The notes under the pieces were generated by a model, which saw only the letters and a list, made by a program, of their open reading frames with translations, was not told the origin of the DNA and made no database searches. DNA of 44,098 nt from a virus (Duplodnaviria > Caudoviricetes), in the IMG/VR virus record IMGVR_UViG_3300043218_000060, positions 1-44,098 of that record. One strand, written 5' to 3'. This document shows positions 1 to 44,098 of this stretch, piece after piece (within the stretch, counting starts at the first letter, position 1; each line of letters begins with the position of its first letter). A program made the translations under genes and the position numbers.

Positions 1-127
1 AGATCGCGTCCGCCTCGTGTTCCGCTTTACCGATAAGTATTTTACCGTTCTCTCTACGTGATAGTGGTGGTACCGGATTAAGTTTAAGCGCCGCGGCGAT
101 CATTTCGTGTTTATCTACCCCCGTCTT
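1..127 (+). repeat. Terminal direct repeat copy 1 (circular assembly overlap)
   Basis: Identical to 43972-44098; 127 nt is a common assembler k-mer length. Confidence 0.95.
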
Positions 128-469
128 TCTACCGGTCGCCGCCTCTTTCACATCGTATGCGCTTACATGGTGATATCTGAGGTTGAAAGCCCCCGCGATA
201 GCCTGAACCAGCCCTTCTGCCTTAAGCACCGACTTTACCCCATGATAGTTTCTTCCTTTCCCCTCTTGTACCTCCGCTACAATATCAGTAACCTCGTGCT
301 TCCTTATGAGATCCCTGAGCTGTTTTGATAACGACAAGGTTTTCTCTATATGATCCGCAAACTTATTTGATGGTATGAGGCATGACAACCCTAAGAGGTT
401 GCCTTCATCATCAAAGAGCGCCGCTCCGATATTTGATAGCGTTGGATCGAGTGCTAAGATTTTTTTCAT
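1..469 (-). CDS. RuvC-like Holliday junction resolvase, 5' part (continues 43971..43910; 176 aa total)
   Basis: Absent from the ORF track. Manual translation MKKILALDPTLSNIGAALF...IVAE...DVKEAATG...DKHEM...EHEADAIFVG has the RuvC acidic motifs; SD AAGGAG upstream. Confidence 0.85.
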   Translation of the reverse strand, partial: MKKILALDPTLSNIGAALFDDEGNLLGLSCLIPSNKFADHIEKTLSLSKQLRDLIRKHEVTDIVAEVQEGKGRNYHGVKSVLKAEGLVQAIAGAFNLRYHHVSAYDVKEAATGRKTGVDKHEMIAAALKLNPVPPLSRRENGKILIGKAEHEADAI

Positions 470-482
470 TTGGGTGTCTCCT

Positions 483-896
483 TTATTTTGCATTAACATC
501 TGATAGTCTGAACACAATTCCTAAACAATAGCGTTCTTCATCTTCCAGAATTTCAAAGGTTTCGTGTGGTATTTCGGTTTTATATGTCCAGCTATAATCG
601 GACTCTTCACACCACAAAGCATGAATTGGTATCGCATTGTTTTTTTCTTTCTCTGCATAAGGACACGTTTCGTTGTCACAAATATTTTTTACTAAGCCGC
701 TCGGAGTAAAGAAAATAGTGCCGCCATCATAACAACCTATCTCATCATCGACTGCACCTCTCAGCTCCATTAAATCATCGCTTGCGCCAAAGACTATAAC
801 AATGCCAGCTTCTTTTGCTTCGGCTATAATCTGACTATCTGGTTCTTCTCTGTATTGCATCCCTTTAAGTTTTTCTGCTATTGCTCTTGTTGTCAT
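483..896 (-). CDS. Hypothetical phage protein
   Basis: 137 aa ORF, SD AGGAGGGG, within early operon. Confidence 0.75.
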   Translation of the reverse strand: MTTRAIAEKLKGMQYREEPDSQIIAEAKEAGIVIVFGASDDLMELRGAVDDEIGCYDGGTIFFTPSGLVKNICDNETCPYAEKEKNNAIPIHALWCEESDYSWTYKTEIPHETFEILEDEERYCLGIVFRLSDVNAK

Positions 897-968
897 ATCT
901 TCTCCCCTCCTTTTTCATCCGGGGACGCCCCTATTGACGCCCCCATGTTAGATTTTTACATCTTAGCC

Positions 969-1484
969 TTATATCTCGTTAGGATCGGCTATTTCTGAAC
1001 CTTCGATAGGCGGCTCATCCGTTTCAGCTTGTGGTTTTTCGTCGCTACAAGTTTCTACCGGCTCAGCAAGGCCCGGATCGTCTGAGCCTGGCAATGCAGC
1101 GTCACCGTGATCTTCGGCTGCTTCTACCGGACTATCAGCCTGTTCTGCTTCTGCTGACCGTTTTGCTTCCGATGGGATACCCATAGCACCGCTTGACACT
1201 GCATCTAAGACAGCCACAACGGCGTTCATTTTAGCGTCTGGTACTTCATAGTGGATATTACCGTTAATTACAACTGAGTTTGACGACATACTTTCATCAC
1301 CTCCTTTCTGTTTGTTATTTAGTTTGAATAACTCCTCAAAGCCTACTTCTAATAGATCAAATGCAACGTCACCCTGTGTAGCTGGCGGATCGCTTTGATT
1401 TGCAAGAACCTTGATAGATTCGTGCATAGCTATCGTTATAGGAACCTTAATCCTTCTTACTCTCCCCTCTTTTTCTTTGCTCAA
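969..1484 (-). CDS. Putative ribbon-helix-helix DNA-binding protein fused to an acidic domain; internal start at 1289
   Basis: N-terminal RVRRIKVPIT-helix-helix pattern; strong internal SD AAAGGAGGTGA. Confidence 0.55.
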   Translation of the reverse strand: MSKEKEGRVRRIKVPITIAMHESIKVLANQSDPPATQGDVAFDLLEVGFEELFKLNNKQKGGDESMSSNSVVINGNIHYEVPDAKMNAVVAVLDAVSSGAMGIPSEAKRSAEAEQADSPVEAAEDHGDAALPGSDDPGLAEPVETCSDEKPQAETDEPPIEGSEIADPNEI

Positions 1485-2542
1485 TTTTTACCTCCTTTCT
1501 TTGATTTTTTGCGGCGTTGTTTGAGCAATTGCTTGTATCTTTTTAAAATGAAGCTCGCTGTTTTCTTAACTTCTGGTGCGGTCTCCTCTTCTGGGATATT
1601 TATCAGGTCGTTGATTGTCCCAAGCAATAACCTCTTCTCAGCCCCCAGCTTGGAGGCTTTGGCTTTCTCTTCTTCATAGCGTTTCTGAAACTCCTCGCTA
1701 TATCGTTTTTCGGTTTGGTACGCTGTTTTTAGAATATCAACCATTTCCTCATGTGTGTCAGGATTCCCGCAGTTTATAATTCCAGCTTTGTTATACGTTT
1801 GCTCTATTTGCTCAAGGATAAACTCAAGGCCGGTGTTGTCTTCTTTTAGGTTCTTTATCGCTTTAAGTAATTCTGAATGTGTCGGGGATATTCTGGGGGC
1901 GTTGCCAACACGGACAATAGCTTGTTTAAGCTCATTGTATAAGTTCTTGTATGAATTTGACTCTGCTTCTCGTTCATGTATTTGCGTGCTTAATTCTCTT
2001 ATCCTCTTAGTATCATCGTCAATGATCGTTTGTTTTTCTACAAGCTCATTTTTTGATTTTTTGTTTTCTTCTTTAAGGCTCATAATATGAGATCGTGCCA
2101 TATCGTAGTTTACTTTTAATTTATCATAGTTTTGCTCTGCTGCCAGCGTGTCGTTTTGCTTGCCAATTAGCTCCGCCTTTAGTTGCTCGTTTTCTTTTTG
2201 CTTGCTCTTGAGGTCAGTTTTCAACCGATACACCTCATTCGGCATCTCTCCGTATTTAATGGGATAAAGCATGTCTTTTGAGTCTGCCACCATAAAACCA
2301 TCGCTCACATCGAACTTAAATTTATCTGCTCCGTGGATTACAACAAGTATATCGCATAATATTGCTTTAAAATGCTCGATTTTGTCACCTTGCTCATGGA
2401 TAATATCGACCCTTCTATTGACACCCTTATTAATCTTTTTTATCTCTTCGTTGAGGTCCTCGATGATTTCTGTTAAAGAAACATTGGCCTCCCTTATGAG
2501 TTTCATTGCTTCAATATAATTTTCTTCTTTTTTCATCTTCAC
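1481..2542 (-). CDS. Coiled-coil protein
   Basis: 353 aa, heptad-rich E/K/L composition. Confidence 0.7.
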   Translation of the reverse strand: MKMKKEENYIEAMKLIREANVSLTEIIEDLNEEIKKINKGVNRRVDIIHEQGDKIEHFKAILCDILVVIHGADKFKFDVSDGFMVADSKDMLYPIKYGEMPNEVYRLKTDLKSKQKENEQLKAELIGKQNDTLAAEQNYDKLKVNYDMARSHIMSLKEENKKSKNELVEKQTIIDDDTKRIRELSTQIHEREAESNSYKNLYNELKQAIVRVGNAPRISPTHSELLKAIKNLKEDNTGLEFILEQIEQTYNKAGIINCGNPDTHEEMVDILKTAYQTEKRYSEEFQKRYEEEKAKASKLGAEKRLLLGTINDLINIPEEETAPEVKKTASFILKRYKQLLKQRRKKSKKGGKN

Positions 2543-2558
2543 CCCTACAATGTTTTAT

Positions 2559-3240
2559 TTATCTGCAATCAATACATTTATCTGATAGCGAGCTGATGAA
2601 CAGATCCCCGCATTTTTTACATTTTTTAGTATGTTTTCTTATAAGTCGTCTGCGATCGGCTTGTTTTTTGGGATCTGAGTTCAAATTCGTTTCCCTGAAG
2701 CCTGAGTTTTTAAAAAAGGTCTCTTTGCCTATCTCTATGTGGTCGGGTAAAAGATCGTACTCAACCCTTATATAACTAAACGAGCCATTCTCAACGTAAT
2801 TTAACCAGGAGCAATCCTCTATTTTGATGCCTTTGGTCAATAAGTTTTCAACTGTTATTATAGCCCAGTTCGTATGTGCTGCCCTTGATTTTTTCACTGA
2901 TATCTCCCTCTTAATCCCCGGTCTTAGCATCGGGTTGTGGTCCAAAAGATTATGTATAATATATTTTTTATCACTTTTCTTCTCTAAAAAACATGTTTCA
3001 TCATTTGTCACTATTGATATAAACTGCCCCTTTTCGCCCTGCCACTTAACCATGCTTTCAATAAACGATGCGGACTTATTTTATTATGCCGTCAGGATAA
3101 TTAAAATGCCGTTGCGTCCACAGCTCAATCAAAGAGGAAATTATATAGGCTCTCACTGAGGTACCATATAACATCTCTATGGCATTAATTTTCCCGTGAT
3201 TTGTAAATCCTACGTCAACTGGTATAAATCGTTTTTTCAT
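2559..3240 (-). pseudogene. Frameshifted replication-initiator/replisome-organiser-like gene (3240..3076 plus 3081..2559)
   Basis: 54-aa ORF MKKRFIPVDVGFTNHGKI...LIELW...YPDGIIK joins by a +1 shift to NKSASFIESMVKWQGEKGQF...FLE...YIIHNLLDHNP; C-terminal CxxC..CxxC. Confidence 0.6.
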
Positions 3241-3446
3241 ATTTTCGTATTTTCGATTCTATTTTCTTTTATAAAATCATTAAGGTCCTCTTCATATACT
3301 AGCCAGGGGCTGTTGTCCCCCCTTTCTTTATGTGCTTTTAACCTGCCGCTTGCGATCCATGTTCTCTTAACGGATTGAGTCTTTATCCCCAACCGCTTCG
3401 CCACCTCTTCAACGTTTAGCTCGCGACCTTTTTTTTCTTCTTCCAA
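3237..3446 (-). CDS. Excisionase/MerR-like HTH DNA-binding protein
   Basis: LNVEEVAKRLGIKTQSVKRTWIASGRLKA...WLV..EDL..F. Confidence 0.85.
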   Translation of the reverse strand: MEEEKKGRELNVEEVAKRLGIKTQSVKRTWIASGRLKAHKERGDNSPWLVYEEDLNDFIKENRIENTKI

Positions 3447-3457
3447 TTCAATCTCCT

Positions 3458-4213
3458 TTAAAATAGTCTTGGTTGACTTAACTCTACTTTGATGCGCTCT
3501 GCACCAACGGCACAGTTTTTCTTTTCTTTTTCTACGCAGATCCAGTTACGATTTGTTCTTATACATGCAACTGCCGTTGTAAATGAACCGGCACAGTTAT
3601 CTAAAACAGTATCGCCTTCATTGGTATATGTTCTTATAAAATATTCAAATAGCGCTACCGGTTTTTGGGTAGTGTGTACATAATCCTTTTGTAAAACTTT
3701 ATTTATAAACTGCACGCTGCGCGGGTATCGTTCTGTGCTGTCATAGTCCTTATTATTATTGCATTTTCCGTAAATTTCAGTGGGCTTACATTTGTTTTTA
3801 TGTCTTGCTAATGCCGTTTTTCTTTTATGATCGGTGGTCTTCTGCGGATTGTAAACTGTCTGCTTCTTTGAAAATATCAAAACATTTTCATGTACTTTAA
3901 TTGGCCTCTTTTTTGCCGTAGGGTACCCTGTACCGAGGTTTTTCTCCCATATCCATTCGTATCTAAACATCTCGAGATTACTCATTATAAGCTTACTGGT
4001 GAAAGGTTGACTAGCCGTCAATACGATTGCACCGTTATCTTTTATGATACGCTTATATTGCTTCCATAGAGGCTCGAAAGGTATAATTGTATCCCATGAA
4101 CAGGCGGTTGTGCCATAGGGCAGATCACAAAGGATCATGTCAATAGACTTATCGTCAATATCAGGCATTACATTAAAACAATCCTCGTTATATATCTTGT
4201 TTAATTCAATCAT
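3458..4213 (-). CDS. Orphan N6-adenine/N4-cytosine DNA methyltransferase (beta class)
   Basis: DLPY catalytic motif near N-terminus, HTTQKPVAL, VLDNCAGSFTT SAM-binding motif. Confidence 0.92.
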   Translation of the reverse strand: MIELNKIYNEDCFNVMPDIDDKSIDMILCDLPYGTTACSWDTIIPFEPLWKQYKRIIKDNGAIVLTASQPFTSKLIMSNLEMFRYEWIWEKNLGTGYPTAKKRPIKVHENVLIFSKKQTVYNPQKTTDHKRKTALARHKNKCKPTEIYGKCNNNKDYDSTERYPRSVQFINKVLQKDYVHTTQKPVALFEYFIRTYTNEGDTVLDNCAGSFTTAVACIRTNRNWICVEKEKKNCAVGAERIKVELSQPRLF

Positions 4214-4331
4214 ATTTCACCATTAAATGATTAATCCAGTTATAGCCTCGTCTTATTTCTTTAATTTTCCAACCGTCGTTTATGAGCCGATTGACTTCGT
4301 CTTTGTCTTGTATCCATTTTGCTGTGAGCAA
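4206..4331 (-). CDS. Small hypothetical protein (41 aa)
   Basis: TTG start with SD AAGGAG; end overlaps the MTase start; below ORF-track cutoff. Confidence 0.55.
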   Translation of the reverse strand: MLTAKWIQDKDEVNRLINDGWKIKEIRRGYNWINHLMVKYD

Positions 4332-4413
4332 CCCTCTCTCCTTTTACAAATTCGCACTTAAATTATTCCAAAACTATTGTGAAATACTCAAACAATGTAA
4401 CTATTTCATCATG

Positions 4414-4998
4414 CTATGCCCACCCTTTAAAATGATTGTCTGGTTTATCCGGCTCATTATCATCAACCGGATCACCGTCACCGTTAAATGCGGCTGGTGG
4501 GTTGTTGTCGTCTTTGAATTTGACTACACTTTTACCAAACAGCATCGCTTGTGTTGGAATCTCTGAGTCTTTAGCGGAATCCTTTACACATTTATTTGCT
4601 ATCTCTAGACCTTTTTCTAATATCTCCTGCAACTTTTCTACTGAAAAGCTTTTTAAAAGCTCATCATCGTCTTTTATATCAAGTTCCATACAAGGAAATT
4701 CAATGCAGGTTTTACACGGTCTTTCTCTTAGGTTATCCTCAACCCGCATATCCTTTTCTTTGTCACAACGTTCCATATATTCTTTATAACCTATCTGGAG
4801 CAACCTATTGTGTAATAACTCTGATATTGTTTGTCTGTTTTTACAACGCACCGGACAGATCAGCGTGTTAAAATCGTCCTTATCCTCCCCCTTATCCTTA
4901 CTCGCCATCAGCAGGCCACGTAACCAGAACCCGCCACAGCCTACACCTATTAAAACAATTACAAATACCGCTATCGATTCTGCGTTTACTACGATCAT
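4414..4998 (-). CDS. Membrane-anchored hypothetical protein
   Basis: N-terminal hydrophobic helix IAVFVIVLIGVGCGGFWL; Cys pairs. Confidence 0.65.
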   Translation of the reverse strand: MIVVNAESIAVFVIVLIGVGCGGFWLRGLLMASKDKGEDKDDFNTLICPVRCKNRQTISELLHNRLLQIGYKEYMERCDKEKDMRVEDNLRERPCKTCIEFPCMELDIKDDDELLKSFSVEKLQEILEKGLEIANKCVKDSAKDSEIPTQAMLFGKSVVKFKDDNNPPAAFNGDGDPVDDNEPDKPDNHFKGWA

Positions 4999-4999
4999 T

Positions 5000-5233
5000 T
5001 TAAGCCTCCTTGTTTATTTTTTCTATACTGCTGTACAGGCTTGCCTTTGATGGCATGAGATTGCCCATACTGAACTCTAGTTCCGTAACTTCATCAACGA
5101 CTTTATCTATTTGATTCAGCCTTATCATGTACCGGCTATGCGTCTCAGTGTCGAACGCGTTGACTACCCTTCCGATCCAGGTGCCGGTACGCTCATGTTC
5201 AGCGCTGATTATGTCGCCTCTTTTGAATTGCAT
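5000..5233 (-). CDS. Hypothetical protein
   Basis: 77 aa ORF with SD GAGAGGA. Confidence 0.65.
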   Translation of the reverse strand: MQFKRGDIISAEHERTGTWIGRVVNAFDTETHSRYMIRLNQIDKVVDEVTELEFSMGNLMPSKASLYSSIEKINKEA

Positions 5234-5251
5234 TTAAGTCCTCTCTTTAGC

Positions 5252-5351
5252 CCAGCCCAGCCCCGTCACCATGACAGGGCTTAAGGTTTGGGCTGGTAGT
5301 TGATTGCCCATGCGTACCGGATCTGGGCGGTATTTATAAGGGCAATCAACT
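5252..5351 (-). promoter_or_regulatory. Tandem long hairpins in intergenic leader
   Basis: Perfect 12-bp inverted repeat 5298-5309/5340-5351 plus nested stem 5252-5296. Confidence 0.6.
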
Positions 5352-5861
5352 TATTAGTTTTTTTAAAGTCTTATCTGACAAAAAATCGCTGGCAATTCTT
5401 TTTATCGCTTCTTGGTTTATATCTTCTTTTATTTCATAAATAAGTGTTTTAGATAATGTGCTTATGAAGTTTTCTATTTGTTTTTGCCCCTGATATTCTA
5501 TAAGATATTCATAGCGTGGCTTTCCTCCCCAAGTCACAGCGTTTCCTCTTTTATCAACATGACCGGTCATAAAAGCATCAAGCTTTGATTTTATTACAGA
5601 TAAAATGCTTTTCTCTTCTCTTATCAAGTCACCGTATTTATCATAAACTTTAAAAGGTTTTATTATAAAAGAATCATAGGTTTCTATAACCTTTTTTTGA
5701 ACCTCCACGGCTATCTGTTCGCTTATTTTTTTAGAGAAGCCTGCTACTACTTGGTCGGTAACTGTTTGAATCAACTTATGTTTTATTTCTTCTGAAACAG
5801 TCTCATTTATGGTTGAATCCTCGTTGATCCAATCAATCTCTATTTCTACTTTAAATTTCAC
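5346..5861 (-). CDS. Hypothetical phage protein
   Basis: 171 aa, GTG start, SD AGGAGGAG. Confidence 0.75.
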   Translation of the reverse strand: MKFKVEIEIDWINEDSTINETVSEEIKHKLIQTVTDQVVAGFSKKISEQIAVEVQKKVIETYDSFIIKPFKVYDKYGDLIREEKSILSVIKSKLDAFMTGHVDKRGNAVTWGGKPRYEYLIEYQGQKQIENFISTLSKTLIYEIKEDINQEAIKRIASDFLSDKTLKKLIS

Positions 5862-5873
5862 GTTACTCCTCCT

Positions 5874-6827
5874 TTAGTTAAGTTGTTTTATCGGCTCTTG
5901 TTTCGGGCCGAACCTGACTATCTTTTTAGTTACAACCTCTGCTGTCTTACAATCTTCTCGGGCTTTATCCCATGCCGCCTTTGCTATCGCATACTCTTTT
6001 GGATCGTACACCTTTGTCGTGTGGTTTTGAAGCCGTACTCCGCCCGTCTCGCTATTCCCTAGTCGCGTTTCTCCTTTCTCTTCCATATACCGCTTGAGTT
6101 CGCTGTTAAGATACTTTTTATAATCTTCTATCCTTTTGATCTTATAATAAATTACAGCCGCAAAATCAGCCTTCTCCTGATCGGTAATCGTTAATGGCGG
6201 GAACACTGCGTCCACCGGTTCAAAGACTTCATAATCTATCAGCAGCTTCTTCCACTTGATAAGCCCCTCATACTTCTCAAAGCCGCCTGCGTCAATGGCT
6301 TCATGGTTGTCTATTACAAAACTTGCAAACTCCTTTAATGGCGCTAAAGCCCGCCCGGGTATCTGATAAATGAACAGGCTGTAATCGTTTGGGAAGTGGA
6401 AGGCGTAGAACCTGTCGATGGATACCGATACTTCGTTTTGCAATATGCCGTATAGTATTAATTGCAGCGCCGTCTCTGGTCTTAGCGTATCGGTGAATTT
6501 ATAATCAATGAGCGTTCTCCTTAAATAAAAATCAGGCTTGCCGGTAAACTGTAAACCGTTTAGCTGCTTTTCAAAAGTTGGTTCGCCCTGCAATTCATCT
6601 TCTGTGAATATCTTCTTTAACCCTTCGTCGAACATATACGATAGCAGGTTATTGTTTGGTTTCCCGTAATTATCCTCAAGGATTTTATGTTTTCTGATGC
6701 CTTCCGCCGCCTTCGCCTCAAGGATATCTCTCGGGATCTTATTAAACTCCTCTTCCGTCAAGAAGTGCTTGAGATTGCTGACTCGCGGTAACTTTTCGTT
6801 GCGTTCAGTCAATGAGAGACTCCTCAA
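5874..6827 (-). CDS. PD-(D/E)XK nuclease, likely exonuclease partner of RecT
   Basis: EG...H, FTGKPD...LIDYK, LQLILY motifs; next to recT. Confidence 0.8.
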   Translation of the reverse strand: MRSLSLTERNEKLPRVSNLKHFLTEEEFNKIPRDILEAKAAEGIRKHKILEDNYGKPNNNLLSYMFDEGLKKIFTEDELQGEPTFEKQLNGLQFTGKPDFYLRRTLIDYKFTDTLRPETALQLILYGILQNEVSVSIDRFYAFHFPNDYSLFIYQIPGRALAPLKEFASFVIDNHEAIDAGGFEKYEGLIKWKKLLIDYEVFEPVDAVFPPLTITDQEKADFAAVIYYKIKRIEDYKKYLNSELKRYMEEKGETRLGNSETGGVRLQNHTTKVYDPKEYAIAKAAWDKAREDCKTAEVVTKKIVRFGPKQEPIKQLN

Positions 6828-7044
6828 TGTTTATTTTGAATATATGAAATAAGAGCAATTCCTTAAGTTCGTTATATTTTGCGTTACCGTTTAAAGCCTC
6901 TCTTGCCTTTTGTTCTGAAACAAAGAAGGTGGCGTCTCTTAAATTGCCTACAATAACGGCATAGAGACCAGCCTGCGAGTCCTTAAACCATAACCACTTG
7001 CTGCAATCTCCTCCTATTATCTTTATCGCATAAGCCTCTATCAT
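6805..7044 (-). CDS. Hypothetical protein (probable paralog of 11229..11438)
   Basis: Shared Y.IK / L.(D/E)ATFF / I.K.NI.E pattern. Confidence 0.6.
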   Translation of the reverse strand: MIEAYAIKIIGGDCSKWLWFKDSQAGLYAVIVGNLRDATFFVSEQKAREALNGNAKYNELKELLLFHIFKINIEESLID

Positions 7045-8024
7045 AACAAATCACCTTGCCCTTCTTGCGCGGCTGCTTTCTCATCTAACAGCCGGTTTGT
7101 CTCTGCTCTTAACCAGCCTTCAAATATGGCAGCCTCATCTATAGTCAACGGCTCGAGAGATTTCCTTTTAAGGACTTCTTTAATCCCTCTTTTAATTAAG
7201 TCTCTATCGTAGCCTTCTTCTATCATGCGCTCACAAAAGCCCGTTACTTCTGACTGATCTAACACCGTTTTCTCTTCAGGCTTTATGTCTATGATGTCGT
7301 TCTTTTCGCTTTCTTCAAATGATTCTTTCATCTCAGGCGACTTTGGGAGTACCTTGAATATTTGTTTGATGCAGGTCTTTTTCCACATGTTAAGCTCGGG
7401 ATCGTTTTCCGGTTGCCATGGTGAGTTTTTTGACTTGTACTTGACATCGCTTCTATAGCTTTGCGACTTTCCCCGGAACTCGAATATCTTGTCTTTGTTC
7501 ATTATCTTAATCTTTTTTACATCATTCTCAAGGGTGGCAACTATATACGCACCTATCGGCTCGCCTCTGTCTGTGAAAAAGTCCGGCACATGTATGAGCT
7601 TTTGGTTTAATCCAAACTCATATTCAAACCTGTCTTTCTCGTAGACTATCTCAGCGTTTATCGTGATTCCATTGCGATATGCAAGCGTCACCATGCCTTG
7701 ATAGCCAAGTTGGAATTGCGCCTCAAGCTCGCCCTTTTTGTTTTTATATGGAATGACATAACATTCGCCGGTGGCTACAGATGGATAAAGCCCCCATTCC
7801 GCACAGTTTAAAAACACATTAATCAAGCTGTCCTTTGTACACTTTAAAATCTTTGGGTTCCTTGCACAACATGATCTTATTGAACTGATAAACCTCATGT
7901 AAGCTTGGGGGTTATTGCCTAAAAAGTTTTTTAATGCCTTTTGCACATTTCCTTCTGAGAACATTTTTACTGCTACGTTCTTCTCTTCTACTACCGCTAC
8001 TTCTTTGCTCTCTTCCATAATCAA
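7041..8024 (-). CDS. recT: RecT-family single-strand annealing recombinase
   Basis: GL.P...GECYVIPY, AQFQLGYQGMVTLAYR, VYEKD.F, MWKKT..KQ..K.LPKS. Confidence 0.93.
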   Translation of the reverse strand: MIMEESKEVAVVEEKNVAVKMFSEGNVQKALKNFLGNNPQAYMRFISSIRSCCARNPKILKCTKDSLINVFLNCAEWGLYPSVATGECYVIPYKNKKGELEAQFQLGYQGMVTLAYRNGITINAEIVYEKDRFEYEFGLNQKLIHVPDFFTDRGEPIGAYIVATLENDVKKIKIMNKDKIFEFRGKSQSYRSDVKYKSKNSPWQPENDPELNMWKKTCIKQIFKVLPKSPEMKESFEESEKNDIIDIKPEEKTVLDQSEVTGFCERMIEEGYDRDLIKRGIKEVLKRKSLEPLTIDEAAIFEGWLRAETNRLLDEKAAAQEGQGDLL

Positions 8025-8029
8025 TCTCC

Positions 8030-9316
8030 TTATAATAGTTTTGGTTTTACTGGTTTGTTCTCTTCTTCTTCATCAACAACGCTACATTCCCTTAACAGGA
8101 TCGTATTTTTATCCTTTTTCTTATCGCCGACCTCAAGGGTTATCACCTGGAACCCTTTATTGATAAGCCCGTCAACGATCTTTTTCTGGTTCGGAGCGTC
8201 AAGGCTTTGGAACTCGTCAATTATCCTAACCTTTAGCTCGGGATCCAAAGACGCGTAAAGACCGGCAACGATAACCTCCTGCTCTCCCTTTGAGAACTCG
8301 GTTAGCCTGCGCCCGTTTAATAAAAGCCCGCCGTCCTCGTCTACCGATAGGCCGTCACTTTTGAAGTCAAACGCCTTTATATAATTAGTGCGCTTATCGT
8401 TCACCTTGTCTTGTTCGGCTTTGTTCTTTAAAAGCTGATCCACCTTGATCTTCAAAGCCCCTGCCTTTTCTGCGTTTGCCAAGTATTCATTTGCTTTTAG
8501 ATTGGTATCGTCAGCCTCATCTATCTGATTATTGATGGAGTTCAGCTCTATAGATTGCTGCCCTACTGCCACAGGCAAATCGCCCAAAGTGTCTTGTAAA
8601 AAACTTAAATCATCCTCTTCTCTCTTCAGCGATTCTTTTATTGCTTTGATCCTGCTTTTTTGATCTTCGACCGCTCTTTTATATTTGTCTATCTCTGCCC
8701 TTCTTGCCTCTTGTTGTTGGTTATGCGCTTTTATCCTGTCGCGCCCTTTATAAAGGGCGTTTAGGTCAACTGGATCAACCTTCTCGACAACCGGTATCGT
8801 ACCGAACGCTTTGATGTCTCGGTTGATTAAGGTAAACTCGGATTTAAGCTCTTTAATCTCTTCATCATACTTACTGGTATCTATACCAAGCAAAAGAGCC
8901 TGCTCTTTCGGTGTGCGTTCGATGAAGTTCTTAGCGCTCAGGAAGGCTACGTTAAAAAAGTCATTGAGCCATTGCCTGTCAAGTGTGCTTCCGTCTGATG
9001 CTTTAAACTCGATGCCATTGCTCGCTTTTGTCACTTTGTTGGTTATAATGACATCAAAGCCGCCTTTCTCATCTTTCAATGTTACCTTTAAATCAGCCGT
9101 TTTCCCGTGCGGACCTATGAACCTGAACCGTTCGCCGACCAGCTCACCCTTGCTACTCTTTTGGCTTACGCCCTTGATACACCCCCGGATAACATCAATA
9201 AGCGAGGTCTTGCCCGATCCGTTAAGCCCGATTATGCTCGTGTGTCCGTCATTAAACTCAACGTTGATCTTTTCAATCCCCTTAAAGTTTGTTGCCTCAA
9301 TTCCCTTAATTTTCAT
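8030..9316 (-). CDS. SMC/Rad50-like ABC ATPase
   Basis: NFKGI, Walker A GLNGSGKTS, coiled coil, signature FSKGE, Walker B IIDE and LD D-loop. Confidence 0.88.
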   Translation of the reverse strand: MKIKGIEATNFKGIEKINVEFNDGHTSIIGLNGSGKTSLIDVIRGCIKGVSQKSSKGELVGERFRFIGPHGKTADLKVTLKDEKGGFDVIITNKVTKASNGIEFKASDGSTLDRQWLNDFFNVAFLSAKNFIERTPKEQALLLGIDTSKYDEEIKELKSEFTLINRDIKAFGTIPVVEKVDPVDLNALYKGRDRIKAHNQQQEARRAEIDKYKRAVEDQKSRIKAIKESLKREEDDLSFLQDTLGDLPVAVGQQSIELNSINNQIDEADDTNLKANEYLANAEKAGALKIKVDQLLKNKAEQDKVNDKRTNYIKAFDFKSDGLSVDEDGGLLLNGRRLTEFSKGEQEVIVAGLYASLDPELKVRIIDEFQSLDAPNQKKIVDGLINKGFQVITLEVGDKKKDKNTILLRECSVVDEEEENKPVKPKLL

Positions 9317-9629
9317 CAGTTACTCTCCTTTTCTTTGATTTTATCCCTAGCTCGTTCAACTTCTCTAAGGTACGTTTATACATATACTCATAGTTTTCTG
9401 CCTTATGCCAAAAGTCGTCAAATTTCAGCTTATAATTATCTTGTGCGATCTGGTAACATAGATAATCTTTATGCAGCCTGACGAGCAGTTTACAAACCTT
9501 GCTATCATCGCCGATCTCGTTATCTGAATATATGCGCTCCATAAACTCTTTGGCTTTTAGGATATGTTCTGCCGTCACCTTTTCTTTGAGCAACGGATCG
9601 TTTATTTTTACTACTAATGTGGCGTCCAT
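9306..9629 (-). CDS. Hypothetical protein
   Basis: 107 aa, SD GAGGAGG. Confidence 0.65.
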   Translation of the reverse strand: MDATLVVKINDPLLKEKVTAEHILKAKEFMERIYSDNEIGDDSKVCKLLVRLHKDYLCYQIAQDNYKLKFDDFWHKAENYEYMYKRTLEKLNELGIKSKKRRVTDEN

Positions 9630-9992
9630 TTACTCCTCCTCGTATACATTGACTTCATCGGCTAGGATTTTATTGTAAAGCCTTACCCTGTGCCATTCGG
9701 CTTTAGAGAAGTTAGGGGCATCGTCGTCATAGTACATGGCATCCGTAAAACTTAGCACAAGCTCATTACAGTGGTCTTTAACTTTATGCTTTAAGCTACA
9801 AGTAGAACAGTTTAACCTACCGTGGTTTTGTTTCCTCACTTCGTTGCAATGTCCACAGCCCCTTGCTATTGGCAAATCATCCCAACCTATACTGTTATCA
9901 AATGGCACCTTATCCCGCATCTTTTGCAAGATAAGCTTACCGCCCCATTTCTTCAACGATGCTGTATGGTTCTTCCTTGATATTTTGCTCAT
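9630..9992 (-). CDS. Cys-containing hypothetical protein
   Basis: CGHC and CSTC motifs; tightly packed in operon. Confidence 0.65.
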   Translation of the reverse strand: MSKISRKNHTASLKKWGGKLILQKMRDKVPFDNSIGWDDLPIARGCGHCNEVRKQNHGRLNCSTCSLKHKVKDHCNELVLSFTDAMYYDDDAPNFSKAEWHRVRLYNKILADEVNVYEEE

Positions 9993-10246
9993 GGTTGCTC
10001 CTTGTCCTGTACTCTATAATGTTCTTCTCTTCTTAAATCGTCTTCACGCCCTTGGCTGTCTGGGTATGAGCTTATATATTCACTGTCCCATTCTATTGTT
10101 GATTTCTTATAATTAGGGCTCATGTCATTATTGAAGCATTTTTCGCATATACCATAATCAACGTTTTTATCATGTATACAATATCCTGTCTCTTGACACT
10201 TACATACGAATCTTTTTTTATTTTGTTTTCTTGCTCTTCTGCCCAC
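9989..10246 (-). CDS. Cys-containing hypothetical protein
   Basis: CxC and CxxC motifs; 4-nt overlap with next gene. Confidence 0.6.
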   Translation of the reverse strand: MGRRARKQNKKRFVCKCQETGYCIHDKNVDYGICEKCFNNDMSPNYKKSTIEWDSEYISSYPDSQGREDDLRREEHYRVQDKEQP

Positions 10247-10247
10247 C

Positions 10248-10493
10248 CTACCTCTCCTCTATAATTGTTATAGCCCATTCATTGCTCGGTAAATAAATTA
10301 GCTTGTCTTTTTGCCAATTATCGCCATTTACCCGGCATCTTGAAACGGGGAACAGTTCATCTAACATGTTAAAGTCCTTTTCTGCAATGCCGTACACCAT
10401 CCCGCCTTTTGTTAAATGTTCCAATCTCATTCTGGTGCCGCTGTTAATTATCATTCTACCTCTCCCCCTCTTCGGTATCATCATGACCTTCAT
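10248..10493 (-). CDS. Hypothetical protein (probable start 10454)
   Basis: SD GAGAGG before MIINSG. Confidence 0.55.
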   Translation of the reverse strand: MKVMMIPKRGRGRMIINSGTRMRLEHLTKGGMVYGIAEKDFNMLDELFPVSRCRVNGDNWQKDKLIYLPSNEWAITIIEER

Positions 10494-10722
10494 AGACTAA
10501 TTCCGCGGCGGCGATCATCAACTCGCTTATCTTTTCATTTACTGTTTCGCCGGTTGTCAAGCCGCGCATAAATACGTCAAGGACATCAAACGTTTCGCTG
10601 CTGTAATTTCTCCTGTATAGCTCCATTATTTCTGGTTGGTGCTTATCTACCACATGAGCAAACTCTTCTTCGTGATCTGTTCCTTTATAATGGTCTCTTA
10701 TGGTTTTTAGGTTAAGTTGCAT
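10456..10722 (-). CDS. Hypothetical protein
   Basis: 88 aa, SD AAGGAG. Confidence 0.65.
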   Translation of the reverse strand: MQLNLKTIRDHYKGTDHEEEFAHVVDKHQPEIMELYRRNYSSETFDVLDVFMRGLTTGETVNEKISELMIAAAELVYEGHDDTEEGER

Positions 10723-10951
10723 TTTGGGGCTCCTTAAATATAAAGCTTTTCATCATTAATCTTCGGGCAGCTTTTACGTCTCCAACTGAATAACATTTTA
10801 TTATTTCTTGACATTCGCCTAGTTTATCAGATAGCTCTTGATTGAGTTTAATAAATCTATCGCAATGCTCTCTCAGTTTGTCGTTTTCTGCTAGGAGACC
10901 TTTTAAATAACTTTTACAATCTTTTTCTGACAGTTCATCTACGTTTATCAT
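10712..10951 (-). CDS. Small coiled-coil protein
   Basis: 79 aa, SD AGGAGAGG. Confidence 0.65.
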   Translation of the reverse strand: MINVDELSEKDCKSYLKGLLAENDKLREHCDRFIKLNQELSDKLGECQEIIKCYSVGDVKAARRLMMKSFIFKEPQNAT

Positions 10952-10967
10952 CTTTCCTCTCCTTTTA

Positions 10968-11045
10968 TGGTATCGGGGCGGCTAGGGGTTATCTTCATGC
11001 CCTTACCTTCTCCTAGACACTAGGTGCTGGCGGTTTACCGCCCCG
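10968..11045 (-). promoter_or_regulatory. Structured leader/RNA element carrying the sRNA-like 21-mer
   Basis: 9-bp outer stem 11045-11037/10982-10974; motif at 11034-11014; 3' ACCA. Confidence 0.6.
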
Positions 11046-11049
11046 TAAA

Positions 11050-11232
11050 TTATAGCTCCCTTATCTTAAACTCTGGGCATGTGCCCCTTGCCTTAACTGT
11101 TCTTCTTTTGCCCGAATTTTTCGGAATTAAACCACAACAATAAAGATAGTAATAGTCCTTACTATAACCAAAAAATTCTCTTCTGGTTTGTTCTACCCAA
11201 TGACAGTTTTTGCAATGTTGTTTCCTCTTCAC
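11050..11232 (-). CDS. Small Cys-rich (possible Fe-S/Zn) protein
   Basis: CKNCHW...CCG...GTCPEF. Confidence 0.6.
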   Translation of the reverse strand: MKRKQHCKNCHWVEQTRREFFGYSKDYYYLYCCGLIPKNSGKRRTVKARGTCPEFKIREL

Positions 11233-11438
11233 TCCGCCACCTCCGTGATGTTTACCTTGATGATCTCTAAAGCCTTTCTAATCTTTGTTGGTATTGTGCT
11301 AAGCATCCATTCTGCCACATCTTTTCCATCAAAAAAAGTGGCTTCACATAAGTAGCCATAAGAAAGCCTAGTAGGGCTTACGCTTATAAAATATATTTGT
11401 TTCCCTTTCTTTTTTCTCTTTATCGTATACACTATCAT
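11229..11438 (-). CDS. Hypothetical protein (probable paralog of 6805..7044)
   Basis: SD GGAGGAGG; shared motif pattern. Confidence 0.65.
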   Translation of the reverse strand: MIVYTIKRKKKGKQIYFISVSPTRLSYGYLCEATFFDGKDVAEWMLSTIPTKIRKALEIIKVNITEVAE

Positions 11439-11468
11439 GGCGATCCTCCTCCCTTTTTTATTTTACCT

Positions 11469-11684
11469 TCACGCCCCACCAAACATAGTTGACTGTCTAA
11501 ATGTACCCTCAATTTTAGATGCCGCCTCCCGAGCCGTACGGTTTACAATACAGCCTCTACAGTCAAAGGTGCAATCCTTACAAGCGCCCGCCTCGTTATC
11601 CTTTAAGGCCTTATGTAACGCCTTTAAGAGGCGGCGCATGTCAAGCGATCTGATCTTCTCTATGTTAAAGTTTGCGGTTTTCAT
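11469..11684 (-). CDS. Small Cys-rich protein
   Basis: CKDCTFDCRGC. Confidence 0.6.
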   Translation of the reverse strand: MKTANFNIEKIRSLDMRRLLKALHKALKDNEAGACKDCTFDCRGCIVNRTAREAASKIEGTFRQSTMFGGA

Positions 11685-11702
11685 GGTGTTAGTTTCCTTG
11701 GT

Positions 11703-11948
11703 TTATTTGTTTCTCATTAATTTAAGCATTGCTTGTTTTTCCTTCTCAATCGTTTCTTGGTCAATACCCAAATGCTCTGCTATCAAATCTTCTTTATTGG
11801 CGCTTAAGGGTTGATAGTATCGTCCCTTCTTTTCATCATACAAACAAATATACATGCTTTTTTCTTCAAACAACCAGCTTAAAAACTCTCCGATTGCTTG
11901 CGATTTGTCTACTACTTTTTCTAATTTTTCATGCTCTGGATATTCCAT
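11703..11948 (-). CDS. Hypothetical phage protein
   Basis: 81 aa, SD GGAGG. Confidence 0.7.
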   Translation of the reverse strand: MEYPEHEKLEKVVDKSQAIGEFLSWLFEEKSMYICLYDEKKGRYYQPLSANKEDLIAEHLGIDQETIEKEKQAMLKLMRNK

Positions 11949-12052
11949 ATTCCACCCTCCGTTCTGCTATTTTTTACTGTTCTACGCCTCGTTGATCTGT
12001 TCGGCTACCTTTATTTCATCTATTGCCCCCAATGCGTTTATTTATTGTTTAC

Positions 12053-12346
12053 CTACTCCCTTTCTTTGGCTTTATAATTACAAGGACTTGTATAGCATTT
12101 TCCTGATCCTATATAATTTTCACACTCCAAACATTTTAAAAGGGTTTCTTTTTCAAAGTGTTCAACCTCTCTGTCTTTACATTCGATTATGCAATTAATA
12201 CAACAACTGTCTGAAATTAAGTCAGGGTTACAATCACCACCTATATCATGCGCCCCACAGGTTAGAATCTCCTTTTTACATAAATGACATATTGATGGAC
12301 ATGGGTATTTCCCATTATTACGATAATCTTTGCATTTTTGTTTCAT
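12053..12346 (-). CDS. Very Cys-rich protein, first gene of leftward operon
   Basis: Multiple CxxC/CC clusters in 97 aa. Confidence 0.6.
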   Translation of the reverse strand: MKQKCKDYRNNGKYPCPSICHLCKKEILTCGAHDIGGDCNPDLISDSCCINCIIECKDREVEHFEKETLLKCLECENYIGSGKCYTSPCNYKAKERE

Positions 12347-12388
12347 TGTTGCCCCCGTGATTCAATATTTTACTGATTTACTCTATGT

Positions 12389-12419
12389 ATAGTATTACAC
12401 AGCCTTACACCCTTGTCAA
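12389..12419 (-). promoter_or_regulatory. Leftward early sigma70 promoter
   Basis: TTGACA at 12419-12414; -10 candidates AATACT (17 bp) or TACTAT (19 bp); TTACAC direct repeats in the spacer. Confidence 0.65.
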
Positions 12420-12454
12420 GTCTTTTTTATAAAATAAATAAAATAAAATAGTGC

Positions 12455-12483
12455 TTGACAAATAAGATGGGGTTTTGTATATT
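12455..12483 (+). promoter_or_regulatory. Rightward sigma70 promoter
   Basis: TTGACA-17 bp-TATATT with upstream AAAAT-repeat UP-like tract. Confidence 0.85.
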
Positions 12484-12490
12484 ATATTTT

Positions 12491-12706
12491 ATGAATAAAA
12501 AAAAGTTTGAAATACTAGAAAAGGTTTTCGCTGCTGAGATTTCTGGCGGGTTATATCAAGGCAAGAATCAAGCCATAAGAACGTTAGAAAAAGACGGATA
12601 CGTACAAGAAATTGAAAAAACATTAGGCACTGATCGTTTTGGGCTAATTAAAGTTAAAGGTTATGTAACCACCTTTAAAGGTAATTTTTATTATTGTACT
12701 AATTAA
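12491..12706 (+). CDS. Small protein, probably leaderless (71 aa)
   Basis: ATG 7 nt after the -10 box, no SD; the ORF-track start at 12455 lies in the -35 box. Confidence 0.6.
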   Translation: MNKKKFEILEKVFAAEISGGLYQGKNQAIRTLEKDGYVQEIEKTLGTDRFGLIKVKGYVTTFKGNFYYCTN

Positions 12707-12719
12707 GTTAAATAATATT

Positions 12720-12797
12720 GGGCGGGTGGAAGTCTATTAACGTGATAGGCACGGCAAACGTCGCGAGTCAATGCAGGTTCGAAGCCTGCCTCGCCCC
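12720..12797 (+). ncRNA. tRNA-like element (acceptor stem plus T arm, non-canonical D/anticodon region)
   Basis: GGGCGGG/CTCGCCC 7-bp stem; GCAGG-TTCGAAG-CCTGC T arm; 78 nt. Confidence 0.65.
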
Positions 12798-12815
12798 ACT
12801 CTACAAGGAGCTAAT

Positions 12816-13013
12816 ATGGATAAGCTATTTTATGTCAGTGAAATATCTAAAAAACTTAGATGCTCAGTACCAACAGTACATAAGTTGGTAGATGACGGCG
12901 AGTTAAAGGCTGTGAAGATCGGTGAGCGTGGTCTCAGAATAACCGAAGAGAGCCTTGAAAAGTTTTTAGATAGGAATGTTGTAATACCAGTTGAAAAACC
13001 AGAAGCCGTTTAG
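12816..13013 (+). CDS. Excisionase-like HTH DNA-binding protein (Cro position)
   Basis: VSEISKKLRCSVPTVHKLVDDGELKAVKIG...RI..ESL..F; SD AAGGAG. Confidence 0.88.
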   Translation: MDKLFYVSEISKKLRCSVPTVHKLVDDGELKAVKIGERGLRITEESLEKFLDRNVVIPVEKPEAV

Positions 13014-13021
13014 AGGTATCA

Positions 13022-13732
13022 ATGAGCGACAAGGGTTTTATTGTGCTATCTAACAAGGTTGTTAGAAGTGAGCGTCTTGACGTATATGAGAAGGCTCTTT
13101 TTAGCGTAATATTGTCATATAATGGGTGTGAAGATATATACCCCTCGCACACCACATTGTCTAAACAAACTGGCATGTCAAGAAGCCAAATAATAAGAAC
13201 ACAAAAGAAATTAGTTAAAAAAGGTTACTTAAAAGTGAAAAAAAGCCCCTCCTACAGGTCAAACCTATACAGCGTTACAGAGAAAGGTGTGTCTGACAGG
13301 AACATCAATGTGTCTGACAGCGACAGGGGGTGTGTCTCACAGACACAGGGGGGTGTGTCTCACAGCGACACTAATAATATAAGTATTAATAATATAAGTA
13401 TAAAAGAAAAGAAAAGTATAAAAGAAAAGTCGCCTGCTCGGAATAATGGATTACCTGGTTGGTTAGACAAAGAGATATGGGCTGAATGGATAAAATATCG
13501 CAAACAAAGAGGAAGCACTTTAACACCATCCACCATAAGCGCACAGCTTAAAAAGCTTGAGAAATATCAAAAGGATCATGTAAAAATAATTGAGCAATCT
13601 ATAGAACACGGTTGGATTAGGCTTGTTTACGAGTTAAAAGAGCAAGGTACTCGAAATAATCGAGGATCTGAACATAGACCATCAAACTTTATAGAAGCGG
13701 AGGAGGGGAAATATGACCATCTTGACGATTAA
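13022..13732 (+). CDS. Replication initiator (lambda O-like, N-terminal winged HTH)
   Basis: YPSHTTLSKQTGMSRSQI...L...GY, SNLY; internal iterons; C-terminal W..WIKYR...IEQSIEHGW domain; followed by loader. Confidence 0.88.
   Translation: MSDKGFIVLSNKVVRSERLDVYEKALFSVILSYNGCEDIYPSHTTLSKQTGMSRSQIIRTQKKLVKKGYLKVKKSPSYRSNLYSVTEKGVSDRNINVSDSDRGCVSQTQGGVSHSDTNNISINNISIKEKKSIKEKSPARNNGLPGWLDKEIWAEWIKYRKQRGSTLTPSTISAQLKKLEKYQKDHVKIIEQSIEHGWIRLVYELKEQGTRNNRGSEHRPSNFIEAEEGKYDHLDD
13288..13430 (+). repeat. Replication origin: four iterons plus AT-rich tract
   Basis: TGTGTCT(G/C)ACAG at 13288, 13309, 13331 and 13354, then repeated TAATAATATAAGTA and A-tracts. Confidence 0.85.
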
Positions 13733-14390
13733 GCCTGATGATTTCATGAATGCAGTAAAAAAAGCCGTCGAAAAAAAAGGTGAGGATTGCGGGCTTGAAG
13801 GCATAAACATGCGGATAAGCTGTCCGTTACGCTTTAAGGACGCGATACCTGAAACGCTTGATAAGCGGATCAAGGAGGTTATAACCAAGACAGCAGACAC
13901 TAAGAGCTTTTACTTGTATGGCAATATAGGCACTGGTAAGACCTATGCAGCATACGCGATAGCAAAGCTTTATTATGTCAATAGAATCGGTGTATGCGTA
14001 CACAGCTTCGTTGACTTGCTTAACGATATAAAAAGGAGCTTTGGGACACCTGATAGTGACAGCTACATTGACGTACTCTTATTTGATAAAGAGGTATTTA
14101 TCCTTGACGACCTGGGCGCGGAAAAGGTAACTGACTGGTCTTTAGAGATACTTTACCGGCTCATCAACAAACGATACGAAAGAATGATGCCAATAATAAT
14201 CACCTCAAACTTAACCCTTAAAGGGCTGTCTAAGAAGTACGGCGACCGGATCGCTTCTCGCATAACAGAGATGATGTCTGGTAACAGGGTAAAGTTCACC
14301 GGTAAGGATCGAAGGATGAAAGGCATGAGCATACCAGAAAGCTTTAAAACTTACAATGAAAAACACAACAAAAAAGTAACAGTAAAATAA
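13713..14390 (+). CDS. DnaC/IstB-like helicase loader ATPase
   Basis: LYGNIGTGKT, ILDDLGAE, IITSN, GDRIASRI.EM. Confidence 0.92.
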   Translation: MTILTIKPDDFMNAVKKAVEKKGEDCGLEGINMRISCPLRFKDAIPETLDKRIKEVITKTADTKSFYLYGNIGTGKTYAAYAIAKLYYVNRIGVCVHSFVDLLNDIKRSFGTPDSDSYIDVLLFDKEVFILDDLGAEKVTDWSLEILYRLINKRYERMMPIIITSNLTLKGLSKKYGDRIASRITEMMSGNRVKFTGKDRRMKGMSIPESFKTYNEKHNKKVTVK

Positions 14391-14393
14391 AAC

Positions 14394-14423
14394 TTGACAA
14401 AACAATACAATGTTTGGCATATT
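14394..14423 (+). promoter_or_regulatory. Putative promoter of the late/packaging operon
   Basis: TTGACA-18 bp-CATATT with a TG extension. Confidence 0.6.
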
Positions 14424-14455
14424 TATAATGCGTTTTTACATTTTTGTTGTAATTA

Positions 14456-14500
14456 GGAGGGAGATCAAAAGTTTCTGATATGTTCTTTTGATCTCTCCCC
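14456..14500 (+). promoter_or_regulatory. 13-bp leader hairpin
   Basis: GGGAGATCAAAAG/CTTTTGATCTCTC; no U-tract. Confidence 0.65.
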
Positions 14501-14519
14501 ACCCCTTAAAAGGTGATCG

Positions 14520-14948
14520 ATGGGTAATAAAAGCTCATGTAAGGTGTTTTTTCAGGATGGAAGAGGTCCGGTTAAAGAACCGTTTAGCGGTATAGAACAA
14601 AGGAATTACCAAAACAGAATAAAGCTACCCCCTGAGATGCAGGCGCTTCTTGACATCCTTAGGAACGATTTAAAGTGTTCAAGTCAATGTATTTTCCCAA
14701 AAAAAGTACAACCACACATACCCCATGCTATTGGAGCAGTTAAATCGTTCGGTGATGGGGATATATCGCGAGGGATCGATGAAGTGTACAACACTCTAAA
14801 AGAATCAAAGAGCCTGTCTGAAAGTATCAAATATGGTAAAAGAATCGCATTTAAAACGTTTATAATCGTTGTTGTAACCACAACCTTAGCAATTTTAAGT
14901 TGGGGGTTTATTGTTGAGATAGTTAGAAAAGCGAAAGGGATAGGGTAA
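14520..14948 (+). CDS. Membrane protein with C-terminal TM helix (possible holin-like)
   Basis: FIIVVVTTTLAILSWGFIV followed by a basic tail. Confidence 0.55.
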   Translation: MGNKSSCKVFFQDGRGPVKEPFSGIEQRNYQNRIKLPPEMQALLDILRNDLKCSSQCIFPKKVQPHIPHAIGAVKSFGDGDISRGIDEVYNTLKESKSLSESIKYGKRIAFKTFIIVVVTTTLAILSWGFIVEIVRKAKGIG

Positions 14949-14953
14949 GAAAA

Positions 14954-15394
14954 ATGTCGAAGACGATAATCAACAGTGATAAAAGGAAGGTTGAGAAGAA
15001 GATCGCGGATAGAACTAAGAAGCATCCAGGTGGTAGACCGACAAAAATGACTCCTGAGGTGCTTAACAAACTTGAGGATGCGTATTTATGTGACGCGACT
15101 CATCTGCAAGCCGCTACTTATGCAGGGATTAGCGAGCCGACGCTACATGATTATAAGAATAAACACCCTGAGTTTTCTAAGCGAATTGAGGACCTTAGGG
15201 GAATGACGACATTTAAAGCAAAGCTGAATATTAAGAAAGCAATAGATGGTGGTGACAAAAATGATTCAAAGTGGCACCTAGAACGGCGCGATCCTGAATA
15301 TCAACCCAAGTCAAAGCAAGAGGTTACTATAGGCGCACACAAGAGCCTTATTGACGCTATAATAGCCGCTAAGAACGGTAAAGGAGATAAATAA
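14954..15394 (+). CDS. terS: Terminase small subunit
   Basis: GGRPTKMTPE...AATYAGIS..TL HTH, W.LERR; upstream of terL. Confidence 0.8.
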   Translation: MSKTIINSDKRKVEKKIADRTKKHPGGRPTKMTPEVLNKLEDAYLCDATHLQAATYAGISEPTLHDYKNKHPEFSKRIEDLRGMTTFKAKLNIKKAIDGGDKNDSKWHLERRDPEYQPKSKQEVTIGAHKSLIDAIIAAKNGKGDK

Positions 15395-15669
15395 TGGCTA
15401 CAATATTAAACGTATTCAAGTATTTAGGGCTGGTTATAAGAATATTGAGGGTGGTTGACGCTGTGTATCCGCAGATTGAAGCGATTATCGAGGTGAACAA
15501 GGAGTCTACAAAGCAAATATCAGGCAGGCAAAAGAAGCTGAACGTAAAGGAAAGGTTGTTAAAAAGGGAGCGCATAGCTAAAGAGTTTAACCATAAAGGG
15601 CTTGAGAATACGATTGAAAGGGCGGTAGAGCTTATGAATGAAGTCAAGGTATATGGGAACACGACATGA
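15394..15669 (+). CDS. Hypothetical protein (possible holin-like)
   Basis: Hydrophobic/amphipathic N-terminus, SG..KK..V and IE.AV pattern. Confidence 0.5.
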   Translation: MATILNVFKYLGLVIRILRVVDAVYPQIEAIIEVNKESTKQISGRQKKLNVKERLLKRERIAKEFNHKGLENTIERAVELMNEVKVYGNTT

Positions 15670-15950
15670 GGTCATGGTTTAAACTGACAATCCCAAAAGG
15701 GAAGCGGCGCAAGAGAGCGCATAAGAAATTCTTAAAGAAGTCCGGTACGTGGGATTGGTTGCGTGAATGTGAAAAGCAAGTGGAGTTTAAATTTAAAGAG
15801 GATAAGATGTATGATAAGATTAACAATATGTATTCAGAATTAGCGGTTAATGGATTTGTAGCGCTTGGCGATAAGAAGCTTATATGGAACAATCCACAGT
15901 CATTACCAGACATTGATTTTAGTAAACGCTTGGGAGTCCCTAATGCCTAA
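15666..15950 (+). CDS. Hypothetical protein
   Basis: 94 aa, ATGA overlap. Confidence 0.55.
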   Translation: MRSWFKLTIPKGKRRKRAHKKFLKKSGTWDWLRECEKQVEFKFKEDKMYDKINNMYSELAVNGFVALGDKKLIWNNPQSLPDIDFSKRLGVPNA

Positions 15951-16080
15951 AGCCAAGTACATGAAGCCGAGGGTGAAAAGCGTTAGAGATGGAAGCTTTC
16001 ATAAAAAATGGAAGGAAACATATCTTTATATCTCAACAACGAAGCTATTTGATGATTATAAAAGAGGGATTGTAAACTAA
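15943..16080 (+). CDS. Small basic protein (45 aa)
   Basis: SD GGGAG before MPKAKY; TAATG coupling to next gene. Confidence 0.5.
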   Translation: MPKAKYMKPRVKSVRDGSFHKKWKETYLYISTTKLFDDYKRGIVN

Positions 16081-16427
16081 TGCCACAGATGATGAAAAGA
16101 TCAGAGTGTATGAAGAGAAACGTTGCAAGCTTTAATAGCTTAGAAGATAAACAAATTTGCGGTAGTTGTAGAAAAGAACTAAATGAGGGCGAAGACGTAT
16201 ATTATGTTTTGTTTAATTTTAGATTTGAACCAGGAGTTGACAAGCACCTCCTAGGGCCCAAGTATGGTAATGTCGCTAATGAAATAATTGGTCATTTCAG
16301 ATGTATTCATCGAATATATCAAGAAATAAGAGAAGTTCAACATGCCTTCTTTACTAAAGAGGATGAGCATCATAAAACGGCCAGGATAGAAGTTAATAGA
16401 CGACATAAACAAGGAGCATCGCATTGA
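16080..16427 (+). CDS. Putative zinc-binding protein
   Basis: CGSC...H..C. Confidence 0.6.
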   Translation: MPQMMKRSECMKRNVASFNSLEDKQICGSCRKELNEGEDVYYVLFNFRFEPGVDKHLLGPKYGNVANEIIGHFRCIHRIYQEIREVQHAFFTKEDEHHKTARIEVNRRHKQGASH

Positions 16428-16576
16428 GTGCTGAGTTGATAGATAAGTGGTTTAAAGCTAAAGAAAAGCAGAATAAACCGCAAAACATCAACTGCACTTG
16501 CGGTAAAAAGGTGGCAGAGAAGAAGGGTAACAAGCTATTTATTAAGTGTAAATGTAAGCACGTGGTGGAGGTGTAG
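16424..16576 (+). CDS. Com-like zinc-finger regulator (50 aa)
   Basis: Absent from the ORF track; TTG start, SD AGGAG; INCTCGKKVAE...LFIKCKCKHV resembles the phage Mu Com family. Confidence 0.7.
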   Translation: MSAELIDKWFKAKEKQNKPQNINCTCGKKVAEKKGNKLFIKCKCKHVVEV

Positions 16577-16579
16577 AAA

Positions 16580-16819
16580 ATGGGCTCAGGGTTTGACTTA
16601 AAAACAACTTTCAAAGAGTGGTTATTAGCACCTAGTTCAAGAAGAGCATCGTCTTTACATAATGTTTATGTTAAGGTTGGGGGCGGGAAACAGGTAGAGA
16701 TGAGCAAGAAAGACTTGAATATGATGTGTGATAAATATGGTGTAGAATTCCATCACATTGGAAGTATTGTAATTAAAAAACACAAGGAGTTAGGGATAAA
16801 TAGAAAATTAACAGTTTAA
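16580..16819 (+). CDS. Hypothetical protein
   Basis: 79 aa, SD GGAGGTG. Confidence 0.6.
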   Translation: MGSGFDLKTTFKEWLLAPSSRRASSLHNVYVKVGGGKQVEMSKKDLNMMCDKYGVEFHHIGSIVIKKHKELGINRKLTV

Positions 16820-16834
16820 CAACTAAATAAAAAA

Positions 16835-16862
16835 GAGACCAGAGTACCAGAGACCAGAGTCC
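16835..16862 (+). repeat. Four tandem GAG-N1-2-CC boxes (candidate Com-type RNA binding site)
   Basis: GAGACC-A-GAGTACC-A-GAGACC-A-GAGTCC. Confidence 0.75.
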
Positions 16863-16896
16863 GACACTTAGCAGTAACGAGTGATCGGGCTTTTTT
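16858..16896 (+). terminator. Intrinsic terminator/attenuator upstream of terL
   Basis: AGTCCGACACTT...GAGTG(A)TCGGGCT stem followed by a T tract. Confidence 0.75.
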
Positions 16897-16902
16897 ATTG
16901 GA

Positions 16903-18522
16903 GTGAAGATAGTGGCAGAAGCAAAACAACATAGAAAATATACAGAGCAAGAGATTGATGTTGGCCTTGAAGTGATAACGGACCACAAACAGTTCTGTAG
17001 CAATGTGCTTAGGATTGGATCAAAGAGCGGTAAGGTAATACCACTTATCCATAAGAAAGCGCAAAGAGAACTGCTTAAGATGAGAGAAAGACAGTTAAAA
17101 GAGACCGGCATAGTAAGAATAATCATCGTTAAGGCACGTAGGCAGGGGATATCAACGGAAGTAGCTGCAATCGGCTACAATAATGCGTTGAATGCAGACC
17201 TAAGCGATGATAAGTATAGCGTATTTATACTGGCGCATAGGGAGGATACGTGTTTAAAGCTTTTTGATATAGTCAATACATTCCACAAGCATTCATCAGA
17301 CTTTCAACCAACGCTCAAATCATGCAGTAAAACGGAGATGATATTTGCCAACAGTGGATCATCTTACAGCACTGGTACGGCGGGTAAGGACTTAAAGACT
17401 GCTAGCGACATTGGCCGAGGCATGACAAATCATTTCTTACATATATCGGAGTTAGCACATATAAAGAACGCTGAAGAGTTAGCGAGTGGCTTACTCGAGA
17501 CAGTTGACTATTGCCCCGGTACGGAAATATATCTTGAGACAACCGCGAAGGGCGAAGGCAACTATTTCCATAACCAATACTTGCTGGCAAAGAAGGGTGA
17601 GACAGAGTTTGAAGCGTTCTTTGCACCATGGTTCTGGGACGAAGACTGTCAAAAAGATGTGCCTGAAGGTTTTAAGTTAACGGAAGAAGAAAGAGCATAT
17701 AAAGAGATTTATGGCTTAAACAATAGGCAGATGGCATGGAAGCGGAACAAAGAGAAGGTGCAAGGCAAGACAGAAAAAGAGGGTAAGATGAAGTTTAAGC
17801 AGGAATACCCAGCTAACGATGTTGAAGCCTTCCAGTTTAGCGCAACCGAAAGCTTCTTACCCGTAGACTCTGTTATTAGGTCCACGCAGACGCCAGGATA
17901 TAAGTCAGAGGGTGCGATCATAGCAGGGTACGATCCTTCAGAATGTACTGGTAATGACGAAGATGCTTTCATATATCGACAGGAGTTTAATGCTTGGGGG
18001 CTTGAGTATAAAAGGTTTGACGGTTACCCACAACAAGTTGACTACATAAAAACCAAGCTTGATAAAAAAATGCCGTATATTGATTTATTAGTGATAGATG
18101 CAGGCGGAGGTGGTAGGCAAATATACCAGACATTGTTAAGCGATGGTTATGGCGATAGGGTAAGACTTGTTGATTATGGAGCTACTGCAGACGATCCGTT
18201 GAAATTTAAAAATAGGAAGGCAGAGATGTCGTTCAGGCTTAGAGAGATGTTGTTTAACAACGATATGCCACTATCAATACAGGTAGATGAATCAGCCAAG
18301 CTAAAATCAGAGATGATAATAGAGGGAAGCAACGGGTTTGAGGCTTTAGATGGTAAGCTTGAGATGGAAAAGAAGGCAAGTTTAATATCACGTGGTCATA
18401 AATCACCGAACGGATATGACGCTTTAAGGCAAACATTCGCTTTTAAGTTTATCCGTAAAGGGATTACGAGAAGTCACAGATCAACACAAACAACAAACAA
18501 CAGCAGAAGGCGCAGGGCATAA
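16903..18522 (+). CDS. terL: Terminase large subunit (probable start GTG 16912)
   Basis: VKARRQGIST Walker A, LHISE Walker B, ETTAKG, FKQEYP, GYDP and IDAGGGG nuclease motifs. Confidence 0.95.
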   Translation: MKIVAEAKQHRKYTEQEIDVGLEVITDHKQFCSNVLRIGSKSGKVIPLIHKKAQRELLKMRERQLKETGIVRIIIVKARRQGISTEVAAIGYNNALNADLSDDKYSVFILAHREDTCLKLFDIVNTFHKHSSDFQPTLKSCSKTEMIFANSGSSYSTGTAGKDLKTASDIGRGMTNHFLHISELAHIKNAEELASGLLETVDYCPGTEIYLETTAKGEGNYFHNQYLLAKKGETEFEAFFAPWFWDEDCQKDVPEGFKLTEEERAYKEIYGLNNRQMAWKRNKEKVQGKTEKEGKMKFKQEYPANDVEAFQFSATESFLPVDSVIRSTQTPGYKSEGAIIAGYDPSECTGNDEDAFIYRQEFNAWGLEYKRFDGYPQQVDYIKTKLDKKMPYIDLLVIDAGGGGRQIYQTLLSDGYGDRVRLVDYGATADDPLKFKNRKAEMSFRLREMLFNNDMPLSIQVDESAKLKSEMIIEGSNGFEALDGKLEMEKKASLISRGHKSPNGYDALRQTFAFKFIRKGITRSHRSTQTTNNSRRRRA

Positions 18523-18534
18523 GGAGGCAATATC

Positions 18535-18897
18535 ATGGGCGGAACAAGCGCAAACCCACTTACTAAAGGATTAGTGCCAGACATACCCAAACCACCATCG
18601 TCAGGCATCACCAAAGAGCAGCTGGAAGAGGCAAAGGAAAAGGGTGGTGTTTTCGGTGAATTTGCAAGAAGTGGTGGATTAAATCAATTTCTATTACCTG
18701 AGTTGCCCGACATGGGAGCAACAGAGCGTGCAAGACAAAGGGCATTAATAGAAAGAACGATAGCGGCTGCGTTCACTGGTACAGGCAGGAAGGCAACTAT
18801 AGCGACAAGCCCGCGGGGAGTGACAACACCCGCGCCGACCAGGAGAAGGACATTAACACCAACCGAAAGGACTGTAAGAAGGCGCATAACAAGCTAA
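18535..18897 (+). CDS. Small basic virion protein preceding portal
   Basis: MGG..P start and GRKATIATSPRG motif; synteny. Confidence 0.6.
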   Translation: MGGTSANPLTKGLVPDIPKPPSSGITKEQLEEAKEKGGVFGEFARSGGLNQFLLPELPDMGATERARQRALIERTIAAAFTGTGRKATIATSPRGVTTPAPTRRRTLTPTERTVRRRITS

Positions 18898-18909
18898 AAG
18901 GGATTAATC

Positions 18910-20607
18910 ATGGCAGACAATAAAGCACAACTAAGCGTAAGGAAAAAGCACCTTACAAGGTTCGGGGAGCTTAAAAGCGAGTATGAATCTAATGGTACAA
19001 GGGATAAGCATAGGCAGATAAACGATTACATCTACCCTGTTAGCGATAGTCTTAACGATGAGAACCTAGAGAACGATGGTAGGCGTAAAGACTTTAAGAT
19101 ACTTGACTCGACCGCGTCCATAGCGCATAGGAAGCTTACATCTATAATCTATAGCGGGATAACTTCGCCGGCTGTACCGTGGTTGAAGCTGACGACAGAG
19201 AACCCAGCATTTAAAGAAGTCACAACAGTTAAAGAATACTTTGATGAAGTGACTCGAATCCTTTTAGATAACCTCGCGAAGTCTAACTTTTACGTATCTG
19301 CTAAGTCTGTTTATGCCGAGATATCAGCTTTCGGCACTTCTGCCTTTCAGGTAGAACCGGACATTGACAAAGCCTTTAGGTTTATACCTTATACAATAGG
19401 TGAATATTATATTGATACATCGTTTAAAAATACCGTTGACACTATATATCGTGAGTTCGCAATGCGTGCAAGAAACGTTATAAACCAGTTCGGCAAGGAT
19501 AACGTATCGGATGATCTAAAGCGCAGCATTAAAGGCGACAAGGCTGGCAGTAAATGGGTTAAAATACTGCACGTACAAGAGCCCAACCTTAATAGAGACG
19601 TCACAAAGCTTGATGCGCGTAACAAGCCATATCTGTCAACATATTACGAGGTAAGCGGTGCTGCAACAGATCCGCCACTGAGGGTATCCGGCTACGATAC
19701 ACAGCCTTTCGTAGTACCGAGATGGAGCGTTAGCGGCAGCTCGATATGGGGTAAAGGTCCGGGCGAGATGGCACTAGGTGATGTAATGTCACTGCAAACG
19801 CTTGAAGAGGACATACTAGAAGCTTCTGCAATGGATTTAGATCCTGCGGTATTAGCAAATGGCCGGTTGGGTGACTTAACAATCAACTCGGGTAAGGGCG
19901 GAGTAACATGGATAGACAATGTAGAGACAAGCCTTGATGACGCTGTAAGGAAGCTATACGAAACAAATGCCGATATATCAAAGGTGTTATTGGCTAAGGC
20001 GGACATTAGAGACAGGATCAACTCGGTATTCTTCGCGAACCTTTTGGCGTTGCTATCATCATCTATCGATAATACACCAAAGACAGCTACAGAGGTGCTT
20101 GAGGCTAAAAGGGAAGAGCTTTTGCTACTCGGCCCGATAATGGAGCAACTACACCCGGACATGATAAGACCGATCGTTGAAAGATGCGTTGATATCTTGG
20201 ACAAGGCCGGATTATTACCCGATCCGCCGCCAGAGATCGAAGGTGAAGAAATCAAAATAGAGATTATATCGCTCATCCAATTAGCGCAAAGGATATCAGA
20301 GCTTACACCGATAGAGCAGTTTACGGCATATATAGAGAGGACAGCCCAAACGTTCCCAGAGATCAGAGACAAGTTTAATGCCGATCAAGCGGCCGATGAA
20401 GTGGCAAACGCTCTAGGGGTGAAGGCCGGCATCGTCAATTCAGATGAGGATGTGGCAACAAAGCGCGCGGCAGATCAGGCGGCACTTCAAGCGGAAAAAG
20501 ACGCGATACTGGCACAAGGTGCGATCGACAGCGCAAAGACATTATCAGAGACAGATACAAGCGGCGATAACGCTTTGACGGCACTAACTCAAGGAGGCGC
20601 ATCTTAA
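18910..20607 (+). CDS. Portal / head-tail connector (T7 gp8/Bbp21-like)
   Basis: DST...A...L, FGT, P..VPRW...WG.GP...ALGD, KTATEV...EE...LGP. Confidence 0.95.
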   Translation: MADNKAQLSVRKKHLTRFGELKSEYESNGTRDKHRQINDYIYPVSDSLNDENLENDGRRKDFKILDSTASIAHRKLTSIIYSGITSPAVPWLKLTTENPAFKEVTTVKEYFDEVTRILLDNLAKSNFYVSAKSVYAEISAFGTSAFQVEPDIDKAFRFIPYTIGEYYIDTSFKNTVDTIYREFAMRARNVINQFGKDNVSDDLKRSIKGDKAGSKWVKILHVQEPNLNRDVTKLDARNKPYLSTYYEVSGAATDPPLRVSGYDTQPFVVPRWSVSGSSIWGKGPGEMALGDVMSLQTLEEDILEASAMDLDPAVLANGRLGDLTINSGKGGVTWIDNVETSLDDAVRKLYETNADISKVLLAKADIRDRINSVFFANLLALLSSSIDNTPKTATEVLEAKREELLLLGPIMEQLHPDMIRPIVERCVDILDKAGLLPDPPPEIEGEEIKIEIISLIQLAQRISELTPIEQFTAYIERTAQTFPEIRDKFNADQAADEVANALGVKAGIVNSDEDVATKRAADQAALQAEKDAILAQGAIDSAKTLSETDTSGDNALTALTQGGAS

Positions 20608-21021
20608 TTGCATAGAGATAAGAACAACCAAAGACAGCAATCGACTAATCAGTCAAAGGTTGATGCGAACAGTGCAATGATACAGGTATTGTTAGAGGAA
20701 AAGAACTTTATCAATGGTGTAAAAAAGGCAATGAGCGTCCCGGAGTGTGAAGAGTTTGTGTTGTGGATATTACGACAGACCGCTCCACTTAAAGATGCGT
20801 ACACCGGATCAGCGGAGACTTATTACAAGCTTGGCAAGCAAAAAGTTGGCAAAGAGATAACGCGAGTATTAACAGAGGCAGAATATAAATTAAGCGTAAC
20901 TGATATATCAGATGAGTTAATGAAATGTATGAATAAGATGGATAATATAGAAAAAGAAATAGCTGCATTAAATAATGAAAATGAGGAGGCAAAGAAAAAT
21001 GGCAGAAGACACAACAAATAA
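20608..21021 (+). CDS. Bbp19-like protein
   Basis: FV.WIL..T...TYYKLGKQ.VG; lies between portal and scaffold. Confidence 0.6.
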   Translation: MHRDKNNQRQQSTNQSKVDANSAMIQVLLEEKNFINGVKKAMSVPECEEFVLWILRQTAPLKDAYTGSAETYYKLGKQKVGKEITRVLTEAEYKLSVTDISDELMKCMNKMDNIEKEIAALNNENEEAKKNGRRHNK

Positions 21022-21724
21022 TGCGCCTGATACTGCACAGGATAACACCAACGCAGACCAGACGCCAGCGCAGCAAACACCAGCAACAGAAGAACCTCAA
21101 GACAAGGGCTTCGCAGGCGGTGAAGGTAAAAGCGAAGGCGAAGGAGAGACCAAAGAACCGGAAGGCTTTGAAGATGGCAAAGACAGCAAAGATGGTGAAG
21201 GCGACAAAGAAGTAGATAAGGATGCCGATGCTGATAAAGCAGAAGGCGCGCCGGAGACTTATGAGAAGTTTGAGCTAGAAGAAGGCTTTGACATGACTGA
21301 TGATGAGCATAATATGGCAAGTGAAGTATTTAAAGAGCTGGGTTTATCACAGCCAAAAGCTCAAAGAATAATCAAACTCAAACAAGATTTCGACAAAGCT
21401 AGAGACGCGGATCTTGCAAAGAACCAAAAGGAAGAGACCGTTGCATGGCAAAAGGAAACACGCAAAGAGCTTGGCGATAACTACAAGGAGCAGATCAAGA
21501 AAGGGAAAAAGGCGCATGATACCTTTATGCCGGAAGCGTTTAAAGACTTCCTTGTAAAGACAGGGCTTGTACATCATCCCGACTACATAAGGGGTATGAT
21601 AAAAATAGGCGAGTCTATCAGTGAGGATACTTTTGTTAATAGTGAAAACAAAGTAGGAAAAGAAGAAACCTTTGGCAAGTATTCGGATATATTAGAACAA
21701 AATCCGAATCTAGGTAAACGTTAA
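20999..21724 (+). CDS. Capsid assembly scaffolding protein
   Basis: Acidic N-terminus, APETYE.F, FKELGLSQ.KAQ, GL..HP..IR...KIG..ISED; SD GAGGAGG. Confidence 0.88.
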   Translation: MAEDTTNNAPDTAQDNTNADQTPAQQTPATEEPQDKGFAGGEGKSEGEGETKEPEGFEDGKDSKDGEGDKEVDKDADADKAEGAPETYEKFELEEGFDMTDDEHNMASEVFKELGLSQPKAQRIIKLKQDFDKARDADLAKNQKEETVAWQKETRKELGDNYKEQIKKGKKAHDTFMPEAFKDFLVKTGLVHHPDYIRGMIKIGESISEDTFVNSENKVGKEETFGKYSDILEQNPNLGKR

Positions 21725-21748
21725 TTAATTTTTTAAAGGAGATACGAC

Positions 21749-22783
21749 ATGGCTGGGTTAGGAACTGAATATAACTTAATGGATCTCGCGAGGATTACGC
21801 TTTCAGATGGTAAGCTTGCGAAGGTCTATGATATGGTTACAGAAAATACACCAATCATCAGAGACTTAATGATGGTACAATGTAATAGAATCGATGAATT
21901 TGAACATGCAGAGCTTACCGGGTTGCCGACATCTTATTATGTTATGTTAGGACAGGGTTATCCGAAAAGCAAAGCAACAACCAAGATCGTAAAAGACGGT
22001 ACTGCTAGAGTCGGTAACAGGTTTGAGGTAGACAGAGAGACCGCTAGGCTGAGTGGCAATGTGCCGGAGTTTATGTCAAAGCAAGAGATGTTCCACATTA
22101 AATCTGTCATGGAAAAGATAGAAGAGACCATCATATACGGTGCTGCCGTTGATGTAGACGAATTTATCGGGATCCATGCAAGGTTGAGTACGCCGTCTGC
22201 CGATAGGAAAAACTCGGGATACAACATCATTAATGGTGGCGGTACCGGCTCGGATAACATGAGCGTCTTGGGTATCGTACACAGTACCGAAACATTCCAC
22301 GGCATATATCCGCAAGGTCAAAAGGCAGGGCTGGAGATCGATAGGATTGATAGCGTTTCTGGCGCTGACGGAGTGCCTATAACCGATCCGATAGACTCTA
22401 CAAGGGAGCTGTTAGGTTATAAGCGATTTGTTCAACAGATTCTTGGGATAGCTGTTCCGTCATGGCACGGTATTGTAAGGATATGCAACATTGACAACTC
22501 TCTCTTGATTGCCGATGCGTCTACCGGTGCTGACCTTAACGTGCTGTTCCAAAGGATGGCGTTAAGGATGACCCGCGTTAAGATCGGCAAGAAAAAGATA
22601 TACGTCAACGATACAGTGTACTCATTCATCATGCAACAGCTCTCAAAGACTGTTGGTGGTAATGTTGGGTTCTCGCAGGTGCAGGGGCAAGAACAAGTCC
22701 AATTCTGGGGCATTGACATCGAGGTATGTGATGCATTGCTCATCAATGAGGCGACTGTAGGCGGTACATTCAGCAAGGTCTAA
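21749..22783 (+). CDS. Major capsid protein (Bbp17-like)
   Basis: 344 aa after scaffold; TGLP, EVD, EF.G...R, GGTGSDN.S, RICNID, F.GI....CDAL...EA. Confidence 0.92.
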   Translation: MAGLGTEYNLMDLARITLSDGKLAKVYDMVTENTPIIRDLMMVQCNRIDEFEHAELTGLPTSYYVMLGQGYPKSKATTKIVKDGTARVGNRFEVDRETARLSGNVPEFMSKQEMFHIKSVMEKIEETIIYGAAVDVDEFIGIHARLSTPSADRKNSGYNIINGGGTGSDNMSVLGIVHSTETFHGIYPQGQKAGLEIDRIDSVSGADGVPITDPIDSTRELLGYKRFVQQILGIAVPSWHGIVRICNIDNSLLIADASTGADLNVLFQRMALRMTRVKIGKKKIYVNDTVYSFIMQQLSKTVGGNVGFSQVQGQEQVQFWGIDIEVCDALLINEATVGGTFSKV

Positions 22784-22818
22784 TATTAACAAGAACAATT
22801 AATTAAAAGGAGAACAAT

Positions 22819-23226
22819 ATGTTAGCACATCAAGACAATGTATTCAGCAACGCGCAAGTATTAACTGCGACTGCTGCATCAACAAACTATATCGATCTAG
22901 GTGCCGCCGGTGATCTGAAAGAAGGGAATCACGTCGTTGTTTATTCACCCGTGATCCTTGACTCTGCCGGTGATGCCGCCGTTCTTACGATAGATTGGGA
23001 AACAGACACTGATTCAGGGTTTGCTACAGCTCTTGAAACATTAATAAGTACTGGCCCTATTGCAGAGGCAGACTTGACGGCTGGGGTAATCGCGAAATTC
23101 AATATACCAAAAGGGTTAAAGCGATACAACAGGTTGTATTACACGGTAGCGACCGAGAACTTTACTACGGGTTCTATCTCCGCTAAAATCGTTAACGGCG
23201 TTGACAATGACAACGCGCCAGCTTAA
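22819..23226 (+). CDS. Capsid cement/decoration protein (Bbp16-like)
   Basis: FS.AQ..TATAASTN.IDLG...RY.RL.YTV...T.G.ISA. Confidence 0.82.
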   Translation: MLAHQDNVFSNAQVLTATAASTNYIDLGAAGDLKEGNHVVVYSPVILDSAGDAAVLTIDWETDTDSGFATALETLISTGPIAEADLTAGVIAKFNIPKGLKRYNRLYYTVATENFTTGSISAKIVNGVDNDNAPA

Positions 23227-23238
23227 GGAGGAGCAATT

Positions 23239-23541
23239 ATGTCTAAAAAATGGAAATGCATCAAAGAGTGCTATGTGCCGGTAGGCGGGGTTCTAAGGAA
23301 ATGGCTACCAGGTGCAATAGCAACAGGTGAAATAGACAAGAGCGCGGAAAAGCTATTTGTTCCCGTGAAGACGGCACCTGCTATTACCGCCCCAGACCCA
23401 GAAGCAGAGGCGAAAAGAGCAGCTGTCAAGGCAGAGCTTGACGCTCTGGTGGATCCGAAGGTTTCTTACCATCCAAACACAGGCTTAGAGAAGTTGGAAG
23501 CTCTGTTAAAGGCTGAGAAGGAAAAGAGGGCAGAAGCATAA
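23239..23541 (+). CDS. Hypothetical head-associated protein
   Basis: 100 aa after cement gene, SD AGGAGG. Confidence 0.65.
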   Translation: MSKKWKCIKECYVPVGGVLRKWLPGAIATGEIDKSAEKLFVPVKTAPAITAPDPEAEAKRAAVKAELDALVDPKVSYHPNTGLEKLEALLKAEKEKRAEA

Positions 23542-23553
23542 ATAGGTTAACTA

Positions 23554-23577
23554 GGCGGGGGTGTAAAAGCTCCCGCC
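23554..23577 (+). terminator. GC-rich hairpin after capsid genes
   Basis: GGCGGGGGT/GCTCCCGCC; lacks a U-tract, so may instead be a processing/stability hairpin. Confidence 0.5.
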
Positions 23578-23597
23578 ACTATTAGAGGTATTTTAAG

Positions 23598-24467
23598 ATG
23601 AAGTGGTTTAAAAGAAATTTCACATTATCAATAACAATTTTTCTCATATTAATAACGACTTTTGCTTATGCACTTACGTCAGTTGAGATTAAATCACACC
23701 CAGATTCTACTAATAGCGCAATAGTGGCAAACGATAAGCTTAACACAGCCGCAGAGCCTTATGAAGACGATATCTCAAGAGGGCTTATAAGTGGCAAGGA
23801 AGACTTTAATAAGTTTGGTAAAAACGGAGATGTAGGTACGGCAACTGAGGATGTATGGTCTTTTGGCGGTACAAAAACATATCTAAGCAGCGGTGAAATA
23901 TTAAAAATAACAAGCACTGACGTTGATGATGATGGCGATCCGGCAGACACCGGCGCGCGGACGATTGAAATTTATGGACTTGATGATAATTATGATGAAA
24001 TATCGGAAACAAGAACCTTAAACGGCCAAACAGCAGTTGATACGGTTGAAACATATCTTAGGGTATATCGCGCAATAATAAGGTCGGCGGGATCTACGCA
24101 ATCTAACGAAGGCACAATCTCAATAAAGAACAATGCCTCTACAGTAACTATGGCTACGATTGATCCGGGAGAAGGACAAACATTAATGACCCACTATACC
24201 GTCCCGAACGGTAAGCAGATGCTTATCAAAAATTTATGCTTACAGGCAACGGGCAATAAGGATGTGAGTATAGCGTTATATGTTAGGCCTTTCGGCGAAG
24301 CATGGCAAGTGAAACTTACCGCAACATTAAATAACGGCACATTTAATAGGCTGTTTCTACCACCCTTTAAGATAGATGCAAAGTCCGATGTTGTTATAAG
24401 AGCTATATCTGTGCAGGCTGGCGGCATAGTTAATGCGGGGTGGGATAGTATTTTAGAGGATTTATAA
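23598..24467 (+). CDS. Beta-rich protein with signal-peptide-like N-terminus
   Basis: MKWFKRNF-hydrophobic core-AYA; located in virion cluster. Confidence 0.65.
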   Translation: MKWFKRNFTLSITIFLILITTFAYALTSVEIKSHPDSTNSAIVANDKLNTAAEPYEDDISRGLISGKEDFNKFGKNGDVGTATEDVWSFGGTKTYLSSGEILKITSTDVDDDGDPADTGARTIEIYGLDDNYDEISETRTLNGQTAVDTVETYLRVYRAIIRSAGSTQSNEGTISIKNNASTVTMATIDPGEGQTLMTHYTVPNGKQMLIKNLCLQATGNKDVSIALYVRPFGEAWQVKLTATLNNGTFNRLFLPPFKIDAKSDVVIRAISVQAGGIVNAGWDSILEDL

Positions 24468-24469
24468 AC

Positions 24470-25063
24470 ATGGCAACTAAAACGGAAATAGCAAACGATG
24501 CTTTAAACAGGATAGGTAGCTCTGAAATAAATGATATAGATACTGATACATCAGTAGAGGCCACAACTTGTAAACGTCATTTTGAGAGGGCACGCAAGGC
24601 ATATCTAAGGGACGCTGACCCGGGCTTTGCAAGGAAAGAGGTTGCTCTTGCTTTGGTATCAGGCGAGGAAGATAGTAAATATGAGCATGTGTACGCGTAT
24701 CCCGCCGATTGCATGAAAGCAAGAGAGATATTCAACCCAGCAAGCACAACGGAAGTGATCGAGTTTGATAAAGGGACCGATGCGGCCGGTAATAGCAAGA
24801 CAATCCTAACAGATCAAGAAGATGCTGTTTTGATATATACAAGGGACATAACTAATCTCAACGTATTTGAGCAGGATGATTTAGATGTATTGGCATTATC
24901 GTTGGCTATGAGAATAGTTATGAAAATAAAAAGAGATGAGCAGTTAAGGAACTCTATCGCGAACGAATATATTGCCGTACTCGGTATAGCAAAGAAGAAC
25001 AGCAATAAAGATAAGCATGTACCACTTAAAAAACACAGAAGGTATATAGACGCGAGAAGGTAA
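24470..25063 (+). CDS. Tail adaptor / tail tubular protein A (T7 gp11-like)
   Basis: EIANDALNRIG...I, FARK...LA, Y.YPADC, L.YT.D. Confidence 0.88.
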   Translation: MATKTEIANDALNRIGSSEINDIDTDTSVEATTCKRHFERARKAYLRDADPGFARKEVALALVSGEEDSKYEHVYAYPADCMKAREIFNPASTTEVIEFDKGTDAAGNSKTILTDQEDAVLIYTRDITNLNVFEQDDLDVLALSLAMRIVMKIKRDEQLRNSIANEYIAVLGIAKKNSNKDKHVPLKKHRRYIDARR

Positions 25064-25065
25064 CT

Positions 25066-27816
25066 ATGACTAAAAGTATTATATCAACATTCATAACAGG
25101 GATAATATCGCCTGAACTAGCGTCTAGCATAGATTTAGATAAGGCTCGTACAGGCTTGATCCAATGCGAGAACTTTATCGTTGATGCTTTGGGTGGAGTT
25201 AAGAACCGTCCGGGTACTCAATATATAGATGACGCACAAAATACAGCAAAATTATCAAGGCTTATCCCGTTCCAATTCAATACAGAACAAGCTTATATAT
25301 TAGAGTTTGGTGATTCTAAGATGAGGATCATTAAAGATGGTGGCTTAGTAGAAAGCGGCGGTAGTCCAGTCGAAGTTGTAACGCCTTATCCGATAGCGGA
25401 TGTAGCGGCCCTTGAGTTTACTCAATCAGCCGATGTATTATATGTTTTTCATCCTGATTATCGGACAAGAAAAATAACCCGGACTTCGCATGTTGATTGG
25501 ACAATAGCTCAAATATTTTATCAAGACGGACCTTATAAGGGGCGCGTTGTTGGTGATTCAGATATAACTATAAAGATTTCAAGAAAGTCACCGCCACCCG
25601 GCTGGTTTGTAGGTGCTTCCGATCCAACGATTTTTGATAATTATGAGGCAGCACAATCTTTTAGGACTGGATTTCCTATCCCCGGCGAACTGGGCGCAAT
25701 TTTTTGGTCTCAATTTACTTATGTGCCGGGATCGCCAAACTTATGGAGCTTGGTTAGCAATGATGGCAAACACCCAGCCTATGAACAAATACAAAACTAT
25801 AAGTTTGCTAATGGCATAAACTTCTGGGAGGAGCATTCCAATGTAGCAAATGGTAATACATTGACTTATGATGCTACGAATATATATGCCGTGTTGACTC
25901 AAGGCTCCGCTAATAGTGCAATAACACAACAGATCGTTACTACCTTTACAAATAAAAGCCATTTATTACAGATAAGCGTTGCTGCCATGACCGGTACTTC
26001 CCCGACGGTAGTGGTCAACGTAGGGACTGCCGCAAAATTAGGCGATATATTCACAACCACGATAGTAGGCGCAGGTACGACAACTTATGATGTATTACCT
26101 ACCCAAGATACTATTTATATTAGCTTGGATAGTGTGGGGTCTACTAACGGTGATACTGTTTCCATTGACTATTTATCGTTCCATACAACTGATGTAAGAA
26201 CAAGTGGCGCAGAAGCTCATAGCACAAATGATTGGCGTATCTCAGAATTTAATGCTACCGCCGGTTATCCCGCTTTAGGTATTATAAACGAACAAAGGCT
26301 GTTCTATGCTAAAAATTATGATAACCCACAGACAATATGGCCATCTCAAACGGGCAATTTTGAAAGCTTTGGTTTCAATACACCTAGCCTTGATACCGAC
26401 TCTTTTTCATTTAATCCACCAACGCCACAAATAAACGGTCTTGAATGGTTGTTGTTACAAAATGGTCTCAATGTAGGTACGGCCGGTGAGCTTTGGAAAG
26501 TGTTTGCCGCGAGTGGTGGGGTTATTACCCCGACAGATACCAACATCAAAATAGATAGCGTGGTTGGATCTCTTAATTTAAAGCCTCTCGCAGTAGGTAT
26601 CTCTATTCTCTTAACGCCGCGCGGTAAAGAGGAAGTGGTTGAACTCACATCATCATTTGAGACTAGCGGTTATACAAAGCGTGATCTTAGCGTGCTTGCG
26701 AGTCATTTGTTCAAAGATCGGCGCATAGTCAGGTGGGCTTACGCAAGGGAGCCTGATTCGGTTATATGGTGTGTATTAGATAATGGTAAGCTCTTGGGGC
26801 TTACATACTTTAAAGAATATGATATTTGGGCTTGGCATGAACATACAACACCAATCGGTGAAGGGTTTAAGGATATAGCAGTTATACCGAACAGTTCTGA
26901 TGATAATATTGATGATGTCTATTTTGTTGTTAATCGCGGTGTTGATGGTGCGCCACCGATCTATTATATTGAACAGCTTAATAGGCGGATAACGTCACAA
27001 GAGGCTGCGTTCGGGTTGCAGGCATCCGGCACTCCTTATGATTATAAATTCCTTGACAGCGCGTTGACTTATGATGTTCCATTGACAATAACGAATATTT
27101 CAACAGCAAACCCGGCGATTGTTGATATAACGGCGCATGGATTTTCTAACGGTGATTTCATTAAGATACAAAACGTTAAGGGCATGACAGGTGTAAATAA
27201 TATTCCGGGCAATCTATATGCAAAATATAAAGTGACTAATAAGACAGCAAACAACTTTGAGCTTTGGGATAAAGGTGGCAATCCCGTGGATGGTTTATCG
27301 CTGGGTGGTACATATCTATCAAGCGGTGAAGCTAGAAAGATGATAGCTGCCATATCAGGGCTTGACCATTTAGAAGCAAGGACAGTTACAGCCTTGGCCG
27401 ACGGCAGGGTTGAAACTGGGCTAACCGTATCAGGTGGTTCAATAACACTGTCTCAATCAACATCATTCGCACATATAGGCATTCCTTACGTATCTATAAT
27501 GGAAACACCTGACATTGAGATATTAGCTGATACAGGAAGCACACAGGGTCGTTTGAAGAGCATCACAAAGGCCGACATATACTTTAAAGAAACAAGGGGC
27601 GCGGAGATAGCGTCAAGCAACCGGCCGGACGAATATCAAGAGATAGCGTTTTTTAATGAATCGGGCGGCGAGAATCCACCTGAATTATTTACGGGCAGCA
27701 AGGAAATAACGTTATCGTCAGATTATAGAAAGACTGACAGAATAATAATAAGACAGGCAGGGCCATTGCCAATAGAGATAAAGAGGATCATACCAGATGT
27801 CGATTTTAGTGGCTAA
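25066..27816 (+). CDS. Tail nozzle / tail tubular protein B (T7 gp12-like) with inserted domains
   Basis: F..G.ISP, GGV.NRPGT, RLIPFQF, TQSADV, W.SQTG.F..F, AWH.H, GLDHLE..TV..LADG. Confidence 0.92.
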   Translation: MTKSIISTFITGIISPELASSIDLDKARTGLIQCENFIVDALGGVKNRPGTQYIDDAQNTAKLSRLIPFQFNTEQAYILEFGDSKMRIIKDGGLVESGGSPVEVVTPYPIADVAALEFTQSADVLYVFHPDYRTRKITRTSHVDWTIAQIFYQDGPYKGRVVGDSDITIKISRKSPPPGWFVGASDPTIFDNYEAAQSFRTGFPIPGELGAIFWSQFTYVPGSPNLWSLVSNDGKHPAYEQIQNYKFANGINFWEEHSNVANGNTLTYDATNIYAVLTQGSANSAITQQIVTTFTNKSHLLQISVAAMTGTSPTVVVNVGTAAKLGDIFTTTIVGAGTTTYDVLPTQDTIYISLDSVGSTNGDTVSIDYLSFHTTDVRTSGAEAHSTNDWRISEFNATAGYPALGIINEQRLFYAKNYDNPQTIWPSQTGNFESFGFNTPSLDTDSFSFNPPTPQINGLEWLLLQNGLNVGTAGELWKVFAASGGVITPTDTNIKIDSVVGSLNLKPLAVGISILLTPRGKEEVVELTSSFETSGYTKRDLSVLASHLFKDRRIVRWAYAREPDSVIWCVLDNGKLLGLTYFKEYDIWAWHEHTTPIGEGFKDIAVIPNSSDDNIDDVYFVVNRGVDGAPPIYYIEQLNRRITSQEAAFGLQASGTPYDYKFLDSALTYDVPLTITNISTANPAIVDITAHGFSNGDFIKIQNVKGMTGVNNIPGNLYAKYKVTNKTANNFELWDKGGNPVDGLSLGGTYLSSGEARKMIAAISGLDHLEARTVTALADGRVETGLTVSGGSITLSQSTSFAHIGIPYVSIMETPDIEILADTGSTQGRLKSITKADIYFKETRGAEIASSNRPDEYQEIAFFNESGGENPPELFTGSKEITLSSDYRKTDRIIIRQAGPLPIEIKRIIPDVDFSG

Positions 27817-28297
27817 CGAAAATGGCAACAGAATAATTGAGGTATTTGACGCATCTTATGATAAGCATGTAGAGGCTGTTGCTATGGATTTGCGCGTATC
27901 GGACTTTGATGAGTTGTTTGCCGCTACTGGCAAGAGTCCATATTATGATGTTGTTGATAGTTGGGTAATGTCACATAGGCGCTGGGTAGTATTCAACAAG
28001 AACGATCAGGCAGTCGCAGTTTTAGGGGTTAGGGCTGAGGCTATGTTCAGCGATTATGGGATACCGTGGCTACTTGGCACTAAGGGCCTTGATAAGATGA
28101 AAAAGTTTTTTGTTAAATATTCTAAGATGATAATTAATGAAATCAAAAAGGACTTTAAATTCCTTTATAATTACGTGGATACGCGCTATTTAAAGGCAAT
28201 CAGATGGTTATTGTGGTGCGGCTTCACCGTAGAGGACGCTGCGCCATCTGGCGCATTTGGATATCCGTTTCATAGATTCTATATGGAGTGTAAATAA
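27797..28297 (+). CDS. T7 gp13-like / GNAT-fold virion-associated protein
   Basis: LR..D..E, G.PWLLGT, L.NYVD.R...AIRWL.WCGF. Confidence 0.82.
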   Translation: MSILVANENGNRIIEVFDASYDKHVEAVAMDLRVSDFDELFAATGKSPYYDVVDSWVMSHRRWVVFNKNDQAVAVLGVRAEAMFSDYGIPWLLGTKGLDKMKKFFVKYSKMIINEIKKDFKFLYNYVDTRYLKAIRWLLWCGFTVEDAAPSGAFGYPFHRFYMECK

Positions 28298-28870
28298 ATG
28301 GGCGGCACAGCATTAATAGGGGTAGGGTTACAAGCTTATGGCACTTATCAGGGCTTGAAGGCTGCTGAGGCGCGTGCTAAGTATGACGCGCAAGTCAATC
28401 GTAACAATGTTAAGATAATAGAAGCTCAGATAAAGGATGTCAGGACCCTTGGCAAGATCGCAGAGAAACAGATCGAACGACAAGGAATTGAATTTGTGGC
28501 CGGTCAAGTTTCTTCTTTTGCCTCAAGTGGCATAGACATATCAAGCGCGGTAGTTGGTGAGATAGTAGAAGAGACCGCAAGGGTAACGGCGGCAGACGTT
28601 ATAACAACTCAAAAGAATATAGAGCGTGAGATATGGGGCTTGAAAGTCGGCAAGATGAATGAGACGTCACAACTTTTATTCAATAAGGCTAGAGGAAGAA
28701 GCGCGGGCAAATTCGCACCGATAGCGGCGGGCGCGGAACTGCTGACAGGATTTGGGGAGTTTGGCCTGACAACCAAGAGACCCAAAACGAAAAGTCCATT
28801 AACAAGGCGTAAATTACCGCCGCGAGCATTGCCCCCAACATTTAACATAGCGGATAATCCGTTTAAATAG
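28298..28870 (+). CDS. Internal virion (ejection) protein, gp14-like
   Basis: Gly/Ala-rich ends, ASSGID..S; synteny. Confidence 0.75.
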   Translation: MGGTALIGVGLQAYGTYQGLKAAEARAKYDAQVNRNNVKIIEAQIKDVRTLGKIAEKQIERQGIEFVAGQVSSFASSGIDISSAVVGEIVEETARVTAADVITTQKNIEREIWGLKVGKMNETSQLLFNKARGRSAGKFAPIAAGAELLTGFGEFGLTTKRPKTKSPLTRRKLPPRALPPTFNIADNPFK

Positions 28871-28879
28871 GAGTAGTAA

Positions 28880-30712
28880 ATGGCTGGATTTACAGTACCA
28901 ACTAAGCAACGACAAGTAGCACCTACCGCATTACCATCGGCGCGTCAGATATCGCCGGCCGGCCAAGGCGACTTTGGCGGATTCGAGGCTGATGTTATCG
29001 GCAGGATCGGTGGACAGGTCGAGAGGTTAGGCAGGACAGCTCTTGCAGTTGAGGAAAAAGAAAGGGTGCTTGCGGCGAAAGCGGAAGCGAAGAAGCTTAA
29101 AATACAAGCCAAATTCAAAGAAGAACGAGATAAATTATTTGCACAAGATGCTGTTATAAAATATCAGGATTGGTGGCGTAATCAAGAACCGACATACACA
29201 AGCAAAACAGGTTTAGCTGCTGATGGTGTCACAGACATAGCGATTAAAGACATAGAAGGTTTTAACAAAACACTTTTAGCTAAGTTAGAAAATGACAATC
29301 AAAGAGAAAAAGCCCTTGCAAAGATAATGTCAGAAAGAAATTCAGGATTAACGGGCATAAAGGGGCACGAAGTAAGTGAGTTTAAGCTATTAAAGGAAAA
29401 GCAGAATGAAGGAATAATAGCTAATTCGATAAATATTGCGGCGGCTTCTGTGGGCAAGTTGCATGAAGAAGGTACTATATTCAGTAAATCGCTTGACCTT
29501 AAGGATGCAATAACAGAGAAAACCAAGGGGTTCTCCATGGAAGCGGCTAAAAATGTTAGTGATGAAATCTGGTCATCATTCCACGAGAGCATATTGAATC
29601 GAAAGGTAGCTTTAAACGCCGTGGACGCAAAAGAATATTATGATAAAAATAAAAAGCAAATATTACCCGATAAGCGAGATGCGATAGAGAAACTCTTAAA
29701 AAAAGAAGGTATAATCCAATATTCTCAACAAAGGGCTGATGAAATTGTTTTAACTGAACCTGATAGTTCAAAGTGGGCTGAAATCGGGAGAAAAGAAAAA
29801 GACCCAGAAAAAAGGGATGCGACTGTAAAAAGATTAAAAACAAGAAAGACAGAATTAGATCAAACAGACAAAGATGCGCAAAAAGAGGCTTATCTTGATA
29901 CTCTTGATAAAATTGCTAATGTTGCGAAAAACGAAGAGGAAGGATTGGATTTTGCAGCAAACCTAGAGAACCCGGAAGATCAAATAAAAGCCGAGAAGGT
30001 CGCAACTGAACGGTTTAAAAGGAAAGAGAAAGATGCTACTACTAGCAGAAAGGTACAAGCCAAAGTATTAGAGATGATTGAAAATAAAGAAATCACAAGA
30101 CCGACAGAGCTGATAGAGTTTTACCCTGATTTAAGAGACAGTGATTATAATACAGCATTGACAAGGCTAAAGAACCAGGGGAATGTTGACGCTAAAGGAT
30201 TTGTAAAATATGAAACTGCCAAGAAAGCGTTTCAGCTTGTAAACGATGAAAAGTTTGATGTTGATAGCGAAGCGCAAGCAACAAACTTTATGTATAGTTT
30301 AGAATATTTAGATAAAGAGGCTCAAGCACTCGGAAGGGATTTAACGGCAGTAGAAGCAAATAAATTAACCCGACAAGCATTTATTGACGGCAATGTTGAA
30401 AGAGAAAGTTTTACTATTTTGGGTTATGATATATCTCAAGAAGGCGCCGCCCTGACGTTACAAGAGGCTGTATCAAAAGGCGTTCTTGATAAGTGGACAG
30501 CCGATGTAAACGATGACAGTGTTGATGGTGGCGTAGAAAGAAAACAGATAATTGACGCTTTAAGAAAGCAGGGGATAATCACAGAGGATGAGACTGTCCT
30601 CAGGCTCTACAAAAAAGAGGCGATATTAAAGCTAGAGCTATCCCAAAAACAAAAAGAGTTGTTGAATAAGAAAATAAATAAGATCGGCGTGATAAGGTCG
30701 ATAAAGAGGTAG
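28880..30712 (+). CDS. Internal virion (ejection) protein, gp15-like
   Basis: 610 aa helical protein in ejectosome position. Confidence 0.7.
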   Translation: MAGFTVPTKQRQVAPTALPSARQISPAGQGDFGGFEADVIGRIGGQVERLGRTALAVEEKERVLAAKAEAKKLKIQAKFKEERDKLFAQDAVIKYQDWWRNQEPTYTSKTGLAADGVTDIAIKDIEGFNKTLLAKLENDNQREKALAKIMSERNSGLTGIKGHEVSEFKLLKEKQNEGIIANSINIAAASVGKLHEEGTIFSKSLDLKDAITEKTKGFSMEAAKNVSDEIWSSFHESILNRKVALNAVDAKEYYDKNKKQILPDKRDAIEKLLKKEGIIQYSQQRADEIVLTEPDSSKWAEIGRKEKDPEKRDATVKRLKTRKTELDQTDKDAQKEAYLDTLDKIANVAKNEEEGLDFAANLENPEDQIKAEKVATERFKRKEKDATTSRKVQAKVLEMIENKEITRPTELIEFYPDLRDSDYNTALTRLKNQGNVDAKGFVKYETAKKAFQLVNDEKFDVDSEAQATNFMYSLEYLDKEAQALGRDLTAVEANKLTRQAFIDGNVERESFTILGYDISQEGAALTLQEAVSKGVLDKWTADVNDDSVDGGVERKQIIDALRKQGIITEDETVLRLYKKEAILKLELSQKQKELLNKKINKIGVIRSIKR

Positions 30713-33700
30713 TGATGTCAGAAGCTTCGTTTTTTAGTAAAATAGATAAAGTTCCTAACGAAGAGAAACAGCAAATAGCCGTAAGCGAGAACTCTCCTTC
30801 TGAAAAATCCTTTTTCTCTAAGGTAGATGCGCTTAATCCTGAGAATGAACAAGCAAAATTTAATCTTAACATTACCCAAGATTTAAGCCCAGATCAAGAG
30901 GCAGAGAACTATAAGTTATCAAAAGATTCCGGCATACCCACGTCCATTGTAAGAGAAGATCCCGCCAAAGTGAAAAAGATGATAGACGCCCCTGCATTCG
31001 GACAAATCGATCCTTCAAAGCTAAAGAATTATTATAGCAGATTCCAAAATGCGGCTATATCAAGAGATGATGAAGAAGAGCTTGTAAATATACAGACCAC
31101 TTGGGATAAGACTAAACAATCATTTGAAGAGGGCAAGGTAGACACGCTCATAAACTATTGGACGGCGAGACGAGAGTTGCTTGGTTTTGATCCGAACATA
31201 GCGAACGAACAGATAAGGAAGCTTGAAGAACAACGCGCACAGTTTGAACCATTTGAAGCGGAAGGCTTTTTTGAAAAGGTATTGACCGCAACATCGAGAC
31301 AGATACCTCAACAGATATTGGCGGCTGAAAAAGGGTTAGAGCGCGCGCCATTAGGCGCGGTGGTAGGCGCGGCCGGTGCTGCAGCATTGGGTTTATTAGA
31401 ACCATCTCCGCTTGAAGAGGTTGTAACTTTCCCACTATTAGCGACAGCGGCGGCAGGCGCGGGTCAGGGCTTTATTGTCGGTAGAGCAGAGAGCATGTTC
31501 TATCAAGAGTTCGGCGGCGCTTTCAGAGAATTTACAGAGATAAAAGACGAGCAGGGCAACCCACTCGATCCGAACATTGCCAAAGTTATGGCTTTGGGTG
31601 TTGGCGGCGTTAATGCCTCCTTAGAGTTCGCATCATTCAAAGCTGTTGTTAAAACGTTCCCGGGCGGTGATAAGATATTCTCTAAGATAAACTCTAAGCT
31701 TATAAAAGAGGTTGTTAAAAGCCCTACAATACGAAAGAAGTTAACAGACATTGCTTTGAGAGCGGGTACGGCATGGACAACAGAAATAGCAACGGAAGTA
31801 TTACAGGAAATATCCAACGTGATATTCGGTGAGATCGGCAAGAAACTACAGGAAAGAACAACCGATGCGGAATTTAAAGGCTTTGAATGGGACGCTTTCT
31901 TTACAAGGCTTGGCGCGATAGCATCGGAAACGGCATATTCTGCTTTAGGTTTTATGCTCCCGGGTACTGCTGTTAGCACCGGCAAGGCAGTTGCGGATTC
32001 CACGATAAGCAAAAAGTTTCATGACGATAATAACCAGATGAAAGAGGTTATTGACCAGAGCAAGACACAGCAAAGAAGCCCTGACCATTCAGAACAGTTC
32101 CTTGAAATAATCGGAATGGGGCAACCTGTCTATATATCTCCTGAAGGGATTGAGCTATTATACCAAGAGAACACAAAAGACGAGGCTGATGCGATATTAA
32201 AGAAGGTGGGCTTGAACCCTGAAAAGACTAAGGCTACAGCCGCCACAGGCGAAGATATAGAGGTAATTCATTCCAAAGCACTATCACAGCTGCCAAGAGA
32301 AGAGTTTGACAAAATATCAAAGGATATGAAGCCCGCACCAAGCGGATATACTCAAAGAGACATAGAGCAGGGGATAGATCAAGACGATGTAGAAGCTACC
32401 GTCAAAGTGTTCGCGGAAGAGACGAAGCGTCAAAGGGAAATAAACCAAGAGATAACAAGGATACAGGAAGAAGGTAAGAAAGCGGGATTAACAGAGGAGA
32501 CAGTTGAGACAACACCAGCATTGATGAAGGGATTAGCGAACAGATTATCATTAGAAGATGTTGACCCTGTAGCATTTCTAAAAAAGATAGGCATTAAGAA
32601 AACCACATTAGAAGAGATAAAGGGATTCTTTCAACCTGAAAAGGGCGCACCACCAAGAGCGGCTATCCCATTGACAAACGAGAGTCATCTAATCAACCTC
32701 TTTGAGGGTGCGGACCTGTCAAGCGTCCTGCATGAAGTGGGGCATATCGCATTAAAAGAATATAACAATCTGGAGGTCACCAGGCAAGCATCAGAAGAGC
32801 TTATAAAGGATATGAATGCCTTTAGAAAATTTGTAGGTGCAAAAAAAGGGCAGGAATTTACAAGAACGCAATCAGAGCAATTCGCAAGAGGCTTTGAAGC
32901 CTATCTCATGGAAGGTAAAGCCCCAACGGTAGAATTAGCCTCTGCATTTGAAAGATTCAAGAGATGGCTTTTAGAGACTTACAAGACTGTGAAGTCTTTA
33001 GATGTTACTCTGAATAATGATGTGCGCCAAGCATTCGACAGAATGCTATCGGCTAACCTTGAAGTGGAAGCAATCGCGCAGACTAAAGGGTTCACCATAA
33101 AGACAGTTGATGAGATGAAAGCTCTAGGCATGAACGATGCGGATCAGAAGTTCGCTAAGTTCCAAATAGAGAAAACAGTAAGGAAAGCAAAGCAACGCTT
33201 GACAAAAGCGCGTAACACAGGCTATCGAGAGAACGTAAAGGAATGGCGAGAAGAGGCAAGGCGTGAAATAAGAAACGAGAACCCGACATATAAAACAATG
33301 AGTTCTATCGTCGCGGACGGCAATCAAATAGACAGAGATGAATTTGTTGAAAGATATGGTGAAGAAGCTATAAAATTATTACCTACTACAAGGATATTAA
33401 AAAAACGAGTTGGTGACAAAGGCGGGCAATCAATGGATATGGTTGCTGCTTTTTATGGCTATGATGATTATATTGAAATGATAAATGCGTTCTTTGACAC
33501 ACCAAAATTCAGCGTAGCCGTTGACCAGAGAGTCAATAATAAAGTATTAGCACATGACGCACAGTTCAGCGCAGAGGACTTTATCGTTGACTTGCCGGAA
33601 TATAGGCAATATTTAAACATCATATCGCGGAACATCAACAATAAAGGAGTTGACGAGGCAACCTTAGAGGCTGGTATTGAACGAAATAGGGGCAGGTGGG

Positions 33701-36507
33701 AAACAAAAGCCACAGAAGAGATACAATCAGAATCGCCAGAGCTTGAAGGCGCAGAGCTAAATAACGCAATAGAGGCACGTATAGACGAGAAAATAGAGGC
33801 TTTCAGGAAGAAGCAAGGCAAGCCATCAATCATATCATCTGCCCGGATAAAACAACTCGCTAAAGACACGATGAACGCTAAGACAGTGAGAGACGCAAGG
33901 GCGCAGCATATATACTTATCTGCAATGAAAAAGGCGGCTTCTGATGAGCGCAGGGCTATTTTGCGTAAAGATTGGGATGCGGCATCTAAAGCGAATGAAC
34001 TACAACGCTTCAATTATGAGATGGCAAGCCTGTCAAAGAACGCTAAAGATGAAGTGAACGTTGTATTAAAAAGAGCTAAGAGGACCGGCAAATCTAAAGT
34101 AATCGACTTTGAACATAGGGAAGCTATACTACACTTGATAAACCGCTACAATCTTGCATCGTTAGTGCCTAGTAAGCCCGAACTGATACCTGAATATAAT
34201 AAACTATTCGCAGGTGATGATTATGGCAATGACGGCTATCAAGTGCCTGATTTCCTGTTTAGCAATACCGCTAAAGACTTCCGCGATCTCACATTAGAAC
34301 AGTTTAAAGACTTAGATAATGCGATAAGATACTTAGCCGGTCAGGGCAATATAGGCAAGAAAGATACATTGTCTGATGGTGAAACCCTTTTACAAGATGT
34401 TATTGATAAATCTGTAGCAGTTCAAAGCACTGTTAAACGCCTTAAGGTATGGGAAAAGGGATCGTTGATGCGAAGGATAACCGATCCTGCCAGGAAGTTC
34501 TTTTCTCTGTTCGACAGCTTGACATTTGAAATGAAATCTGTTGATGGCTATACTAACCTTGGCAAAGATGGCAAGGTCGGACCAGCAGAGCAATTTGTTA
34601 TGAATCCAATAAAGGACGGACTCGATGCTTTAACCTTACAAAACAAAGAGATAAGCGAGCAACTAGCCCCACACCTTAAACAAATAAGCAAGACTATCCG
34701 AAAATGGCATAAGCAGTTCGGTAACAATATCAGGATAAAAGGCGCACCCGTGCCTTCGTTGATGCGCGCAGATGGTCAGACAAACGGATGGAGAGCGCAA
34801 CAGATATTCGCGGTTGTATTGAATACGGGCAATATTGGCGAGACAAGCAACTATGCTAATCTATTGGCTGGTTATCCTGACTTAACGCCCGGTATAGTAG
34901 AAACTATCAAAGATATGTTGTCTCAAAAGGATATGGATGCAATGCAAGGGATATGGAATATTATAAACTCTTTATTTAAACAGGTTGATGAGCAACATAT
35001 AAAGATAAAGAATTATGGCATGTCAAAAGTAGAAGCAACCCCTTTCAACTTTAAAGGTAAAGAATATCAAGGCGGTTATTACCCGATCAGGCATGACAGG
35101 AATTTGTCTTATGCCGTAGAGGATAGAGGGCGCGTGGAGGATTTATTCAATAATGAAGCGGCTAAAATACAAGTGCCATACACTAAGTCAGGTCAGACCA
35201 TAAAGAGATTGAGGGGCGCTGCATTGCCGATTCTCTTGGATCTTAGCGTTATTGATAGCCATATAAACGATACTCTCCATTATATACATTTAACCGATGT
35301 AGTAAAGGACGCGGACAGAATAACAAGAAGCCATGATTTTAGGGCGGCGGCTATCCGTATCTTAGGTAAAGATGTTTATAATACTATCCGACCGGCTCTC
35401 CAACATATTGCAAATCCGAAAAGGGCGGGGCTTGACCAACCGGGCGCAAGACCAGTTGAATGGATGCGTGGACTATCAACGCTCTATGTTCTTGCATGGA
35501 ATACGGGCGTTGCGATTAAACAGCCATTATCAACGTTTGGTGCGATTAGAGACATGGGCTTCCGCGCTTATATTGATGGATTCTCTTCTACTTTAATGTC
35601 GCCATCGGTACATTATCAGAAGATGATCGACTTATCGCCGTATATGCGGGATCGTTTAAAGTCATTTGATAGAGAGCTAAGATCGGCATTTTTAAAGCTT
35701 ACCAAAGAGCAGCGCGGCATTTATTTTGGTGATACTAAGGTAACGTGGCAGGACGTTAAAAACTTCGGGTTCTGGCAGATAAGGGTTGCAGATACCGTCA
35801 CGGTATTACCTATATGGCATGGCGCGTTTAACGATAAGCTTAACGCGGACCAGTCTAATTTAGAAGAGGCAACAAGGTATGCGGATGATCTCGTTAGAAA
35901 CTCACAGCCAAGCGCACAGCCTTTGGATTTATCTACATGGCAAAGAGACGGTGGCATTATAAGATTATTCTCGCAGTTCCAAACATTTACGGTAGGCAAA
36001 TACGGGCAGCGACAAAGACTCCATTATCGGGCGTGGCGTAATAAATCAATCTCAACACTTGATTATGCGTGGTTCAATTTCATGGATGCGTTCTTACCTT
36101 TGGCTGCCATTAATATGTTACAAGCCATTATCTGGGGTAGAGACTTAGAAGACGATGAGACACAGCTTGACATATTATTTGAGATAGTGCAAGGGTGGGC
36201 TTTGATGGGTGTACCATTTGCAAGGAACATAGTAAGGGCTGTAACCGGCTATGGTAACCCGATAGATAGCCCCGTATTGCAAGCAGGTAATAAGGCGGTA
36301 CAGGGTGTTATAAAAGGCGCGCGAGGCTTGAACGGTTTTAAAAACAGAAAAGAACGAGAAGCGGCGTTATGGGGGATCGGTCATACAATATCAATATTAT
36401 CCGGCGTGCCTGTATCAAAGATAGTTAGCAGGGCAGAACGTGGCGCAAAGGCAAAGGACGCAGCACCGGGCATAAAATATCTAATTCCGCCACCGCGCGG
36501 TAAATAA
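30712..36507 (+). CDS. Large internal virion/ejection protein with zincin-like metallopeptidase motif
   Basis: 1931 aa; ADLSSVLHEVGH...EQFARGFEAYLMEGKAP; hydrophobic segments. Confidence 0.8.
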   Translation: MMSEASFFSKIDKVPNEEKQQIAVSENSPSEKSFFSKVDALNPENEQAKFNLNITQDLSPDQEAENYKLSKDSGIPTSIVREDPAKVKKMIDAPAFGQIDPSKLKNYYSRFQNAAISRDDEEELVNIQTTWDKTKQSFEEGKVDTLINYWTARRELLGFDPNIANEQIRKLEEQRAQFEPFEAEGFFEKVLTATSRQIPQQILAAEKGLERAPLGAVVGAAGAAALGLLEPSPLEEVVTFPLLATAAAGAGQGFIVGRAESMFYQEFGGAFREFTEIKDEQGNPLDPNIAKVMALGVGGVNASLEFASFKAVVKTFPGGDKIFSKINSKLIKEVVKSPTIRKKLTDIALRAGTAWTTEIATEVLQEISNVIFGEIGKKLQERTTDAEFKGFEWDAFFTRLGAIASETAYSALGFMLPGTAVSTGKAVADSTISKKFHDDNNQMKEVIDQSKTQQRSPDHSEQFLEIIGMGQPVYISPEGIELLYQENTKDEADAILKKVGLNPEKTKATAATGEDIEVIHSKALSQLPREEFDKISKDMKPAPSGYTQRDIEQGIDQDDVEATVKVFAEETKRQREINQEITRIQEEGKKAGLTEETVETTPALMKGLANRLSLEDVDPVAFLKKIGIKKTTLEEIKGFFQPEKGAPPRAAIPLTNESHLINLFEGADLSSVLHEVGHIALKEYNNLEVTRQASEELIKDMNAFRKFVGAKKGQEFTRTQSEQFARGFEAYLMEGKAPTVELASAFERFKRWLLETYKTVKSLDVTLNNDVRQAFDRMLSANLEVEAIAQTKGFTIKTVDEMKALGMNDADQKFAKFQIEKTVRKAKQRLTKARNTGYRENVKEWREEARREIRNENPTYKTMSSIVADGNQIDRDEFVERYGEEAIKLLPTTRILKKRVGDKGGQSMDMVAAFYGYDDYIEMINAFFDTPKFSVAVDQRVNNKVLAHDAQFSAEDFIVDLPEYRQYLNIISRNINNKGVDEATLEAGIERNRGRWETKATEEIQSESPELEGAELNNAIEARIDEKIEAFRKKQGKPSIISSARIKQLAKDTMNAKTVRDARAQHIYLSAMKKAASDERRAILRKDWDAASKANELQRFNYEMASLSKNAKDEVNVVLKRAKRTGKSKVIDFEHREAILHLINRYNLASLVPSKPELIPEYNKLFAGDDYGNDGYQVPDFLFSNTAKDFRDLTLEQFKDLDNAIRYLAGQGNIGKKDTLSDGETLLQDVIDKSVAVQSTVKRLKVWEKGSLMRRITDPARKFFSLFDSLTFEMKSVDGYTNLGKDGKVGPAEQFVMNPIKDGLDALTLQNKEISEQLAPHLKQISKTIRKWHKQFGNNIRIKGAPVPSLMRADGQTNGWRAQQIFAVVLNTGNIGETSNYANLLAGYPDLTPGIVETIKDMLSQKDMDAMQGIWNIINSLFKQVDEQHIKIKNYGMSKVEATPFNFKGKEYQGGYYPIRHDRNLSYAVEDRGRVEDLFNNEAAKIQVPYTKSGQTIKRLRGAALPILLDLSVIDSHINDTLHYIHLTDVVKDADRITRSHDFRAAAIRILGKDVYNTIRPALQHIANPKRAGLDQPGARPVEWMRGLSTLYVLAWNTGVAIKQPLSTFGAIRDMGFRAYIDGFSSTLMSPSVHYQKMIDLSPYMRDRLKSFDRELRSAFLKLTKEQRGIYFGDTKVTWQDVKNFGFWQIRVADTVTVLPIWHGAFNDKLNADQSNLEEATRYADDLVRNSQPSAQPLDLSTWQRDGGIIRLFSQFQTFTVGKYGQRQRLHYRAWRNKSISTLDYAWFNFMDAFLPLAAINMLQAIIWGRDLEDDETQLDILFEIVQGWALMGVPFARNIVRAVTGYGNPIDSPVLQAGNKAVQGVIKGARGLNGFKNRKEREAALWGIGHTISILSGVPVSKIVSRAERGAKAKDAAPGIKYLIPPPRGK

Positions 36508-36522
36508 TAGGGGGACAGTACA

Positions 36523-37689
36523 ATGACAGTAGCGGCAGGTACAGCAGTAAGAAGATATGACGGTAATGATGTAGCGGTAGATTTCGCGTTCCCTGAAATA
36601 TTTTACAATAATTCTGATCTAGTATTATATCATCGTGATGTTAATGGGGTGATAACTAACCCTACAATAGTTACAGATTATTTAGTAACAGGCGTGGGTA
36701 CGGCAACGTCAGGCTCGGTAGAGTTTCCAGTTGGCGGTAGTTCTTATTCAACCCTTGCAACCGGTGAAAAGTTAACGATATCTAGGGAGTCTGCCAAGTC
36801 ACGTACCACCGACATGAATGATGCTTTTTATTTTGATGATCTTAACCTTGGTGAAGATAAAACAATGACGATGGTGCAAGAGAACGCTCTTGGCGTTGAT
36901 CGTTCAATAAGAAGGCATATAACCGATTTAGATTCTTTAAATATGGAATTGCCGATTGATACCGAAAGGGCAAACAAGAGCATACTCTTCAACCCTGACG
37001 GCAGTGTTGGCGTTGGAGCAGTGGCGGCAAGTGTTATCACATCCGGGTCAGGTGCGCCCACATCAACACCTTCTAATCTTGGCGATATTTATATTGATAC
37101 TACAGGCGATATATTTTATATTGCTACCGGCACGGCATCAAGCGCGGATTGGTCTGTTGCAAGTTTAATAACCTCACAGGCTGGCGCGCCTTCATCGACA
37201 CCTGCAATCGTTGGTTTAATAAATATTGATACGACAAACAATAAGGCTTATATCGCTGTTGGCACTTCTTCAAGCGCGGATTGGGCGCTCACATCCCGAC
37301 AGATAAGGCACTTAGACTTTAATTGTGTTGGTGCAAAGACTGACTGCGCTACCGATACGAACATATATGGCGATCATGTAATGAAGTTTGGCGGTACGAT
37401 TTTACAGTCAGACACAAACAAACAATGGTTGATGGCTAACAACTCTATCGCAGGGATTACTAGCACGATGGTAGTTGATATCCATAAGAACGGCACTACG
37501 ATAATGGCTACAAATAAGCTTGATATTGAGACCACGGAGAAAACTACAGAGGATGCCATCACGCAGCCTGACTTGACAGTAACGACAGTGGCGGCAGGAG
37601 ATATAATAACGATAGATATAGATGCGGTACATAGCGGTACGGCAGCAAAAGGGCTGTCAGTTACGATGTCAGTTTTACAAGATGCTTAA
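36523..37689 (+). CDS. Tail fibre protein
   Basis: T7 gp17-like N-terminal anchor (Y.GN.....F.F...F....DL); two 44-aa GAP.STP...G.I.IDTT repeats. Confidence 0.8.
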   Translation: MTVAAGTAVRRYDGNDVAVDFAFPEIFYNNSDLVLYHRDVNGVITNPTIVTDYLVTGVGTATSGSVEFPVGGSSYSTLATGEKLTISRESAKSRTTDMNDAFYFDDLNLGEDKTMTMVQENALGVDRSIRRHITDLDSLNMELPIDTERANKSILFNPDGSVGVGAVAASVITSGSGAPTSTPSNLGDIYIDTTGDIFYIATGTASSADWSVASLITSQAGAPSSTPAIVGLINIDTTNNKAYIAVGTSSSADWALTSRQIRHLDFNCVGAKTDCATDTNIYGDHVMKFGGTILQSDTNKQWLMANNSIAGITSTMVVDIHKNGTTIMATNKLDIETTEKTTEDAITQPDLTVTTVAAGDIITIDIDAVHSGTAAKGLSVTMSVLQDA

Positions 37690-37708
37690 CATAAGGAGAT
37701 CAAACTAA

Positions 37709-38152
37709 ATGGCAAAGATAGTCAAAGTAAAGATGACAAGGGTGCAAAACCAGGGCAAGATACAAAACACATATCCCGTGGAGTATGACTCTACAAAAAT
37801 ACAGATCATAGCGTATGAGGGCTTAAACGATGCTTCCAAACCGTATTGTATAGGTGTGGTTAAAGACACGGATTTAGCATCATTCACGGAAAGCTCTGAT
37901 ATAGAAGAGATAACCGAAGCGGAAGCCGAAACGCTCGGTGCTGCATGGCGTCCACAGGTGAAAAAGATGACTGATGTGAATAAAGTTATTGACATACTTG
38001 ATAAGCTGACCGTTGAAATAAGCGCATCTCTATCGTTAACACAAGCAGACAAAGACGCATTAAACGCTGACAATGCGACTGCTGGCATTAATAAGAGCGT
38101 AGCTTTTGCTGACATACTGACAATGGCGATAGAGAGGGTGAATAATGGCTGA
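37709..38152 (+). CDS. Hypothetical tail-associated protein
   Basis: 147 aa, SD AAGGAG. Confidence 0.65.
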   Translation: MAKIVKVKMTRVQNQGKIQNTYPVEYDSTKIQIIAYEGLNDASKPYCIGVVKDTDLASFTESSDIEEITEAEAETLGAAWRPQVKKMTDVNKVIDILDKLTVEISASLSLTQADKDALNADNATAGINKSVAFADILTMAIERVNNG

Positions 38153-38816
38153 TAATCTAATGAGCGCAGACCGCACTGCTGATTTAATATATAAACATGA
38201 CGGTTTTAGCACAACCATTCTCGATAGCATCGCAACGCCGGGATCAGATATTAGGAGCATAACTTGGGACGGTGATTTATATAGCATAGACCCTATTACT
38301 GATTTAATATATAAGCATGACGGTTTTAGCACAAATATACTTGATAGCATAGCAACGCCTTTAAATAATGGGTACGGCTTAACTGTCGATGTAGACGGTA
38401 ATATATATAGTGTAGACGCCGCTGTTAATTTAATGTACAAGCATGACGGTTTTAGCACAACTATACTTGATAGCACCAGCCCGCCTGGGTCAGGTTCTTC
38501 TTATGACATAACCACTGACGGGACTGACTTTTATGTCTTTAGAGGCAGTACAATTTATAAGGTAGAGGGTTTTAGCAATACGGTTTTAGATAGTTTTTCC
38601 GACCACTGGGCGAATGCTGGCTTGACGTGGGATGGTACGGACTTGTATGATTCAAACTATTCGCGAGACGATATATCTCATAGAGACGGGTTTAGCAGCA
38701 CCAAGCTAGAAACAATCGCAAGTCCCTCTACCGATCCTACCGGTCTTACATGGGAAAACTTCGATGCAAGGATAGGCGCTGGGGCAGTTTTTATCCCAAA
38801 GATTATGATAGTTTAA
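38145..38816 (+). CDS. Five-repeat beta-propeller-like protein (candidate receptor-binding)
   Basis: Five ~40-aa repeats IYKHDGFSTTILDS...GLTWDG. Confidence 0.7.
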   Translation: MADNLMSADRTADLIYKHDGFSTTILDSIATPGSDIRSITWDGDLYSIDPITDLIYKHDGFSTNILDSIATPLNNGYGLTVDVDGNIYSVDAAVNLMYKHDGFSTTILDSTSPPGSGSSYDITTDGTDFYVFRGSTIYKVEGFSNTVLDSFSDHWANAGLTWDGTDLYDSNYSRDDISHRDGFSSTKLETIASPSTDPTGLTWENFDARIGAGAVFIPKIMIV

Positions 38817-38823
38817 GGGGCTT

Positions 38824-39228
38824 ATGATGAAAGTAACAATAACAAGGCTCAAAACAGGTAAAGACGGTACGTTCGGGATAATCAATGTTGACCATAGATT
38901 CGCTTGTATGACGTTGGAGCTACCTGATAAGAATAACCAGAGAGATGTTTCGTGTATACCTGCCGGCAAGTATAGTATTGTACCTCATCAATCACCTAAG
39001 TTCAGGAAGGTATATAAAATATTAAACGTACCTAACCGCGCCAATATCCTATTTCATGTAGGCAACTATTTAGAAGATACTAACGGCTGTATCTTGTTAG
39101 GTCTTTATAGGAAGAGCCTTATGGTAAGCCAATCCCGCAAAGCTTTTGAGTATTTTTATAAGATCCTGAACTGGCAACCCGCTACCTTAACTATCAAAGA
39201 AGATTACGGGTTTGATTTTCCTGCGTAA
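38824..39228 (+). CDS. DUF5675-like protein, putative endolysin
   Basis: GTFG, TLELP, SCIPAG.Y, VP.R..IL.H.GN...DT.GCIL.G. Confidence 0.82.
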   Translation: MMKVTITRLKTGKDGTFGIINVDHRFACMTLELPDKNNQRDVSCIPAGKYSIVPHQSPKFRKVYKILNVPNRANILFHVGNYLEDTNGCILLGLYRKSLMVSQSRKAFEYFYKILNWQPATLTIKEDYGFDFPA

Positions 39229-39230
39229 CC

Positions 39231-39259
39231 AAAAAAGGCGACTCGTGTCATAGCCGCCT
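39231..39259 (-). terminator. Intrinsic terminator of sRNA and leftward operon
   Basis: AGGCGGCT-ATGACACG-AGTCGCCT followed by a T tract. Confidence 0.85.
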
Positions 39260-39300
39260 CTCGTGGTACCCTTCATTGTTAGACACAAGGTGCTGGTGGT
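39231..39300 (-). ncRNA. Putative ~70-nt small RNA
   Basis: Bracketed by its own promoter and terminator; no SD-led ORF. Confidence 0.7.
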
Positions 39301-39306
39301 GCTTTC

Positions 39307-39335
39307 AATATAGCAAGTTATGGGTGGGGCGTCAA
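39307..39335 (-). promoter_or_regulatory. sigma70 promoter for the sRNA
   Basis: TTGACG-17 bp-TATATT with TG extension. Confidence 0.8.
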
Positions 39336-39338
39336 GGG

Positions 39339-39563
39339 TTACCCCTTACATTCATCTATCTTATGGTCTCCACACCAATCATCTGAATAAACTACTGGAA
39401 ATCCGCTCATTGTTGGAGCGCGTCTACGACATCTACCGATAATATGGTCTGAGCGTTGTGTTGCATTTGTAACCTTTTCTATAAAAAACATACACGTGCC
39501 ACAGAGCATACCTTTGCTTCGATGCTGCCAATTGTCTCGTCCAGGCTTTTCGTTCTCGTTCAT
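39339..39563 (-). CDS. Small HiPIP-like Cys4 protein
   Basis: CGTC.FF...GRCRR..P...P.V...DWCG.H; SD AAAGGAGGTGA. Confidence 0.7.
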   Translation of the reverse strand: MNENEKPGRDNWQHRSKGMLCGTCMFFIEKVTNATQRSDHIIGRCRRRAPTMSGFPVVYSDDWCGDHKIDECKG

Positions 39564-39599
39564 TATTATATCACCTCCTTTCTTTGGTTATTAATTCCT

Positions 39600-39776
39600 T
39601 CACACATCACCCCCGCAGCGGGGGCAGAATTTATCATGCTTAAAGTGTAAGATAAATTTATCCATATCTGAGATGGCGGCTTCTAATGTACCGTAGGTCG
39701 TGTTGTCTGACCTTTTTAATTTATCCATGTCAGCTGATATTTTCTCTGCCAACTCCAACCTCTCCTTATTCGTCAT
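39600..39776 (-). CDS. Small hypothetical protein (58 aa)
   Basis: SD AGGAG; ends FCPRCGGDV; below ORF-track cutoff. Confidence 0.5.
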   Translation of the reverse strand: MTNKERLELAEKISADMDKLKRSDNTTYGTLEAAISDMDKFILHFKHDKFCPRCGGDV

Positions 39777-40029
39777 CGTCGTGGTCTCCTGTTATTATTT
39801 TAAACCTTCCTTTTTTAATTTGTTTTTCAAATATGTTTATTTCTTCTTGCATTATATTAAATTTTGCTCTAAAAACTGGTTCTATATAGTCCTCTATGAA
39901 TTTATCTTGAAAAGATATGGCCATCTTCAGTTTAAATATTTCTTGGATTAATTCATGCTTGTTCATTTGGCTAAATCTCTCTACTTCTTTCCTCTGTATT
40001 TCAAGAATTTTTATCGCTGTTTCCATCAC
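39766..40029 (-). CDS. Hypothetical protein
   Basis: 87 aa, SD GGAGGGG. Confidence 0.6.
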   Translation of the reverse strand: MMETAIKILEIQRKEVERFSQMNKHELIQEIFKLKMAISFQDKFIEDYIEPVFRAKFNIMQEEINIFEKQIKKGRFKIITGDHDDDE

Positions 40030-40171
40030 TTCTCCCCTCCCAAGTGCCCGTTCTTAATTAGGTGGCCTTTATTGCCTATATTTTGTCCTTCTTTCATGTA
40101 TAACCCCTTAGTTTTTAACAGTTTTGTGCATGGCCTCTTTTTGTGTCTCACATTATTAATAAAATGCAACT

Positions 40172-40591
40172 CTAATCACTTTGTGTTTCATCTATGCAAC
40201 CTAAGTACCCGTTCTCCACGCACCAGATCACCATTTCAGCAACAGCGGTGATTAGATCGTTTTTATCATCAATTCTTATCGTATGAAATTCTTGAGTAGC
40301 ATTTTCTAAATATACCAAAATATAATATTCCCCAAGTTCCCATGACGGCATCACCCTCAACAGCTCGGGAAGGGTGAAGGTGGGGATGAGTTGTCTTAAC
40401 TTATCATTTGTTTTATATCCCCAGTTAGTTACATCCCACTTAGGCCATTTATTATATTTACTGTTTCTTGATCTTTCCCACCAATAATTCCCCTCAATCT
40501 CAATCCCCGCCTTCTTGAGTAAGGGGTTTAACTGCTTCGCTACTTCTAACGATACTACTTGATCCTTTAGTGGTACTTTTATTATTTTCAT
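40172..40591 (-). CDS. Hypothetical phage protein
   Basis: VSLEVAK.L...G, PTFTL.ELL..MP, A.AEM.IW..ENGY. Confidence 0.7.
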   Translation of the reverse strand: MKIIKVPLKDQVVSLEVAKQLNPLLKKAGIEIEGNYWWERSRNSKYNKWPKWDVTNWGYKTNDKLRQLIPTFTLPELLRVMPSWELGEYYILVYLENATQEFHTIRIDDKNDLITAVAEMVIWCVENGYLGCIDETQSD

Positions 40592-40815
40592 TTTGGTGGC
40601 TCCTTGTTCTCATATATTACTTCATCTACAAAAATAGTTACTCCATGACAAAAATGTAACCTCTTGCTTTTTGGATTGCCATTAACCGGATCATCATAAA
40701 CCCTGAACAGCGGACATCTTAACCCGCAATTATCTCCACCAAAACAGATCTGGCTCAAAAACCCGCCGTCCTTTTCTAAAAGCAAATTATCAAGCTTGCT
40801 TATTTTAGCTCTCAT
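40588..40815 (-). CDS. Small Cys-containing protein
   Basis: C....NCG.RCP.F. Confidence 0.6.
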   Translation of the reverse strand: MRAKISKLDNLLLEKDGGFLSQICFGGDNCGLRCPLFRVYDDPVNGNPKSKRLHFCHGVTIFVDEVIYENKEPPK

Positions 40816-41047
40816 TTCCCTTCCCCTCCTTCACTTTAGTTATTAACAGCTCTTTATGCTCTTGTATCGCCGGATCGTTCAATGCCTTACCCGTTGCTTT
40901 TGATATGCTGAGATCGAGCGCGGCGTTGAGGATGGTGATGTCGTCACGTAAAAAATTAATATAATTCGTTATCGGATAAAGAGCCCTACATTCAATTAGT
41001 GTTTCAATGTTGTTACCTATTTCATCCATCTCGCTTTTCCTTGACAT
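40805..41047 (-). CDS. Hypothetical protein
   Basis: 80 aa, packed in operon. Confidence 0.6.
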   Translation of the reverse strand: MSRKSEMDEIGNNIETLIECRALYPITNYINFLRDDITILNAALDLSISKATGKALNDPAIQEHKELLITKVKEGKGNES

Positions 41048-41050
41048 CTC

Positions 41051-41356
41051 TCATTCCCCCTCTCTCGGGATATCGTCTATCCCGTATGAATTGTAATATT
41101 CTTCTGGTTCAAAGTCATAATAACCTTCCGATCCGTCACCTACGAACTCATCGTTCAACGCTATTAAGCCGTTTGTGTTCGCCTGCACCTTCTTGCCTAG
41201 CTTATCAAGAGATCGTTGAACCTCGTTGATCTGAGAGGTTGGGCTTGTGTTTTTACCAGCCCTATCTTTATTCGCTGCTTTTAAACAGATTATGGAAAAT
41301 GTTAAACATGCTATTAGAAATATTAAAAATAATACTGGGTATATATTTCGTTTCAT
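41051..41356 (-). CDS. Membrane-anchored or secreted small protein
   Basis: N-terminal hydrophobic helix; SD GGAGG. Confidence 0.65.
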   Translation of the reverse strand: MKRNIYPVLFLIFLIACLTFSIICLKAANKDRAGKNTSPTSQINEVQRSLDKLGKKVQANTNGLIALNDEFVGDGSEGYYDFEPEEYYNSYGIDDIPREGE

Positions 41357-41407
41357 CCCATCCTCCTTATTCCTATTTTACCCTGTTATTTACAATAGCG
41401 TCGATCC

Positions 41408-41956
41408 TTATTGTAAGTTAATCCCTAAAATATTGTTCATTAAAGTAAAATTATATCGACAAGCTCGCCTAGTTATGTTCTTAAATTCTTTTTCTGATAT
41501 AGGTTCTTTTTTTAAAAGTTTTGCACGCTTTAATATCTTGACAACTTTATAGCTAGACGCTTTAAATACCCCATACGATCTTGGCTCAGACAGTTGGATT
41601 AACCCATAAGGCGTGTCTTTGATTGAATTAAGCGCATATTCAACTAAAGCATCCGGTACTGCAAAAGAAAATTTATTTACAATTTTAAATTCTTTTAAAT
41701 AGTTATAATGTTTTCTGTGCTTATTGCCTGCGGGCTCATCACCATTCATTACAGCCTGTATGGCGGCAACCTCTCCGTTAAGGTCTGATTTAGTCACTTT
41801 TATTTCTACCTCATGGCTACGCATATTTTTATCTATTGCGATAATATCACCGATATATAAATATCCACCCAAATTATATTCTGTAACACAAGCCAAATGG
41901 TTGCGCTCAATCATATAATAATACAATAAACTCATTTTAATTTCAAAAGATGTCAT
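41408..41956 (-). CDS. MmcB-like PD-(D/E)XK nuclease-fold protein
   Basis: TE...GDII...EVEIKVTKSDL..., F.FAVP, YGLI. Confidence 0.75.
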   Translation of the reverse strand: MTSFEIKMSLLYYYMIERNHLACVTEYNLGGYLYIGDIIAIDKNMRSHEVEIKVTKSDLNGEVAAIQAVMNGDEPAGNKHRKHYNYLKEFKIVNKFSFAVPDALVEYALNSIKDTPYGLIQLSEPRSYGVFKASSYKVVKILKRAKLLKKEPISEKEFKNITRRACRYNFTLMNNILGINLQ

Positions 41957-41989
41957 AATAATCCTTATTTCAAGTTATCGCCCTTTTCT

Positions 41990-42454
41990 TTAATAGCGGG
42001 GGTGTTTAGTAATTTGTAGGCCTGTATAATCATAATGGGTGGGGGGTGCATTTAATTTAAGCAAGTCTTTGTTTTTATGAATGTTCCCCGCGACTTCTAC
42101 TTTAGTTTGAAAATAACCAGAATCTATTAATTTAAAGTAAGGAATATTCCCAAAACAACAACACAAGGCTTTGTCGTCCCAGTTAACTTCTTTATAAAAG
42201 CTTCCCCCTTCGGTGCTTGTCCAGTATACTATATCCCCTTCATAAATTAGCTTTCCATTCTTGTCCTTCAAGCCGGTAGACTCCATTAACACCGTGCCTT
42301 TATCGTCAGAATCGGCAATTAAATCCCCGTCTATATAATTTACATCACCGATCCACCAATAGTCAGGCGTGTCCGTACAAAAAGAGATGAACCAGCCGTC
42401 CTCTATGTAAATCATCTTGCCATTATGCCATACTCTATATCGTTGTCTTATCAT
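41990..42454 (-). CDS. YopX family protein
   Basis: YRVW...M, LMESTGLKDKNGKLIYEGDIV, EV.GNIH.N.DLL. Confidence 0.92.
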   Translation of the reverse strand: MIRQRYRVWHNGKMIYIEDGWFISFCTDTPDYWWIGDVNYIDGDLIADSDDKGTVLMESTGLKDKNGKLIYEGDIVYWTSTEGGSFYKEVNWDDKALCCCFGNIPYFKLIDSGYFQTKVEVAGNIHKNKDLLKLNAPPTHYDYTGLQITKHPRY

Positions 42455-42837
42455 TTGATCCCCCTCTCAATGTATTTTAACCGCTCATCAGGCGATAAGA
42501 TGATTAGCTGCTGGGCGTGGTAGTGGTGAGCGGGTATACAGTTGTCATGATCGCAAATCTTGTAATTATGCGCTGATAATGACGTTTCGAGATTGCCACA
42601 TTCGATACAAACCATTTCACTCCCATAAACAGCCTCCATAAACGGGCGGTTTGTTATTAGATCGGAGAGGGTAAGTCTTTCTATGTCAGTCATCCCTTTA
42701 TCATATCCTGCAAATGGTGCTTTCTCATTGTAAAATACGATATACTTACCACAGATTTCAAAGCCGTCTTTGTTCTTCATAAACCCACCCTCTCTCGCCT
42801 TCTCTACCAGCCCTGTTAATATCTCTTTACCGGTCAT
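42451..42837 (-). CDS. Hypothetical phage protein
   Basis: 128 aa with CxxC. Confidence 0.65.
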   Translation of the reverse strand: MTGKEILTGLVEKAREGGFMKNKDGFEICGKYIVFYNEKAPFAGYDKGMTDIERLTLSDLITNRPFMEAVYGSEMVCIECGNLETSLSAHNYKICDHDNCIPAHHYHAQQLIILSPDERLKYIERGIK

Positions 42838-43069
42838 TTGGGGTCTCCTTGATTTTTTCTATTGTACATCGTAACCAGCCTGCATCAAATTCTTTTTTAG
42901 TAATCAGCTTAGTCATTACATCCGGTCGTGTTCTATCAAAACCATCGGGGTCTAATATTATGTATCCTTCTAACTTAGCCCATTCTTGAATGTTTTTCTT
43001 TTCCTCGCATTGACAAGGAATTTTGCAACAAATTAAACACCTGCCAAAACCGCTATATTTTGTTTTCAT
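42827..43069 (-). CDS. Hypothetical protein
   Basis: CLICCKIPCQC and ILDPDGFDR. Confidence 0.65.
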   Translation of the reverse strand: MKTKYSGFGRCLICCKIPCQCEEKKNIQEWAKLEGYIILDPDGFDRTRPDVMTKLITKKEFDAGWLRCTIEKIKETPNDR

Positions 43070-43901
43070 CTAAATACCTCCTCAAGCCTTCTTTGAATTT
43101 GTATTTACAACCTAAGTCTTTAAGTAACTTATCCGCATCGTTGGTGAATTTATACCAGTCGATCTTGTCGGCTTCCTTGCTATAATTCCATTTTCCGATT
43201 TTCCATTCATCAACATATTGATTATAAAGTTCTATCATGCCTAAACAATTTTCAGGATCAATAACCGGCTCCATTGATACCCATGTTTTGATCTTGTGAA
43301 GCTTTGCCCTGCTTAACTGTATGATTCTGTCTGTATTGTCTAATGTGTTTGGTTCATAATTGTTTTTTTCATCAGTTAAAGTTTTAAATGCACCCGTCAA
43401 CGTCACGCCTACCTTTGACAAATGCGGGTTCTTGGCAAGTAAATCCCAATCGGTTATCTTGCCTTTTGTCAGTATGTTAACGCCGAGTCCGTTCTCGTGT
43501 AGTATCTCAATTGCTTGTCGGGTTAGCTGATACTTTTCGTTAATCGGCTGGTACGGATCGCAGGTGAAACAGAGAAAGATAAATGGCATTTCTGGCTTCC
43601 CAGGTAATTGATTCATGGGATTAGTAAAGTCAATGCCCATTAGTTGCCTTTTCCCTTCTTGAGCGCGCCCGTATGTTCTTAATCGCTCCTTATAGTGATC
43701 GCCTAGCTTCTTAGCATCTTTTCTTAACTCATCTATGATATGCTGTCTCGGCTGCGGTTCGTTAAAGAATTTATCTCGATCTCGTCTTGTAACGGCAGGC
43801 GCATAACAGTAAGTGCAGCCGTGTCCGCAGCCTTTATAAAGGTTTACCGCATGTTTTGCGTATCCTGCCGCCCTGCCTTTTGGTTCGTATATTGCTTTCA
43901 T
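43053..43901 (-). CDS. Radical SAM protein (spore-photoproduct-lyase-like)
   Basis: NLYKGCGHGCTYCYAP CxxxCxxC, CDPYQP, ILTK, TWVS.EP. Confidence 0.88.
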   Translation of the reverse strand: MKAIYEPKGRAAGYAKHAVNLYKGCGHGCTYCYAPAVTRRDRDKFFNEPQPRQHIIDELRKDAKKLGDHYKERLRTYGRAQEGKRQLMGIDFTNPMNQLPGKPEMPFIFLCFTCDPYQPINEKYQLTRQAIEILHENGLGVNILTKGKITDWDLLAKNPHLSKVGVTLTGAFKTLTDEKNNYEPNTLDNTDRIIQLSRAKLHKIKTWVSMEPVIDPENCLGMIELYNQYVDEWKIGKWNYSKEADKIDWYKFTNDADKLLKDLGCKYKFKEGLRRYLDENKI

Positions 43902-43909
43902 TTCTGCTC

Positions 43910-43971
43910 CTATACTAAAATATTTAACTTCTCTCTTATCTTTCTCAATCTAAAATATGCTATGCCGACAA
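43910..43971 (-). CDS. RuvC-like resolvase, 3' part across the circular junction
   Basis: In-frame continuation FVGIAYFRLRKIREKLNILV; stop TAG at 43910-43912. Confidence 0.85.
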
Positions 43972-44098
43972 AGATCGCGTCCGCCTCGTGTTCCGCTTTA
44001 CCGATAAGTATTTTACCGTTCTCTCTACGTGATAGTGGTGGTACCGGATTAAGTTTAAGCGCCGCGGCGATCATTTCGTGTTTATCTACCCCCGTCTT
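43972..44098 (+). repeat. Terminal direct repeat copy 2 (circular assembly overlap)
   Basis: Identical to 1-127. Confidence 0.95.

Follow-up and report, generated by a model that had tools for sequence, protein, structure and literature searches.

Small RNAs of phages, according to the cited sections of the literature, pair with phage or host mRNAs, compete for Hfq or mimic CRISPR RNAs, and several described systems share features with the 39-kb locus of the phage studied here. All likenesses and differences given below refer to the cited sections of each source. In its proposed logic the locus resembles CsrB/CsrC and RsmX/Y/Z, in which a protein-binding element of mRNA leaders recurs in a free small RNA (PMC7366521), whereas the phage RNA has a single site, is phage-encoded and apparently has one cognate leader. 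The multiple GGA-loop hairpins of the Csr/Rsm RNAs are absent from it, and its 70-nt sequence holds no GGA. OmrA/OmrB offer a likeness in layout, that is, two RNAs with about 21 nt in common, located 5' in the stand-alone copy, and a terminator at the 3' end (PMC2588501). In contrast to that pair, the second phage copy is embedded and paired in an operon leader 28 kb away, and the 3' ends differ; OmrA/OmrB-type RNAs are two independently transcribed, terminated molecules with an exposed seed, a description that does not apply to the 11-kb copy. With IsrK of Gifsy-1, CI of P4 and C4 of P1 (PMC4825925), the phage shares a temperate-type early operon, a structured leader, an overlapping uORF and a short RNA that has sequence in common with the leader, although here the short RNA lies at a separate locus, shows no significant pairing with the leader and has no Rfam match. 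Predicted uORFs of the phage overlap the next gene at 10951 and at 40026, where translation may be coupled. In RNAs of the C4 kind the loops are complementary to elements on either side of the RNA in its operon leader; here, flanking complements of the seqA/seqC type amounted to only one 6-nt match in the 400 nt on each side of the leader.

PreS of lambda and VpdS of VP882 are also small intergenic phage RNAs, with a possible host target as a further likeness (PMC12197685); we detected no sequence similarity to them, and no counterpart of the leader-repeated copy is described in the cited sections. Racr, Cracr and the vsgRNA (PMC10651486; bioRxiv 10.1101/2024.10.29.618823; bioRxiv 10.64898/2026.06.01.729453) are comparable as promoter-driven, small intergenic phage RNAs ending at a terminator, but no CRISPR repeat or tracrRNA match was found for the 39-kb RNA, which in comparison with the vsgRNA (bioRxiv 10.64898/2026.06.01.729453) is too short (70 nt) and has no stem after the 21-mer. 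At the DNA level, mycobacteriophage operators and stoperators (PMC9283540) are likewise asymmetric sites, oriented with transcription and found at a promoter and in intergenic gaps. They number more than 20 copies of 13 bp as compared with two copies of 21 bp in this phage, where the many oriented copies of such a system, main early promoters included, are not seen. Set beside all of these, the 39-kb locus appears, on its sequence, to be a real, non-random and orphan promoter-sRNA-terminator unit, with the sRNA itself predicted and a paralogous arm in a bistable leader. Both RNAs are shorter than 80 nt and carry sigma70-type signals.

The 39-kb unit and the 11-kb leader

The window, meaning the whole 44,098-nt stretch analysed, represents a virus record that is complete and has a repeat of 127 nt at its termini. 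Family searches gave podovirus-type matches among its head and tail genes (GP7 capsid, Bbp16, a head-tail connector and internal virion proteins) and indicated that an O-like initiator and a DnaC-like loader serve replication; no integrase was recognised among the phage ORFs. Judging from gene order, a minus-strand early arm would run from the promoter at 12419 across the circle junction and meet the late arm at 39231, so that a single long operon would have the 11-kb copy close to its start and the 39-kb copy at its end (Table 1).

Table 1. Coordinates of the features discussed, numbered along the window; "motif" is the shared 21-mer
Feature	Position	Strand	Basis
Leader with predicted three-way junction, 72 nt	10974..11045	-	Fold; z -2.85, 1/200 shuffles equally stable
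Predicted 16-codon uORF; stop overlaps ATG (ATGA) of gene 10951-10712	10948..10998	-	Sequence
SD-like GGAGAAGG, 3' strand of P2, ahead of uORF	11006..11013	-	Sequence, fold
Shared 21-mer, copy 2 (19/21); junction strand, 5' strand and apex of P2	11014..11034	-	Sequence search
Alternative local hairpin, excludes P1 and base of P2	11029..11042	-	Fold
Last late gene, DUF5675 protein, convergent	38824..39228	+	Family search
Predicted primary sRNA of ~70 nt; weakly folded 5' domain and intrinsic terminator	39231..39300	-	Sequence, folds
Terminator hairpin (loop 39251-39244) and U6 (39236-39231); also ends early arm	39231..39262	-	Fold
GAAGGGTA; GAAGG pairs with motif CCAGC in MFE fold	39267..39274	-	Fold; probability 0.13-0.14
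Shared 21-mer, copy 1 (+1 to +21)	39280..39300	-	Sequence search
Sigma70-type promoter P39335, TTGACG-17 nt-extended -10 TG-n-TATATT	39307..39335	-	10/12 consensus matches
Last early-arm gene, 74-aa Cys-rich protein, unnamed viral family	39339..39563	-	Homologue search
Leader of 23-codon sORF, weak lead	40095..40152	-	Complementarity

The promoter P39335 begins 4 nt past the stop of the last early-arm gene, with its -35 at 39335-39330 and its -10 at 39312-39307, and the predicted start, A39300, is the seventh base past the -10. Genome-wide, 24 sites reach at least 10/12 consensus matches, and 7 of these 24 start with TTGAC. Four of the seven are intergenic (12455+, 12419-, 14394+ and 39335-), the other three being located where the leftward, rightward and late promoters are expected. 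The terminator consists of the stem GGCGGCU/AGUCGCC and an 8-nt loop (8 bp counting the A-U pair, or 11 bp with back-pairing of the U tract), and none of 200 shuffles was equally stable (z -4.61); a simple terminator scan, which listed 5 sites, missed it. In agreement with the original prediction, then, the promoter (10/12 matches), the start at A39300 and the 8-bp terminator with its U tract were all recovered. Own promoter, intrinsic terminator, intergenic gap and no translated ORF are the features of an sRNA gene, and from this anatomy a stand-alone sRNA is likely. The sole ATG inside it (39276) lacks an upstream SD, on which ground a small peptide was ruled out.

The 5' domain of the predicted sRNA is no better folded than shuffles (z +1.18), and the 21-mer is computed to be about 64% unpaired. 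In the MFE fold, CCAGC of the motif pairs with the downstream GAAGG, as it does in the leader. Pairing of the motif with the terminator loop, noticed earlier, could be longer than had been claimed, since nt 12-19 can form 8 bp with the loop and the 3' arm of the terminator; at -9.0 kcal/mol it is weaker than the terminator itself (-19.4 kcal/mol).

A search of both strands of the whole genome confirmed the same-sense 19/21 copy at 11 kb and found it to be the only second site within 6 mismatches. By itself a 19/21 pair is unremarkable, because 30 simulated genomes contained a mean of 2.03 pairs at this level or better. Both copies are intergenic, and when 14 spacers were shuffled with dinucleotides preserved, 19/21 was reached in 0 of 300 shuffles (best 18, twice). 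As the original prediction had stated, GAAGG(G)TA follows shortly 3' of both copies; the word occurs 13 times, and the chance of finding it within 10 nt is about 0.0015, a post hoc figure. The spacing of GAAGG from the 21-mer differs between the copies, yet it is the partner of CCAGC in both MFE folds. Similarity past the 21-mer is not significant (local alignment score of 14 versus a shuffle mean of 15.9). A third copy at 5187 was rejected, as it lies inside a 77-aa ORF, and a two-sequence model found no third copy within the window.

We describe here that the 11-kb copy is predicted to form the 5' strand of an irregular hairpin in a bistable three-way-junction leader, and that the partner strand in this hairpin, P2, would be the SD of the 16-codon uORF overlapping the next gene. 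P1 has 9 bp (11045-11037/10982-10974), and P3 has 4 bp and a 12-nt loop. The alternative hairpin, which uses CCGCC of the motif, is computed to be the first to form during transcription. Folded alone, the junction reaches -30.3 kcal/mol and the alternative -24.4 kcal/mol, as compared with -30.8 and -29.2 kcal/mol when 14 more upstream bases are included, so the gap between the alternative and the junction is 1.6 to 5.9 kcal/mol, according to where the boundaries are set. Because the alternative forms first and is near the junction in energy, the modelled leader looks switchable. The arm is 92% formed in isolation (pair probability 0.92) and 4% formed in a 221-nt context, and the mean unpaired fraction of the motif is 0.45 alone and 0.29 in context. 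A TATAAT without usable -35 is present at the 11-kb copy, where no terminator was found. Downstream, gene 10951-10712 opens a block running into AAA-ATPase/RecT recombination genes, and since it carries its own SD (10964-10956) the uORF need not matter.

Searches for relatives and pairing partners

The original prediction had not recognised the RNA family, and an Rfam 15 covariance scan likewise returned no family at the gathering threshold, nor anything near it, the best local matches scoring 15 and 15.4 bits against thresholds of 40 and 36; a tRNA/tmRNA scan gave 0 matches. Type III antitoxins of the ToxI kind consist of tandem pseudoknot repeats, and the 39-kb RNA has no tandem copies and no Rfam match. 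With nothing in the Racr supplements either, the earlier suggestion that it mimics a host antitoxin or defence RNA received no support.

The 20-mer had 0 matches in viral contigs, 2 in species genomes, both inside long stop-free frames, and 1 in metagenomes, in a CTAG-rich spacer without promoter or GAAGG. Judging from the translations, that spacer presumably belongs to a ribosomal-protein-like operon. Looser patterns produced 22 and 24 viral matches, every one of them (22/22 and 24/24) in stop-free frames of at least 100 codons, on one strand, and blastn against phages and plasmids produced short chance matches only. Neither element had a homologue in the viral contigs, metagenomes, species genomes, phages and plasmids scanned. 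The family of the 74-aa Cys-rich protein is widespread, with 39 viral loci and Atlas clusters without Pfam, and since a 10/12 promoter within 160 nt past the stop was found at 0 of the 39 loci with a homologue of this gene, the sRNA unit does not travel with it. The motif, allowing 3 mismatches, was present in 0 of 5 virus records.

The capsid query returned 1 viral locus and its alignment 8, and 11 capsid relatives (52-94% identity) exist, three of them on contigs of 41-45 kb; queries with DUF5675 and RecT gave no viral relatives. In the nearest relative compared (58% complete, capsid identity 59%) the sequence stops short of the matching region, and a match of the two-sequence model in it, at 14.9 bits, is antisense and within an ORF. 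A host survey found distant capsid matches in 7/401 and 1/401 genomes, from two phyla, and the motif in 1/101 genomes, this being the known chance match. The Atlas gives a hint toward Thermodesulfobacteriota, from 4 and 7 labelled members. One 3.6-Mb genome contained three distant capsid-family matches. Attachment-site repeats were rejected, no integrase having been recognised. In the literature, 15-nt words of the motif were not found, and keyword searches showed no matching system among the papers listed.

None of 70 phage start regions gave the sRNA a net binding stronger than -12.4 kcal/mol, which 23 of 25 shuffled seeds bettered; with the 11-kb leader it was only -3.8 kcal/mol. The earlier by-eye statement that the genome holds no complementary target was borne out computationally, save for a weak lead in the 40.1-kb leader of the 23-codon sORF. 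In this leader, 8 nt at 40148-40141 are complementary to the sRNA motif (11/12 with an extension over 40152-40141), and 9 nt at 40108-40100 are complementary to P3 of the 11-kb RNA; the latter lie over the SD, and the start codon pairs too (40108-40095). We rate the lead low because both RNAs bind it weakly in net terms (sRNA -8.2 kcal/mol, 11-kb RNA -1.1 kcal/mol) and the P3 duplex ranked 24th among non-self sites. The sORF itself (40097-40026, -) has an SD, and its stop overlaps the start of gene 40029-39766. Antisense pairing with 16S rRNA was rejected, as 9/60 and 21/60 shuffles were as good against one 16S gene from an unrelated, non-host genome.

The O-like initiator gene contains four iteron-like 12-mers (13288-13365, +), which probably mark the origin. 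Near-copies with one mismatch lie at 40142 (+, intergenic) and 37416 (-, coding), 2 versus 0.25 expected, that at 40142 falling among the bases of the 40.1-kb lead. An iteron site at the motif was rejected as being at chance level: matches with at most 2 mismatches outside the origin numbered 5 versus 3.95 expected, and it was a post hoc pattern that had looked significant.

Explanations for the repeated arm

The reading we favour, with a probability of about 0.3, is that the sRNA is a molecular-mimic decoy for a protein binding the 11-kb arm. From the repeat, its context and its folds, all of them computed, we infer transcription, protein and regulatory effect in the following way. Host sigma70 RNA polymerase would produce the ~70-nt primary RNA from P39335, a step that the sequence makes likely, and transcription would end at the early-arm terminator. 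The first ~32 nt could then act as a portable copy of the P2 arm, in which the 21-mer is followed by GAAGG and the same CC/GG-closed internal loop is possible. In the leader, according to the computed folds, the arm would bury the uORF SD and compete with the alternative hairpin; a phage or host RNA-binding protein would recognise and stabilise it there, and the free sRNA would titrate that protein, shifting expression downstream of 11 kb.

The decoy is favoured because the second copy is structured and SD-burying and because the two copies keep the GAAGG partner despite a difference in spacing. Two copies in the same sense and with no complement suggest that they have in common a ligand, an outside target or merely their descent; as there is no good phage complement, a shared ligand fits them better than antisense action does. 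The place of the promoter among the four intergenic TTGAC sites and the start of the repeat at the predicted +1 argue for the decoy; against it count the shared hairpin, just 13-14% populated in the sRNA, the low occupancy of the 11-kb arm (4%) in the 221-nt context and the one site per RNA, where Csr sponges have several. Nor did any phage ORF come out as an RNA-binding protein, or any collection scanned yield a homologue. In addition, a protein site would not need 19/21 identity over differently paired positions, which fits a recent duplication or a pairing seed equally well. For the decoy idea of the original prediction, the support is thus circumstantial: the 11-kb copy as a structured, SD-burying arm and the GAAGG partner in both copies speak for it, and the weak fold of the sRNA speaks against it.

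A more specific form of the decoy, somewhat less probable, is a phage-private circuit in which a dedicated protein keeps the bistable leader of the recombination genes in one state and the site has been copied behind a separate promoter, at the operon's far end, to serve as a single-site decoy. If true, this would be a Csr-like switch whose RNA motif is undescribed, and an example of an sRNA gene born by duplication of a cis element; as a regulatory design, a same-sense decoy for one particular phage leader would be a compact addition.

Close behind the decoy stand a host-targeting seed and a relic. The first, possible though doubtful, holds that the exposed 5' 21 nt are the seed of a trans-acting sRNA pairing with a host mRNA, and that the 11-kb junction is a processed sibling or a precursor. 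An unstructured 5' end, a motif that is mostly unpaired in the sRNA (~64%) and a terminator with U6 suit such a role, and the cited sections describe both host-targeting phage sRNAs, for instance PreS and VpdS (PMC12197685), and pairing by the OmrA/B 5' end, which is conserved to nt 21 (PMC2588501). The seed is, however, mostly paired in the 11-kb copy (unpaired 0.45 alone and 0.29 in context), which has neither a good -35 nor a terminator, and 16S rRNA pairing, for which an unrelated genome was used, was no better than shuffles (9/60 as good). A shade more doubtful is a reading without shared function, in which the early-arm terminator is an ordinary one, the 21-mer a short duplication of recent date, and the promoter silent or its product inert. 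About 2 such pairs arise per simulated genome, there is no significant similarity past 21 nt and no homologue in the collections searched, and the RecT-like annealing protein of the phage could copy short stretches; speaking against such a relic are the intergenic position of both copies (0/300 shuffles), a match that starts at the predicted +1 and a promoter that ranks among the main promoters of the phage.

The DNA operator, the antisense switch and the CRISPR mimic each fail a defining test or lack support. An asymmetric site acting at the DNA level is unlikely; in this reading the 21-mer would serve P39335 as an operator (+1 to +21) and, at its other copy, would be a roadblock within the early operon. 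Both copies are oriented with transcription, one of them at a promoter and the other in a short gap between genes, as L5-type sites are in the cited sections (PMC9283540). The phage encodes winged-helix and HTH proteins, and a 10/12 match to the origin iterons overlaps the 39-kb copy. Against this reading, L5 has more than 20 copies and this phage 2, neither of which lies at the divergent promoters near 12.4 kb; the iteron matches are at the chance level given above (5 versus 3.95), and the RNA folds would be left unexplained. Less probable again is a switch of the C4/CI/IsrK kind, in which the 40.1-kb leader, that of the sORF coupled to the last three early genes, would be the antisense target of the 11-kb junction as well as of the 39-kb sRNA. 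The 8 perfect pairs between sRNA and leader, and the 9 perfect pairs plus start codon for P3, are in line with it, as is the overlap of the sORF stop with the next start, given that IsrK acts through a coupled uORF in the cited sections (PMC4825925). Weak net binding of both RNAs, the rank of the P3 duplex, the shuffles that beat the best sRNA score and the poor binding of the sRNA to the 11-kb leader all argue against this switch, and Rfam gave no C4 match, while loop complements in the flanking 400 nt on each side reach at most 6 nt (one). We consider a CRISPR-related RNA the most improbable reading, whether the 21-mer is taken as a repeat-like unit in the style of Racr/Cracr or as a guide with the same-sense copy as its protospacer. 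The cited sections describe a Cracr that consists of a single repeat-like unit, a single spacer-like unit and a terminator (bioRxiv 10.1101/2024.10.29.618823). Just upstream of the 21-mer, ATTGAAAG resembles the end of a CRISPR repeat and gives a weak CRISPR-DR25 match (E 2), but it overlaps the -10 and lies upstream of the +1. Exact scans of genomes, metagenomes and viral contigs, of a kind that misses diverged repeats, found no array-like multi-copy match to the 20-mer, and 6 motif words had 0 matches in 9 Racr supplement files, including a 2,194-row SRU table. The RNA also has no repeat/anti-repeat stem or tracr tail, only ~49 nt follow the 21-mer as compared with ~89 nt for a whole vsgRNA, and no cas gene was recognised in the phage.

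Further observations on the phage genome

The sequencing runs listed as containing the phage comprise one DNA run and no RNA run. The DNA run is labelled as a marine sediment metagenome, may be the source of the phage, and shows it as one contig without variants. Temperate-type replication genes and excisionase-like HTH genes are present, yet without a recognised integrase. Directly 3' of the rightward promoter, a 71-aa winged-helix-like protein (12491-12706, +) is a candidate repressor or Cro analogue. Beside the 11-kb leader, 9989-10246 and 11050-11232 (-) encode small basic Cys-rich proteins, one of them with an Arg/Lys-rich N-terminus, which by inspection only are candidate RNA-binding partners. 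A RuvC-like gene crosses the circle junction (469 to 1, then 43971, -), with a weak NCBIfam match (E 8e-05). In the late arm, a 1931-aa internal-virion-type protein (30712-36507, +) carries an N-terminal LPD22 domain, and a 223-aa protein 3' of the tail fibre gene (38145-38816, +) has five coding repeats of 120-126 nt and no family match of weight.

Structured RNA was also seen elsewhere. An early-arm intergenic region at 5245-5340 (-) folds with z -3.31 and contains short CCAGC-like words, with no significant match to the motif, and an intergenic GC-rich hairpin of 9 bp lies just 5' of an early-arm SD (897-968, -). Finally, downstream of the late-type promoter at 14394 and ahead of the first late gene, a 13-15-bp hairpin at ~14456-14500 (+) is possibly an attenuator or a processing site.
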